A DNA stretch of 64,000 nt from Octopus vulgaris (Eukaryota): contig OX597836.1 in the NCBI GenBank assembly GCA_951406725.2, positions 11,656,001 through 11,720,000 on the forward strand, written 5' to 3'. Shown one piece after another: positions 1 through 64,000 of this stretch. The number at the start of each line of letters is the position of its first letter. Within the stretch, counting starts at the first letter, position 1. A model generated the notes under the pieces. It ran no database searches, was not told where the DNA came from, and was given only the letters and a program-made list of their open reading frames with translations. The position numbers were made by a program, and so were the translations under genes.

Positions 1-554
1 GTATGTATGTAGACTGAGATCCTTAAGATTTTAGCGCTTACAGTGAGAAATTTAATATTGACATATCTTAAAATATAGCGGTTGACAAGTTATCCTTTCG
101 ATATTTGGAGTGGAAGTAAAAAATATAACGATGTAAGAAAGACTCTGAGACAATAAGGCATACACAGGAGTAGGGAAAAAAATAGCAACACAAAAGAAAA
201 AAACAACAAAAGCAACAATGATACAGTAGCAGCATATATACGCACGCCCTCGTGTGTGCGTGTAATATGCTCAGTTTCGCTAAAACTAGAGAAAAAATAT
301 AACGCTGTTAATTTTTACGAACGTGACGTGGGTTTTTTTCTTCCTCATTTTGACAGGATAATACATTTTATTGTGCATCCTTCAAATTTCCAAAGGACCA
401 TACCATTCCGTTCCGTTCTTTTTTTGTTTTCAGCTGTCAACTTTTCCCATTATTATTTTTAAGCTTTTTCCAAACCAAAATTGTTCTACACCTACTTACA
501 CCGAATTCACAGCCTCTATACAAAAAGATAAAGCAAAAAAAAAAGAAAGTATTA

Positions 555-595
<41 letters not shown>

Positions 596-734
596 ATTTG
601 TATTATGACAAAGGTGGCGAGCTGCCAGATTCGTTAGAACGACAGACACAATGCTTAGTTGGCACTTTTTTCGGCTATAAATTCTGAGTCCGCAGAGCGC
701 CGAGATCGTCTGCTTTTTATCCATTCAGAGTTAC

Positions 735-955
735 CCTCTTACTCTTTTACTTGTTTCAGTCATTTGACTGTGGCCATGCTGGAGTACCGTCTTGTGTCGA
801 GCAAATCGACCCCAGGACTTATTCTTTGTAAACCTAGTACTTATTCTATCGTTCTCTTTTGCCGAACCGCTAAGTTACGGGGACGTGAACACACCAGCAT
901 CGGTTGTCAAGCGATGTTGGGAGACAAATACACACACACACAAACGTATACACAT

Positions 956-988
<33 letters not shown>

Positions 989-1130
989 CATATATATGAC
1001 GGGCTTCTTTCAGTTTCCGTCTACCAAATCCACTCACAAGGCATTGGTCGGCCCGAGGCTATAGTAGAAGACACTTGCCCAAGGTACCACGCAGTGGGAC
1101 TGAACCCGGAACCATGTAGTTCGTAAGCAA
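735..1130 (-). mobile_element. SINE family A (tRNA-like head, internal microsatellite, (GAGTAAAA)n tail), head slightly truncated
   Basis: Reverse complement of the 1681-2130 copy; shared blocks such as cttttacttgtttcagtcatttgactg, aacacaccagcatcggttgtcaagc and gaagacacttgcccaagg recur many times in the window. Confidence 0.9.
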
Positions 1131-1279
1131 GGGCGATGTAATCGGCTTGCCCCCCTCCCCCAAAATTCTAGGTCATATACTCTAAGTAGAAAGGGTTATT
1201 ATTAAAGCAGTGAGCTGGCAGAATCTTCAGTATCGTTAAGGCGGCGAGGTAGCAGAAACGATAGTACACCGTGGTGATA

Positions 1280-1317
1280 TGTCTATCTATCTATCTGTCT
1301 GTCTGTCTGTCCGTCTG

Positions 1318-1408
<91 letters not shown>

Positions 1409-1460
1409 GTCTATGTATCTGTCTGTTCGTCTGTGTATGTATCTATTCATCCTTCTATCT
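1280..1460. repeat. (TCTA)n/(TCTG)n microsatellite
   Basis: Direct tetranucleotide repeat visible in sequence. Confidence 0.97.
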
Positions 1461-1462
1461 AC

Positions 1463-1676
1463 GGGCATATAGCGTAGTGGTTCAGAGTGCGGGCTACTAA
1501 CCCCAAGATTCCGAGTTCGATTCCAGGCAGTGGCCTTAACATCAAAAAATATCTTAGGAATGAGAACCCAGGTTCAAAATTTCTCCCCAAACACCTGATG
1601 AAGGCTGGAAGGTAGATTCAGCCAAAAACAAACAAGATGAGGACAAATGTCCGTAAATAATGTAAATAATGTAAAG
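1463..1676 (+). mobile_element. tRNA-headed SINE-like element (family E) with hammerhead-like core and (AAATAATGT)n tail
   Basis: A box tagcgtagtgg 1470-1480, B box gagttcgattcc 1513-1524; CTGATGA 1595-1601 followed by stem ggctg/cagcc; ends in taaataatgtaaataatgtaaa. Confidence 0.65.
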
Positions 1677-1680
1677 AAAG

Positions 1681-1835
1681 AGGAGTGGCTGTGTGGTAAG
1701 TAGCTTGCTAACCAACCACAGTTCCGGGTTCAGTCCCACTGCGTGGCATCTTGGGCAAGTGTCTTCTGCTATAGCCCCGGGCCGACCAATGCCTTGTGAG
1801 TGGATTTGGTAGACAGAAACTGAAAGAAGCCTGTC

Positions 1836-1903
<68 letters not shown>

Positions 1904-2130
1904 ATGTGTTTGTCTGTGTTTGTCCCCCTAGCATTGCTTGACAACCGATGCTGGTGTGTTTACGTCTCCGTCACTTAGCGGTTCGGCAAAAGAGACCGAT
2001 AGAATAAGTACTGGGCTTACAAAAAGAATAAGTCCCGGGGTCGATTTGCTCGACTAAAAAGGCGGTGCTCCAGCATGGCCGCAGTCAAAATGACTGAAAC
2101 AAGTAAAAGAGAGAAAAGAAAGAGAGTAAA
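1681..2130 (+). mobile_element. SINE family A, near full length
   Basis: Head aggagtggctgtgtggtaag...gggttcagtccc (pol III A/B-box-like), cttgggcaagtgtcttct, internal (TA)n(TG)n, tail ggcggtgctccagcatggccgcagtcaaaatgactgaaacaagtaaaagag. Confidence 0.92.
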
Positions 2131-2294
2131 AAATGCTGACAACAGCAATAACTGTTAAGATATTGACAATCTTAAACGACAGCCACATCGAAATTGACAA
2201 GATTAGCGCAAACATGGACGATGGAGACATCGACAACAACGATTAGAAATATATAAAAAAAAACAGGCGTCAGAAGGACATCAACGTTTTTTGG

Positions 2295-2739
2295 TGTGAG
2301 CAACGGCAACAGCAACAACAACAACGACAATAACAGCAACAATAACAGCGACGGTAACATCAACGGCATTGAAAACAAGCAACAACAACAACAACAACGA
2401 CAACATCGAAATAATGAAAAAAAACATCAACGTGCACGTGAGTAACATCAGCAGCAGTATCAACATCGTCAACATCATCATCATCATCTTCATCATCATC
2501 AACATCATCATCATCATCATTTTCGTCATCATCATCACCGCAAGCATCACCAGCATCAGGACCATCATCAGCATCATCAACATTATCATCATTTTCGTCA
2601 TCATCATCATCATCAACATCATCATCATTTTCGTCATCATCATCATCATCATCATCAACATCATTTTCGTCATCATCATCATCATCATCAACATCATCAT
2701 CATTTTCGTCATCATCATCACCACCATCATCATCATCAT

Positions 2740-2775
<36 letters not shown>

Positions 2776-2898
2776 TATCATCATCAAAATCATCACCACC
2801 ATCATCATCATCATCACCATCATCATCACCATAATCATCATCATCATCACCACCACCACCATCATCATCATCATCGCCATCATCACCATCATCATCAA

Positions 2899-2949
<51 letters not shown>

Positions 2950-2950
2950 T
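2295..2950. repeat. (CAA)n grading into long imperfect (CAT)n tract
   Basis: Trinucleotide repeat; explains the poly-M, poly-D and poly-I ORFs. Confidence 0.95.
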
Positions 2951-2969
2951 AATATTTTCATCAACATAG

Positions 2970-3140
2970 CGAGTGTTCACGTCCCTGTAACATAACAGAT
3001 CGGCAAAAGTTACCGATAAAATACGTACCAGGTTTTTAAAAACAAAATAGAAAAGCATTGGGGTCGATTCATTCGATTAAAAATTCTTGGAGATGATGCT
3101 CCAGCCTGACCGCAGTCTAATGACTAAAACAAATGAACGA
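2970..3140 (+). mobile_element. Diverged 3' half of SINE family A
   Basis: gtgttcacgtccctgtaac...ggggtcgattcattcgattaaa...tgctccagcctgaccgcagtctaatgactaaaac matches the family A tail. Confidence 0.75.
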
Positions 3141-3214
3141 GACCTCATGGTGCTCTTCTCTCCAACGCTGGTGGGAGCACCACGTCGTTTGTACACTATG
3201 GAAATAGAATACCA

Positions 3215-3430
3215 ACATTACCTATTTCTTTACTACCCACAAGGGGTTAAACATAGAAGGGACAAACAAGGACAACCGGATTAAGAGTGCGTAACTGGTA
3301 CTTAATTTATCGACCCCCGAAAGGATGAAAGGCAACGTGGACCTCGGCGGAATTTGAAGTCAGAATGTAACGGTAGACGAAAACCGGCTACGCATTTCGC
3401 CCGGCGTGCTATTGTTTCTGCCAGCTCTAC
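3215..3430 (-). mobile_element. SINE family C
   Basis: Reverse complement of the 4789-5020 copy with an internal deletion. Confidence 0.85.
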
Positions 3431-3907
3431 CAAAATGACGCTTGTATCGTGTTTTAAAATTCACACAATACTAGAAGTATGCTTACACGATTGCGTAATG
3501 AGACATCCCTTAAATCTGAACTGGTTCTGATCTTTTACAGGATTATCCTGGTAAAACATCAAGGAAGTAGAAAGAATAGCTTAGCATTCAATTGAAAATT
3601 ATTCAAAACCTGAATAATATCCTACAAGAATAACCAAACAAGATACCAAGAACAGAATATGTTTCGGTCAGAAACTTGTTATTCGAGTGGGCAACGATGT
3701 CCCAAAGTGTAATTTCAACCATATCAACTGGTGGTCCTTATGTTGAGAAGTAGAAGGCCACAAATGCTGCCGAGGTCGATTTTGGCATTTATTCTTTCGG
3801 GATCGATAAAACAAGCACACTGGGGTCAATGTAATCGGCTTATTCCGCTTACCCAAAATTTCTGGCCTTGTGCCAAAATTTGAAATCAATTTTATACACA
3901 CACACAC

Positions 3908-3952
<45 letters not shown>

Positions 3953-4061
3953 CAGAAGTAAGCATGTAAGTTTAAAAGAAGATGGAAAAAATAGTACTCG
4001 ATGACCAAAGGCAGAGTAAAATACTGCCTTCCTTTTCTCTGAAAGGTTTGTAACGTTTTAA

Positions 4062-4459
4062 TTCTTTTACTTGTTTCATTCATTTGACTGCAGCCATGCT
4101 GGAGCACCGCCTTCAGTCGAACAAATCGACCTCAGGACTCATTCTTTGTAAAGCTACTACTACTTATTCTATCGGTTTCTTTTGCCGAACCACTAAGTTA
4201 AGAGGACATAAACACACCAGCATCGGTTGTCAAGCGATGGTTGGGGGACAAACACAGACGAACAAAAATATATATATTTATATATGTATATATACGACGG
4301 GCTTCTTTCAGTTTCCGTCTACCAAATCCACTCACAAGGCTTTGGTCGGTCACAGGCTATAGTAGAAGACACTTGCCTAAGGTGTCACGCAGTGGGAATG
4401 AACCCGGAACCATGTTGTTGGTAAGCAAGCTACTTACCACACAGCCATTCCTGTGCCTA
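4062..4459 (-). mobile_element. SINE family A, near full length
   Basis: Colinear with the other family A copies. Confidence 0.9.
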
Positions 4460-4788
4460 TGCGCTTTTCTTGAAGAAATGCATAAAATATTGACATCACG
4501 GTTATTACAGCTGTCGTTTTGGTCTCGTAGTTTATTAACTTTCCTTAGTATTTCGAATTTAATTCTTTTTTTTTTAACAAATATTGTTATAAATAAAGAA
4601 ATCTTAATTATTTTTAACATCATGCCGGAAAATATTAATATCGTGTTAGAAATAATTATTATTGCCAGCTTGCGTTTCTCACAGTTTCAAAACCAGGAAG
4701 AAAAAAACAAATGGCTTTATTTTTCTATACGGGTGTTATATATAACTCTTGCTTTATCGAGCCATATATACACCCGGTATCTGCAAGT

Positions 4789-5020
4789 AGGCGGCGAGCT
4801 GGCAGAAACCTTAGCACGCCGGGCGAAATGCTTACCGGTATTTCGTCGGCCGTTACGTTCTGAGTTCAAATTCCGCCGAGGTCGACTTTGCCTTTCATCC
4901 TTTCGGGGTCGATAAATTAAGTACCGGTTACGCACTGGAGTCGATGTAATCAACTTAATCCGTTTGTCTGTCCTTGTTTGTCCCCTCTGTGTTTAGCCCC
5001 TTGTGGGTAGTAAAGAAACA
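4789..5020 (+). mobile_element. SINE family C (core gcctttcatcctttcggggtcgataaattaagtacc, resembling the Meta-type SINE central domain), full length with 13-bp TSD
   Basis: Flanked by ggtatctgcaagt at 4776-4788 and 5021-5033; B-box-like gagttcaaattcc; many other copies in the window. Superfamily assignment is from recall. Confidence 0.9.
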
Positions 5021-5164
5021 GGTATCTGCAAGTTTACCACGAGATCTATAACATCCGACGACCAGTGAGCCAAAGAGGGAATCTTTACGCAGTAACTGGA
5101 CCAGCTAAGTCAGTGGTTTTCAACCGTATTTTGTTTATTTTATTTTACCCATTTTACTATTTAA

Positions 5165-5772
5165 TTCTTATTTCTTTATTGCCCACAAGCGGCTAAACAT
5201 AGAGGGGACAAACAAGGACAGACAAAGGGATTAAGTTGATGAGATCGACCCCAGTGCGTAACTGGTACTTAATTTATCGACCCCAAAAGAATGAAAAACA
5301 AAGTCAACCTCGGCGGAATTTGAACTCAGAACGTAACGGCAGACGAAATACGGCTACGAATTTCACCCGGCGTGCTAACGATTCTGCCAGCTCGCCGCCT
5401 TAAATAATTTCTTTACTTCCCACAAGGGGCTAAACACAGAGAAGACAAACAAGGACAGATAAACGGATTAAGTCGATTATATCGACCCCAGTGCGTAACT
5501 GGTACTTATTTAATCGACCCCGAAAGGATGAAAAGCAAAGTCGACTTCGGAGGAATTTGAACTCAGAACGTAGTGGCTGACGAAATACTTATTTCTTTAC
5601 TACCCACAAGGGGCTAAACACAGAGAGGACAAACAAGGACAGACAAACAGATTAAGTTGATTTTATCGACCCCAGTGCGTAACTGGCACTTATTTAGTCG
5701 ACCCCGAAAGGATGAAAAGCAAAGTCGACCTCAGCGGAATTTGAACTCAGAACGTAGCGGCAAACGAAATAC
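5165..5772 (-). mobile_element. Head-to-tail array of three family C SINE units
   Basis: atttctttac/ttgcccacaag...tttgaactcagaacgta repeated three times. Confidence 0.9.
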
Positions 5773-6614
5773 TTTACTCCCTTGGTCATTCTCTCTCACT
5801 CTCCCTGTCACTCACTCTCTCTCTCTCTCTCATCATCTCGCTCACTTTCTCTCTCTCTTTGTCGCTCTCTCTCCCAGTTTCTGTCACTCTCTCTCTCTCT
5901 CTGTCACTCTCCCTTTGTCTTTCTTTCTCTCCCCCTCACTCACTCACCCTCTCTCTCACTTCCCCAGCTGTCTCATCCTCGATGTATCGCTAAATCAAGA
6001 TTAACAGACGTCCGGGTGGTTGTTTACGTCTATCCGCTCCTGTATAATCACCAAAGCAATCAGCGAAAACCCGATACATATCGCAAAGCCATATCATCAA
6101 TCGCTCGCGAGTGACGGCCAGCCTACACACTATCTTATCTTATCTTATCAGAATATTTAAAAACAAACACACATTTGTCTTACATTTTTATATGAATTTA
6201 TTCAGAGTGTTTCAAAATGTTTCTTTAACGTAAAAAGGAAAAACAATTCTTGTTTATCAGGCTGAATAGAACGTAGATTTTTTTAATAATGATAAAATTT
6301 AGTATCACCAGTTTCAGGATGGTTCTTTTCCTCTTCAACACTACACCATTGTCTGCTAGGAACACACAAGCATTTTTTTTTTGTTTTACCTTTTTTCACT
6401 TACTTTTCTTTTCTGTTCTTTTTATTTATTTGTCCAGAAGTGTCAGACATCTGTCTGTTGACGGCGCTAAAATATTTGAAATATTCTTCAAAGTAAACAA
6501 GAACGGAAGAACTGGAGTTCATTCTTCGCCAAAAAGTGGTTAGCTTCTCTCTTTTTTTTTTATTTCAGTTAAAAGGAAAAAGAAAAGACATCGTAACAAG
6601 ATTAACTGAAATCA

Positions 6615-6624
6615 ATATTATTAC

Positions 6625-6712
<88 letters not shown>

Positions 6713-6748
6713 GTATTGTTACTGTTACTATTATTATTATTATTAATA

Positions 6749-6796
<48 letters not shown>

Positions 6797-6819
6797 TGTT
6801 ACTGTTACTATTATTATTA

Positions 6820-6884
<65 letters not shown>

Positions 6885-6900
6885 TATTAATATTATTATC
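6615..6900. repeat. (ATT)n tract
   Basis: Direct trinucleotide repeat. Confidence 0.97.
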
Positions 6901-6998
6901 TTCATAGTATTTTTTCCGATATATTTCTCCTTTATTCAAACTTTGACAATGCTTTCCGGGCAAATATATTTTCACAGCTTCTGCAGAAGCGCAACAAA

Positions 6999-6999
<1 letters not shown>

Positions 7000-7061
<62 letters not shown>

Positions 7062-7147
7062 TATATAAAGAAAGACAGAGAGAGAAACATACAGGTGATG
7101 CAAGCGTTGCACAGCGGTGCGGAGATACGGTGTGCGTGTAAGAATGT

Positions 7148-7213
<66 letters not shown>

Positions 7214-7238
7214 GAGAGAGAGAGAGAGAGAGAGATGG

Positions 7239-7283
<45 letters not shown>

Positions 7284-7650
7284 GGGAGAGAGAGAGAGAA
7301 GACAGACATCCAGACAGAAAAAATAGACAGACAGAAATTTGTATGAGTGTGTATATAGAGATACGTAAGTGAAATTATATATGAGCATATGTATTTATTG
7401 ACATGTATATAAGTGTGTGTGAATATATATGTATGTACGTATGAATATATATGTATGTATATGTATATCTGTGTATATTTGTGCGTGTCTGTATGTATTT
7501 GAGAGTATGTTTATATATAGAAAGAGAGATGTTTGAGTGTATACATATATGTATATATTGAATCAGTATATATGTATATAGATGTTCGTGTGTGTACATA
7601 TGAGTATATGTTTCTCTGTGTGTATGTGTATGCATGTGTATATATATATA

Positions 7651-7694
<44 letters not shown>

Positions 7695-7810
7695 GTCATA
7701 CAAATCAAAATATAAGTAGAAGACCACTATCTCCCATCTCCCGAAACAAATGAAAGTAAAAATCTAATTATAAATATAAAATAAACATACATACATGCAA
7801 ACATACATAC

Positions 7811-7868
<58 letters not shown>

Positions 7869-7980
7869 TACATATATTTGTGTGCATGTACACACACGCA
7901 TATATACATGCACACGTACATATAAACACATGTATATATAAACACATACGCGTATATATTTATACAAACACACTATATAA

Positions 7981-8043
<63 letters not shown>

Positions 8044-8106
8044 TGCATACTTACATACCTAAACATACTCGTACATACATACATACATACATACATACAT
8101 ACATAC

Positions 8107-8137
<31 letters not shown>

Positions 8138-8180
8138 CATACATACATACATACATACATACATACATACATACACACAG
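7000..8180. repeat. Compound microsatellite field: (TA)n, (GA)n, (TG)n, (TACA)n
   Basis: Direct inspection. Confidence 0.95.
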
Positions 8181-8603
8181 CCATAAAGCCCTTTCCCAAC
8201 GTGACTATTGTCTGTCATATTAAAACTGAATAGACAGAAAATAAAAGAATTTTCCTTGTTTTAGGATATATATTTCAATATTGTTAATATTTCTATTATT
8301 ATTTCGTTTTTTTATTTCTTTTCTTCTTCTGTCTTGGAATATAAAACAAATTGTAGCTTGAATAGGAACAAAGACAATCGACCAACAACAACAACAAAAA
8401 AATGCACAAAAGACACGAAAAAAATGTAATATGGTTTCCATTTTGTTTAGCCGCAAAAAATATATATTTCTGCTTCGCAAAGAAAAAAAAAATGGAGAGC
8501 AAAAAATCCTATAGAGTCGTTCTGATATTTCATCTTCGGTTTCTTCATGTTTGGAACCTTCAAACGTTCACCTCATGACTACTTTATCTTGTTCACTCAC
8601 TCG

Positions 8604-9620
<1,017 letters not shown>

Positions 9621-9661
9621 TATAGAATAAAACTATATATATATATATATATATATATTTG

Positions 9662-9802
<141 letters not shown>

Positions 9803-10207
9803 CCCAGGTTGTCTGGGTTCTATTCTCGGCATGGTAGCTTATTCTTTTGAAAAGGTGGTGGAGCTGCATGGGCTGGCCCTCGGGTTGGAACTTGTAAAGG
9901 ATAAAAGATCTATTGCAGCAATAATTCTTATTTTATGCCATAAATTTCAAAAAAATCTATCACAGATTAATCATCTTCCAACGTTATCTGCTTGGCTGGA
10001 ATTAAGATTTAGTAGTCTTTGAGATAAAACCTGATTTCTGTCGACTGGAACATCTCTTAAAGTTTTTCACTGGGTAAAACAACACAAAACGAAAATAACA
10101 AAAGAAAAAAAAAGAAAATCTTTCTTAGGTTTGAGTGGATGACGTACGTCGGAAGGCAACGAACTGATCCGAAAATTCCCGAGCATGTATCACATATAAT
10201 ATCATGC

Positions 10208-10278
<71 letters not shown>

Positions 10279-10333
10279 TTATTATGTATGTATATATATA
10301 TAAATATATATATTTATATATAAATATATATAC

Positions 10334-10398
<65 letters not shown>

Positions 10399-10439
10399 AC
10401 AGGCATATATATGTACATTTTTATAAATATCTATATACT

Positions 10440-10650
10440 CTTTCATACTCTTTTACTTGTTTCAGTCATTTGACCGTGGCCATGCTGGAGCACCGCCTCT
10501 AGTCGAGCAAATTTACCCCAGGACATATTCTTTGTAAGCCTAGTACTTATTCTATCCGTCTTTTTTGCCCGACCGCTAAGTTACGTGGACGTAAACACAC
10601 CAGCATCGGTTGTCAAGCGATGTTGGGGGACAAACACAGACACACAAGCA
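10440..10650 (-). mobile_element. SINE family A 3' half
   Basis: Matches family A tail and body up to the internal microsatellite. Confidence 0.88.
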
Positions 10651-10717
10651 TATACACACACATACATACATACATACATACATACATACATACATACATA
10701 CACACATACATATATAT

Positions 10718-10752
<35 letters not shown>

Positions 10753-11069
10753 TTTATACATACATAATTGATATATTGTGCATCTGTGTGTGCGCAGGCG
10801 CACATGAACACAGGCACCCATACGTCTTGAATGTCATTGCTATTCTAAAATTACTCTCTTTTTCATTTCCCATAGGACTTGGGGCAGTAAATTAGAATTA
10901 ACTATTAAAATAAGCCTAACCTGAACACAATTGCAAGTCTATAACCCGGAACCATGTGGTTACCTCATACCACATAACCACGCCTGCTGTGTCTAAACAC
11001 ACACACACACACGCATGCACATACATACATACATACATACATACATACATACATACATACATACATACA

Positions 11070-11119
<50 letters not shown>

Positions 11120-11387
11120 AATGTATATTTAAAATTATATGTTCATACAGCACCAGGAGATAAGACAAAAAGACAAAATAAACTAGCAAAAGATTACTGG
11201 ATAATTCCAGACCACGGGTTTCTGACTTTCCATAAGAAATGCTTTGCCTCTTCAGTGGAATATACGCAGAAAGTAACATAAATACACATATATATATACA
11301 TATGACATACGAATACTTACATATACGAGCATATACATACATGTATATGCACGTATGCAACACGACCAAGACGCCATGATAGATCAT

Positions 11388-11571
11388 TAGGTACTACACA
11401 CATTTTTTCTCTCCTTGTTTCTCTCTTTGTTTTTTCTGTGTCCCTTTCTGTAGAAGAGCGTAGGCTCGAAACGTAAAAGACTTTTTCTATTCCTGAGCGT
11501 TATACTAATACATCTGTTTGTTTTGTACACCACCTGTCTTCGTCTTTTGTTTTTTTCGTAAACTCTCCCTA
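11388..11571 (+). mobile_element. Short Penelope-like terminal piece with minimal hammerhead-like motif
   Basis: cttt-CTGTAGA-a-gagc(gtag)gctc-GAAA-cgta-aaag at 11444-11479; related copy at 62205-62332; abuts (CA)(TA)n. Confidence 0.6.
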
Positions 11572-11580
11572 CACACACAC

Positions 11581-11629
<49 letters not shown>

Positions 11630-12505
11630 CATCAGGCTTCGACACAGTTTCCGTCTGCCAAATTCACTCACAAAGCAGTGGTCAAAGCGGGGCTTTATTT
11701 GAAGGCACATGCTCAATGTGCCGTTCATTGGGATTGAACCTGAAGTCACGCGGTTCCAAAGCAATATTTTTAACCATACAGCTATGCTTACAGAGATTAA
11801 TTGACAAAAAACAAAAAAGAACAAAAACAAAATAAATTAACGATAACAAACGTTTCGAGTGGAAATCAAACCCGTTTCATGAATTCGAGGCGTTATTTCA
11901 ATGGATTTACTCTGGAATCATAATATATAACACGAATTATTTCCACTCGAACTGCGATACAGAGATATGCCATATCCAAGGAAATCGAACAAGCCATTAA
12001 TCGAAGCCCTATTTGTATGACTAAATCATATTTCTTTCTATCTATCTCTTTATCTATTAATCTTTATTATTTTCTATCAGTTTATTCAGACCAACGACTC
12101 CCTAGGCAATGATAAATCAGAAGTCGAATCTATACGGGACAGACGGCACTTATGGTTATTAAAGGTACAGTAAGGAAGTAAAGATTATGCGTATGACATT
12201 CGCCGACCTACCAGCACTGTTCCTATGGATGTGGTCGATATTCTAAGGAACGCGTATGTGAAAAGCGAGCCAACAACGGAAGTTCTATGCGGTGTCTTGA
12301 TCTGATAAAATAGCAACCAAATCGTATTCAAATAACAACGCCCCACGATCTGATCACAGTCAAAATATCTTTCAGTATGAGTCGACTCAATCACAGCTAC
12401 CTAGGGTTAAACAACAAGAGAAGTAGGAAGAGGAGAATTCATTGGTATTAAGGAAGAGCGAGCATCATATCCCAGTCAATCAGAGATCTGGGGTTGTTTT
12501 TGGAA

Positions 12506-12897
12506 CAGGGCGTGGCTGTGTGGTAAGAAGCTGGCTTCCCAACCGCGTGGTTCCGGGTTCAATCTTGCTAAAGTATCTTCTACTATATCCTCGGGCCGAC
12601 CAAGGCCTCGTGAGTGAATTTCCTAGACGGAAACTGAAAGAAACCCGTCGTATATATAAGTAAATATGTAAATATCTGTGTGTGAGTCTTTGTGTCTGTG
12701 TTTGTCCCCTCGCTCATTACCGCTTAACAACCGGTGTTGGCATGTTTACATCCCCACAACTTAGCGGTTCGGTGAAATATAATGATAGAATAAGTACTAG
12801 GCTGTAAAAAAAATAAGTCCCGGGGTCGATTTGTTCCACTAAAACCGTTCAGTGCGGTGCTCCAGCATGGCCGCAATCTGACTGAAACAAGCAAAAG

Positions 12898-12900
<3 letters not shown>
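12506..12900 (+). mobile_element. SINE family A, diverged near full-length copy
   Basis: Head gtggctgtgtggtaag, body and tail colinear with the family. Confidence 0.87.
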
Positions 12901-12967
<67 letters not shown>

Positions 12968-13494
12968 TTTGCTTGTTTCAGTCAGATAAAGAACAGTGAC
13001 TCAGATAAAGAACAGTTTGAGCGCTACATGTGTGTATGCAGTTTAAAGCGATCGCCTGCATGTCTACATAAGGCGCTACCCTAACGTATGCAAGCGAATT
13101 TTAAAACACACACACACTTACACATATAAAGCACGTGTCCCATAAGAGTGTGGTGTTTTCAAGTGTAAAATTTCTTAAAAAACTTAACTTACGTATGGGA
13201 CATCCCATGCGCTTACGTCTATATATAGGTATGTATATGCATATATTTAGAAATATATAAATATGCGGGCATAAGTATGCATGTATGTATATATATGTGT
13301 GTGTGTGTATGTGTGTGAGCGTGCAAATGTGCACGTGTTGGGCTTATTTTAATAGTTAAATCTCATTTACTGCCCCACGTCATATGGGAAATGAAAATGA
13401 GAGGAATTTTAAAATAGAACTGAAACAAAAGACGTATGCGTGCCTAAGTTGTGTATGTGTCTGCAGAGATATATGTGGCGAGGATTTCTCTCCC

Positions 13495-13525
<31 letters not shown>

Positions 13526-13886
13526 ATCTCTATCTATCTATCTATCTATCTCCCTCTCTCTCTCTCTGTTTGTTTGTGTGTGTGTGTAGGTGGAAGATGG
13601 CGTGGAGAAGGTGTTGGTATTAGGTTTGGAAAACAAGAGAGAAAAATGCTTGTAGCGAAATTAATGGGAAGTAAAGTAAACAAGTAGGTATTATTATATA
13701 ACGAAAACAATAAGTGTGTGTGTGCGTGTGTGTTTGTGTGTATGTGTGTGTGTTTGTGTGTATGTGTGTGTGTGTTTGTGTGTGTGTATGTGTGTGTGTG
13801 TGTGAGTGTCTGTGTGTGAGTGTATGTGTGCGTGTGAATAAATTTGTGTGTGCATGTATATTTATATATGTGGATATGCATGTGTG

Positions 13887-13978
<92 letters not shown>

Positions 13979-14078
13979 CATAAATAAATATAACAGGGAA
14001 TTTTTTACCACTATGTGGTAAATTTAAAATACAAATTAAAATATAAATTAAATTTATATATAAATTTTTTTTTAAATT

Positions 14079-14111
<33 letters not shown>

Positions 14112-14404
14112 GGTGCGTGTATGTATATATATATATATATATAGGTGCGTGTATATATACGGTGTATGTATTTATATATGTGATTGTGTGTGTTTGTGTG
14201 CGTGAGTGTAATCAGATAGATAATTGAAAGAAAAAACATCGAGTGAGAGAAAGAGAGAGAGAGAGAGAGAGAGGGGAAGAATAAAACATAGAATGAAATA
14301 TAGAAAGGATGAATGAAATACGAATGAGATGAGATTCAGTGAAATTCAGTTACAAAAGACCGTTGGAATAGAATATATTTGGAAAGCTATAAAATCACAA
14401 ATGC

Positions 14405-14429
14405 CAATAATAATAATAATAACAATAAC

Positions 14430-14496
<67 letters not shown>

Positions 14497-14522
14497 GTAA
14501 TAATATTAATGATAATAATAAC

Positions 14523-14593
<71 letters not shown>

Positions 14594-14607
14594 TAATAAC
14601 AATAATA

Positions 14608-14644
<37 letters not shown>

Positions 14645-14651
14645 TAATAAC

Positions 14652-14692
<41 letters not shown>

Positions 14693-14780
14693 TAATAATA
14701 ATAATAATAATAATAATAATTATAAAAATAATAATAATAATAATAATAATAATAGTAATAATAATAATAATTATAATAAT

Positions 14781-14815
<35 letters not shown>

Positions 14816-14822
14816 TAATAAC

Positions 14823-14917
<95 letters not shown>
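14405..14917. repeat. About 510-bp (AAT)n tract
   Basis: Direct inspection; explains the poly-I, poly-N and poly-L ORFs. Confidence 0.98.
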
Positions 14918-14918
<1 letters not shown>

Positions 14919-15031
14919 CCTTTCTACTAAAAGTACAAAGCCTGAAATTTGGTGGGAGGGGACTATTCGACCCCAGTGTTTCTCTGGTACTTAATTTATC
15001 GACCCCGAAAGGATGAAAGCGAAAATTGACC

Positions 15032-15440
15032 TAAAGAACAAGACTGAAATCCTAAACGTGGCTGCCCATGATCAGGCATTGAATACTAACTCTGATAGGC
15101 AATATATACCACACAAGTGCAACGAACCTTTGCAGAATGTGTGGGAAGAGGGTCGAAAGCGTGACTCACATTGTTAGCGTTTGTGAAAAGCTTGCACGGA
15201 AAGAGTACAAGCGTAGACACGACAAAATAGCCCAAAACCTCCACTGGTTACTATGCTGGAAGTAGGGATACAAGGTAACGCATGCTTGATACCAACATAC
15301 ACCGGAAAAGGTAATGGACGAAAAATGGAGGGCAACAATCCTCCGGGATTTTGAGTTCCAGGAAGACAAGGTGTTACAGCACCGAAGGCCGGATATAATA
15401 ACCTATAAGAGGGACAAATAAGGGTGCCTAATGATTGACG
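15032..15440 (+). mobile_element. Decayed non-LTR retrotransposon fragment, restriction-like-endonuclease type (R4/Dong-like)
   Basis: Manual translation across stops/frameshifts: AAHDQALNT, CRMCGKRVESVTHIVSVC (CCHC knuckle), LARKEYKRRHDKIA (RHD motif), HRRPDII...LMID (PD..D catalytic motif). Confidence 0.85.
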
Positions 15441-15715
15441 GAGGTTTTATTACTGTTGCAAAATCTTCAGAAAACTGTTACTCATTCCTGTTCGTCAAAC
15501 AATTGTTTGATGAATACTGAATTGAGATATATTAATATATATATATTATGAATTAGCGTGGCGCAGAAAAAAAATTAATTAAAACAAGTTAAAAAATTTG
15601 TTCCGAAATAAATACAAATAAGGGAAGCTCCTACTCTCAGAAGAAGGTGAGGAGCTGCTCCTCGAGTAAGTGCAGTGCCCCATGATATCAGAGTCTTAAC
15701 AGTCTGCTAGTGTGG

Positions 15716-15758
<43 letters not shown>

Positions 15759-16728
15759 GCATACATATTACAAACATACATATATACATACAAACATGCA
15801 CACTCATAGAACATCGTTCATTGTATTTTTCTAAGCACTGAAGATGTGCACAAACAAAATTGCATTATACTTCAACAAGTAATGTAATCTTGGCAGTGAT
15901 TTGTGGAAACGCGTGTACGTTTTATAATACATATAAAACCATAAGTTTTCTTCTCGTTATTATCATTACACACACACACATGTTTATGATAGTTTTGTGT
16001 CGAAGAACTACTACGGAAGTATCTCTAGAACGGCAGCGTTTGCTGTAACCTTGGTAGTGTTTGTGTTAGACTTAGTTATGCATTAACTGCGTCTTAAGTT
16101 ATTCACAACTGTTCTTACAAAGAATTAACACAACTTACGCACACAGGCTTCGTGATCCTGTCTCCTGTAACTAAAACGGGTGCGAATACAAATTATTAAT
16201 ATTTTCAAATGAAATCTTAGAACGGTTGAGGCAAACTTACACACGCAGCAAACTCCCAAGTTAAAAAAAAAAAACACGTGGGAAATAGAATACGTTACTT
16301 TAGTGTTTTCCTTTTTATTATGATTCTGCATTCATTTATTCTTTTATTCTCTTAATCTGAAATGGTATACAAAATAAATCTCGTAATATATTCTTAAGAA
16401 CACTTTGTCGTCTTTTTTAAACTTATTCCGTTCTTCCGTCTCAATCCTAGACAAATGCATTTTGGTTTTGTTGTTGTTGTCTTTCGTTTGGGAATGTGGT
16501 TGTCTCTATCACGCCACCTCTGAATCTTTCTTTGTCTCTTTGTCACTTTTTCTTTCTCTGCCTGTCTGCCTGTATCTTTCTCTCCCGCTACCTTTCTCTC
16601 TCTCTCTCTCTTTTACTCTTTCTTTTCGACTCTCCTTCTAACTTTCTTTCGTCTCTCTCACTCTTAACTATTTGCCGCTGTCATTTTCGTATTCTTATAA
16701 TTTACAAACACCTCCATTTTCAAATGCA

Positions 16729-16790
<62 letters not shown>

Positions 16791-16847
16791 ACTCACTCAC
16801 TCACTCACTCACTCACTCACTTCCTCTTGCTTTCTGTGTACATAGAG

Positions 16848-16880
<33 letters not shown>

Positions 16881-16987
16881 TACGAGGTGTATATAGATAG
16901 TCTTTGAGCCTCAAAAAAAAAAACATGGTACAAGACTTCAAGGATCAAAGGCCTTGAAGGTTCAAAAGTTTTCATACACCTCTGGTA
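16881..16987. mobile_element. About 105-bp mariner-type MITE
   Basis: Imperfect terminal inverted repeats tacgaggtgtat...tttgagcct / aggttcaaaagttttcatacacctc; TA-flanked. Confidence 0.6.
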
Positions 16988-16999
16988 TATCATCCATAT

Positions 17000-18050
17000 G
17001 ATATGCTCTAAAGTTTGTGATAAATCTTCTATATCATCATATGTGATAAAATCTATTCCTCTGCTCTGTGATATATCCTGCGTCTCAGTTACGTTTTAAA
17101 ATCTGTTCTTTTCGCTATGTAATAAAATTCACATCTCACCTGTGCATCCAGGTTATATTATGATATTTATCTCCTATATGATAAAACTTACGTTTCGTTT
17201 ATGTTATAAAATCCGCTTGTCTGACATGTGATGAACTCAGTTTCTCTAAAACGTCTCCGCTATGCGATAAAAATATTGCGTCCCTTCTGTCTCGCAAAAA
17301 ATCACATCTCTTCTATCTGCTGAAAAACTTGCCTGTGGGTTATGTGATATAATCAGTTTACCTACTACGTCTGATAAAACATACGTTTTTTTTTCTGCTA
17401 TGAGATTAAACTTGCTTTTTGCTATCTTATGAAACTAAGGTCTCTACTATGCGATAAAACGTCTCCGCTATGTGATAAAAATATTGCGTCTCTTCTGTCG
17501 CAAAAAATCACATATCTTCTATCAGCTGAAAAACTTGCCTGTGGGTTATGTGATATAATCAGTTTACATACTATATGTTACCAGATAAATACACTCGCAC
17601 TCATGTCTTCTATTAGTTTTATCATCTTCCAGAGAAATTCTTAAAGCTGATCTCAGCTATGTGATAAAATCTATTTCTCTACGGGATAAAACCCAAAAAA
17701 CAGCTATGTGATAAGATATGTTTATCGGCCACGTGATAAAACTTACATGTTAGTTATAGGATAAGATGTATTTCTCTGCTGTGTGATAAAACCTACATCA
17801 TAGATATCAGAAAAAATATTCTATTTTCTATCTGTGTAATTGAATCTAGATTTTTTCAATATGATAAAAAGTATTGTTCTCCTATGTGAAAAAAAAAATC
17901 TACGTTTCAGGTATGGAATAAAATCTTTATCTCAGCTATGCTATGGGATAAAATTAATTTTTATGTGTGATAAAACTATTATAAAATCTATCGCTCCGCT
18001 CTATGCTAAAACTTACATCTCTGCTGTACGATATATATTTTATGACACAT
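17000..18050. repeat. Degenerate about 25-bp minisatellite (consensus near ctgctatgtgataaaatctacatct)
   Basis: tgtgataaaa-like core recurs at about 25-bp spacing over 1 kb; internal about 120-bp duplication (17247-17370 vs 17456-17575). Confidence 0.8.
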
Positions 18051-18116
18051 CACAGTTATCCGATAGTCTGCATTTGGGTTTGCTAAACCCTTTCCTATGA
18101 CGCTAATTTTATCAGT

Positions 18117-18500
18117 GGAGGCGCAATGGCGCAGTGGTTAGGGCAGCGGACTCGCGGTCATAAGATCGTGGTTTCGATTCCCAGACCGGGCGTTGTGAGT
18201 GTTTATTGAGCGAAAACACCTAAAAGCTCCACGAGGCTCCGGCAGGGGATGGTGGTGATCCCTGCTGTACTCTTTCACCACAGCTTTCTCTCGCTCTTTC
18301 TTCCTGTTTCTGTTGTACCTGTATTTCAAAGGGCCGGCCTTGTCACTCTCTGTGTCACGCTGAATATCCCCGAGAACTACGTTAAGGGTACACGTGTCTG
18401 TGGAGTGCTCAGCCACTTACACGTTAATCTCACGAGCAGGCTGTTCCGTTGATTCGGATCAACCGGAACCCTCATCGTCGCAACCGACGGAGTGCTTCCA
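18117..18500 (+). mobile_element. SINE family B (tRNA-like head), full length
   Basis: ggaggcgcaatggc(g/c)cagtggttagggcagcggactcgcggtc...gtttcgattccc head; nearly identical to 23742-24127 and 37281-37664. Confidence 0.93.
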
Positions 18501-18839
18501 CTTCCACACAATATCACGAAAGAATTCAACTGTGTTTCAAATAAAGCGCGCGCTCACACACACACACACACATGCACACACTGCTCTTTCATCTTCGACA
18601 GAAATATCCATATGACCGGGCCCAATTAATTAATCCGTTTTTATATTTGGTTTGCAAGGTTTTTGATGTGAACTTGTGTGCCGAAATGGATTTTGTGGAA
18701 CCCAGGCGAGTGGAGGGGTCGTCATGCCAATAAAACACGACCACTGATTAATTAACCAGTCGATTAATTTATTCCTTAAATGATTAATTAATCAGTCGAT
18801 TAATTAATTGCTTAAATAGCCATCGAATCAATAAATAAT

Positions 18840-18982
18840 GATCCTTTCTACTATATGCACAAGGCCTGAAATTTTGTAGAAGAGGGCGAGTCGAGTAAAT
18901 TAACCACAGTACTCAACTGGTACACGGTTACTGAACCTCGAAAGAATGAAAGGCAAAATCGACCTCTGCGGAATTTGAACTG
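18840..18982 (-). mobile_element. Diverged family C SINE piece
   Basis: gaatgaaaggcaaaatcgacctctgcggaatttgaact core. Confidence 0.75.
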
Positions 18983-19346
18983 CGAAGGTTGGGTAAGCTA
19001 TAACCCACCAGTCAAAAGGGATAAACATCCCTCTGGTAAACATCCACTAATGCTATATCGCCTGATGAAATGAATCCATGAGGATGACATACTCGTTGCC
19101 AGGAATATGGATTGTGATCTGAAGAGATATATGATATGTGGAAACGCGCGTAGCGATGCGTTAAATGTTTATAAATTCCATCCAAGGATTATTATTGTTA
19201 TTATTATTATATTTATCAGACATTATATCGGTGCAACTCGATGCAAACCGCAAAAAGCTGGTTCACCAGTCAGCATCATTAGACTGTGGCCGACATAATG
19301 GATTTAGGAGCTTTATTTGTATATTGAGAACGTTTCTCGTAAACAA

Positions 19347-19411
<65 letters not shown>

Positions 19412-20428
19412 CGTACAATTTCCATCATCCCACTACCATGTATAACATCACTCCTTCCTTCCTTCCTTATTCATCTATCACCCCTTCCTTTCTCATTCAT
19501 AAACACAAGAGTATTATTATAGTAGATTATCTCGGTAACCATCAGAGCTATGAAAAAAATACAAAGCCCAGCAACACCACTGGATCATTCTACACATCTG
19601 TATATTTTTTTGTGCAATTCCACCCAGCCGTTTGACCGTGAATCCCAAGACAAGAAAGAATCGCCCATGTCAAATGTATATGTATAGATATATATAGAGA
19701 GAGAGGGGGGAAAGAGAGTGACAGAGAGACAGAGACAGACAGACAGAGACAGTGGTAGAGAGGACGGGCTCTGCTCTGACAACTGTGTGTTGGTCCAATC
19801 TGACCATCTTCACTGCAATGGATACCATAATTATCAATAATTGTTGAGACACAAACAAGCGATTTTTTAATTAAAAACTTAACACATTACATACAGGAAA
19901 ACTATTTGGACTCAGAAATCTCACAGACTCTAAAGAATATCGTTTCAAAAATGCGTGGGTCGATCAAACTGACTTTTCACAGAGAAACCCGGATTTCACA
20001 TTCGAAATATTTGAACCACTCTGAATTGAAAAGAAAGCGAACGGAGCAGGACGTGAGGTCTTAATCCTTTTTAAGTTCATGTGACTATTTACATAGTCTC
20101 TTTACGCATCACTCAACACAAACAATCCCAGAAGACATTGAATGTAAGGGCGATGGCAGCAGCGGCGGCGCGGCGGCAGTGGTGGTGGTGGTTGCGGGTT
20201 GTAGCGGTGGCGGCGGTTTGTTTGAGATTAACGAATCTATTACATACACTTGTTTGAATGTGTCGACTTTTAACAGCTATTAATTCACAAACAGATTTTT
20301 AGTGTCATACGACACTTGTTGGCTGTTAAGCAAGGGTGCCATTAAAATTTCAAGTAATTTAACACCTATTTACACTGTAAGATTTTTGTTGTCCTAATTC
20401 CAAATATATAGACATACATACATATGTG

Positions 20429-20478
<50 letters not shown>

Positions 20479-20659
20479 TGTCTGTCTCTCAAATGCTGTC
20501 CGTTTCACAGTAAAAAAAAATCTAGCGTTGACATAGCAATGGCTACTGAGGACAGCCAGCAACGTATTTGCATACGAACTTCTGAATGTTAGGAAATCAG
20601 TTTTCTCATGGGTAACCTGTTTCCCACAGTTAGTTTTATCATTATTATTATCATTATCA

Positions 20660-20724
<65 letters not shown>

Positions 20725-20730
20725 GTTATT

Positions 20731-20919
20731 CAGTAGTTTTATTTTTATAGCGTGCTTTCACTTCACTACCGAGCGCAGCTCTGTGTGCCTTGGGTATGTG
20801 CTGTGATTTGTTGTGATGCTCTGATGGTTATTGTATGGAAAGTGTTCTGCGTAGGATATGTGCAGTGCCTAGTAGTGCAATTTTCTGTATGTTATATGTG
20901 TTTGTAAGTCCTGGTGTTT
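20731..20919 (-). mobile_element. 5'-truncated 3' end of an R4/Dong-like LINE inserted in (TAA)n
   Basis: Minus strand reads TPGLTNTYNIQKIALLGTAHILRRTLSIQ* (stop at 20828-20830), a typical R4/Dong C-terminus, then a short 3' UTR; (ATT)n on both sides. Confidence 0.8.
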
Positions 20920-20943
20920 ATTATTATTATTATTATTATTATT

Positions 20944-21497
20944 GAGTGAGAGAGCAGTTCATGCCATCAAAGTGACACTGGGGTAAAATATACGAAGCCC
21001 AATATACCCATCATGACTACCCGTCTGATAAAGGTACACCAGGCACATGCATCACAGCCATATGTGCGCGACATGGTGATCTCATATCAAGATAAACAGC
21101 ACATGACCTTGCAGGTGGGGCCCAGTTAGAATTTTCTTCAGGTTGAGTAGCCCATCCTGCTCAAACGGTCCCTGAATAAGGGTTGCTTTAGGATGTTGAA
21201 CGAAACACCTATGTTTCCAGAGGTGAACCATTCAAACTCCAAAGAATCCCTCTCAACACATGGCCATGATGCTCCCCCACTACTTCTGCTCGTGATCAGA
21301 GATGCACATATCGTCAGCCACTAAGGGACATGCTCAACTGGTTAAGGTCAAACAACTGACAAGCAAATCTGTGGTATTGAGCAGAATATTTGCTGTAGCC
21401 CATCTTTTATACCAAGACAAAACAATGTACATGATAACACTTCCAATCAGTTAAGATCAGAAGCCAGGAGAGCCACTGCCTGGTACTGCATCAGGGC

Positions 21498-21499
<2 letters not shown>
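20944..21499. mobile_element. Unclassified 555-bp non-coding insertion bounded by (ATT)n tracts
   Basis: Sharp boundaries with (ATT)n on each side, higher GC than flanks, no long ORF. Confidence 0.5.
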
Positions 21500-21550
<51 letters not shown>

Positions 21551-21619
21551 CCTTCTTTCTTTAAATTTTCTTCCATTTCTCGACGAGTGTTTTCCGAACA
21601 CATTATTATTATTATTATT

Positions 21620-21698
<79 letters not shown>

Positions 21699-22024
21699 TC
21701 ATCATCATCATCATCAGTATTCTGTTTCCGTATAAATTGTCTTGATGAAAAAAAAAGAAATGTAACGTAAAGAACAGGGATGGGAGATATCAAATTTACT
21801 CCAAATGTCAACAGTTTCATTCTTTTTTTTAATTTTCATTATCGTTATTAATGAAGATTGTGGAGACGCGTGGTTTAGTTCTTTTTTTTAGAGCAGCGTT
21901 TCTTAACCCAGGCTTCTCCGAATCTCTGGGGTCTTGCAAAAGCTTCCTAAGGGTTCCGTGAGAAAGAGTGAGATAAGCTAATGCTAATTTCATGTTCGTA
22001 AAAAAATAAAAAATAAAAAAAAAT

Positions 22025-22088
22025 AAAGGCGGTGCTCCAGCATGGCCGCAGTCAAATGACTGAAACAAGTAAAAGAGTAAAAGAGTAT
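22025..22088 (+). mobile_element. Isolated family A 3' tail
   Basis: aaaggcggtgctccagcatggccgcagtcaaatgactgaaacaagtaaaagagtaaaagagta. Confidence 0.85.
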
Positions 22089-22127
22089 ACAGGCACAACA
22101 TGTTGCTTATTGTAATATTGTAAAATA

Positions 22128-22370
22128 GACTTTCGGCTGCTGTTACGTTCTGAGTTCAAATTCCGACTTTGCCTTTCATCCTTTCGGGGTCGATTGTATT
22201 TCAAAGGGCCAGCATTGTCACACTCTGTATCACGCTGGATCTCCCTGAGAACTACGTTAAAAGTACGCGTGTCTGTGGAGGGATCAGCCGCAATGAGGTT
22301 AATTTCATGAGCAGGCTGTTCCGTTGATTGCATCAACTGGAACCCTCATCGTCGTAACCGACGGAGAGCC
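22128..22370 (+). mobile_element. Family C fragment joined to the 3' half of family B
   Basis: ttacgttctgagttcaaattcc...cctttcggggtcgat switches to tgtatttcaaagggcc...gtaaccgacggag near 22195. Confidence 0.8.
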
Positions 22371-22384
22371 AGTATAGTATAACA

Positions 22385-22913
22385 TTACCTCTACGGATTT
22401 TCTATATAAATTATAGCCGGCACTGAATTTGTGACGACGCTTCGTATCCAAGTCAGCTGATATAAACAACAACGAGATCGAAGATGAAAAATTGATAATG
22501 GCCGTATATGCCATACTTCAGGCGTTTTTGCTCCTTCATCAGCACCCATCCAACCCATTAACCGTTAAATATAGTTTGAAGTATGTTGGGGTTGCATAAA
22601 AAAATACGGAATCCCTACCGGTCATTAATATTTACATACCGGTTTCCAAGAATGATTTTCATATGTAAAATTGGTATAGCCAATAGCGTCACGCTGCTAT
22701 ATTTAGTGGCTTTTTAAGCAGTGTGTTAGTGGATAGTTAATGGATTGGATGGGTACTGATGAAGAAACAAAATATCCTGGAAGATGGCATATACACTCAT
22801 TACTCATTTTTTATCTTCAATCTCCTTGTTATTTACATTAAGCATCTCGGATACGAAACGTCGTAGCAAAACCAGTGCTGGCTATAATTTCTATACAGAA
22901 TCTGTAAAGATAA
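22385..22913. repeat. Long imperfect inverted repeat (arms about 178 bp, spacer about 173 bp)
   Basis: 22385-22562 is the reverse complement of 22736-22913, e.g. aaattatagccggcactg / cagtgctggctataattt and cttcatcagcacccatccaa / ttggatgggtactgatgaag. Confidence 0.9.
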
Positions 22914-23362
22914 CCATAACAAGTTATTAATTAAGATAGCTATATCAATTAATTAATCCTTCATTAAACATTGAACTGGAGAAACATGCACAGACAGGTG
23001 TTTTTATAGTCTGCCTCCTGTAGTTCTTGTCTGTTGTTTAACGAAGATTTAATTAAGATAGCTATGTTAATTAATTTAAACCTTAATTACCCAACTAGCT
23101 AGAATTACACGAGGCAAGTTTGTTACTATAGCACGCGCCTGCTCAAATATGTAGGAAGCAGTTGTGATATGCGGAAAGATAACAGATCTATACCATCTCT
23201 TATTCTTTCTTTTACGTGTCCTGATGAAAGGGTTATAACCCCGACATATCGAGGAAATCTAAGGTAAAACGAACCGTTCAGTTGGCACTTCTCTATGTCA
23301 TTTATTTGACATTGTTTCAACGCTTTAACAAGTTTCAATCTAATTTAATATCAAACAATGCT

Positions 23363-23595
23363 AAGGCAGCGAGCTGGCAGAAGTGTTGGCGCGCCGGACG
23401 AAATGCTTAGCGGAATCTCGTCCGTCTTTATTTTCTGAGTTCAAATTCCGTCGAAGTCGAATTTGTCTTTCATCCTTTCGTGGTGGTGGGGGGGGGGCAA
23501 TAAAATAAGTACTGGTTGCGCACTGATATCGATGTAATCGATTTAACCACTTCCTTGAAATTGCTGGCCTTGTGCCAAAATTTGAAACCAATATC
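23363..23595 (+). mobile_element. SINE family C (variant 3' end ttgctggccttgtgccaaaatttgaaacc)
   Basis: aaggcagcgagctggcagaa head and the conserved core. Confidence 0.85.
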
Positions 23596-23741
23596 AAGCA
23601 AATGTTTCACCGCAACCAATCTATCCTAACATTCTCAATTACATCTAATTGCCTTTAAAAGAAACAAAAAGGTACTTTGGAAACAGTACCCTTCATCTAT
23701 ATTCTGACCGAGCAGATTTGTGACCGGGCATTCTATCCATG

Positions 23742-24127
23742 GGAGGCGCAATGGCCCAGTGGTTAGGGCAGCGGACTCGCGGTCATAGGATCACGGTTTC
23801 GATTCCCAGACCGGGCGTTGTGAGTGTTTATTGAGCGAAAACACCTAAAAAAAGCTCCACGAGGCTCCGGCAGGGGATGGTGGTGATCCCTGCTGTACTC
23901 TTTCACTACAACTTTCTCTCACTCTTACTTCCTGTTTCTGTTGTACCTGTATTTCAAGGGGCCGGCCTTGTCACACTCTGTGACACGCTGAATATCTCCG
24001 AGAACTACGTTAATGGTACACATGTCTGTGGAGTGCTCAGCCACTTACACGTTAATTTCACGAGCAGGCTGTTCCGTTGATTCGGATCAACCGGAACCCT
24101 CGTCGTCGTAACCGACGGAGTGCTTCC
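23742..24127 (+). mobile_element. SINE family B, full length with TSD
   Basis: Flanked by tctatccatg at 23732-23741 and 24131-24140. Confidence 0.93.
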
Positions 24128-24866
24128 TCCTCTATCCATGACCGTCCTGTCTTGCTGTTCAGACATATTGCAGCTGGGTTTACATTATTAAAGATGATTA
24201 TTTGTTGAATTTATCTCCTCTACCGGTGAAGATAAAAAAAAATCGCTTTGTGATAAACGGGACCATCTTTAAATGGGAAGATGGTTTAATATTAGGAATT
24301 AAGACTTTTCCAAAACTGTCATGCTATGAAGGAAAAGAGGCTGATTGTCTTGGAGATATGCACCGTTGTACATACATGGTAAATTCTTCATTTATCGAAG
24401 CTAAACTCTCTTCCAGAAAAGATAGAACAGTCGCTTAGTGGTAAAAGGAATCAATTCGAATTACGAAGACAAGATAATGCCATATATATATAGCCTGGGG
24501 CTAGTGTAAAAAAAAAAAACACTCGCCCAAAATCCGCTCAATGGGACTGAACCTGAGACCACATGGTTGCTAATCGAGCTTCATGGTTGCTAAACGACCA
24601 TACAGCGGATGCCTAAGCTCATATCACCTTGCTTTTTTTTTGTTTTGTTTTTTTTACTTTGTTTCTTTTTATTCGTTTCTTTTGTTTGTTATGGTTGTTT
24701 TTTTTCGACACTTTTTCTATTTGACCCTTCGTCTACATCGATGTACATCTGAATTCCTTTTGTCAATATCTTCATCATCAACACCCGATATTTCAACCGT
24801 TTAAAACGATATCTATTGTTACTTTTCTACACTACACCACATTACTATAGCTATGTACCATCCTGT

Positions 24867-24921
<55 letters not shown>

Positions 24922-25194
24922 TATGTGTGATATTATACATATAAGTAAAATTGTGTTTACAGTTTGATAAATGACCTGATGCTATCACAGTCCCCCCTCC
25001 GCCACGCCACCCCCAGCTAAACTATATTCGACACTTCATAACATTATATTTTTAACACGGTTAACTGACTTTTTCACACAAGTCTTTGTTTATTATGGAA
25101 ATATCGTTTGCTAGTCTTAACATCTTCTCACGTAAATTGAGCTTTTGTATTTCAACCTCTTCCTATCTCTGGCTTCCTTCCTTTCTTTCTTTCA

Positions 25195-25695
25195 ATCTAA
25201 ACATCTATCTATCTGTCTATATATGCCTGTGTGTCTATGCATCTGTTGGTCTGTGTATCTATGTTTCTATCGGTCTGTATAGCTATGCGTGTGTCTATGT
25301 CGCTATGTGACTGTCTGTCTCTCAGTCTGTCTGTCTATCTGTCTATGCATCTATATACGTCTCTATCTCTATCTATGTGACTGCCTGTCTGTGGTTCTGT
25401 GCCTATCTGACTGTGGTTCTGTGTCTGTCTGTCTGTCATTCTATATGGCCGCCTGTGAATGTATATTGTCTGTGGTTCTATGCGCCTATCTGACTGTGGT
25501 CTGTGTCTATCTGTCGTTCTATGTGCCCGCCTGTGTAGGTATGTGTCTCTCTGTCTATGGTTCTATGTGTCGATCGAACTGTGATACTATGTGCCTATCT
25601 GACTGTGGTTCTGTATCTACTTGTGGAACTATGTGTCTGTCTATGTATCTACATGTCTTAAGAGTCTGTGCATCTGTACCTGTCTATCTATGTAT
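25195..25695. repeat. Degenerate TCTA/TCTG/TGTG low-complexity tract
   Basis: Direct inspection. Confidence 0.85.
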
Positions 25696-25696
25696 T

Positions 25697-26550
25697 TATT
25701 GGGTCGTCCCATAAATAGTGCGGTATTTTTATACTTCTATTTTTCAAAATTAAGATAAACAAAGTCCCTTTTAATCTAAAATATACCTACCTTCATTTTC
25801 TACAATGCTTCTTCCATCTGCCTTGTAGACTCGCAAGGCCCCTCTTTCAAAATTCACTTGTCCCTGACGAAAAATACTCTTCCAGTACTGTTCTGACCTC
25901 GTCTACAGAATTCATATTTTTTCCATTAAAATGATTTTGAAGACTGCGGAATAAATGATAATCAGATGGGGCAATGTCCGGGGAATATGGTGGGCGGGCA
26001 TCGTTTCCTATTCAAACTGCTTCAGTCTTTGGAATGTTATCCTCGTTGTATGTGGCCGAGCATTCTCCCAATGGAAGAACACCTTTCATCTTGAAACCGA
26101 AGATGGTCGTTTTCCATCTAGCACTGACTTAAACCGCTCAAGTTGCTCGTCGTAGATCTCTTTTGCTATCATTTTCTTTGGATTTAAAAGTTCAAAGAGG
26201 ACTAAACCTTTCATATCCCACCAAACGGATAACAACACCTTACGTGGGTGAAGACCTTCTTTAGCCTGGGCTGCCAGTGTTTCGCTTTTTCCTACCCACT
26301 GCATTCGGCGCTTGACATTTTTATAGAGAATCTATGTCTCATCGCCAGTCACTGTTCGGTCCCAAAAAGGTTCATTCGTGAGGCGCACATGTTCACTCTG
26401 CACGCGATTAGACTCAGAAAGTTTGTGAGAAACCCATTGACCCAATTTGCTGACTTTCCCGATGGCAAGCAGGTGTCAATGAATGGTTTAATGACCAAAT
26501 CTAAGCTTCTCTGCTTGTTCCTCAATAGTTACAATGGAATTTTTTCCACC
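25697..26550 (-). pseudogene. Decayed mariner (DD34D) transposase with one terminal inverted repeat
   Basis: Minus-strand motifs in order: KLGQWVSHK (WVPHEL-like), VTGDET*ILYKN, LHPRKVLLSVWWD, FHWENARPH (HDNARPH-like), PPYSPDIAPSDYHLF; TIR-like tattgggtcgtcccataaatagtgcgg at 25697. Confidence 0.92.
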
Positions 26551-26554
26551 AGGG

Positions 26555-27290
26555 TTTGCCTGTGCATGTTTCTGTCTGTCTGTGTGTCTCTCTGTGTATT
26601 TATGTATCTGTCTGTGCATCTATCGGTCTATGTGTCTGTCAGTCTATGTCTATGGTTTGTCTGTCTATCTGTCTCTATGTCTGTCTATGTATATGCCTGT
26701 CTGTCAGTCTGTCTGTTCATGTGTCTGTTTATATGTGTGAATATGTGTCTGTCTATCTGTCTATCTGTTCATGTGTCTACCTGTCTATATGTCTCTCTAT
26801 GTGTCTGTCTGTCTGCTTATGTGTCTATCTCCCTATGTGTCTGTGTGTCTGGTCATGTGTCTATCCTTCTATATATCTCTCTCTATGTGTCTGTCTGTCC
26901 GCTTATGTGTCTAGCTGTCTATATGTCTGTCTATGTGTCTGTCTGTCTGTATGTCTGTTCATGTGTCAATCTGTCTATATATCTGTGTATAGGTCTATCT
27001 GTCTAGCTGTCTCTCTATGTGCCTGTCTGACTGTCTGTTCGTGTATCAATCTGTTTATATGTCTCTCTATGTGTCTGTATGTCTGTCCATGTGTCTATCT
27101 ATATGCCTGTGTATATGTCTATCTGTCTATATGTCTGTCTATGTGTCTATCTGGCTACATGTCTCTGTGTGTGTCTGTATGTGTATATATCTATCTGTCT
27201 ATAAGTCTGTCTATCTGTCTGTCTCTTCGTGTGTCTATCTGTCTATCTTTCTATATGTCTGTCTATGTGTCTCTCTTTCTCCGACTATTT
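26555..27290. repeat. Degenerate TCTG/TCTA/TGTG low-complexity tract
   Basis: Direct inspection; explains the long Cys/Leu/Ser/Val ORFs. Confidence 0.9.
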
Positions 27291-27776
27291 GTTTGCCTAT
27301 CGGTCCTTCTGTCTATCAGTATTTGTTTCTGTTTATTTCGCTTTCCTTTTAACCGTTTTTGTTTCCTCCTTTCTTCTATTTTGCTTTACCTATCGACGTT
27401 CCATCATTTCTCTTTCTTTTCTCCAACTTTTTCTTATCCTCTCAATCATCCGAATTCTTTACACATCATCATTTGTATCTCTTTCCCCACCCCCCACCTG
27501 TCCTTCCCTTTCTCACTTAAGCACCTTTTTGCTCTTTTCTTTTTTTCCTCACTCTCGAGCAAAATTCCCACTAGACACTCACACTCGCTTCCGGTATTTA
27601 GTAACCTTTAATATCAATCAATATTAAAGATTCAGTTTTTGATATGAGCCTCCGTCTGTCTGTTTGTCTGTCTCTTTCACCCATCCTTATTATACATAAA
27701 TACCTTAACTTTGCTTATTTCACAATAGTCAATCGATGATAATATTTGTTCATCAAGAAACGCACACACACACATT

Positions 27777-27958
27777 GTATGTATGTATGTATGTATGTAT
27801 GTATGTATGTATGTATGTATGTATGTATGTACGTACGTACGTATGTATGTATGTATGTAAGTATGTAAGTATGTATGTATGTATGTATGTAAGTATGTAA
27901 GTATGTATGTATGTATGTATGTAAGTATGTATGTATGTATGTATATATATGTATGTAC

Positions 27959-27989
<31 letters not shown>

Positions 27990-28322
27990 TGTATGTATGT
28001 GTGTATGTATGTATGTATGTAATGTATGTATTTATGAACATATGTGAGTATGTATGAACATATGGATGTATTATGTAAGTATTTATGTATGTATGTATGT
28101 ATGACTGTACGTACGTGTGTATATTTATACTTGTATGTATATATCTATATGTGCATGTATGTATATATGTATGTATATATGTGTGTATGTATGTATGTAT
28201 GTATGTATGTATGCATGCATGCATGTATGTATGTATGTATGTATGTATGTATGTATGTATGTATGTATGTATGTATGTATGTATGGACATATGTATGAAT
28301 ATATGTTTATATGTATGTACGT
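27777..28322. repeat. (TGTA)n tract
   Basis: Direct inspection. Confidence 0.96.
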
Positions 28323-29039
28323 AAGAGTAACAGGGACTGAATCGATAAAGCACCGAACATCAGATGCTTCTCTTGTTATTATTCATGTTGTTAATTTTCA
28401 TTCTTCTTCTTCCTCATTTCTTTACTCACATTGTGGTCTTCATTTATCATTGAACTTGTTACATCTCGACTGGTTCTTCGTGTTCTCTTCATTTCTCATT
28501 CTTTTTCTTCCATTTTCTCTTCCTCTATTTTCCCTTCTTACACATCTGTCTCATCTTGTCATATTTCCCCTTCTTTTCCAGCCCTTTTTTCCTTATTTCT
28601 TTCTTTCTTTTCTTTCCCTTCCACCTCTAACTAACGTCTTAATTCAATCCCCCTCTCTTGTCATCTTTGTATTACCATCTTTCATCTCCGTTAGTTTTTC
28701 TTCTTTTAAATGCTAATGTTTTCAATTGTTAGGCCACTTCCTGTCCCACTGAATTTAGAAGAATGGATTTCACGAATATTACAGGCCCCTTCCTCTACAT
28801 TACGTTTCGGTCGGTGTATTTATCAATTGTTCTCAAATACCCTAGTTTTACACGTGGCATGAATTTCGTTAGCAGATTAAATATGTGATTAGGCTGGCGC
28901 AGGAAAAGATCGCAACGCAAGCCCTTTAAGCCAAGCCCACCGACAGGAGAATATAGGCAGATCGTGAGTGAGATGGTTATTTAATATCCATGGTTTCAGT
29001 TGATCACGCCTGGGAATCAAACAGAGAATTTGATAGTAT

Positions 29040-29122
29040 CTTTTGCGGGGACGTAAACACACCAGCATCGGTTGTCAAGCGATGTTGGGAGGACAAACAC
29101 AGACACACAAACATATACACAC

Positions 29123-29153
<31 letters not shown>

Positions 29154-29320
29154 TACGACAGGCTTCTTTCAGTTTCCGTCTACCAAATCCACTCACAAGG
29201 CTTTGGTTGGCCCGAGGCTATAGTAGAAGACACTTGCTCAAGGTGCCACGCAGTGGGACTGAACCCGGAACCATGTGGTTGGTAAGCAAGCTACTTACCA
29301 CACAGCCACTCCAACGCTTA
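29040..29320 (-). mobile_element. SINE family A, 5' two-thirds
   Basis: Colinear with the family. Confidence 0.88.
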
Positions 29321-29379
29321 TAGATAAAATGAATATAATATAATATAGATAAAGTGAATAGAAAATTATATGTGTTCAA

Positions 29380-29730
29380 TCAGAGGCGTTGCAGAAAGAT
29401 CTTAAAGGTCAATTTATAGGGCTATTCCACAAATTACTGGGTTCTGAGTTTCTGAGAAGGGCGAAGTCATCATCACGCCAAAAGATTGTAGCAGAGCGCT
29501 GTTTACGTTTGGCTAATTACATTCTCCGATAAACGGCATCCGAAAACAGCCATGACAGGGGTACCACGTGACGGTGGGCGTAAAAAGGATAGGCTGACAT
29601 ATGGATTGGTGGCGGGTATTTTCGAGGTGTCCTAAGGGCAATAAAAATCTATGCGTAACAGATGTATAAGAGTAGTAACCGATCGAACTCGGAGACGGAA
29701 GCTTGCTGCCCAATACACGGATCAGAGAAG
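29380..29730 (+). mobile_element. Highly decayed RTE-like LINE C-terminal fragment
   Basis: Translation KIVAERCLRLANYILR*...RHPKTAMTGVPRDGGRKKDR...DRTRRRKLAAQ resembles the RTE RRLRxAGH...W.P..GxRxRGRP...DR..WR pattern. Confidence 0.55.
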
Positions 29731-29769
29731 AACATAAAGCAAGTATGTGTGTGTGTGTGTGTGTGTGTA

Positions 29770-30198
29770 TACTCTTTACTCTTTACTCTTTTACTTGTTT
29801 CAGTCATTTGACTGCGGCCATGCTGGAGCACCGCCTTTAATCGAGCAACTCGACTCCGGGACTTATTCTTTTGTAAGCCCAGTACTTATTCTATCGGTCT
29901 CTCTCTTCTGCCGAACCGCTAAGTAACGGGGACATAAACACACCAGCATCGGTTGTCAAGCAATGCTAGGGGGACAAACACAGACACACAAACACATACA
30001 CACACATGTGTATATATACATATATACGACAGGCTTCTTTCAGTTTCCGTCTACCAAATCCACTCACAAGGCTTTGGTCGGCCCCCAGGCTATAGTAGAA
30101 GACACTTGCCCAAGGGTGCCAACGCAGATACCAGGACTGAACCCGGAACCATGTGGTTGGTAAACAAGCTACTTACCACACAGCCACTCCTGCGCCTA
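29770..30198 (-). mobile_element. SINE family A, full length
   Basis: Head cagccactcctgcgcct (rc) to tandem tactcttt tail. Confidence 0.92.
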
Positions 30199-30467
30199 CG
30201 TTGTTTTAAAATCATTGGATTTTATTCAATCGATTATAACCATCACAAGTAAAATAATTTTTTTTTTAATAAGAAGAAATTTGCTCTGATGTGCACTCGA
30301 AGAAATTGTATTTCATTAAGATAAAGATGATATATGTATTCTTTAAGTGGCTTATAGGAAAATATCGTTAGATTGTTATACTTAATACTCATAAAGATTA
30401 TCTCTGAAAATATGCAGTCGCAATCAATCTATTTGTCTGTCTTTTGTCTTATTTGTAACTGTTTTGC

Positions 30468-30537
<70 letters not shown>

Positions 30538-30944
30538 TTGCTTCTTTGCCTTCTCTCTCTCTCGTATTACTGATATTTTGATTAAAATGTCTACCAGTCA
30601 TTTTTCTGCTGATAATTTTGTTTCTACGCATGTAAATTCATTAAATAATCTCTAGCACTTATCTTTATCTATTTTTGGGGGGTTTTTTTTGTTGTTTTTC
30701 TATTTTTAATTTTTGTTATTGAACATAGAACTCTTAATATTGAATATCTATAGAAGACTGATTTTAATCTTTCCAAAAACAAAAAAAAAAAAAAAATCAA
30801 CGTCTACTTAAAAATATCTCTTAAACAAGACAGCAGTGTTCACTCGGTGTTTTCCGGTTTGAATAAATTTCTTATCTGAAGACAAGTATTTGATAAACGA
30901 AACTTCAGTTTGTTCCTGCGTTTTGTATATATATATATATATAT

Positions 30945-31210
<266 letters not shown>

Positions 31211-31959
31211 TGTATAATCATAGTCACATTCAACTATGAAGGATGAACACAGAAAACAGGCAAATTGACAGATATATATATATATATATATATGTATAGA
31301 GATATACATATACGTAGAGAGATATATAGAGATAGAACAGATAGAAAAAGATTGTATACATAAACATGTGTGTATATATATATATATATATATACACACA
31401 TGTATTCAACTGTGAAGGAGACAACTATTAAAAAGAAAACGTTAAAAGCTATATAGGTGTGAGTTTGAAATATAATATTTCGTTCTACCGATCTCTGTAC
31501 AATGACCTCCTTTGTGGAAACATTTATCTCCTCGCCAAAACTGTGAGATAAGTCTCAGAGACAGACAGATTCTACTTGGAAATTAATAGATGATGAATTC
31601 TTAAAGACGACGTATGTATTTTTGTTTTTCTTTAAAGAATAAAAAAATAAGGAAATGAAAAGAAACATTATGTCTATCTGTTTTGTAAAGTATAATTACT
31701 AATAAATAATATTATGTAATGTGTTGTTATTATTATTATTTTCTTTTTTTGAAATTTGATACGGTTTTAGATATAGCCATCTTGAATTTTAAGATTGATG
31801 GATTGGAAACAGTTAAAATAATTGTTTTTGTTTTGGCCCCGGTGGAACAAATTTATCGATGTTCTTTTATCTTTTAATTGCTTCAGATATTCAACTGCGG
31901 CCATGCTGTAGCACCGCTTTGAAGAGTTTAGTCGAACAAATTAACACTAGTACATTTCA

Positions 31960-32650
31960 GTAGCAGTTTAGTACTGAGGTCGATATAATCTAGCCTCTCC
32001 CCCCAGGCCTACCCCACCAAAAAAAAATTTGGTGGCCTTGTATCAAAATTTGAAGTAATTGTTATGAAGGCAGTGATCTGCTAGCAGACTCATTAGCGTG
32101 ATGGGTAAAATGCTCAGCGGTATTTCGTCTGCCGTTAGATTCTGAGTTCAAATTCCACTGAGGTCGACTTTGCCTTTCATCTTTACGGGGTCGATAAATT
32201 AAGTACCAGTTACGCACTGGGGTCGATATAATCGACTTAATCCGTGTGTCTGTCCTTGTTTGTCCTCTCTGTGTTTAGCCCCTTGTGGGTAGTAAAGAAA
32301 TAGGTGTTTCTTACATTCTAGTTTCGAATTCCGCCGAGGTCGACTTTACCTTTCATCCTTTCGGTGTCGATAAAAGAAACTACCGATCAAGCTCTGAGAT
32401 CGATGTACTCAACCAAATCTTCCCATCAAATGAACTGGAAAAATTGCTGGCGCGTCGGACAAAGTGTTTAGCGCCGTTTCTTCTGGCTTTTTACGTCCTG
32501 AGTTCAAATCTTGTTCAGGTCAACTTGGCTTTTCCTCTTGTTGGGAGTTGATATATAAATTAAGTATCAGTCAAGTAGTAGTGTCGCTGTAATCGATTTC
32601 TCTCTTTTTCTCAACTCAAATTGCTGGCTTTGTACCAAAGTTAGAAAGAA
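31960..32650 (+). mobile_element. Cluster of family C SINE units
   Basis: Several repeats of gagttcaaattcc...gaggtcgacttt(g/a)cctttcatc core. Confidence 0.82.
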
Positions 32651-33019
32651 ACATTAGAAAACCTATAAATGAAAATATTGATGTAATGGAACAATAAGAG
32701 AAACAACGCTATTGTCAGTAACAAGAGCGTACACACTCACTAACAATTGAAAATATTAACGTTTCGTTTTCTAATACTGCGAACAAAAGTTATTAAAACT
32801 GGCTGACCGCGCTAGCAAAGATAAGGTCATAATGGGCGATTTGTGTGTCAAAAGAGGGTACTTATCTCCCTGATTATGTCATTTACAAAAATGAGAAATA
32901 AAAAGCAAATTTTCTGCACCAACGAGGCAGCAGTTATAGGTGGTACTAACCGAGTTGGAAGAATGTTGTTAGGTTGATATACGGATCATTTTGTATAGTT
33001 TTATATCCGGATTATGTAC

Positions 33020-33354
33020 AAGGCATAGGAGTGGCTGTGTGGTAAGTAGCTTGCTTACGAACCATTTGGTTCCGGGTTCAGTCGGAATTTGAACTCAGAA
33101 CGTAGCGGCAGACGAAATACCTATTTCTTTACTACCCACGAGGGGTTAAACACAGAGAGGACAAACAAGGACAGACAAACGGATTAAGTCGATTATATCG
33201 ACCCCAGTGCGTAACTGGTACTTCATTCATCGACCCCGAAAGGATGAAAGGCAAAGTCGACCTCGGCGGAATTTGAACTCAGAACGTCGTGGCAGACGAA
33301 ATACCGCTAAGCATTTCGTCCGGCGTGCTAACGATTCTGCCAGCTCGCCGCCTT
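33020..33354. mobile_element. Family A head (+, 33020-33082) joined to family C tandem unit (-, 33083-33354)
   Basis: aggcataggagtggctgtgtggtaag...gggttcagtc then ggaatttgaactcagaacg...ctcgccgcctt. Confidence 0.85.
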
Positions 33355-34389
33355 ACAAACAACTATATTCCACCGCCAACCCCTACTATCTCTTCTATGC
33401 TTAATAATGGCTCTGCAACCCTGGTCCCCTCTAACACACCGACGTCATAACACATATCTCCGACTTAATATTACACCATCGTAACCTCATTGTGGCTTAA
33501 TCTGCATTACTAATCGTCAATTCTAATTCCACTGGGGGAAAAAAAAAAGGATTAACTCGCTCGTAGCGGTCCATCGAGTCTCTGAAGATTGTATATTAAC
33601 AACTTTGGATGTAGGGGATTTAGGTGGGTCGCAGCGGCTAATTAGCTAAAGCTTCGGTTTCCATAGCAATTTCAGGTGGCTATTACTTGAAATAGCCAAT
33701 CAAATAAAGTTTACGTGTTGTACAATTCCCAGTTGTATATTGAAAGTGAACTAACTTCTCTGTTGAGTAGCTTTCAATGATTTGAAGTTCCCGGAAGCAT
33801 TCTTTTGGAAATATATAATGCAATAATTGTGCTAATTCTGTCTTTCTTTCTCTCTCATTCTCTCTCAGTTTCATATGTATGTCCGTGTAAGTGTGTGTGT
33901 GTTTGTAATGTATGCTACATTACAGGGACGTATACACACCAATATCAGTTGCTAAGTAAGTGCTACAGACAGACTATAGTTAAGCTCCAGGTTCGATGAT
34001 TGTATAAATGAGGAGTCCAACGTAGGTCATGTATCAGCATGTGTATATATATAAAACATTTTCAGAATGAGATAAAAATTCAAGGCTTTCTCTTTACTCT
34101 TTTACTTGTTTCAGCCATGTGAGTGTGGCCATGCTGGAGCACCGCCTTTAGTTGAAGAAAAACGACTACAGGACTTATTCTTTGTAAGCCTAGTACTTAT
34201 TCCATCGGTCTCATTTCTCGCCGTTTTAGAGTTAAAGGTATTTGTATGAAGTTATGTCTAATTAACCGCGTTGAGGATGTTGCGATGATTTTATACTTTC
34301 TCGTTCTGTCGTCGTCTGAGAGAGATACGATTCTCTCGGGGTTTGATGGAACTTGCAAGCTGGATGATGTGGCGGAAGACAGACTGCAT

Positions 34390-34438
34390 ATATGTGTATA
34401 TATGTGTGTGTAGGTGTGTGCACATATGTATGTGCGTA

Positions 34439-34471
<33 letters not shown>

Positions 34472-35020
34472 GTATATACATATACATATATATATACCTG
34501 TGAGTATGAGTGTGTATGTATGCATGTATGTCTGTCTGTATATATGTATGTAGATATGTGCGTGAGTATGTATATATGTATGTATATATATGAGTGTGTA
34601 TGTGTGCGTGTGTATGTATTTATGTATATATGTGTATATATGAATATATATATGTGTGTGTCTGTGTATGTATGTATATATATGAGTGTGTACGTGTGCG
34701 TGTGTATGTATTTATGTATATATGTGTATATATGAATATATATATATGTGTGTGTGTATGTGTGTGCGTGTGTTTATATTTATGTGTGTGTCTGTTTATG
34801 TATATATATATATGAGTGTGTACGTGTGCGTGTGTATGTATTTATGTATATATGTATATATATGAATATATATATATATGTGTGTGTGTATGTGTGTGCG
34901 TGTGTTTATATTTGTGTGTGTGTCTGTGTATGTATGTATATATATGAGTGTGTACGTGTGCGTCTGTATGTATATATGTATCTGTGTGTATGTATATATG
35001 TGTGTCTGTATGTATACTTG
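34390..35020. repeat. TA/TG compound tract with higher-order duplication
   Basis: tatatgagtgtgtacgtgtgcgtgtgtatgtatttatgtatat block recurs about four times. Confidence 0.88.
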
Positions 35021-35490
35021 TAATGTATGTACATCTTAGAATATAATATACGAAACATAAAGTGATGCTCTCCGGACAACAACTTTCCTTTTAAAGATCC
35101 AACGACATCAGTGAGGAAAGGGAGGGTGGGGGGGAGATGGTGTTGAGCTGAATAAGCGTTAAATCTCATAGAAGTTCAGGAAACAATGTGGGTGGAGGTA
35201 AAATCTGTGGCGGAAATGAAAGTGTTGTGCGTCAACTTATGCAAGAAACATAGATACCTATATTCACATATATATTGATCTCTTAGCATATTATCCCGTA
35301 TATTTTCGTTCAGAGATGTCTAGTAAATATATAATTGAACGAATATATACGGTTCACTGTAATCTATCACTTATTTCTAACCCAAAATACTTTGTTCATG
35401 ATGTTATTCCTGTTTTCTAATATTAACTATCAGTAACTAGAATTTCTATCGGTAACTTCATAATAAATCATGAACTGATCCAAAGTAATT

Positions 35491-35712
35491 TACTCTTTAC
35501 TCTTTTACTTGTTTCAGTCATTTGACTGCGGCCATGCTGGACCACCGCCTTTAGTCGAGCAAATCGACCCCGGGACTTATTCCTTTGTAAGCCCAGTACT
35601 TATTCTATCGGTCTCTTTTGCCGAACCGCTAAGTAACGGGGACGTAAACACACCAGCATCGGTTGTCAAGCAACGCTAGGGGGACAAACACAGACACACA
35701 AACACACACATT

Positions 35713-35760
<48 letters not shown>

Positions 35761-35907
35761 TACGACAGGCTTCTTTCAGTTTCCATCTACCAAATCCACT
35801 CACAAGGCATTGGTCGGTCCGGGGCTATAGCAGAAGACACTTGCCCAAGATGCCACGCAGTGGGACTGAACCATGGGTTGGTATATACCACAGCCACTTC
35901 TGCGCCT
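35491..35907 (-). mobile_element. SINE family A, near full length
   Basis: Colinear with the family. Confidence 0.92.
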
Positions 35908-36226
35908 TATTGTGTAATTGTTCTTCATTATTTACAGATTCAAAATAAATAATTAAAATTTTTCTTTCTTTTTTTTACATAGAAATTGAAAAGAAAATTG
36001 TGCACATTAAGAGGTTTAAATGCGTGACGGAATAAAAAAGGCATGTTATTTTTGTTGGAGATTGTAGTCTGGTTAAGTTACGCAAATACCTTTCTGTGAC
36101 GACGCTTTAAGGAGAATGGCGGGTAAAATGAATCCCGTTAGGAATAGCTTTAAGAATAGAAAGGGAGGCAACGAAAAGTTTCTTATATTAACAATAGTAA
36201 CAAACACATTCACTCGCTTTCTCTGT

Positions 36227-36257
<31 letters not shown>

Positions 36258-36300
36258 AATCTCCTCTCTCTCTCTATATATATATATATGTGTGTGTGTG

Positions 36301-36337
<37 letters not shown>

Positions 36338-36340
<3 letters not shown>

Positions 36341-36732
36341 CACAGGAGTGGATGTGTGGTAAGTAGCTTGCTTACCAGTCACATGGTTTCGGGTTCAGTC
36401 CCACTGTGTAGCACCTTGGGCAAGTGTCTTCTACTATAGCTTCGGGCCGACCAAAGCCTTGTGAGTGGATTTGGTAGACGGAAACTGAAAGAAGCCTGTC
36501 ATATATATGCATATATATATGTGTGTGTGTGTATGTTTGTGTTTTTGTGTTTGGCCCCCGACATCACTTGACAACCGATGGTGGTGTGTTTAAGTCCCCG
36601 CCAAAAGAGACCGATAGAATAAGTGAATAAGTACTCGGCTTACAAAGAATAAGTGCTAGGGTCGATTTCTTCGACAAAAGGTGGTGCTCCAGCATGGCTG
36701 CAGTCAAATGACTGAAACAAGTAAAAGAGAGT
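36338..36732 (+). mobile_element. SINE family A, near full length
   Basis: Colinear with the family. Confidence 0.9.
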
Positions 36733-36738
36733 GCATAC

Positions 36739-36794
<56 letters not shown>

Positions 36795-36919
36795 GAAAGA
36801 ATGGAGTCGAATGATTTCTGCCCTTGGCATGTAGCTTCAACCGTGCTTTCTGACGTAAATTTGCTACCCGGGTATCGGTTAACCGAATTATCCATACTAG
36901 GATAATTTATTCAACTACT

Positions 36920-37068
<149 letters not shown>

Positions 37069-37177
37069 AAACACGTGTGCACACTATATTAGTTGCACTA
37101 TCTTACACATACATGTGTGCATGCCTGCACGAACGCACACTTGCATGCATACGTATTTGCACATACGCACTTACACA

Positions 37178-37215
<38 letters not shown>

Positions 37216-37280
37216 AACACACACAAACACACTTTCTCATTCACACATACCTACACGCACACACAATTTGTTTCCTTCGT

Positions 37281-37664
37281 GGAGGCGCAATGGCCCAGTG
37301 GTTAGGGCAGCGGACTCGCGGTCATATGATCGCGGTTTCGATTCCCAGACCGGGCGTTGTGAGTGTTTATTGAGCGAAAACACCTAAAAGCTCCACGAGG
37401 CTCCGGCAGGGGATGGTGGTGATCCCTGCTGTACTCTTTCACCACAACTTTCTCTCACTCTTACTTCCTGTTTCTGTTGTACCTGTATTTCAAAGGGCCG
37501 GCCTTGTCACTCTCTGTGTCACGCTGAATCTCCCCGAGAACTACGTTAAGGGTGCACGTGTCTGTGGAGTGCTCAGCCACTTACACGTTAATTTCACGAG
37601 CAGGCTGTTCCGTTGATCGGATCAACCGGAACCCTCGTCGTCGTAACCGACGGAGTCCTTCCAT
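37281..37664 (+). mobile_element. SINE family B, full length with TSD
   Basis: ttgtttccttc occurs just before and just after the element. Confidence 0.93.
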
Positions 37665-38007
37665 TGTTTCCTTCACATTCACTGATACTTCTCTCTCTTT
37701 CTCTCTTTCTCCGTCTCTATCTTTCTTTCCCCCCCTCTCTCTCTCTTTTAATCTCTCTTACTCTTTCTCGCACGCACTTTCACATATACACATAGTATAT
37801 ACGTGTTATAGCTTTTGTAGTCACAAACATTAAATCTGGTTATTTATATATCTATATCTCAGAAATTTATAAATAAACGCTTACCAGGCATCTTCGTAGG
37901 TATTAATACCCACTCGCAATACTGGAAAAACACCGGGTGGAGGTTTAATTCTACCTGTGTATGTGTGTAAGTATGAGTTTCTGTACGCATGTGCGCGTAT
38001 AGCTCTG

Positions 38008-38393
38008 TGGAAGCACTCCGTCGGTTACGACGATGAGGGGTCCGGTTGTTCCGAATCAACGGAACAGCCTGCTCGTGAAATTAACGTGTAAGTGGCTGAG
38101 CACTCCACAGACACGTGCACCCTTAACGTAGTTCTCGGGGATATTCAGCGTGACACCGAGAGTGACAAGGCCGGTCCCTTGAAATACAGGTACAACAGAA
38201 ACAGGAAGTAAGAGTGAGAGAAAGTTGTGGTGAAAGAGTACAGCAGGGATCACCACCATCCCCTGCCGGAGCCTCGTGGAACTTCTAAGTGTTTTCGCTC
38301 AATAAACACTCACAACGCACGGTCTGGGAATCGAAACCGCGATCCTATGACCGCGAGTCCGCTGCCCTAACCACTGGGCCATTGCGACTCCAC
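38008..38393 (-). mobile_element. SINE family B, full length
   Basis: Reverse complement of 37281-37664; atagctc on both flanks. Confidence 0.93.
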
Positions 38394-38568
38394 GCATAGC
38401 TCAGTTACGATGAGTAAAATGGCATTAGAAAATTCATTCTATCGGTACATCATACACTTAAATATATCTTTTCCGGGCACAGCACGTTTTACCAGCAACC
38501 ACAGCATAAATACATACCTAACAACAAAAAAGCTCTCACAACTATATCTATATACACGCAGCGTAGAT

Positions 38569-39248
38569 GGAGGCGCAATGGCCCAGTGGTTAGGGCAGCG
38601 GACTCGCGGTCATGGGATCGTGGTTTCGATTCCCAGACCGGGCGTTATGAGTGTTTATTGAGCGAAAACACCTAAAAGTTCCACGAGGCTCCGGCAGGGG
38701 ATTGTGGTGATCCCTGCTGTACTCTTTCACCACAACTTTCTCTTACTTCCTGTTTCTGTTGTACCTGTATTTCAAGGGGCCGGCCTTGTCACATTCTGTG
38801 TGTCACGCTGAATATCCCCGAGAACTACGTTAAGGGTGCACGTGTCTGTGGAGTGCTCAGCCACTTACACGTTAATTTCACGAGCAGGCTGTTCCGTTGA
38901 TTCGGATCAACCGGAACCCTCATCGTCGTAACCGACGGAGTGCTTCCATTATTGAGCGAAAACACCTAAAAGCTCCACGAGGCTTCGGCAGGGAATGGTG
39001 GTGATCCCTGCTGTACTCTTTCACCACAACTTTCTCTCACTCTTACTTCCTGTTTTTGTTGTACCTGTATTTCAAAGGGGCCGGCCTTGTCACTCTCTGT
39101 GTCACGCTGAATATCCCCGAGAACTACGTTAAGGGTGCACGTGTCTGTGGAGTGCTCAGCCACTTACACGTTAATTTCACGAGAGGGCTGTTCCGTTGAT
39201 TCGGATCAACCGGAACCCTCATCGTCGTAACCGACGGAGTGCTTCCAT
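38569..39248 (+). mobile_element. SINE family B full copy plus head-less tandem second copy
   Basis: Second unit restarts at ttattgagcgaaaacacc (about 38949); atacacgcagc flanks the whole dimer. Confidence 0.92.
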
Positions 39249-39279
39249 CATACACGCAGCTGCATGACTTTATATATAA

Positions 39280-39331
<52 letters not shown>

Positions 39332-39332
39332 C

Positions 39333-39553
39333 TGCATGTATGCTGAAAATCCTTGGGTTTAAGGGTGCTGCGAAAGGCGTCGACTGAGGCCAAGCATTCC
39401 GAGTTCTTTACAGGGCTTATAAAAACTGAAGGACCGCTGTAATAAGTGTGTGAATCTGAGAGGAGGGGAATATGTTGAATAAAATCATAATTACAGTGAT
39501 CCTCCTCTATTTTCGTTTACCCCAAGCCAGGAACATTTCAGTACCCCTTTGTA
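39333..39553 (+). mobile_element. Mariner-derived MITE, about 220 bp
   Basis: TIR-like tgctgaaaatccttggg / agccaggaacatttcagtacccct; keeps aataagtgtgtgaatctgaga...gaatatgttgaataa (KCVNLR..EYVE*, mariner C-terminus); second copy at 61549-61767. Confidence 0.8.
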
Positions 39554-39568
39554 TATACATATATAAAT

Positions 39569-39608
<40 letters not shown>

Positions 39609-39819
39609 AAAAAATGAAGTTCGAAAATGCTGCTGTATTATACAATTTTTAATTTTTATATATACATTATAACATGTTTCAGTTCCTGAAATGAACCTTA
39701 TCAAAAAAAGTTATATATAAAAAAAGACAGCTCATGCCGTCAAACACAAGAAATTCATTTATAATACACAACGGAGTCAGACATCTTAGAGTTCATGTAT
39801 ATATAGATATATGTGTGTG

Positions 39820-40024
39820 TGTGTTTGTGTGTCTGTGTTTGTCCCCCTAGCATTGCTTGACAACCGATGCTGGTGTGTTTATGTCCCCGTCACTTAGCGG
39901 TTTGGCAAAAGAGACCGATATAATAAGTACTGGGCTTACAAAGAATAAGTCCTGGGGTCGATTTGCTCGACTAAAGGCGGTGCTCCAGCATGGCCGCAGT
40001 CAAAAGAGTAAAAAGAGTAAAAGA

Positions 40025-40027
<3 letters not shown>
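39820..40027 (+). mobile_element. SINE family A 3' half
   Basis: Colinear with the family. Confidence 0.9.
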
Positions 40028-40074
<47 letters not shown>

Positions 40075-40660
40075 AATCTCTGAACGAGGTATAAACAGTA
40101 GCTGCACGAAATCGTGAAGTATATTTGCCATTTAAATATGGCTAACCCTTAAGGGTGGATGCTACTGTAGCTTGTAACCCCAGGAGGACACCTCCTCCAG
40201 CTGACTATTGACACACTTTCTGTGCCCTATCGGTGTTTGCAAAGGAAAGCCGTCCTTCCCATCTACCAGCCTGACATGATTCACACGGACCCGAGTTTCT
40301 GGGTATTGAAATTGATGGATGAGCGTTTGGCAAACGAGATTCCCAAGGAGCCATGAAAGCGTCGATTTGTGAGTTCGAGTCAGCCTGAGGTTAGCTCATC
40401 ATATTTTGGTCATTTGTTTATATTTAAATATTGTCGCTTGAAATCGGAGAATAAATATAATTATGATATATATTATATATATAGTTATTGTACTATGATC
40501 CTTCCATAGTAGCTTTCTCTCTGTAACTCGCAAATCCTTTCGTGTTTGTTTCTGAAAAAAAAACATTGTGCACGTTAAGAGGTTAAAATGCGTGTATGTA
40601 TGTATGGATGGATGTATATGTATACATCCATACTGACACAGAAAGCCCTAAATAATTATA

Positions 40661-41045
40661 GGAGCACTCCGTCGGTTGGGACGATGAGGGTCCCAGCTGA
40701 TACGATCAACGGAACAGCTTGCTCGTGATATTAACGTGCAAGTGGCTGAGCACTCCACAGACACGTGTACCCTTAACGTAGTACTCGAGGAGATTCAGCG
40801 TGACACACAGAATATGACAAGGCTGGCCCTTTGAAATACAGGTACAAGAGAAACAGGAAGAAAGAGCGAGAGAAAGTTGTGGTGAAAGAGTACAGCAGGG
40901 TTCACCACCACCCCCTGCCGGAGCCTCGTGGAGCTTTTAAGTGTTTTCGCTCAATAAAAACTCACAATGCCCGGTCTGGGAATCGAAACCGCGATCCTCC
41001 GACCGCGAGTCCGCTGCCCTAACCACTGGGCCATTGCGCCTCCAC
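40661..41045 (-). mobile_element. SINE family B, somewhat older copy
   Basis: Reverse complement of family B; ctaaataatta / ctaaacaatta flanks. Confidence 0.9.
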
Positions 41046-41446
41046 TCTAAACAATTACACGATACTCAGACAGACACACACACAAACACACATACACATA
41101 CATAAGTAAAAACATGTTCAACAGTCTGACGATAAATAAAAAAAATTCCTCTGGAATGATAAATCACAGCAAAGATATCCTATCACACATCGACAAGGAT
41201 AAGGGACAGTGTGTGCTGAAAAGTAAGGGTTTCCGTTAGAATTTGCCAAGTTCTGGTATTTCCTTTCTGTTTGGATCAGCAATTTCCTGCCTTCATTTTC
41301 TGATAAACACTAACACGCATACGCATACAAGACAATATGTATTAAGCGTAGATGATACATGCATTCGGTCATATAAATACACTCGCTGACACACGGACAC
41401 ACACACACACTCACACACAACACACACACATACATATAACTCTATT

Positions 41447-41518
<72 letters not shown>

Positions 41519-41519
41519 C

Positions 41520-41802
41520 ACATTTATAGATGTACGTAGATATATATATATATGTATATACATACATATATACACATATTTAGATATATGTATGTACATA
41601 TTTATGTGTGAGCATATGTGTATGCGTATATGTTGTGTAAGTGAATGTGTGTATACACACGCACACACACACATATATATAGATTCATATAGATACAGAC
41701 ATACATATAAGTATATATATATATATATATATACATATAACTCTCTCTCTCTCTCACTATATATATATATATACACACACACACATTTATAGATGTACGT
41801 AC

Positions 41803-41850
<48 letters not shown>

Positions 41851-41947
41851 ATACATACATATATACACATATTTAGATACATGTATGTACATATTTATGT
41901 GTGAGCATATGTTTATACGTATATTTTGTGTAAGTGAATGTGTGTAT

Positions 41948-41960
<13 letters not shown>
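41520..41960. repeat. About 265-bp-period duplication within a TA/CA tract
   Basis: catttatagatgtacgta...tatttatgtgtgagcatatg...tgtaagtgaatgtgtgtatacacac occurs twice. Confidence 0.85.
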
Positions 41961-41978
<18 letters not shown>

Positions 41979-42457
41979 TGTATCAGATAAAAACGGATTT
42001 ATAAATCCAATCTGTAACCTCAGTCAACACTCGGGCGAACAGCAGCTAAGAATCTATAGAAGTGGATAGTCTACTTTCAAGAAAACCGTCCATACAAACT
42101 GAAATCTCGGCGATAATTTATTAGTTGCAGATCATAAGATAGAAAGTCTGTGAATGGCGGCGATGTCATGACACTTATTCTTTTGTTACGATCGTTTCAA
42201 CAATACATGGTACACTTTTATGGACAATACACGGTTCATTTCCATAACTGCGTCCATATTACATAACTGCAATGAAGGAATAATTTACTAACCATAACTT
42301 TCATTCTTGGGCTCATCATATATGTATATATGTATGTGTGTGTGTATACGTGTGTATACGTGTGTGTGTATGTGTGTGTAGGCGCAAGTGCGGCCGAGTG
42401 GTTAGAAGTAAAAAGAAGTATACACACAAACAACACACTCACACAAACACACACACA

Positions 42458-42548
<91 letters not shown>

Positions 42549-42549
42549 T

Positions 42550-42846
42550 ACTTGTTATGCTGCGGCACCGCTTTGAAGTATATTTAGTGGGACGAATTGC
42601 CCCCTCCCCCACCCAGTACTTTTTTTTAAAAGCCTGGTACTTAATCTATCGGGACATTTACTGAACCGCTAAGTTACGGGGCCGTAAACACACCAATGTC
42701 GGCTGTCAAGTGGTGAAGTAAAATAAAACCACACACACACACACACACATACGACGTATTTCTTTTGGTTTCGTCCTACCAAATACACTCAAAGGGCTTT
42801 GATTGCCCGAGACTATAGTACAAGAAACTTACCCAAGATGCCACGC
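42550..42846 (-). mobile_element. Diverged SINE family A
   Basis: gaaccgctaagttacggggccgtaaacacacc and cccaagatgccacgca blocks. Confidence 0.75.
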
Positions 42847-43181
42847 ATTTAGATATATTATCATATAAGACTCGTTATCGCATACATTGGTCCAATCTAT
42901 ATTAATAAATTAATAGCTAATTACGCTCAGTTCCTTTTATAGCACTTGGCCGGTATTATCGTTACCGCAATAAAAATAGGGTTTCATTTTTTTTCCCGCT
43001 TCTCTATAGACATCCTTGCTTCGTTCTCACAAATACGTTCCTGTCGTTTTTTAATTAGTTTTGCATGGCTGACAGCTATTTCTCATGCGATTTCACTGCA
43101 TCCAATCTTTCTCTTTGCTTCAGCTCAAGGAATAATTAGCTGAAGAGACAAGTAGAGATCTATCGAGGATATTGCAATATG

Positions 43182-43254
<73 letters not shown>

Positions 43255-43259
<5 letters not shown>

Positions 43260-43460
43260 AATCCAAACAAGAAAACACAAAAAAAAACACAACAACGCGA
43301 GGACGTGGAACAAATATAGTATTATTGGACGCTCAAGAAAGAAGGGAAGAAGGAGGGTTTAACGTTTCGAGCGGAGCTCTTCGTCGGAAAAAATAGGAGA
43401 AGGTAAGATCCAGAGAAGGGAAGACAGAGGGAAAAAAATCGCCAACGGTACACACGCGGT
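43255..43460 (-). mobile_element. Short Penelope-like terminal piece with minimal hammerhead-like motif
   Basis: Near-identical reverse complement of 55415-55594; motif at 43357-43391; abuts (TA)n. Confidence 0.65.
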
Positions 43461-43876
43461 CAGGCACATGCTGTCAGTAATTACTCAGGCTAGGCAGTTG
43501 GTGGCGTTTATGTAAAACGCATAAAAAATATGCGTCTGTGTTTACTTCTGCCTTTATAGCACGTAAAGAAAACGGTGTTGTAGGAGTGTACGCAGCATGT
43601 GTACTACAGCATTACCATGCGTAGCTTAAACATTGGGATTGAAAAGCCGGAGCAGATTATTCCTACCTGATCTCCCAAATCAATAAAATATTTTGCATAT
43701 TATGCATAGTAATCAGAGTGACCTTCATAATTTTATTGAATTAGGTGCATATTTTGACATAAAAGGCAAATGTTGCTATCGATCTATTTTATTCAAGGTA
43801 GGAACTACATACCATGCCTACCTAATCGGCACGTCCCTGTTATATATGAACATACATACATACATACATACATACA

Positions 43877-43912
<36 letters not shown>

Positions 43913-43972
43913 TACACATACATATATATGTATATATATATATATATGTATGTATGTGTATATATGTATGTC

Positions 43973-44096
<124 letters not shown>

Positions 44097-44266
44097 CACA
44101 CACACATATACTCGTACGATACTGATACATAACGATACCACGCATGCAGTCACGCGCACACACACACACAAACACGCACAGACGCGCACATGACACCGCA
44201 TCTGTCAGTGCGTATGTGTATATCTAAATGTGTATGCGTTTGTGCGGGTGTGTAACTGCATGTGTT

Positions 44267-44309
<43 letters not shown>

Positions 44310-44679
44310 AATATCTGTAATATGTATGCGTCCTCTAAAGAGAGTTTTGAAACCCGAAACGCTTGTTCCAGTGTGGATCTCATATCTGAACAAACAAACC
44401 GTACGATATATTATCTAAGCGTTATTGAATAGCGCCATTTATTCACACACACACACGCGAGCGCGCGCATGTATATATATATATAATATCCTTAAAAAAT
44501 CCTTTAAAATGTTTTAGCCCGAAGGCTGCGGCCATGCTAGGGCACCACAGCGATATGTATGAATATGTATGCGTAAGTATATATGTGTGAATGCATTGAT
44601 ACATGTATGGTGGCATGAACGTGTATGTATAATATATACGTGTGTGTAGCTGTGTGTATGTGCGCGTGTGTATTCTTAT

Positions 44680-44806
44680 ATGTATGCTTGTATGTATGTA
44701 TGTATGTATGTACGTACGTACGTACGTATGTATGTATGTATGTATGTATGTGTGAATGTATGTATGTATGTATGTATGTATGTATGCATGTATGTATGTA
44801 TGTATG

Positions 44807-44838
<32 letters not shown>

Positions 44839-44936
44839 TGTATGTATGTATGTATGTATGTATGTATGTATGTATGTATGTATGTATGTATGTATGTATG
44901 TATGTATGTATGTATGTATGTATGTATGTATTTATG

Positions 44937-44968
<32 letters not shown>

Positions 44969-44995
44969 TGTATGTATGTATGTATGTATGTGAGT
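44680..44995. repeat. (TGTA)n tract
   Basis: Direct inspection. Confidence 0.97.
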
Positions 44996-45001
44996 GCCTG
45001 A

Positions 45002-45041
<40 letters not shown>

Positions 45042-45293
45042 GTATATATGAGTACACTATAAATGTGTGTGTGTATGTGTGTGTATTTGAGGGAGATTCT
45101 ATACTGTATTTAGGTTTTCTTTAGTTTTTTGGTGTTTTTTTTTTATTAATCGTGGAGTAGTATCTTCCGGTCGGTGAACCGGAAGTACTTTCTTATGACC
45201 GTCAAAGTATTTCTATATACGCACTCCTTTGTCCTTTATTTTGGATGCCGTTTCCAAAACACAGGAACGCTTTTCCGTCCCCTCAGTCTTACA

Positions 45294-45357
<64 letters not shown>

Positions 45358-45444
45358 ATACATACATTGTAGCATGAGTATATTTTCTCACTTCCTGCTC
45401 TGCCCACACTACATCTCTCTTAATATAAATTTCGTTTATATGTC

Positions 45445-45890
<446 letters not shown>

Positions 45891-45895
45891 CTTAC

Positions 45896-45980
45896 CTTGG
45901 CCCGTAGACTCTTGGAAGGACGAATAAGGCCAAAATGGAGAATATACTCGAATTCAACTCTAGCAATCTGCAGCTTTTTT
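45896..45980 (-). other. Candidate internal exon (85 bp) of an unidentified minus-strand transcript
   Basis: Acceptor tcgtttgtctccAG and strong donor AAG/GTAAGT; two of three frames open; no recognised homology. Confidence 0.3.
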
Positions 45981-46387
45981 CTGGAGACAAACGACGAGGT
46001 CTGGGGAAATACAGGAGTTCCTTTAGTCGTTACAAAATGCTTAGTAGAATGAACTGGCTGTGACTATACCCATTTGCTATTACTTTTACGGGGCATTATA
46101 ATACGTAATATACTTTTTTCTAAGACCAGCGAGCAGGTGTAATTTGAATAAACATATGGCTGCTATTTCTAGCAAGTCGATTAACTGCGCAGAGGCTTTC
46201 ATTTTAACTTAGATTAATGTATCTGAGACCTTTTAAACGAATGCCCTTTTCGTTTAGTAACACTTTCTCAATACTCACCGCCTCCTCGTTTCGATTCGGC
46301 AAAACGGAACACACCACGTACACATAAATGTACACACGTCAGGATGTTTCCTGATGCTACAGGTGCAGTGTGTGACTTTATTGCATA

Positions 46388-46554
46388 CTCTCTTTCTACT
46401 CTTTTACTTGTTTCAGTCATTCATTTGACTGCGGCCATGCTGGAGCACCGCCTTTAGTACTTATTCTATCGGTCTCTTTTTGCCGAACCGCTAAGTGACG
46501 GGGACGTAAACACACCAGCATCGGTTGTCAAGCAATGCTAGGGGGACAAGCACA

Positions 46555-46613
<59 letters not shown>

Positions 46614-46779
46614 ATATATACGACAGGCTTCTTTCAGTTTCTGTCTACCAAATCCACTCACAAGGCATTGGTCGGCCCGGGGCTATAGCAGAAGACACTT
46701 GCCCAAGATGCCACGCAGTGGGACTGAATCCGCAACCATGTGGTTGGTTAGCAAGCTACTTACCACACAGCCACTCCTA
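46388..46779 (-). mobile_element. SINE family A with a short internal deletion
   Basis: Colinear with the family. Confidence 0.9.
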
Positions 46780-47014
46780 TGGAAATACCCACAAATTTTG
46801 GCAATGTCTTTATATCTTACCAAGGTTAGGTTTTGTCTATCTCTCCTTGAGAAGACGATACAAGCAAAAACAATAATACCTTGGGAGACGATTCGATAAT
46901 TTACTTTTCTTTCTTCTGAGGTCTTATGTCTGTCAGAAATCCATATTGGTGTCCAGGACAAAACGTCTTGTAGTATTTAAAAGCATGTAAATTATCAGCA
47001 ATAAACAGAAGAAT

Positions 47015-47229
47015 ACTCTTTTACTCTTTTACTCTTTTACTTGTTTCAGTCATTCGACTGCGGCCATGCTGGAGCACCGCCTTTAGTCGAGCAACTCGAT
47101 CCCGGGACTTATTCTTTGTAAGCCCAGTACTTATTCTATCGGTCTCTTTTGCCGAACCGCTAAGTAACGGGGACATAAACACACCAGCATCGGTTGTCAA
47201 GCAATGCTAGGGGGACAAGCACAGACACA

Positions 47230-47305
<76 letters not shown>

Positions 47306-47472
47306 TACGACGAGCTTCTTTCAGTTTCCGTCTACCAAATCCACTCACAAGGCTTTGGTCAGCCCGAGGCTATAGTGGAAGACACTTGCCCAAGGTGCCA
47401 TACAGTGGGACTGAACCCGGAACCATGTGGTTGGTAAGCAAGCTACTTACCACACAGCCACTCCTGCGCCTA
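47015..47472 (-). mobile_element. SINE family A, full length
   Basis: Colinear with the family; tandem tactcttt tail. Confidence 0.93.
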
Positions 47473-47774
47473 TAATTTAAAAGATATTGTCAAAATTCCG
47501 GTGTATGAATATACATGCAATAAAGGCAGCCATTGCACCAATAACGTTAGGTAAGACATATCAATTTCCCTTCCGGATGTTCGATATCATTTTTCCTTCT
47601 TCAGGATTCGAGAAGAAAATAGTTGGTTTGGTTACTGTCACTAGAATCTAGAACCTACAGTGTAGAAACAATGGTGCTATAGACGCAGGTAGGGCAGTAT
47701 GGCTAAGAAGCACTCGTTTACGCAGAGACAGGGTTCCACGTTCGATCCCATTTTATGACAATAGCTAATATAAT

Positions 47775-47988
47775 TTCATTTTCGCTCTCTCATTCTCTTC
47801 CGTTCTTTTTCTTTTTCTCTCACGTTTTCTTCTTCTCTCTCTCTCCTCTCTCTCTCTTTCTTTTCTTTCTCTTTCTTTTCACTCTTTCTTTTCTCTTTCT
47901 TTCCTGTTTTCTCTCTCTCTCTTTTTCTTTTCACTCTTTCTTTTTTCTTTCTTTCCCTTTTTCACTCTCTTTTCACTCTTTCATTTTC

Positions 47989-48035
<47 letters not shown>

Positions 48036-48200
48036 GTTCTTTCGTTTCCCTCTATTTCATTCGCCTTTCTGTCTTTTCTCTCTCCCCTCTTACCCTCTTT
48101 CTCTTTCCTTCTTTCTTTCTTTCCCACTCTCTTTCCTTCCTTCTCTCTCTCTCTCTCTCTCTCTCTTCCTCCTCTCTCTCTCCTTTTCTTTCCTTCTCAA
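47775..48200. repeat. Polypyrimidine (CT/CTTT) tract
   Basis: Direct inspection. Confidence 0.92.
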
Positions 48201-48809
48201 TTCCTGTATACAATATTGCATTTCGAATCTCCTCTTCCAGCATCTCACGTATTTTCTCTTATTCCACTTCCATCTATAACTCTAATATTTTTTCCCAGAA
48301 AATTCTACTTCTTCGCATCTTTTGTTGTACTATGGTATTATCTTTTATTATCCATTTATCTAAACATTTGGCTTTGTCTTGTAGAAACAGCGGTCAAAGT
48401 CAGAGAAAACGTAATTTTCTCCAGCTGAACGAAAATATACAATTTTAAATTCATATATATTAAACATCATATCATTACTTTGCTATGCAAACTGCCTGGA
48501 GGTGCATAGTTAGAAATTTTGCTGTGAAACGCTGATTCTTTTTTGTGTTTGCAGTTGACAACTTCCATATTTACATAGCCCCATGTGATAAACCATTTAC
48601 TCTTATTTGCAATTTATTTCTAAGTGTGTTCTCGATGTGTTGCATAAATAAACAGCTATATTCCATACGCATAATATAATATATTCTGTTATTTTATCGG
48701 AAACATTGTGGATAAATCATACGGAATATAAATGACATTCATACTTAGAGATCTAAGACTATACTTTCGCGAAATGTATCGCAAAACAAACGTGGGATTA
48801 TTCCTTTTG

Positions 48810-49215
48810 TTCTTCGATTCTTTTGCTTGAATCATTCATTAGGTAGCGGTCATGCTGGGGCAACACCTTTTCTAATGCTTTTCTCTTTTATCATTCACGT
48901 GTTTCAGTCACTAGACTGCGGCCATGCTGGGGCACCGCCTTTTTTAATGCTTTCTCTTTTATCATTCACGTGTTTCAGTCACTAGACTGCGGCCATGCTG
49001 GGGCACCACCTTTTTTAATGCTTTCTCTTTTATCGCTCGCGTGTTTCAATCACTAGACTGCGGCCATGCTGGAGCACCACCTTTTTTAATGCTTTCTCTT
49101 TTATCGTTCACGTGTTTCAGTCACTAAACTGCGGCCATGCTGGGGCACCACCTTTTTAAATGCTTTCTCTTTTATCGTTCACGTGTTTCAGTCACTAGAC
49201 TGCGGCCATGCTGAA
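48810..49215 (-). repeat. 71-bp tandem repeat (about 6 units) built from the family A SINE tail
   Basis: aatgcttt starts at 48874, 48946, 49017, 49088, 49159; each unit holds gtttcagtcactagactgcggccatgctggggcacc; last unit runs on into a SINE body (to about 49520). Confidence 0.92.
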
Positions 49216-50867
49216 GCACCGACTTCAAAACTCTTTAGTTGAGTGGATCGACTCCTGCTACTTATCCTATCGGGTCGCTTTTGCTGAATCGCTAAGTTAC
49301 GGGGACGTAAACACGCCGACACTGGTTGTCCAAGGAGTGGTGAGGTACAAATACACAGACACATATGCAACGAGCTTCTTTCGGTTTCCGTCTACGATAT
49401 TCACTCACAAGGCTTTGGTCTGCTCGAAGCTATTGTAGAAGACATTTTCCCAAGGTGCCACGCAGCGGGACAGAACCCGGAACCATGAAGTTGGGAAACA
49501 ACCACACAGACACACCCACTGGAATGAAAGCTTTAGTCAAACAAATCGACCGCAGTACTCTTAGCTTTTTTTTTTTTTTAAATCTGGTTCCTATTTTATT
49601 GGTTTCTTTAACCAACACCCCGGGGTACAGGCACATACACAAACCAACACCGGTTGTCAAGTGGTTGGGTACACACAAACGCGCACACATACTATCACAC
49701 ACACAAACACTCACACAGACGCTCATACAAACACATGCCAACACTAAACAACAATAAATACGAAAACAAGCGAGTTAAATACGCAAACAAGGAGAGAGAG
49801 AGAAAATTGAAAAACAGGATAAATAACACAAAGAACGACCCTTCATCAGTTGTTGACTCTCTATCTACTCCTCATTTCGATGGGCTTAATTCAGTTTCCA
49901 TCTACCAAATCCATTCACAGCCCGAGGCTATAGAAAAAAAAAACACTTGCCCAAGGTACCATACAGTGGGATTGAACTTGGAACCATGTGGCTGGGGAAC
50001 AAGCTTCTTACCACACTGCCACACATGTTTGAAAACATAAAATTTTGGTGCATAATATAGTTAGTCAAAAAAGTTTGTGACTCAGTACAATTTATTGTTG
50101 CGACTAGATTTTATCTTGTCATAATTTCTGGTAACAGGTGTTAAATGAGTAGCAAAAAGCATAATAATTATATTATGGCCTCCAATAACATATTCAGATA
50201 GAAAAAGTAACAGTATTTTTTAACAGATCGAACTCATAAAGCAAGTAGTGCAAAGAGGAAGCGTGCTGTGTAAAGGGAAATAAAAAAACACTGCGGACTT
50301 CTGGGGCAGCAATTTTTAATTAAATGAGATGTTTAAACACGACTTGAAACGAAATAGGTCTATATAATTAAATGCCGTGGGAAAACGTTTGAATGAAAGC
50401 ACAAATGGGTTTGTTTTTGTTGGGGTTTTTTGGTAAAATTTTCACAAAGCTAGCTAGGAAATTAATTTAAAGATGGGCCCGAACCGAAGTCATAAAAATC
50501 GGCAACATGTAGGAACATGAAAATACAAGTCGACTCTTCACATCCATGTGCAAGCATATATATGTATGCACGTAGGAATGCATGTATAAATGTATACATA
50601 CATATATATATAAATTTAAATGTGTATGTGTGTGTGTGTGTGTGTGTGTAGTCCGATAACAGACAAAGTCAATGACTTTTGAAAATGTTGCAAGACGCAA
50701 CGAAAATTTTAGTAAAAAATAAATAAGTGAAAGCGTGTGTGTTAAAGTAATAAAGAACTAAAAGAGAATGGTTCTCCCCAGACACAATAAAATATGCTTC
50801 AACACACGAATTCAGATAATGAATCTTGCAAGCCACAAAAAAAATTAAATATTTAAATATTTAAATA

Positions 50868-51145
50868 TTCCACCTTCTAACCCTGAAAGCTCGTTCCGTT
50901 GTTAAACCTCGGCTTTTAAGGTCTTTTGCTATTGTTCTCCGCCCTGTTTCCTTTGGTCGGCCACGTCTTCTTTTACCTTGCGGAACCCATTGCAAAGCGA
51001 TCCTGACTGAGTTCGCTTTATAGCAACGAACTCGACCCAGCCATTTCCATCTCCTTGCTTCAACAGTCTCTCATTATTTGCACGTTAGCCTTGGTGTGTA
51101 TTTCGATATTCGAGATCATATTCGGCCAGTAGACCTTCAAAATCT
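50868..51145 (-). mobile_element. Decayed RTE-clade LINE C-terminal fragment
   Basis: Minus strand: ILKVYWPNMISN...ARRWKWLGRV...IALQWVPQGKRRRGRPKETGRRTI, the conserved RTE C-terminal signature. Confidence 0.85.
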
Positions 51146-51489
51146 TTCAATGGAAGGATGAACGTGAGTATATATATGCTTGTATTCATTGTATCACTTA
51201 AATACTTTTTATATATATTCTGCTGTTTCGGACTTCCAAGCGAGCAGCAATTTTTAAATCCCCGCCTATAATGTTTCTCTCATCGCTTAGAACAAGAAAA
51301 TCTGTTGAATAATTTTGGGAAAATTGGGGACCAAGTTCTTACCGATGCATAACTCTATGAGTGTATAAATACAGTTGTCATTGTTAATTTTCGGTACAAC
51401 TGCCATATAATGTCTATTGTCTACAATGAACAAATCAGATAATTTAATTTTGCGAAAAGATAGAAAACCTATCACTAAGATGTATTTGA

Positions 51490-51833
51490 GTGTAGGCTTA
51501 TTCTTTCAGGACAGAGACCCCTTTTGGTCACGAATGACCATGGGATTGCACCTTGAAAGTTACCCTCCAAGGCACAAATCCGGGTTGTTTATGAAAGACC
51601 AGCAGTTGCCCATGCATACCGGCCTTCCCTCTCCACGCCACCAGTGTTATCCAAGGGAAAGGTAAAGGCCGATACAGCTTGGCACCAGTGACGTCGCAAC
51701 TCATTTCTACTGCTGAGTGAACTGGAGCAACGTGAAATAAAGTGTCTTGCTCAAGAACACAACACGCAGCCCGGTCCGGGATTCGAACTCACTATCTCAC
51801 AGTCGTAAGATCGACCCTCTAACCATGGAGCAA
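51490..51833 (-). mobile_element. SINE family D, tRNA head plus CORE-like central domain
   Basis: Minus strand tggttagaggg...gagttcgaatcccgg (A/B boxes), then gtgttcttgagcaagacactttatttcacg...actcagcagtagaaatgag. Confidence 0.8.
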
Positions 51834-52424
51834 GAGAATAATATTCATATAAACAAATTTTTCTCGAATATAATTGCTTATATTTTGTCACGCTAATTTT
51901 CTCGAATATAATTGTTATATTTTGTCACGCTAATTTTCAGTCGTGTACGTTATCGCTAATGTGAAACTACGAGTAATGATGCCAGAAACCCAGTTTTCCA
52001 TAAAATTATGACGCTTTACTTTATATATTGAGTAATCTTTTTTTGCCTTTCTAAACTCAATCGCCCACCAATCTTGCATTTTTGTTGAGTCGTATTTTTG
52101 TGTGCAACTGTATGTGTATTTGTGTGATTGTGCATTAATGTATACGCTTTTCACTTTTATGAAATCGCCGAAAAAAGTAATACATATATAACTTATGAAT
52201 TTATTGCTAAAATATTCACATATTCTTAGTCATTTTTCATACTGCTACCTCGCATGCGTCCACGCACGCACACACATACACATGAAAATATATGTAAATG
52301 TGCGAGAGTGTAGGTTGTTGGGAGTGTCTGTATACAAAGGCATTGTTGTGTACGCGTGCGTTTACAGTAAACTGTTTATTCATATAAATGTACTAAGTGT
52401 GTCTGTGAATACATGAACATACAT

Positions 52425-53083
52425 ATACTCTTTTACTCCTTTACTTGTTTCAGTCATTTGACTGCGTCCATGCTGGAGCACCGCCTTCAGTCGAGCAAAT
52501 CGACCCTAAGGACTTATTCTTTGTAAGCCTAGTACTTATTCTATCGGGCTCTCTTGCCGAACCGCTAAGTGACGGGGACGTAAACACACCAGCATCGGCT
52601 GTCAAGCGATGTTGGGGGGACAAACACAGACACACAAATACACACACACATATATATGATATATATGTATCAAATGAAATAAAAACAGAACACAAAGGAT
52701 GTCGCGGTACACATGTTTCGAGCTTTATAAAACAACATATTCTTACATCAATGTATAATCGACATAACATATAGTTTAAAGCCCTCTTCAGCCGCATGCA
52801 ATTGCTACACCAAAGATTTGTATCACATTATGAAAGGTCTGAGAAAGAACATTTGGTATTATTTATAATGGTAGGTAAACTGAGTATCACTGAGAAAGTA
52901 TATATATATATATATATATATATATGACGGGTTTCTTTCAGTTTCCGTCTACCAAATCCACTCACAAGGCTTTGATCGGCCCGAGGCTATAGTAGAAGAC
53001 ACTTGCTGAAGGTGTCACGGACTGAACCCGGAACCATGTGGTTGGTAAGCAAGCTACTTACCGCACAGCCGCTCCTGCGCCTA
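52425..53083 (-). mobile_element. SINE family A split by an about 240-bp insertion in its internal microsatellite
   Basis: 3' half 52425-52650, unrelated 52665-52900, 5' half 52925-53083. Confidence 0.85.
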
Positions 53084-53164
53084 TATACACGTAAAAATAT
53101 ACATATTACAACTGTCTACGTATATGCATACATACATACATACCTTCATACATACATACAACAC

Positions 53165-53201
53165 AAGTAGTAGAAGTTGCAGCAGCAGTAGCAGCAGCAG
53201 C

Positions 53202-53258
<57 letters not shown>

Positions 53259-53264
53259 TGCAGC

Positions 53265-53299
<35 letters not shown>

Positions 53300-53376
53300 C
53301 AGCAGCAGTAGTAGCAGTAGTTGCAGCAGCAGCAGTAGTAGTAGTAATAGTAGTAGTAGTAGTAGTAGCAGTAGTT

Positions 53377-53438
<62 letters not shown>

Positions 53439-53505
53439 TGTTGTAGTAGTTGTAGTTGCAGCAGTAGTAGCAGTAGTAATAGTAGTAGTAGTAGTAGCAG
53501 TAGTT

Positions 53506-53548
<43 letters not shown>

Positions 53549-53555
53549 CAGCAGT
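53165..53555. repeat. (AGT)n/(AGC)n tract
   Basis: Direct inspection; explains the poly-S and poly-T/A ORFs. Confidence 0.96.
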
Positions 53556-53704
53556 CATAGTATCTGCAAGCAATTCTGTATCAATCATAAAAAAATAAAA
53601 GTAAAAGGCCGCCTGCTGTCAAGAGAAACTTTCGGAATGATATTTCAGCTGCGTTTAAATAGCTTTGACCGTTTATATAAGCTTGCCTTTTTACAACATT
53701 AGGC

Positions 53705-53741
<37 letters not shown>

Positions 53742-54272
53742 CATGGAAACTGGTTCAAACTGTCCCCTTTTTTCTTGGCAGCTTTACCCTTATTTCGCCT
53801 CCCTTCGCCCCTATTATTTCGTATTCATAAGTGCAAAACAAATAGTTTTCTGGAGAATAATAATAATAATATTATTCGGTTTTATGTTTAGCATCCTGAC
53901 TTTTCTTTATAGGTGACTCATATTTTAGTTGTGAAGTATAGGTGTGTACGTATGTGCTTAGGGACATCTGTATGCGCTTATGTAGGAATTTGTGTGTGTG
54001 TGTGCTTGCGTAGGAATTTGTGTGTATGAATGTGTGTGTGTAGGAACGTATGCATGCGTGTGACTATGTGTATATGTAGGAAGACGTGAGCGTGTATGAA
54101 TGTGTGTGCGTAAGTATCTGTATGAATATAGTTGTGTAGGTTTATATATCTGTATGTACGTACGTGTGTGTGTATGTGTGTGTGTGTGTGAATGTGTTTG
54201 GTTTCGTACAAATGGTTGTAGGTGAGCGTGTTCGCGTTCATGAGCATGTGTGTGTGTGTGTGTGCGCGCGTA

Positions 54273-54795
54273 TGAGTTCAAATTCCGCCGAGGTCGACTT
54301 TGCCTTTCATCCTTTCGGGGTCGATAAAATTAAGTACCAGTTACGCACTGGCGTCGATATATTCGGCTTAATCCGTTTGTCTGTCTTTGTTTGTCCTCTC
54401 TGTGTTTAGCCCCTTGTGGGTAGTAAAGAAATAGGCATTTCGTCTGTCTTTATGTTCTAAGATCAAATTCCGCCGAGGTCGACTTTGCCTTTCATCTTTT
54501 CGGGGTCGATAAATTAAGTACCATTTACGCACTGGGGTCGATGTAATCGACTTAATCCGTTTGTCTGTCCTTGCTTGTCTCCTCTGTGTTTAGCCCCTTG
54601 TGGGTAGCAAAGAAATAGGTATTTCGCCTACCGTCGAGGTCGCCGAGGTCGACTTTGCCTTTCATTCTTTCGGAGGTCGATCAAATAAGTACCAGTGATG
54701 CACTGGCGTCGATATATTCGGCTTAATCCGTTTGTCTGTCCTTGTTTGTCCTCTCTGTGTTTAGCCCCTTGTGGGCAATAAAGAAATAGGTATTG
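54273..54795 (+). mobile_element. Head-to-tail array of three family C SINE units
   Basis: gccgaggtcgactttgcctttcat...gtgtttagccccttgtggg...aaagaaatagg three times at about 175-bp period. Confidence 0.92.
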
Positions 54796-54799
54796 CGCA

Positions 54800-55291
54800 T
54801 CGTGAATTCGTTCACCAGAGCCAAACCAACAATGGCGAATTCTACTGCGACATTTTGAAGCGTTTAAGGGCGGACATTCGGCGATAGCGACCGGATGTGT
54901 GGAGTGCAAAGAACTGGATTCTTCATGACGACAATACACCTTGTCACTGAGCTCTCCTCACCTGCCCTATTCGCCAGATTTAGCACATGCAAACTTCCGT
55001 CTTTTCCTCAAATGAAAATGTAACTCAAAGGTCCCTGTTTTAACTTCGTATTAGTGTCGTACACGTAGACCCAACTCTCGTCACTGATTCCAGAACGAAT
55101 CACAGAAGGTTCTCGACTCGCCTACGGAAAACGACTTCCAGGCCGGATTCCAAAAGTAGCAAAGACGCAGGAACAGGTGTAGTGCTGCGCAAGGTAACTA
55201 TTTCGAAGGAGATGATGTTAAAACATGGTTAAATAAGTTATTTTTTTTATTAAACATGACTAACCCGGGAACTTTTTGAAACCACCATGTA
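54800..55291 (+). pseudogene. Decayed mariner transposase 3' fragment with right TIR
   Basis: WILHDDNTPCH, PYSPDLAHANFRLF, ...AQGNYFEGDDV; ends ccgggaactttttgaaaccaccatgta (mariner-like TIR plus TA). Confidence 0.85.
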
Positions 55292-55414
55292 TTTTTTTTT
55301 GTGCCAAGGAACAACCCGATACACGCATGCGTACGATACACACACTCACGCTAGATACAATTCACACACAGAGAGACTTACGCACATACACACTTACACG
55401 CACACACACTTGCG

Positions 55415-55594
55415 CAGGTACACACTGTCTTCCCTTCTCTGGATCTTTCCTTCTCCTATGTTTCCGACGAAGAGCTCCGCTCGAAACGTTAAACCCTCCT
55501 TCTTTCCTTCTTTCATGAGCGTCCAATAATACTATATTTGTTCCACGTCCTCGCGTTGTTGTGTTTTTTTGTGCTTTCTCGTTTGGATTAACTT
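55415..55594 (+). mobile_element. Short Penelope-like terminal piece with minimal hammerhead-like motif
   Basis: gttt-CCGACGA-a-gagc(tcc)gctc-GAAA-cgtt-aaac at 55460-55494; followed by (TA)n. Confidence 0.65.
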
Positions 55595-55636
55595 TATATA
55601 TATATATATATACATACATACACACACACACACGTA

Positions 55637-55672
<36 letters not shown>

Positions 55673-55830
55673 CACACACATATACATGCGTACATACATT
55701 CATACATACATACATATATTCATTCATACATACATACGTACATTTTTGCAATCACATACACACATACACACTCACATCACATACACACACACATACATAC
55801 AGACAGACTTCACTGTACTTCCTGCTCCAC

Positions 55831-55863
<33 letters not shown>

Positions 55864-55899
55864 TTCTCTTTCTTACACACACACTCACACACAACACAC

Positions 55900-56404
55900 A
55901 CACATGCAGAATGCTAGTGTATAATTTTGCCATTTACATTATTCACACTAAACAAGCTCAAAAAACACACATCTTTTCACACATGCATACACACACACAT
56001 ACCAATACACACAGACACACATTTTTCACATACGCACACACACACACATACACACACACATACATCTTTTCACACACGCACACACACGCACACACACAAA
56101 CACACATCTTTTCACACACGCACACACACACACACATCTTTTTACACACGCACACACACACATACACATACACATACACACAGACACACATCTTTTCACA
56201 CACGCACACACACACACATCTTTTCACACACGCACACACACACACATCTTTTCACACACGCACACACACACACATACACATACACACAAACACACATCTT
56301 TTCACACACGCACACACACACACACACATACACATACACACACGCACACACACACACACACATACACATACACTACACATACACACACACACACATCTTT
56401 TCAC

Positions 56405-56444
<40 letters not shown>

Positions 56445-56530
56445 ACAACACACACACATGCACAATGCTAGTGTATAATTTTGCCATCTACAATATTCAC
56501 ACTACACAAGCTCAAAAAACACACACATCT

Positions 56531-56606
<76 letters not shown>

Positions 56607-56620
56607 ACACTCACACACAC
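55900..56620. repeat. (CA)n-derived minisatellite punctuated by catcttttca, with an about 555-bp-spaced duplication
   Basis: aatgctagtgtataattttgccat...caagctcaaaaaacacac at about 55910 and 56463. Confidence 0.9.
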
Positions 56621-56850
56621 ACTTCTCCTCGCATACCTTGAAAAAACTTCTTTTTAACACACACACTCTCTCTCATCAACACCTAACGCACTCGCTTAGC
56701 GTCGACCGTCAAAGACCCGGAGCTGTAATTTTCAAAACCGGGAATCGAAGCGACAAAATAAATATTTGACTTAAATTCAACGCGAAATAATAAAAAGTTT
56801 CGATGTGTGACATGAAGGGGAATGAGCAGAATTAAACGGGAAATACTTAC

Positions 56851-56888
56851 TGCAATTTTACTAGGGAAATTAGATAGTTTTTCTCCAT
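56851..56888 (-). CDS. Candidate first coding exon (MEKNYLISLVKL + 2 nt) of an unidentified gene
   Basis: gccATGG Kozak-like start, donor GCA/GTAAGTA, GC boxes about 700 bp upstream; no recognised homology. Confidence 0.25.
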
Positions 56889-57067
56889 GGCACTTGTGTG
56901 TGTTCTAAGTAAACCGATCTGAAATAAACCAGTTGATATCAGCTCGTCACCGACACCACCGACAACAACAACAACAACGACAACAACAATAATAACAACA
57001 CCGCGAGATACACACACACGTATATTATTACATAGGTCCTTTGTGAAGCGACTAATGAATGAAGCAG

Positions 57068-57153
57068 AAGTGGTGGTGGTGGTGGTGGTGGTGGTGGTGG
57101 TGGTAGTAGTAGTAGTAGAAGTAGTAGTGGTGGTGGTGGTGGTGGTGGTGGTG

Positions 57154-57197
<44 letters not shown>

Positions 57198-57450
57198 TGT
57201 AGTAGTAGTAGTTGTAGTAGTGGTGGTGGTGGCGGTGGTGGTGGTGGTGGTGGTTGCGGCAGCAGCGGTTTTCATCGCCGTCGTCGTAGTGGTATGTGGG
57301 TAATAATAGTAGTAGTAGCAGAAGTGGTAATGCTAGTAGTAGTAGTAGTAGTAGTAGTAGTAGGTAGTGGTGGTGGTGGTGGTGGTGGTGGTGGTGGTGG
57401 TGGTGGTGGTGGTGGTGGTGGTGGTTATACCAGTGGTAATGGTCAGGTTT

Positions 57451-57492
<42 letters not shown>
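57068..57492. repeat. (GGT)n/(GTA)n tract
   Basis: Direct inspection. Confidence 0.95.
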
Positions 57493-57564
57493 TTAGAAAT
57501 TGTAGACGCGTTTGTGCGTGATAAATGATTTCGTATATGTTAAGCCAAGCTTCTATTGATGAGA

Positions 57565-57705
57565 AAGTGCAGGGCGGGGCGGGGTGGAGAGAGAAAGAAA
57601 GAGAGAAGGATGGAAAGGAGGAAGGTTAAGTAGTGACAGAGAGATGACTCGTTGGCTGGTCTGGCTGGCGGGAAACGGGGCTGTTGAGCGCCCGCCATGC
57701 GGATG
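57565..57705. promoter_or_regulatory. Possible GC-box/E2F promoter-like segment
   Basis: gggcggggcgggg at about 57572-57584 and tggcgggaaa at about 57666-57675 in an otherwise AT-rich window; motif evidence only. Confidence 0.3.
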
Positions 57706-57794
57706 TTGTGTTCGTGAATGTGGTGGTTTTGGTGGTGGCGTTTCTCTTGTTTTCCTTGACGATCATTCGACATCATCAGGAAAAACTGTATTTG

Positions 57795-58170
57795 CATTGG
57801 TTTCAATTTCCGGCACAAGGCCAGCAATTACGAGCGGGGACCGGGTAAGTCGATTACATCGATCCCCCAGTGCGCAACTGGTATTTATTTTATCGACCCC
57901 GAAAGGACAAGGACGAAGTCTTCCTCGGAGCAATTTCAACTCAGAACGTACGGACGGATGAAATACCCCTAAACATTCTGTCCAGCTTGCAAACGATTCG
58001 GATCCTTTCCCTTTGAACGGCAGATCGAGAAATTAATTCATCGGGGTCGATAAATTAAGAACCAGTCAAGTAATGGGGTCGATGTAATCGACTATCCCCT
58101 TCTCCACAAATTCCAGGCCTTGTACCTATGATAGAAAGGATTAAGGCAGTGGGCTGACAGAATCGTTGGA
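57795..58170. mobile_element. Family C SINE pieces in both orientations
   Basis: 57795-57998 minus, 58040-58170 plus; conserved core visible. Confidence 0.75.
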
Positions 58171-58214
58171 CCTTTTCCCTTTGAACGGCAGATAGAGAAA
58201 TTAATTTTTTGTAA

Positions 58215-58256
58215 CGCAAGGATGACACGCAAATTCGTGAAGCGTTCCATATTTTT
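58215..58256 (+). pseudogene. U6: U6 snRNA 3'-terminal fragment (retrocopy)
   Basis: cgcaaggatgacacgcaaattcgtgaagcgttccatattttt matches the conserved metazoan U6 3' end as I recall it; the 5' part including the ACAGAGA box is absent. Confidence 0.93.
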
Positions 58257-58325
58257 AGGCGGTGCTCCAGCATGGCCGCAGTCAAATGATTGAAACAAGT
58301 AAAAGAGTAAAAGAGTAAAGAGTAA
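58257..58325 (+). mobile_element. Family A 3' tail fused to the U6 fragment
   Basis: aggcggtgctccagcatggccgcagtcaaatgattgaaacaagtaaaagagtaaaagagtaaagagta. Confidence 0.9.
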
Positions 58326-58620
58326 ACACTTTCAAACTTCGGACACTGATAGAATGTATCATATAAAACATCTTTTACTATTAGCGTTTTTGAGATAAGT
58401 TTCTATTTACGAAGTTATTTCGTGTTAAAGTTGTCGTATTTCGGCAATTTCAACCAATCAATGACGTGTATTCAACTGAATAAAATTACTGCCGTTGTTT
58501 GTCAGCAACAAATATCGGCGGTATATTTTAAAATGAACTTGGTATTGTGGTATCAATGAGCAGAATAGCGGTTGACGATTCACCGACATCCAATAAGATT
58601 CCGTTATATAAGACGTCGCC

Positions 58621-59070
58621 TTACTCTTTTATTCTTCTATTTGTTTCAGTCATTTGACTGTGCACCGCCTTTAGTCGAACAAATCGAACCCAGGACTTAT
58701 TCTTTGTAAGCCTAGTACTTATTTTATCGGCCTCTTTTGCCGAACCGCAAGTTACGGACAGGCAAACATACCAGCATCGGTTGGCAAGCGATGGAGGGAG
58801 GACAAACACAGACACACAAACATATACATATACATATATATAACATACATATAAGAGTGATGACCACTAAGTGGACATCCAATATGCTAGATGTAGACCT
58901 AATATGGTCTACATCTAGCATATTAGATGTCCACTTAGTGGTCATCCTTCTTATATGTATGTAATATAATTTTTCTGAATCTTCAGATTTCTTCAAGATG
59001 TTTGGCCACTGGTTTAAATTGATATTAATCAAATTAAATACATACATACATACATACATACATACATACA

Positions 59071-59103
<33 letters not shown>

Positions 59104-59262
59104 GACGGACTTCTTTCAGTTTCTGTCAAGCAAATCCGCTCACAAGGCTTTGGTCGGCCCGAAGCTAGAGTAGAAGACACTTGCCCAAAGTGTCACTGAG
59201 TGGGACTGGACCCGGAAACATGTGGTTGGTAACCAAGCTACTTAGCACACAGCCAGTCCTGC
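58621..59262 (-). mobile_element. SINE family A split by insertions in its internal microsatellite
   Basis: 3' half 58621-58820, 5' half 59103-59262, with a palindrome and extra sequence between. Confidence 0.85.
58843..58962. repeat. Near-perfect 120-bp palindrome
   Basis: 41-bp core arms 58859-58899 and 58906-58946 with one mismatch, 6-nt loop taatat, plus outer arms acatacatataaga / tcttatatgtatgt. Confidence 0.95.
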
Positions 59263-59514
59263 TTCTTTAAATAATTTCGATAAAAATTACCATAGGGATT
59301 GCCAGTCAACTCAGATATCTAAAAAGAGGCTTGGACAGTATTACGAAATTTAGATATTATAAAATTCCACTTTTCTTAGAGAAAAAAGTATTTCATTTTG
59401 CTGTGCCTAGGGAGGGTCTTTGTGCCAGTATTATTAACACACGCACTGGTTCAATTCCATTCCTTTATTATTAGTCAATTGGTTAAATATTCAACCAACT
59501 AATGGATTGTTTTA

Positions 59515-59775
59515 TTCTTTTATTCCTTTTTATTCTTTTATTTGTTTCAGTCATTTGACTGCGGCCGTGCTGGAGCACCGGCTTTTGTCGAACAAATCGA
59601 CCCCAGGACTTATTCTTTCTAAGCCTAGTAATTATTCTATCAGTCTCTTTTGCCGAACCATTAGGTTACGGGGACGTAAACACACCAGCACCGGCTGTCA
59701 AGTGATGGCGGGGGAGACAGACGCACAAACTCATACATACACATTCATATATATATGTGTATATATATGTGTGTA

Positions 59776-59832
<57 letters not shown>

Positions 59833-60020
59833 ATATAATGTATATATGTATGTGTGTGTCTACATCGGGCTTCTTTCAGTTTCCTTCTACCAAATCCACG
59901 CACAAGACTTCGGTCGGCCCGAGGCTAGAGTAGAAGATACTTTCCCAAGGTACCACACAGTGGGACTGAACCCGGAACCATGTGGTTGGGAAGCAAGCTA
60001 TTTACCACACAGCCACTCCT
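59515..60020 (-). mobile_element. SINE family A, near full length
   Basis: Colinear with the family. Confidence 0.9.
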
Positions 60021-60409
60021 AAACAGTAAATCATTCGTTCTGTTTTTAGTTTCTCAAAGTTTTTTCGTTGTAACTGGCAACTCATTCAATAGCTTCCGTC
60101 TTAGTCAAACGAAGTCAAATATTTCAACCAAGTACAATATTTTAAATACATTTCCGAAACAAAGACTCTTTGTCGGGATTAAAATATGATCCTCAAATTG
60201 CGTCATCAACGAACAGAATCATGGCTTATGCTTCGACAAGATCCAATATGAATTCGTTAAACATGTTGTCGCCGATTTTTGAAATTTCCATAAAATTTTA
60301 CATACGAGACGCTGGCCTAAACGAATATCTAAAACGAAGTTCTCATAGTAAATGGGATAATATAGGATGATATGAACTTAAAAGTTTGCACAAAATTTGA
60401 TTCGATTTG

Positions 60410-60835
60410 ATTCTTTACTCTCTCTCTCTCTCTCTTTTACTTGTTTCAGTCATTTGACTGTGGCCATGCTGGAGCACCGCCTTTAGTCGAGCAAATCTAC
60501 CCCAGGACTTATTCTTTGTAAGCCCCTAGTACTTATTCTATCGGACTTCTTTTGCCGGACCGCTAAGTTACGGAGACGTAAACACACCAGCATCGGTTGT
60601 CAAGAGGTGATGAGGGGAACAAACATAGATACACAAACATATACACACACGTACATATATATATATATATACGACGGGCTTCTTTCAGTTTCCGTCTACC
60701 AAATCCACTCACAAGGCTTTGGTCGGCCCGAGGCTATAGCAGAAGACACTTGCCCAAGGTGCCACGCAGTGGGACTGAACCCGGAACCATGTGGTTCATA
60801 AGCAAGCTACTTACCACACAGCCACTCCTGCGCCT
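60410..60835 (-). mobile_element. SINE family A, full length
   Basis: Colinear with the family. Confidence 0.92.
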
Positions 60836-60974
60836 GATTAAAATATTTTGATTTTTTAATTTTTACTTTTGTGTCTGTGTGTATGTGTGTTTTGTAATGT
60901 ATGGGGCGGTGATGTTTTTGTAAAACTCCATTTGATGAAAACGGATGTAAATCTACAAGAGCCAGCCTCATGAG

Positions 60975-61063
60975 TCAGAGTGACTGTTCCCGGAGCATCT
61001 CCCTCGCCATCCTCCTCCGGCGCAACGCTTCTTCTATTATGTCCACTGGGACCACGAAGCGGT
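60975..61063 (-). CDS. Candidate terminal coding exon (xRFVVPVDIIEEALRRRRMAREMLREQSL*) of an unidentified gene
   Basis: Acceptor tctttcttgtaattcAG, non-repetitive GC-richer block, protein-like composition, followed by an A-rich UTR-like stretch; another frame is also open. Confidence 0.4.
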
Positions 61064-61482
61064 CTGAATTACAAGAAAGACTACGTTCCACGCCTTAATG
61101 TAAAGTTACCCCACATAAATTACGCCATGGACAGCCAAAATTATGCTGATTTCATCTACAAAAGATCGGTTGATGACATTAACGTCTCTCACTCTCACCC
61201 TGTCATTTAATCAACCACTTTCAGAGAGTTAATTTGTCTTTCTTAACTTGCTTTTCTTTTCACATCAACTTGGTAGTAAGCCTACTGGAATACCAAGCGA
61301 TTCTCGTTTAACATGACATAGTTTTTTTCCAAAACCGTTAATCTGCCGACACCCTATAAATTCCTAATAAAAGCAGGTTAATTACCCATAGAATATATGT
61401 TCCAAAAACCTCCTTTTCCGTTTGGTGAACGCGCTTCATATAATAAAAAAACCTCATATAAGAAAGAATAGTACTATGTATG

Positions 61483-61546
<64 letters not shown>

Positions 61547-61548
61547 CA

Positions 61549-61767
61549 CACAAGGTGTGCTGAAAAGCTCCTGGCTCTAATAGTCCTGCGAAAGGCCTGG
61601 TTGGAGATCCAATATTCCAAGTTCTTTTGCAGGGCCTCGAAAAACTGAAAGACCGTTGCAATAAGTGTGTGAATCTGAGAAGGAAATATGTTGAATAAAA
61701 TCATAATTAACTCATCCTCCTTTATTTTCTTTTACCCAAAGCCAGGAAATTTTCAGCATCTTCCGTA
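61549..61767 (+). mobile_element. Mariner-derived MITE, second copy
   Basis: TIRs gtgctgaaaagctcctggct / agccaggaaattttcagcat; internal KCVNLR-like remnant shared with 39333-39553. Confidence 0.82.
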
Positions 61768-62153
61768 GGATTTTTTCACATTTTGAACATTTATCCTTTT
61801 GCTTTAAACCTAACCCGCCACCCAGGTTAACACACCATCCCCTGGTCCTGCATTAAATCTTACGAAAGCTGGAATTGTCATTTGTTACAGATGCGAAAGG
61901 GCAGAACATTTTTTTTTTTTTTTTGCTGACTCTCCTGTTAAGGACGAGAGACTGCAGATTTAGCCATTGCCTTCGTCCTCAGGGACTGAGAATCACTAGT
62001 ACGCCACTAATCTGTTGCAGGTAATCACACTAAGTCACTAGTCTAAGAGCTGATAACTCTGTTTATGAGAAATGCGGAGTATTCCCAATCAAGAATCGAA
62101 ATATTGCATAGGTAGTACCACCTAAACATTCATACAGAACTATGAATAAACGG

Positions 62154-62198
<45 letters not shown>

Positions 62199-62204
62199 GA
62201 TAAT

Positions 62205-62330
62205 TTACTGAAAGCAAATGACGAAGACAGGTGAAGGAACAACAAGCAGGTGTAGTAATTTCACGCTTGGAAAGAACAGAAAAGTCTTTGATGTTTCGAG
62301 CCTATGCTCCTCGACAGAAAGGATTGAGGG

Positions 62331-62332
<2 letters not shown>
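62205..62332 (-). mobile_element. Short Penelope-like terminal piece with minimal hammerhead-like motif
   Basis: Minus strand cttt-CTGTCGA-g-gagc(atag)gctc-GAAA-catc-aaag at 62286-62321; related to 11388-11571; (TA)n on both sides. Confidence 0.6.
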
Positions 62333-62377
<45 letters not shown>

Positions 62378-62521
62378 TATATATTAGAAGAAATGAGGTA
62401 ATCAGAAGATCGGATGGTTTATATTTACAGATATTTATTTATATATTACATTTTTTACATATATATCATATCACTTAGATCATTAGCGCTTTCTCCCATT
62501 CTAGTGGGGTTTCAAATAAAT

Positions 62522-62560
<39 letters not shown>

Positions 62561-62967
62561 TAGATTTACTTATCCATTCGATGTGCATGGCATTTGACAT
62601 TAGTTCCAAACACACCATTATCATAGATGACGCTATCGGACTGTAGGGCCATGAACATTTTTCTCTCCGCTTATTAACCGCAGTGTGTGTTCTGCGATAT
62701 TTGAGTGTACGCGAACATGTTAAATATGATTGTACACGCATGTACATCTTTTACTTGTTTGTCATTAGACTGCAGCTATTCTGGGGTACCACCAGGAAGA
62801 GTGTTAGTCGAATGAATCGGCCCCAATCCTTTGTCCCTTTTTGTTTAAGCCTGGCAATTATTTTGTCGGTCTCTTGCCGAACCGCTTCGTTACGGGGATG
62901 TCATCACACCAACACTAGTTGTCAAGCGGTGGTGGGGAGACAAAAACACACAAAAACGCACACATAC

Positions 62968-63001
<34 letters not shown>

Positions 63002-63004
63002 GTT

Positions 63005-63403
63005 TTTTCATCTACTCTAGGCACAAGGCCCGAAATTTTGGAGGAGGAACCAGGCCGATTAGATCGACCCCATTTCGCAACTAATACTTAATTTATCGAC
63101 CTCGAAAGGATGAAAGGCAAAGTCGACCTCGGCGGAATTTGAACTCAGAACGTAGTGTCAGACCAAATACCTATTTCTTTACTACCCACAAGGGGCTAAA
63201 CACAGAGAGGACAAACAAGGACAGACAAACGGATTAAGTCGATTATATCGACCCCAGTGCGTAACTGGTACTTAATTTATCGACCTCGAGAGGACGAAAG
63301 GCAAAGTCGACCTCGGCGTAATTTGAACTCAGAACGTAACAGCAGACGAAATACCGCTAAACATTTTGCCCAGCGCACTAACGATTCTGCCAGCTCACCA
63401 CCT
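63005..63403 (-). mobile_element. Family C SINE tandem pair
   Basis: Core aaaggcaaagtcgacctcggcg...tttgaactcagaacgta occurs twice. Confidence 0.88.
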
Positions 63404-63413
63404 TAATAATAGA

Positions 63414-63488
<75 letters not shown>

Positions 63489-63506
63489 GACAATAATAAT
63501 AATGGC

Positions 63507-63553
<47 letters not shown>

Positions 63554-63569
63554 CAATAATAATAATAGC

Positions 63570-63601
<32 letters not shown>
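63404..63601. repeat. (AAT)n-(ATT)n-(AAT)n compound tract
   Basis: Direct inspection; contains internal strand switches. Confidence 0.95.
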
Positions 63602-64000
63602 GCGATGTAGATATATACTCCTTCTTTCGGTCTGCATTATATTTGAGTTTGGTTCCATTAAAGTTTAGGTGTAATTGCATGTTTGATGTTAAAATTATCA
63701 GATAATAAAGGATATAATGAGAATGTACCGAATGTTTGTTAGGGTTGAAAGAAAACGAAGCAAAATTGTTCATCATTTTAGCTCTAGATAATTGTGATTA
63801 GAGTTAATTAAGGGTTGTGGTGGTGGTGGTGGTGGTGGTGGTGGTGGTCATGGTGGTAGGGTTTCAGATATTGCGAGTAATATTTCTCAGCAGTCACTTC
63901 CGGTAAGCCAAACAGCTAATCGATCGTCTATAATTATTTATTTTTCACTCGAACACATCTTTAGTAAACATCAACATATATATGCATCTCTCTCTCTCTC

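Follow-up and report, generated by a model that had tools for sequence, protein, structure and literature searches.

Fusions between the 3' end of the U6 snRNA and the 3' segment of a retroelement are known from several vertebrates, and the papers describing them provide the frame into which the locus reported here has to be placed. In the platypus, with its stringent LINEs, 40 U6 chimeras with either L2 or the SINE Mon-1 have been recorded; nearly all of them possess a 5'-truncated U6 moiety and a TGAA-repeat tail, 72.5% are flanked by TSDs of 1-9 bp, and the U6 copies described for this genome are either genes or joined to repeats (Doucet 2015, PMC4476161). The same study lists three U6-RTEX and six U6-AnolisSINE2 copies, together with U6-L2, for Anolis, and two TSD-less cases, U6-RTE_Mdo and U6-RTESINE1, for the opossum, from which its authors drew no conclusion because a convincing TSD was lacking (PMC4476161). 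Biochemical work on the human U6/L1 chimeras revealed that RtcB joins U6 carrying a 2',3'-cyclic phosphate to RNA with a 5'-OH end (Moldovan 2019, PMC6789731). In humans, mature U6 terminates in five U's. Moldovan 2019 regards an intact oligo-U followed by a clean join as the mark of a bona fide ligation product, while U6 that is truncated at its 3' end and shows microhomology or untemplated bases is set aside there as template-switch-like (PMC6789731).

Within a 64-kb window of the Octopus vulgaris genome (64,000 nucleotides of contig OX597836.1, the whole stretch of DNA that was analysed), the segment 58215-58325 is a real fusion of the U6 3' end with the tail of a SINE, which we refer to as family A (Table 1). 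The original prediction that the first 42 nt represent the U6 3' terminus with its five T's was borne out by a cmscan search of positions 57700-58900, in which RF00026 was the sole match at E<=1 (32.8 bits, E 4.4e-6) and all 42 nt aligned without a gap to positions 64-105 of the 105 model positions, through the five U's at the end of the model. As the piece is a fragment, its score stays below the RF00026 gathering score of 44, and a whole-window Rfam scan at the gathering score consequently returned 0 matches. BLASTN, which had been proposed along with the prediction, yielded no further copy of the 42-nt piece within these 64 kb. The piece lacks the 5' 63 positions of the model and an upstream promoter. 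A run of T's ends Pol III transcription, and since the chimera has no promoter and contains a terminator-like T-run of this kind internally, the U6-tail copy is likely dead and inert.

Table 1. Positions within the window of the chimera, its flanks and the other repeat copies discussed in the text.
Feature	Position	Strand	Basis or remark
U6 snRNA 3' 42 nt, 5'-truncated, five terminal T's	58215..58256	+	Rfam RF00026 positions 64-105
SINE family A 3'-terminal body, from the A-linker before the predicted terminal stem-loops	58257..58298	+	BLAST, fold of sister copy
Short tandem-repeat tail, GAGTAAAA-type	58299..58325	+	Last 4 bases = right copy of possible TSD
T6 run bordering the insert on its left	58205..58210	+	Resembles the T-run that precedes family A insertions
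Left copy of possible 4-bp TSD GTAA	58211..58214	+	Identical to the last bases of the tail repeat
39-bp stretch of the host sequence on the left, predating the insert	58168..58206	+	Direct repeat of 58000-58038 (92%)
Full-length family A reference copy	47014..47471	-	tRNA-like head, CCTTGGG, TA/TG microsatellite, 3' half with hairpins, repeat tail
Tail-only family A copy	22024..22087	+	Break at -3, counted from the junction of the chimera, behind an A-rich run
Family A copy with 41-nt internal deletion (46453)	46390-46777	-	Deletion removes predicted upstream hairpins and ends at -5, at the linker
Tandem array, 5.3 units of 71 bp, older family A 3' domain	48846-49220		Unit start at -2, in the linker
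mariner-type transposase fragment	26089-26331	-	PF01359, E 1e-23

The five T's of U6 abut the family A 3' end at 58256/58257 with a spacer of 0 nt; no extra bases are present at the join, and there is no microhomology, as the family A bases preceding this point mismatch the U6 end. The predicted transition from the U6 end to a family A tail without a spacer is hence confirmed, and the join is clean. The assignment of the distal part to the family A end also stands, but its length requires correction: 68 nt plus a repeat tail had been proposed, whereas 58257-58325 corresponds to the last 69 nt of family A with the GAGTAAAA-type repeats included (about 44 nt of body and about 25 nt of repeats). 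The first 44 nt of this tail deviate at 1 position from the majority sequence of 10 other copies. The U6 part and the 5'-truncated family A piece with its natural 3' end share the same orientation and directly adjoin each other. Hence, the snRNA 3' end is reached and a truncated SINE follows it, two of the features by which the group IV snRNA/non-LTR chimeras of Doucet are recognized, and the intact oligo-U (five T's, within a range of about 4-8), joined without microhomology or untemplated bases, presents the sequence pattern that Moldovan ascribes to RtcB-type products. No hammerhead core was seen by eye at the junction when compared with the consensus, and Rfam detected no ribozyme.

Like the platypus and Anolis chimeras, the octopus copy combines a truncated U6 possessing an intact 3' end with a short retroelement 3' piece and a simple-repeat tail other than poly(A); TSDs of 1-9 bp or none, and SINEs among the partners, are further common traits. 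It differs from them in its invertebrate host, in the SINE and the tail unit involved, and in being a single example. With U6-RTE_Mdo and U6-RTESINE1 of the opossum it shares a 5'-truncated U6 on a non-L1 element, and with the human U6/L1 copies the clean joining, in sense orientation, of the U6 oligo-U to a 5'-truncated retroelement (PMC6789731; PMC11838501). Most human copies differ in joining a full-length U6 to L1 and in ending with poly(A) (Law and Burns 2025, PMC11838501), and no preferred junction site in L1 is described for them (PMC6789731; PMC11838501). SINEU likewise combine a 5' part derived from an snRNA with a 3' part of retroelement type; these, however, are multi-copy families that arose from master copies and carry U1 or U2 heads (Kojima 2015, PMC4494074), whereas the octopus element is a promoter-less U6 fragment present once in 64 kb.

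A LINE-mobilized U6 chimera with a tail other than poly(A), in a probable mollusc, had been put forward as not known to be described. This part of the original prediction largely fails, as the platypus, Anolis and opossum cases precede it (PMC4476161); chimeras with a SINE as partner, or with a tail other than poly(A), were therefore already known. The invertebrate setting alone appears to be unreported: our search of the open literature, with subscription papers and Repbase outside its scope, revealed no such chimera of U6 in molluscs or any other invertebrates. The octopus locus thus likely extends to a cephalopod the U6-retroelement chimeras known from vertebrates. The repeat annotation of the O. 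vulgaris genome assigns 369,490 bp to a SINE family 'U' and 52,753 bp to 'U-L1', with neither a description nor a sequence (PMC13282606), and snRNA-headed repeats may consequently already have been catalogued in it.

The segment 58257-58325 has 29 other BLAST matches in the window, corresponding to 23 other loci once a single 14-nt match is set aside and six matches from one tandem array are merged. Complete family A copies are about 400-460 nt long. Their head contains motifs that we take to be A- and B-box-like, assigned by eye against the consensus; ARAGORN found no tRNA. Following the tRNA-like head, a CCTTGGG core motif is visible by eye, and beyond it lie a TA/TG microsatellite, the 3' half and the GAGTAAAA-type tail. 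CCTTGGG is common to the CORE and Ceph domains (Kojima 2018, PMC5786205), and an octopus CORE SINE, OR2, is on record (PMC4758252). To judge from these motifs, family A would be a SINE of the tRNA/CORE type. Upon translation of a family A copy, 2 of 7 candidate proteins were matched, the best being a predicted protein of Octopus vulgaris, 88% identical across 32% of the query; this match supports the original guess of a mollusc and points to an octopus. A Pfam scan of 88 of the 220 candidate frames revealed no partner LINE; its only yield was a piece of a mariner transposase.

The sequence GTAA brackets the U6 part and the tail at 58211-58214 and 58322-58325. Of the short flanking TSD that had been suggested, the repetition on both sides is hence present, but its significance was rejected by a control with mismatched flank/tail pairs, 31 of 132 of which match over at least 4 nt (mean 3.1 nt). 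Because GTAA belongs to the tail unit, its repetition constitutes weak evidence for a TSD, and the left flank of the chimera matches 6 of 12 other family A tails equally well. No direct word of at least 7 nt is shared by the left and right flanks, and the inverted words measure only 7-8 nt. For the 12 family A copies with both head and tail, the left flank matches the tail over 1, 2, 2, 3, 3, 3, 3, 3, 4, 5, 9 and 23 nt, the longest of these being a TA microsatellite, so that the match does not exceed 5 nt in 10 of the 12. As these values resemble the mean of the mismatched controls, the TSDs of family A insertions are either very short or absent, and the 4 nt of the chimera are therefore typical for the family.

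The target sites of family A nevertheless follow a pattern. The left flank ends in TA or TAA in 8 of 12 copies (where the final A could be part of the head), and TTT occurs at positions -14 to -5 in 8 of 12, compared with 17% of random 10-mers (p 0.0002; p 0.009 if a background of 30% is assumed). The flank to the left of the U6 piece shows this T-run and TAA end as well, as is to be expected if a family-A-type insertion begins with U6. RTE elements possess TSDs of 7-15 bp, preceded at a distance of about 10 nt by a T stretch (Nishiyama and Ohshima, PMC6007223). The T-run of family A recalls this signature; however, its flank matches of mostly 2-5 nt fall below the RTE range, which also separates the octopus copy from the RTE partners of the opossum pair, and by analogy the short TSDs would better fit the platypus L2 pattern. 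A host-repeat copy of the insertion site was not found in the window, and the flank motifs had 0 matches in viral contigs; their 21 matches in metagenome contigs, none of which aligned beyond about 20 nt, were all treated as chance. A search of sequencing runs gave 24, of which one contains 0.67 of 69 words and may be the source of the window itself; the remaining runs, with at most 0.28, count as no evidence, and no RNA run was among the 24.

How the two parts came together is best approached from the junction. Since the complete U6 end and the clean join represent the bona fide pattern of Moldovan, we lean, by a little, towards ligation over a template switch. Our tentative first choice is that U6 was ligated in the manner of RtcB to a fragment of SINE (or partner-LINE) RNA, and that the ligation product then underwent target-primed reverse transcription. 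Family A RNA would have been cut in the predicted unpaired A-linker just before the terminal stem-loops, leaving a 5'-OH, to which the five-U end of mature U6 might have been ligated, as in the human biochemistry. A LINE protein would subsequently bind the tail, nick a site of the T-run/TAA kind seen in the left flank and prime on the tail repeat, and reverse transcription would have halted after 42 nt of U6, the point at which the copy is truncated. In the predicted fold of a sister copy, the junction falls into the linker, with a pairing probability <=0.01 at -2 to 0; the 3' 117 nt of this copy fold at z -3.1, and the proposed helices are 90% paired across 18 family A copies. In these 18 copies, covariation does not rise above that of shuffled alignments (67 of 500 were as high), and the family A hairpins are therefore predictions. 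The unpaired junction base, the young tail, the family A-like flank and the precedent of the platypus anatomy speak for this account of one insertion by way of ligation; the non-significant TSD, the lack of helix covariation and the absence of a partner LINE from the 88 of 220 frames speak against it.

A template switch is quite possible as well, though we rate it second. After copying the tail, the LINE reverse transcriptase would have come to a halt at the base of the hairpin that lies just 5' of the linker, and from there it would have switched to the 3' end of U6. This is the model put forward by Doucet 2015 for chimeras with L2, RTE and SINE partners (PMC4476161), and a site-specific precedent exists in Magnaporthe (PMC2104539). 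It also draws on the breakpoints of family A itself: when 27 other tail matches were aligned to the reference copy and 14 break events were counted by hand, 4 of the 14 fell inside the 7-nt linker (p 0.0015). Among these is the 41-nt intramolecular deletion at 46453, which, ending at the same linker, fits polymerase jumping better than ligation; the tail-only copy at 22024, the start of the array unit and an indel of 8-10 nt found in older family A copies make up the rest of the cluster. If the array unit and this subfamily indel are left out, the cluster shrinks to 2 of 12 (p 0.07), and A-rich targets bias alignments at the linker, so the counts are a hint of a breakpoint hot spot. The tail-only copy at 22024-22087 is probably a plain 5' truncation with microhomology, but it may also be a chimera with a poly(A) RNA. 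Against a template switch stand the join, with neither microhomology nor added bases, and the biochemical demonstration of ligation for human U6/L1 (PMC6789731).

Both ligation and a template switch presuppose a single retrotransposition event, and we consider it very probable that the U6 part and the family A tail were inserted together, given the complete U6 end, the young tail (1 mismatch in 44 nt) and the family A-like left flank. The original prediction of a chimeric retrocopy generated by the LINE that mobilizes family A accordingly survives as the best reading of the sequence anatomy, though its novelty does not. It is improbable that a lone U6 3' fragment was followed later by a truncated family A copy that inserted at its T-run with a TSD of 2-3 bp. 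Family A favors T-run/TA sites, tail-only copies do exist (22024-22087), the 4-bp GTAA is not significant, and the U6 T-run with the first base of the tail makes up a plausible family A target, so two insertions are compatible with the sequence alone. Two rare events would be needed, however, and we roughly estimate from site and copy density a chance of 5e-4 for a tail-only copy to hit this given T-run/TA site; moreover, the break lies exactly at the mature U6 end, and the platypus, where U6 copies are only genes or repeat-joined, would by analogy argue against a lone fragment, U6 retrocopies usually taking the form of chimeras under stringent LINEs. It is most unlikely that the assembly is at fault, that the U6 sequence is foreign or that a piece of SINE family B happens to look like U6: the first 23 nt of the U6 piece do resemble family B (19/23, in 8 places, E 0.06), a likeness that we treat as coincidence, but all 42 nt fit the U6 model through its end, the flanks at the join are neither family B nor microsatellite sequence, and anatomy this clean would hardly be expected from mis-assembly.

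Taken as one insertion, the chimera suggests that about 70 nt of the SINE 3' end likely suffice for mobilization. No model needs changing on account of one inert copy. Were a series of such chimeras with a common junction seen genome-wide, it would bear on the question of ligation versus switching for stringent LINEs. It is conceivable, but on present evidence doubtful, that the octopus carries many independent chimeras of U6 or other small RNAs that share one hot spot, the unpaired linker in front of a minimal 70-nt mobilization domain of the SINE, and that the 'U' and 'U-L1' SINE labels possibly stand for such elements. Should this be true, it would provide the first invertebrate series separating ligation from template switching, and it would show how SINEs gain new heads.

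Some features of the repeat landscape deserve to be recorded in their own right. Families A and B have in common a GGGGTCGAT-type hairpin motif, seen by eye in their 3' halves, which hints at an exchange of modules between them. Just left of the insert, the repeat pair 58000-58038 / 58168-58206 encloses an inverted family B-like piece. Elsewhere in the window, repeat-derived units have undergone tandem duplication, with units of 299 bp at 38655-39248 and of 184 bp at 5407-5774.
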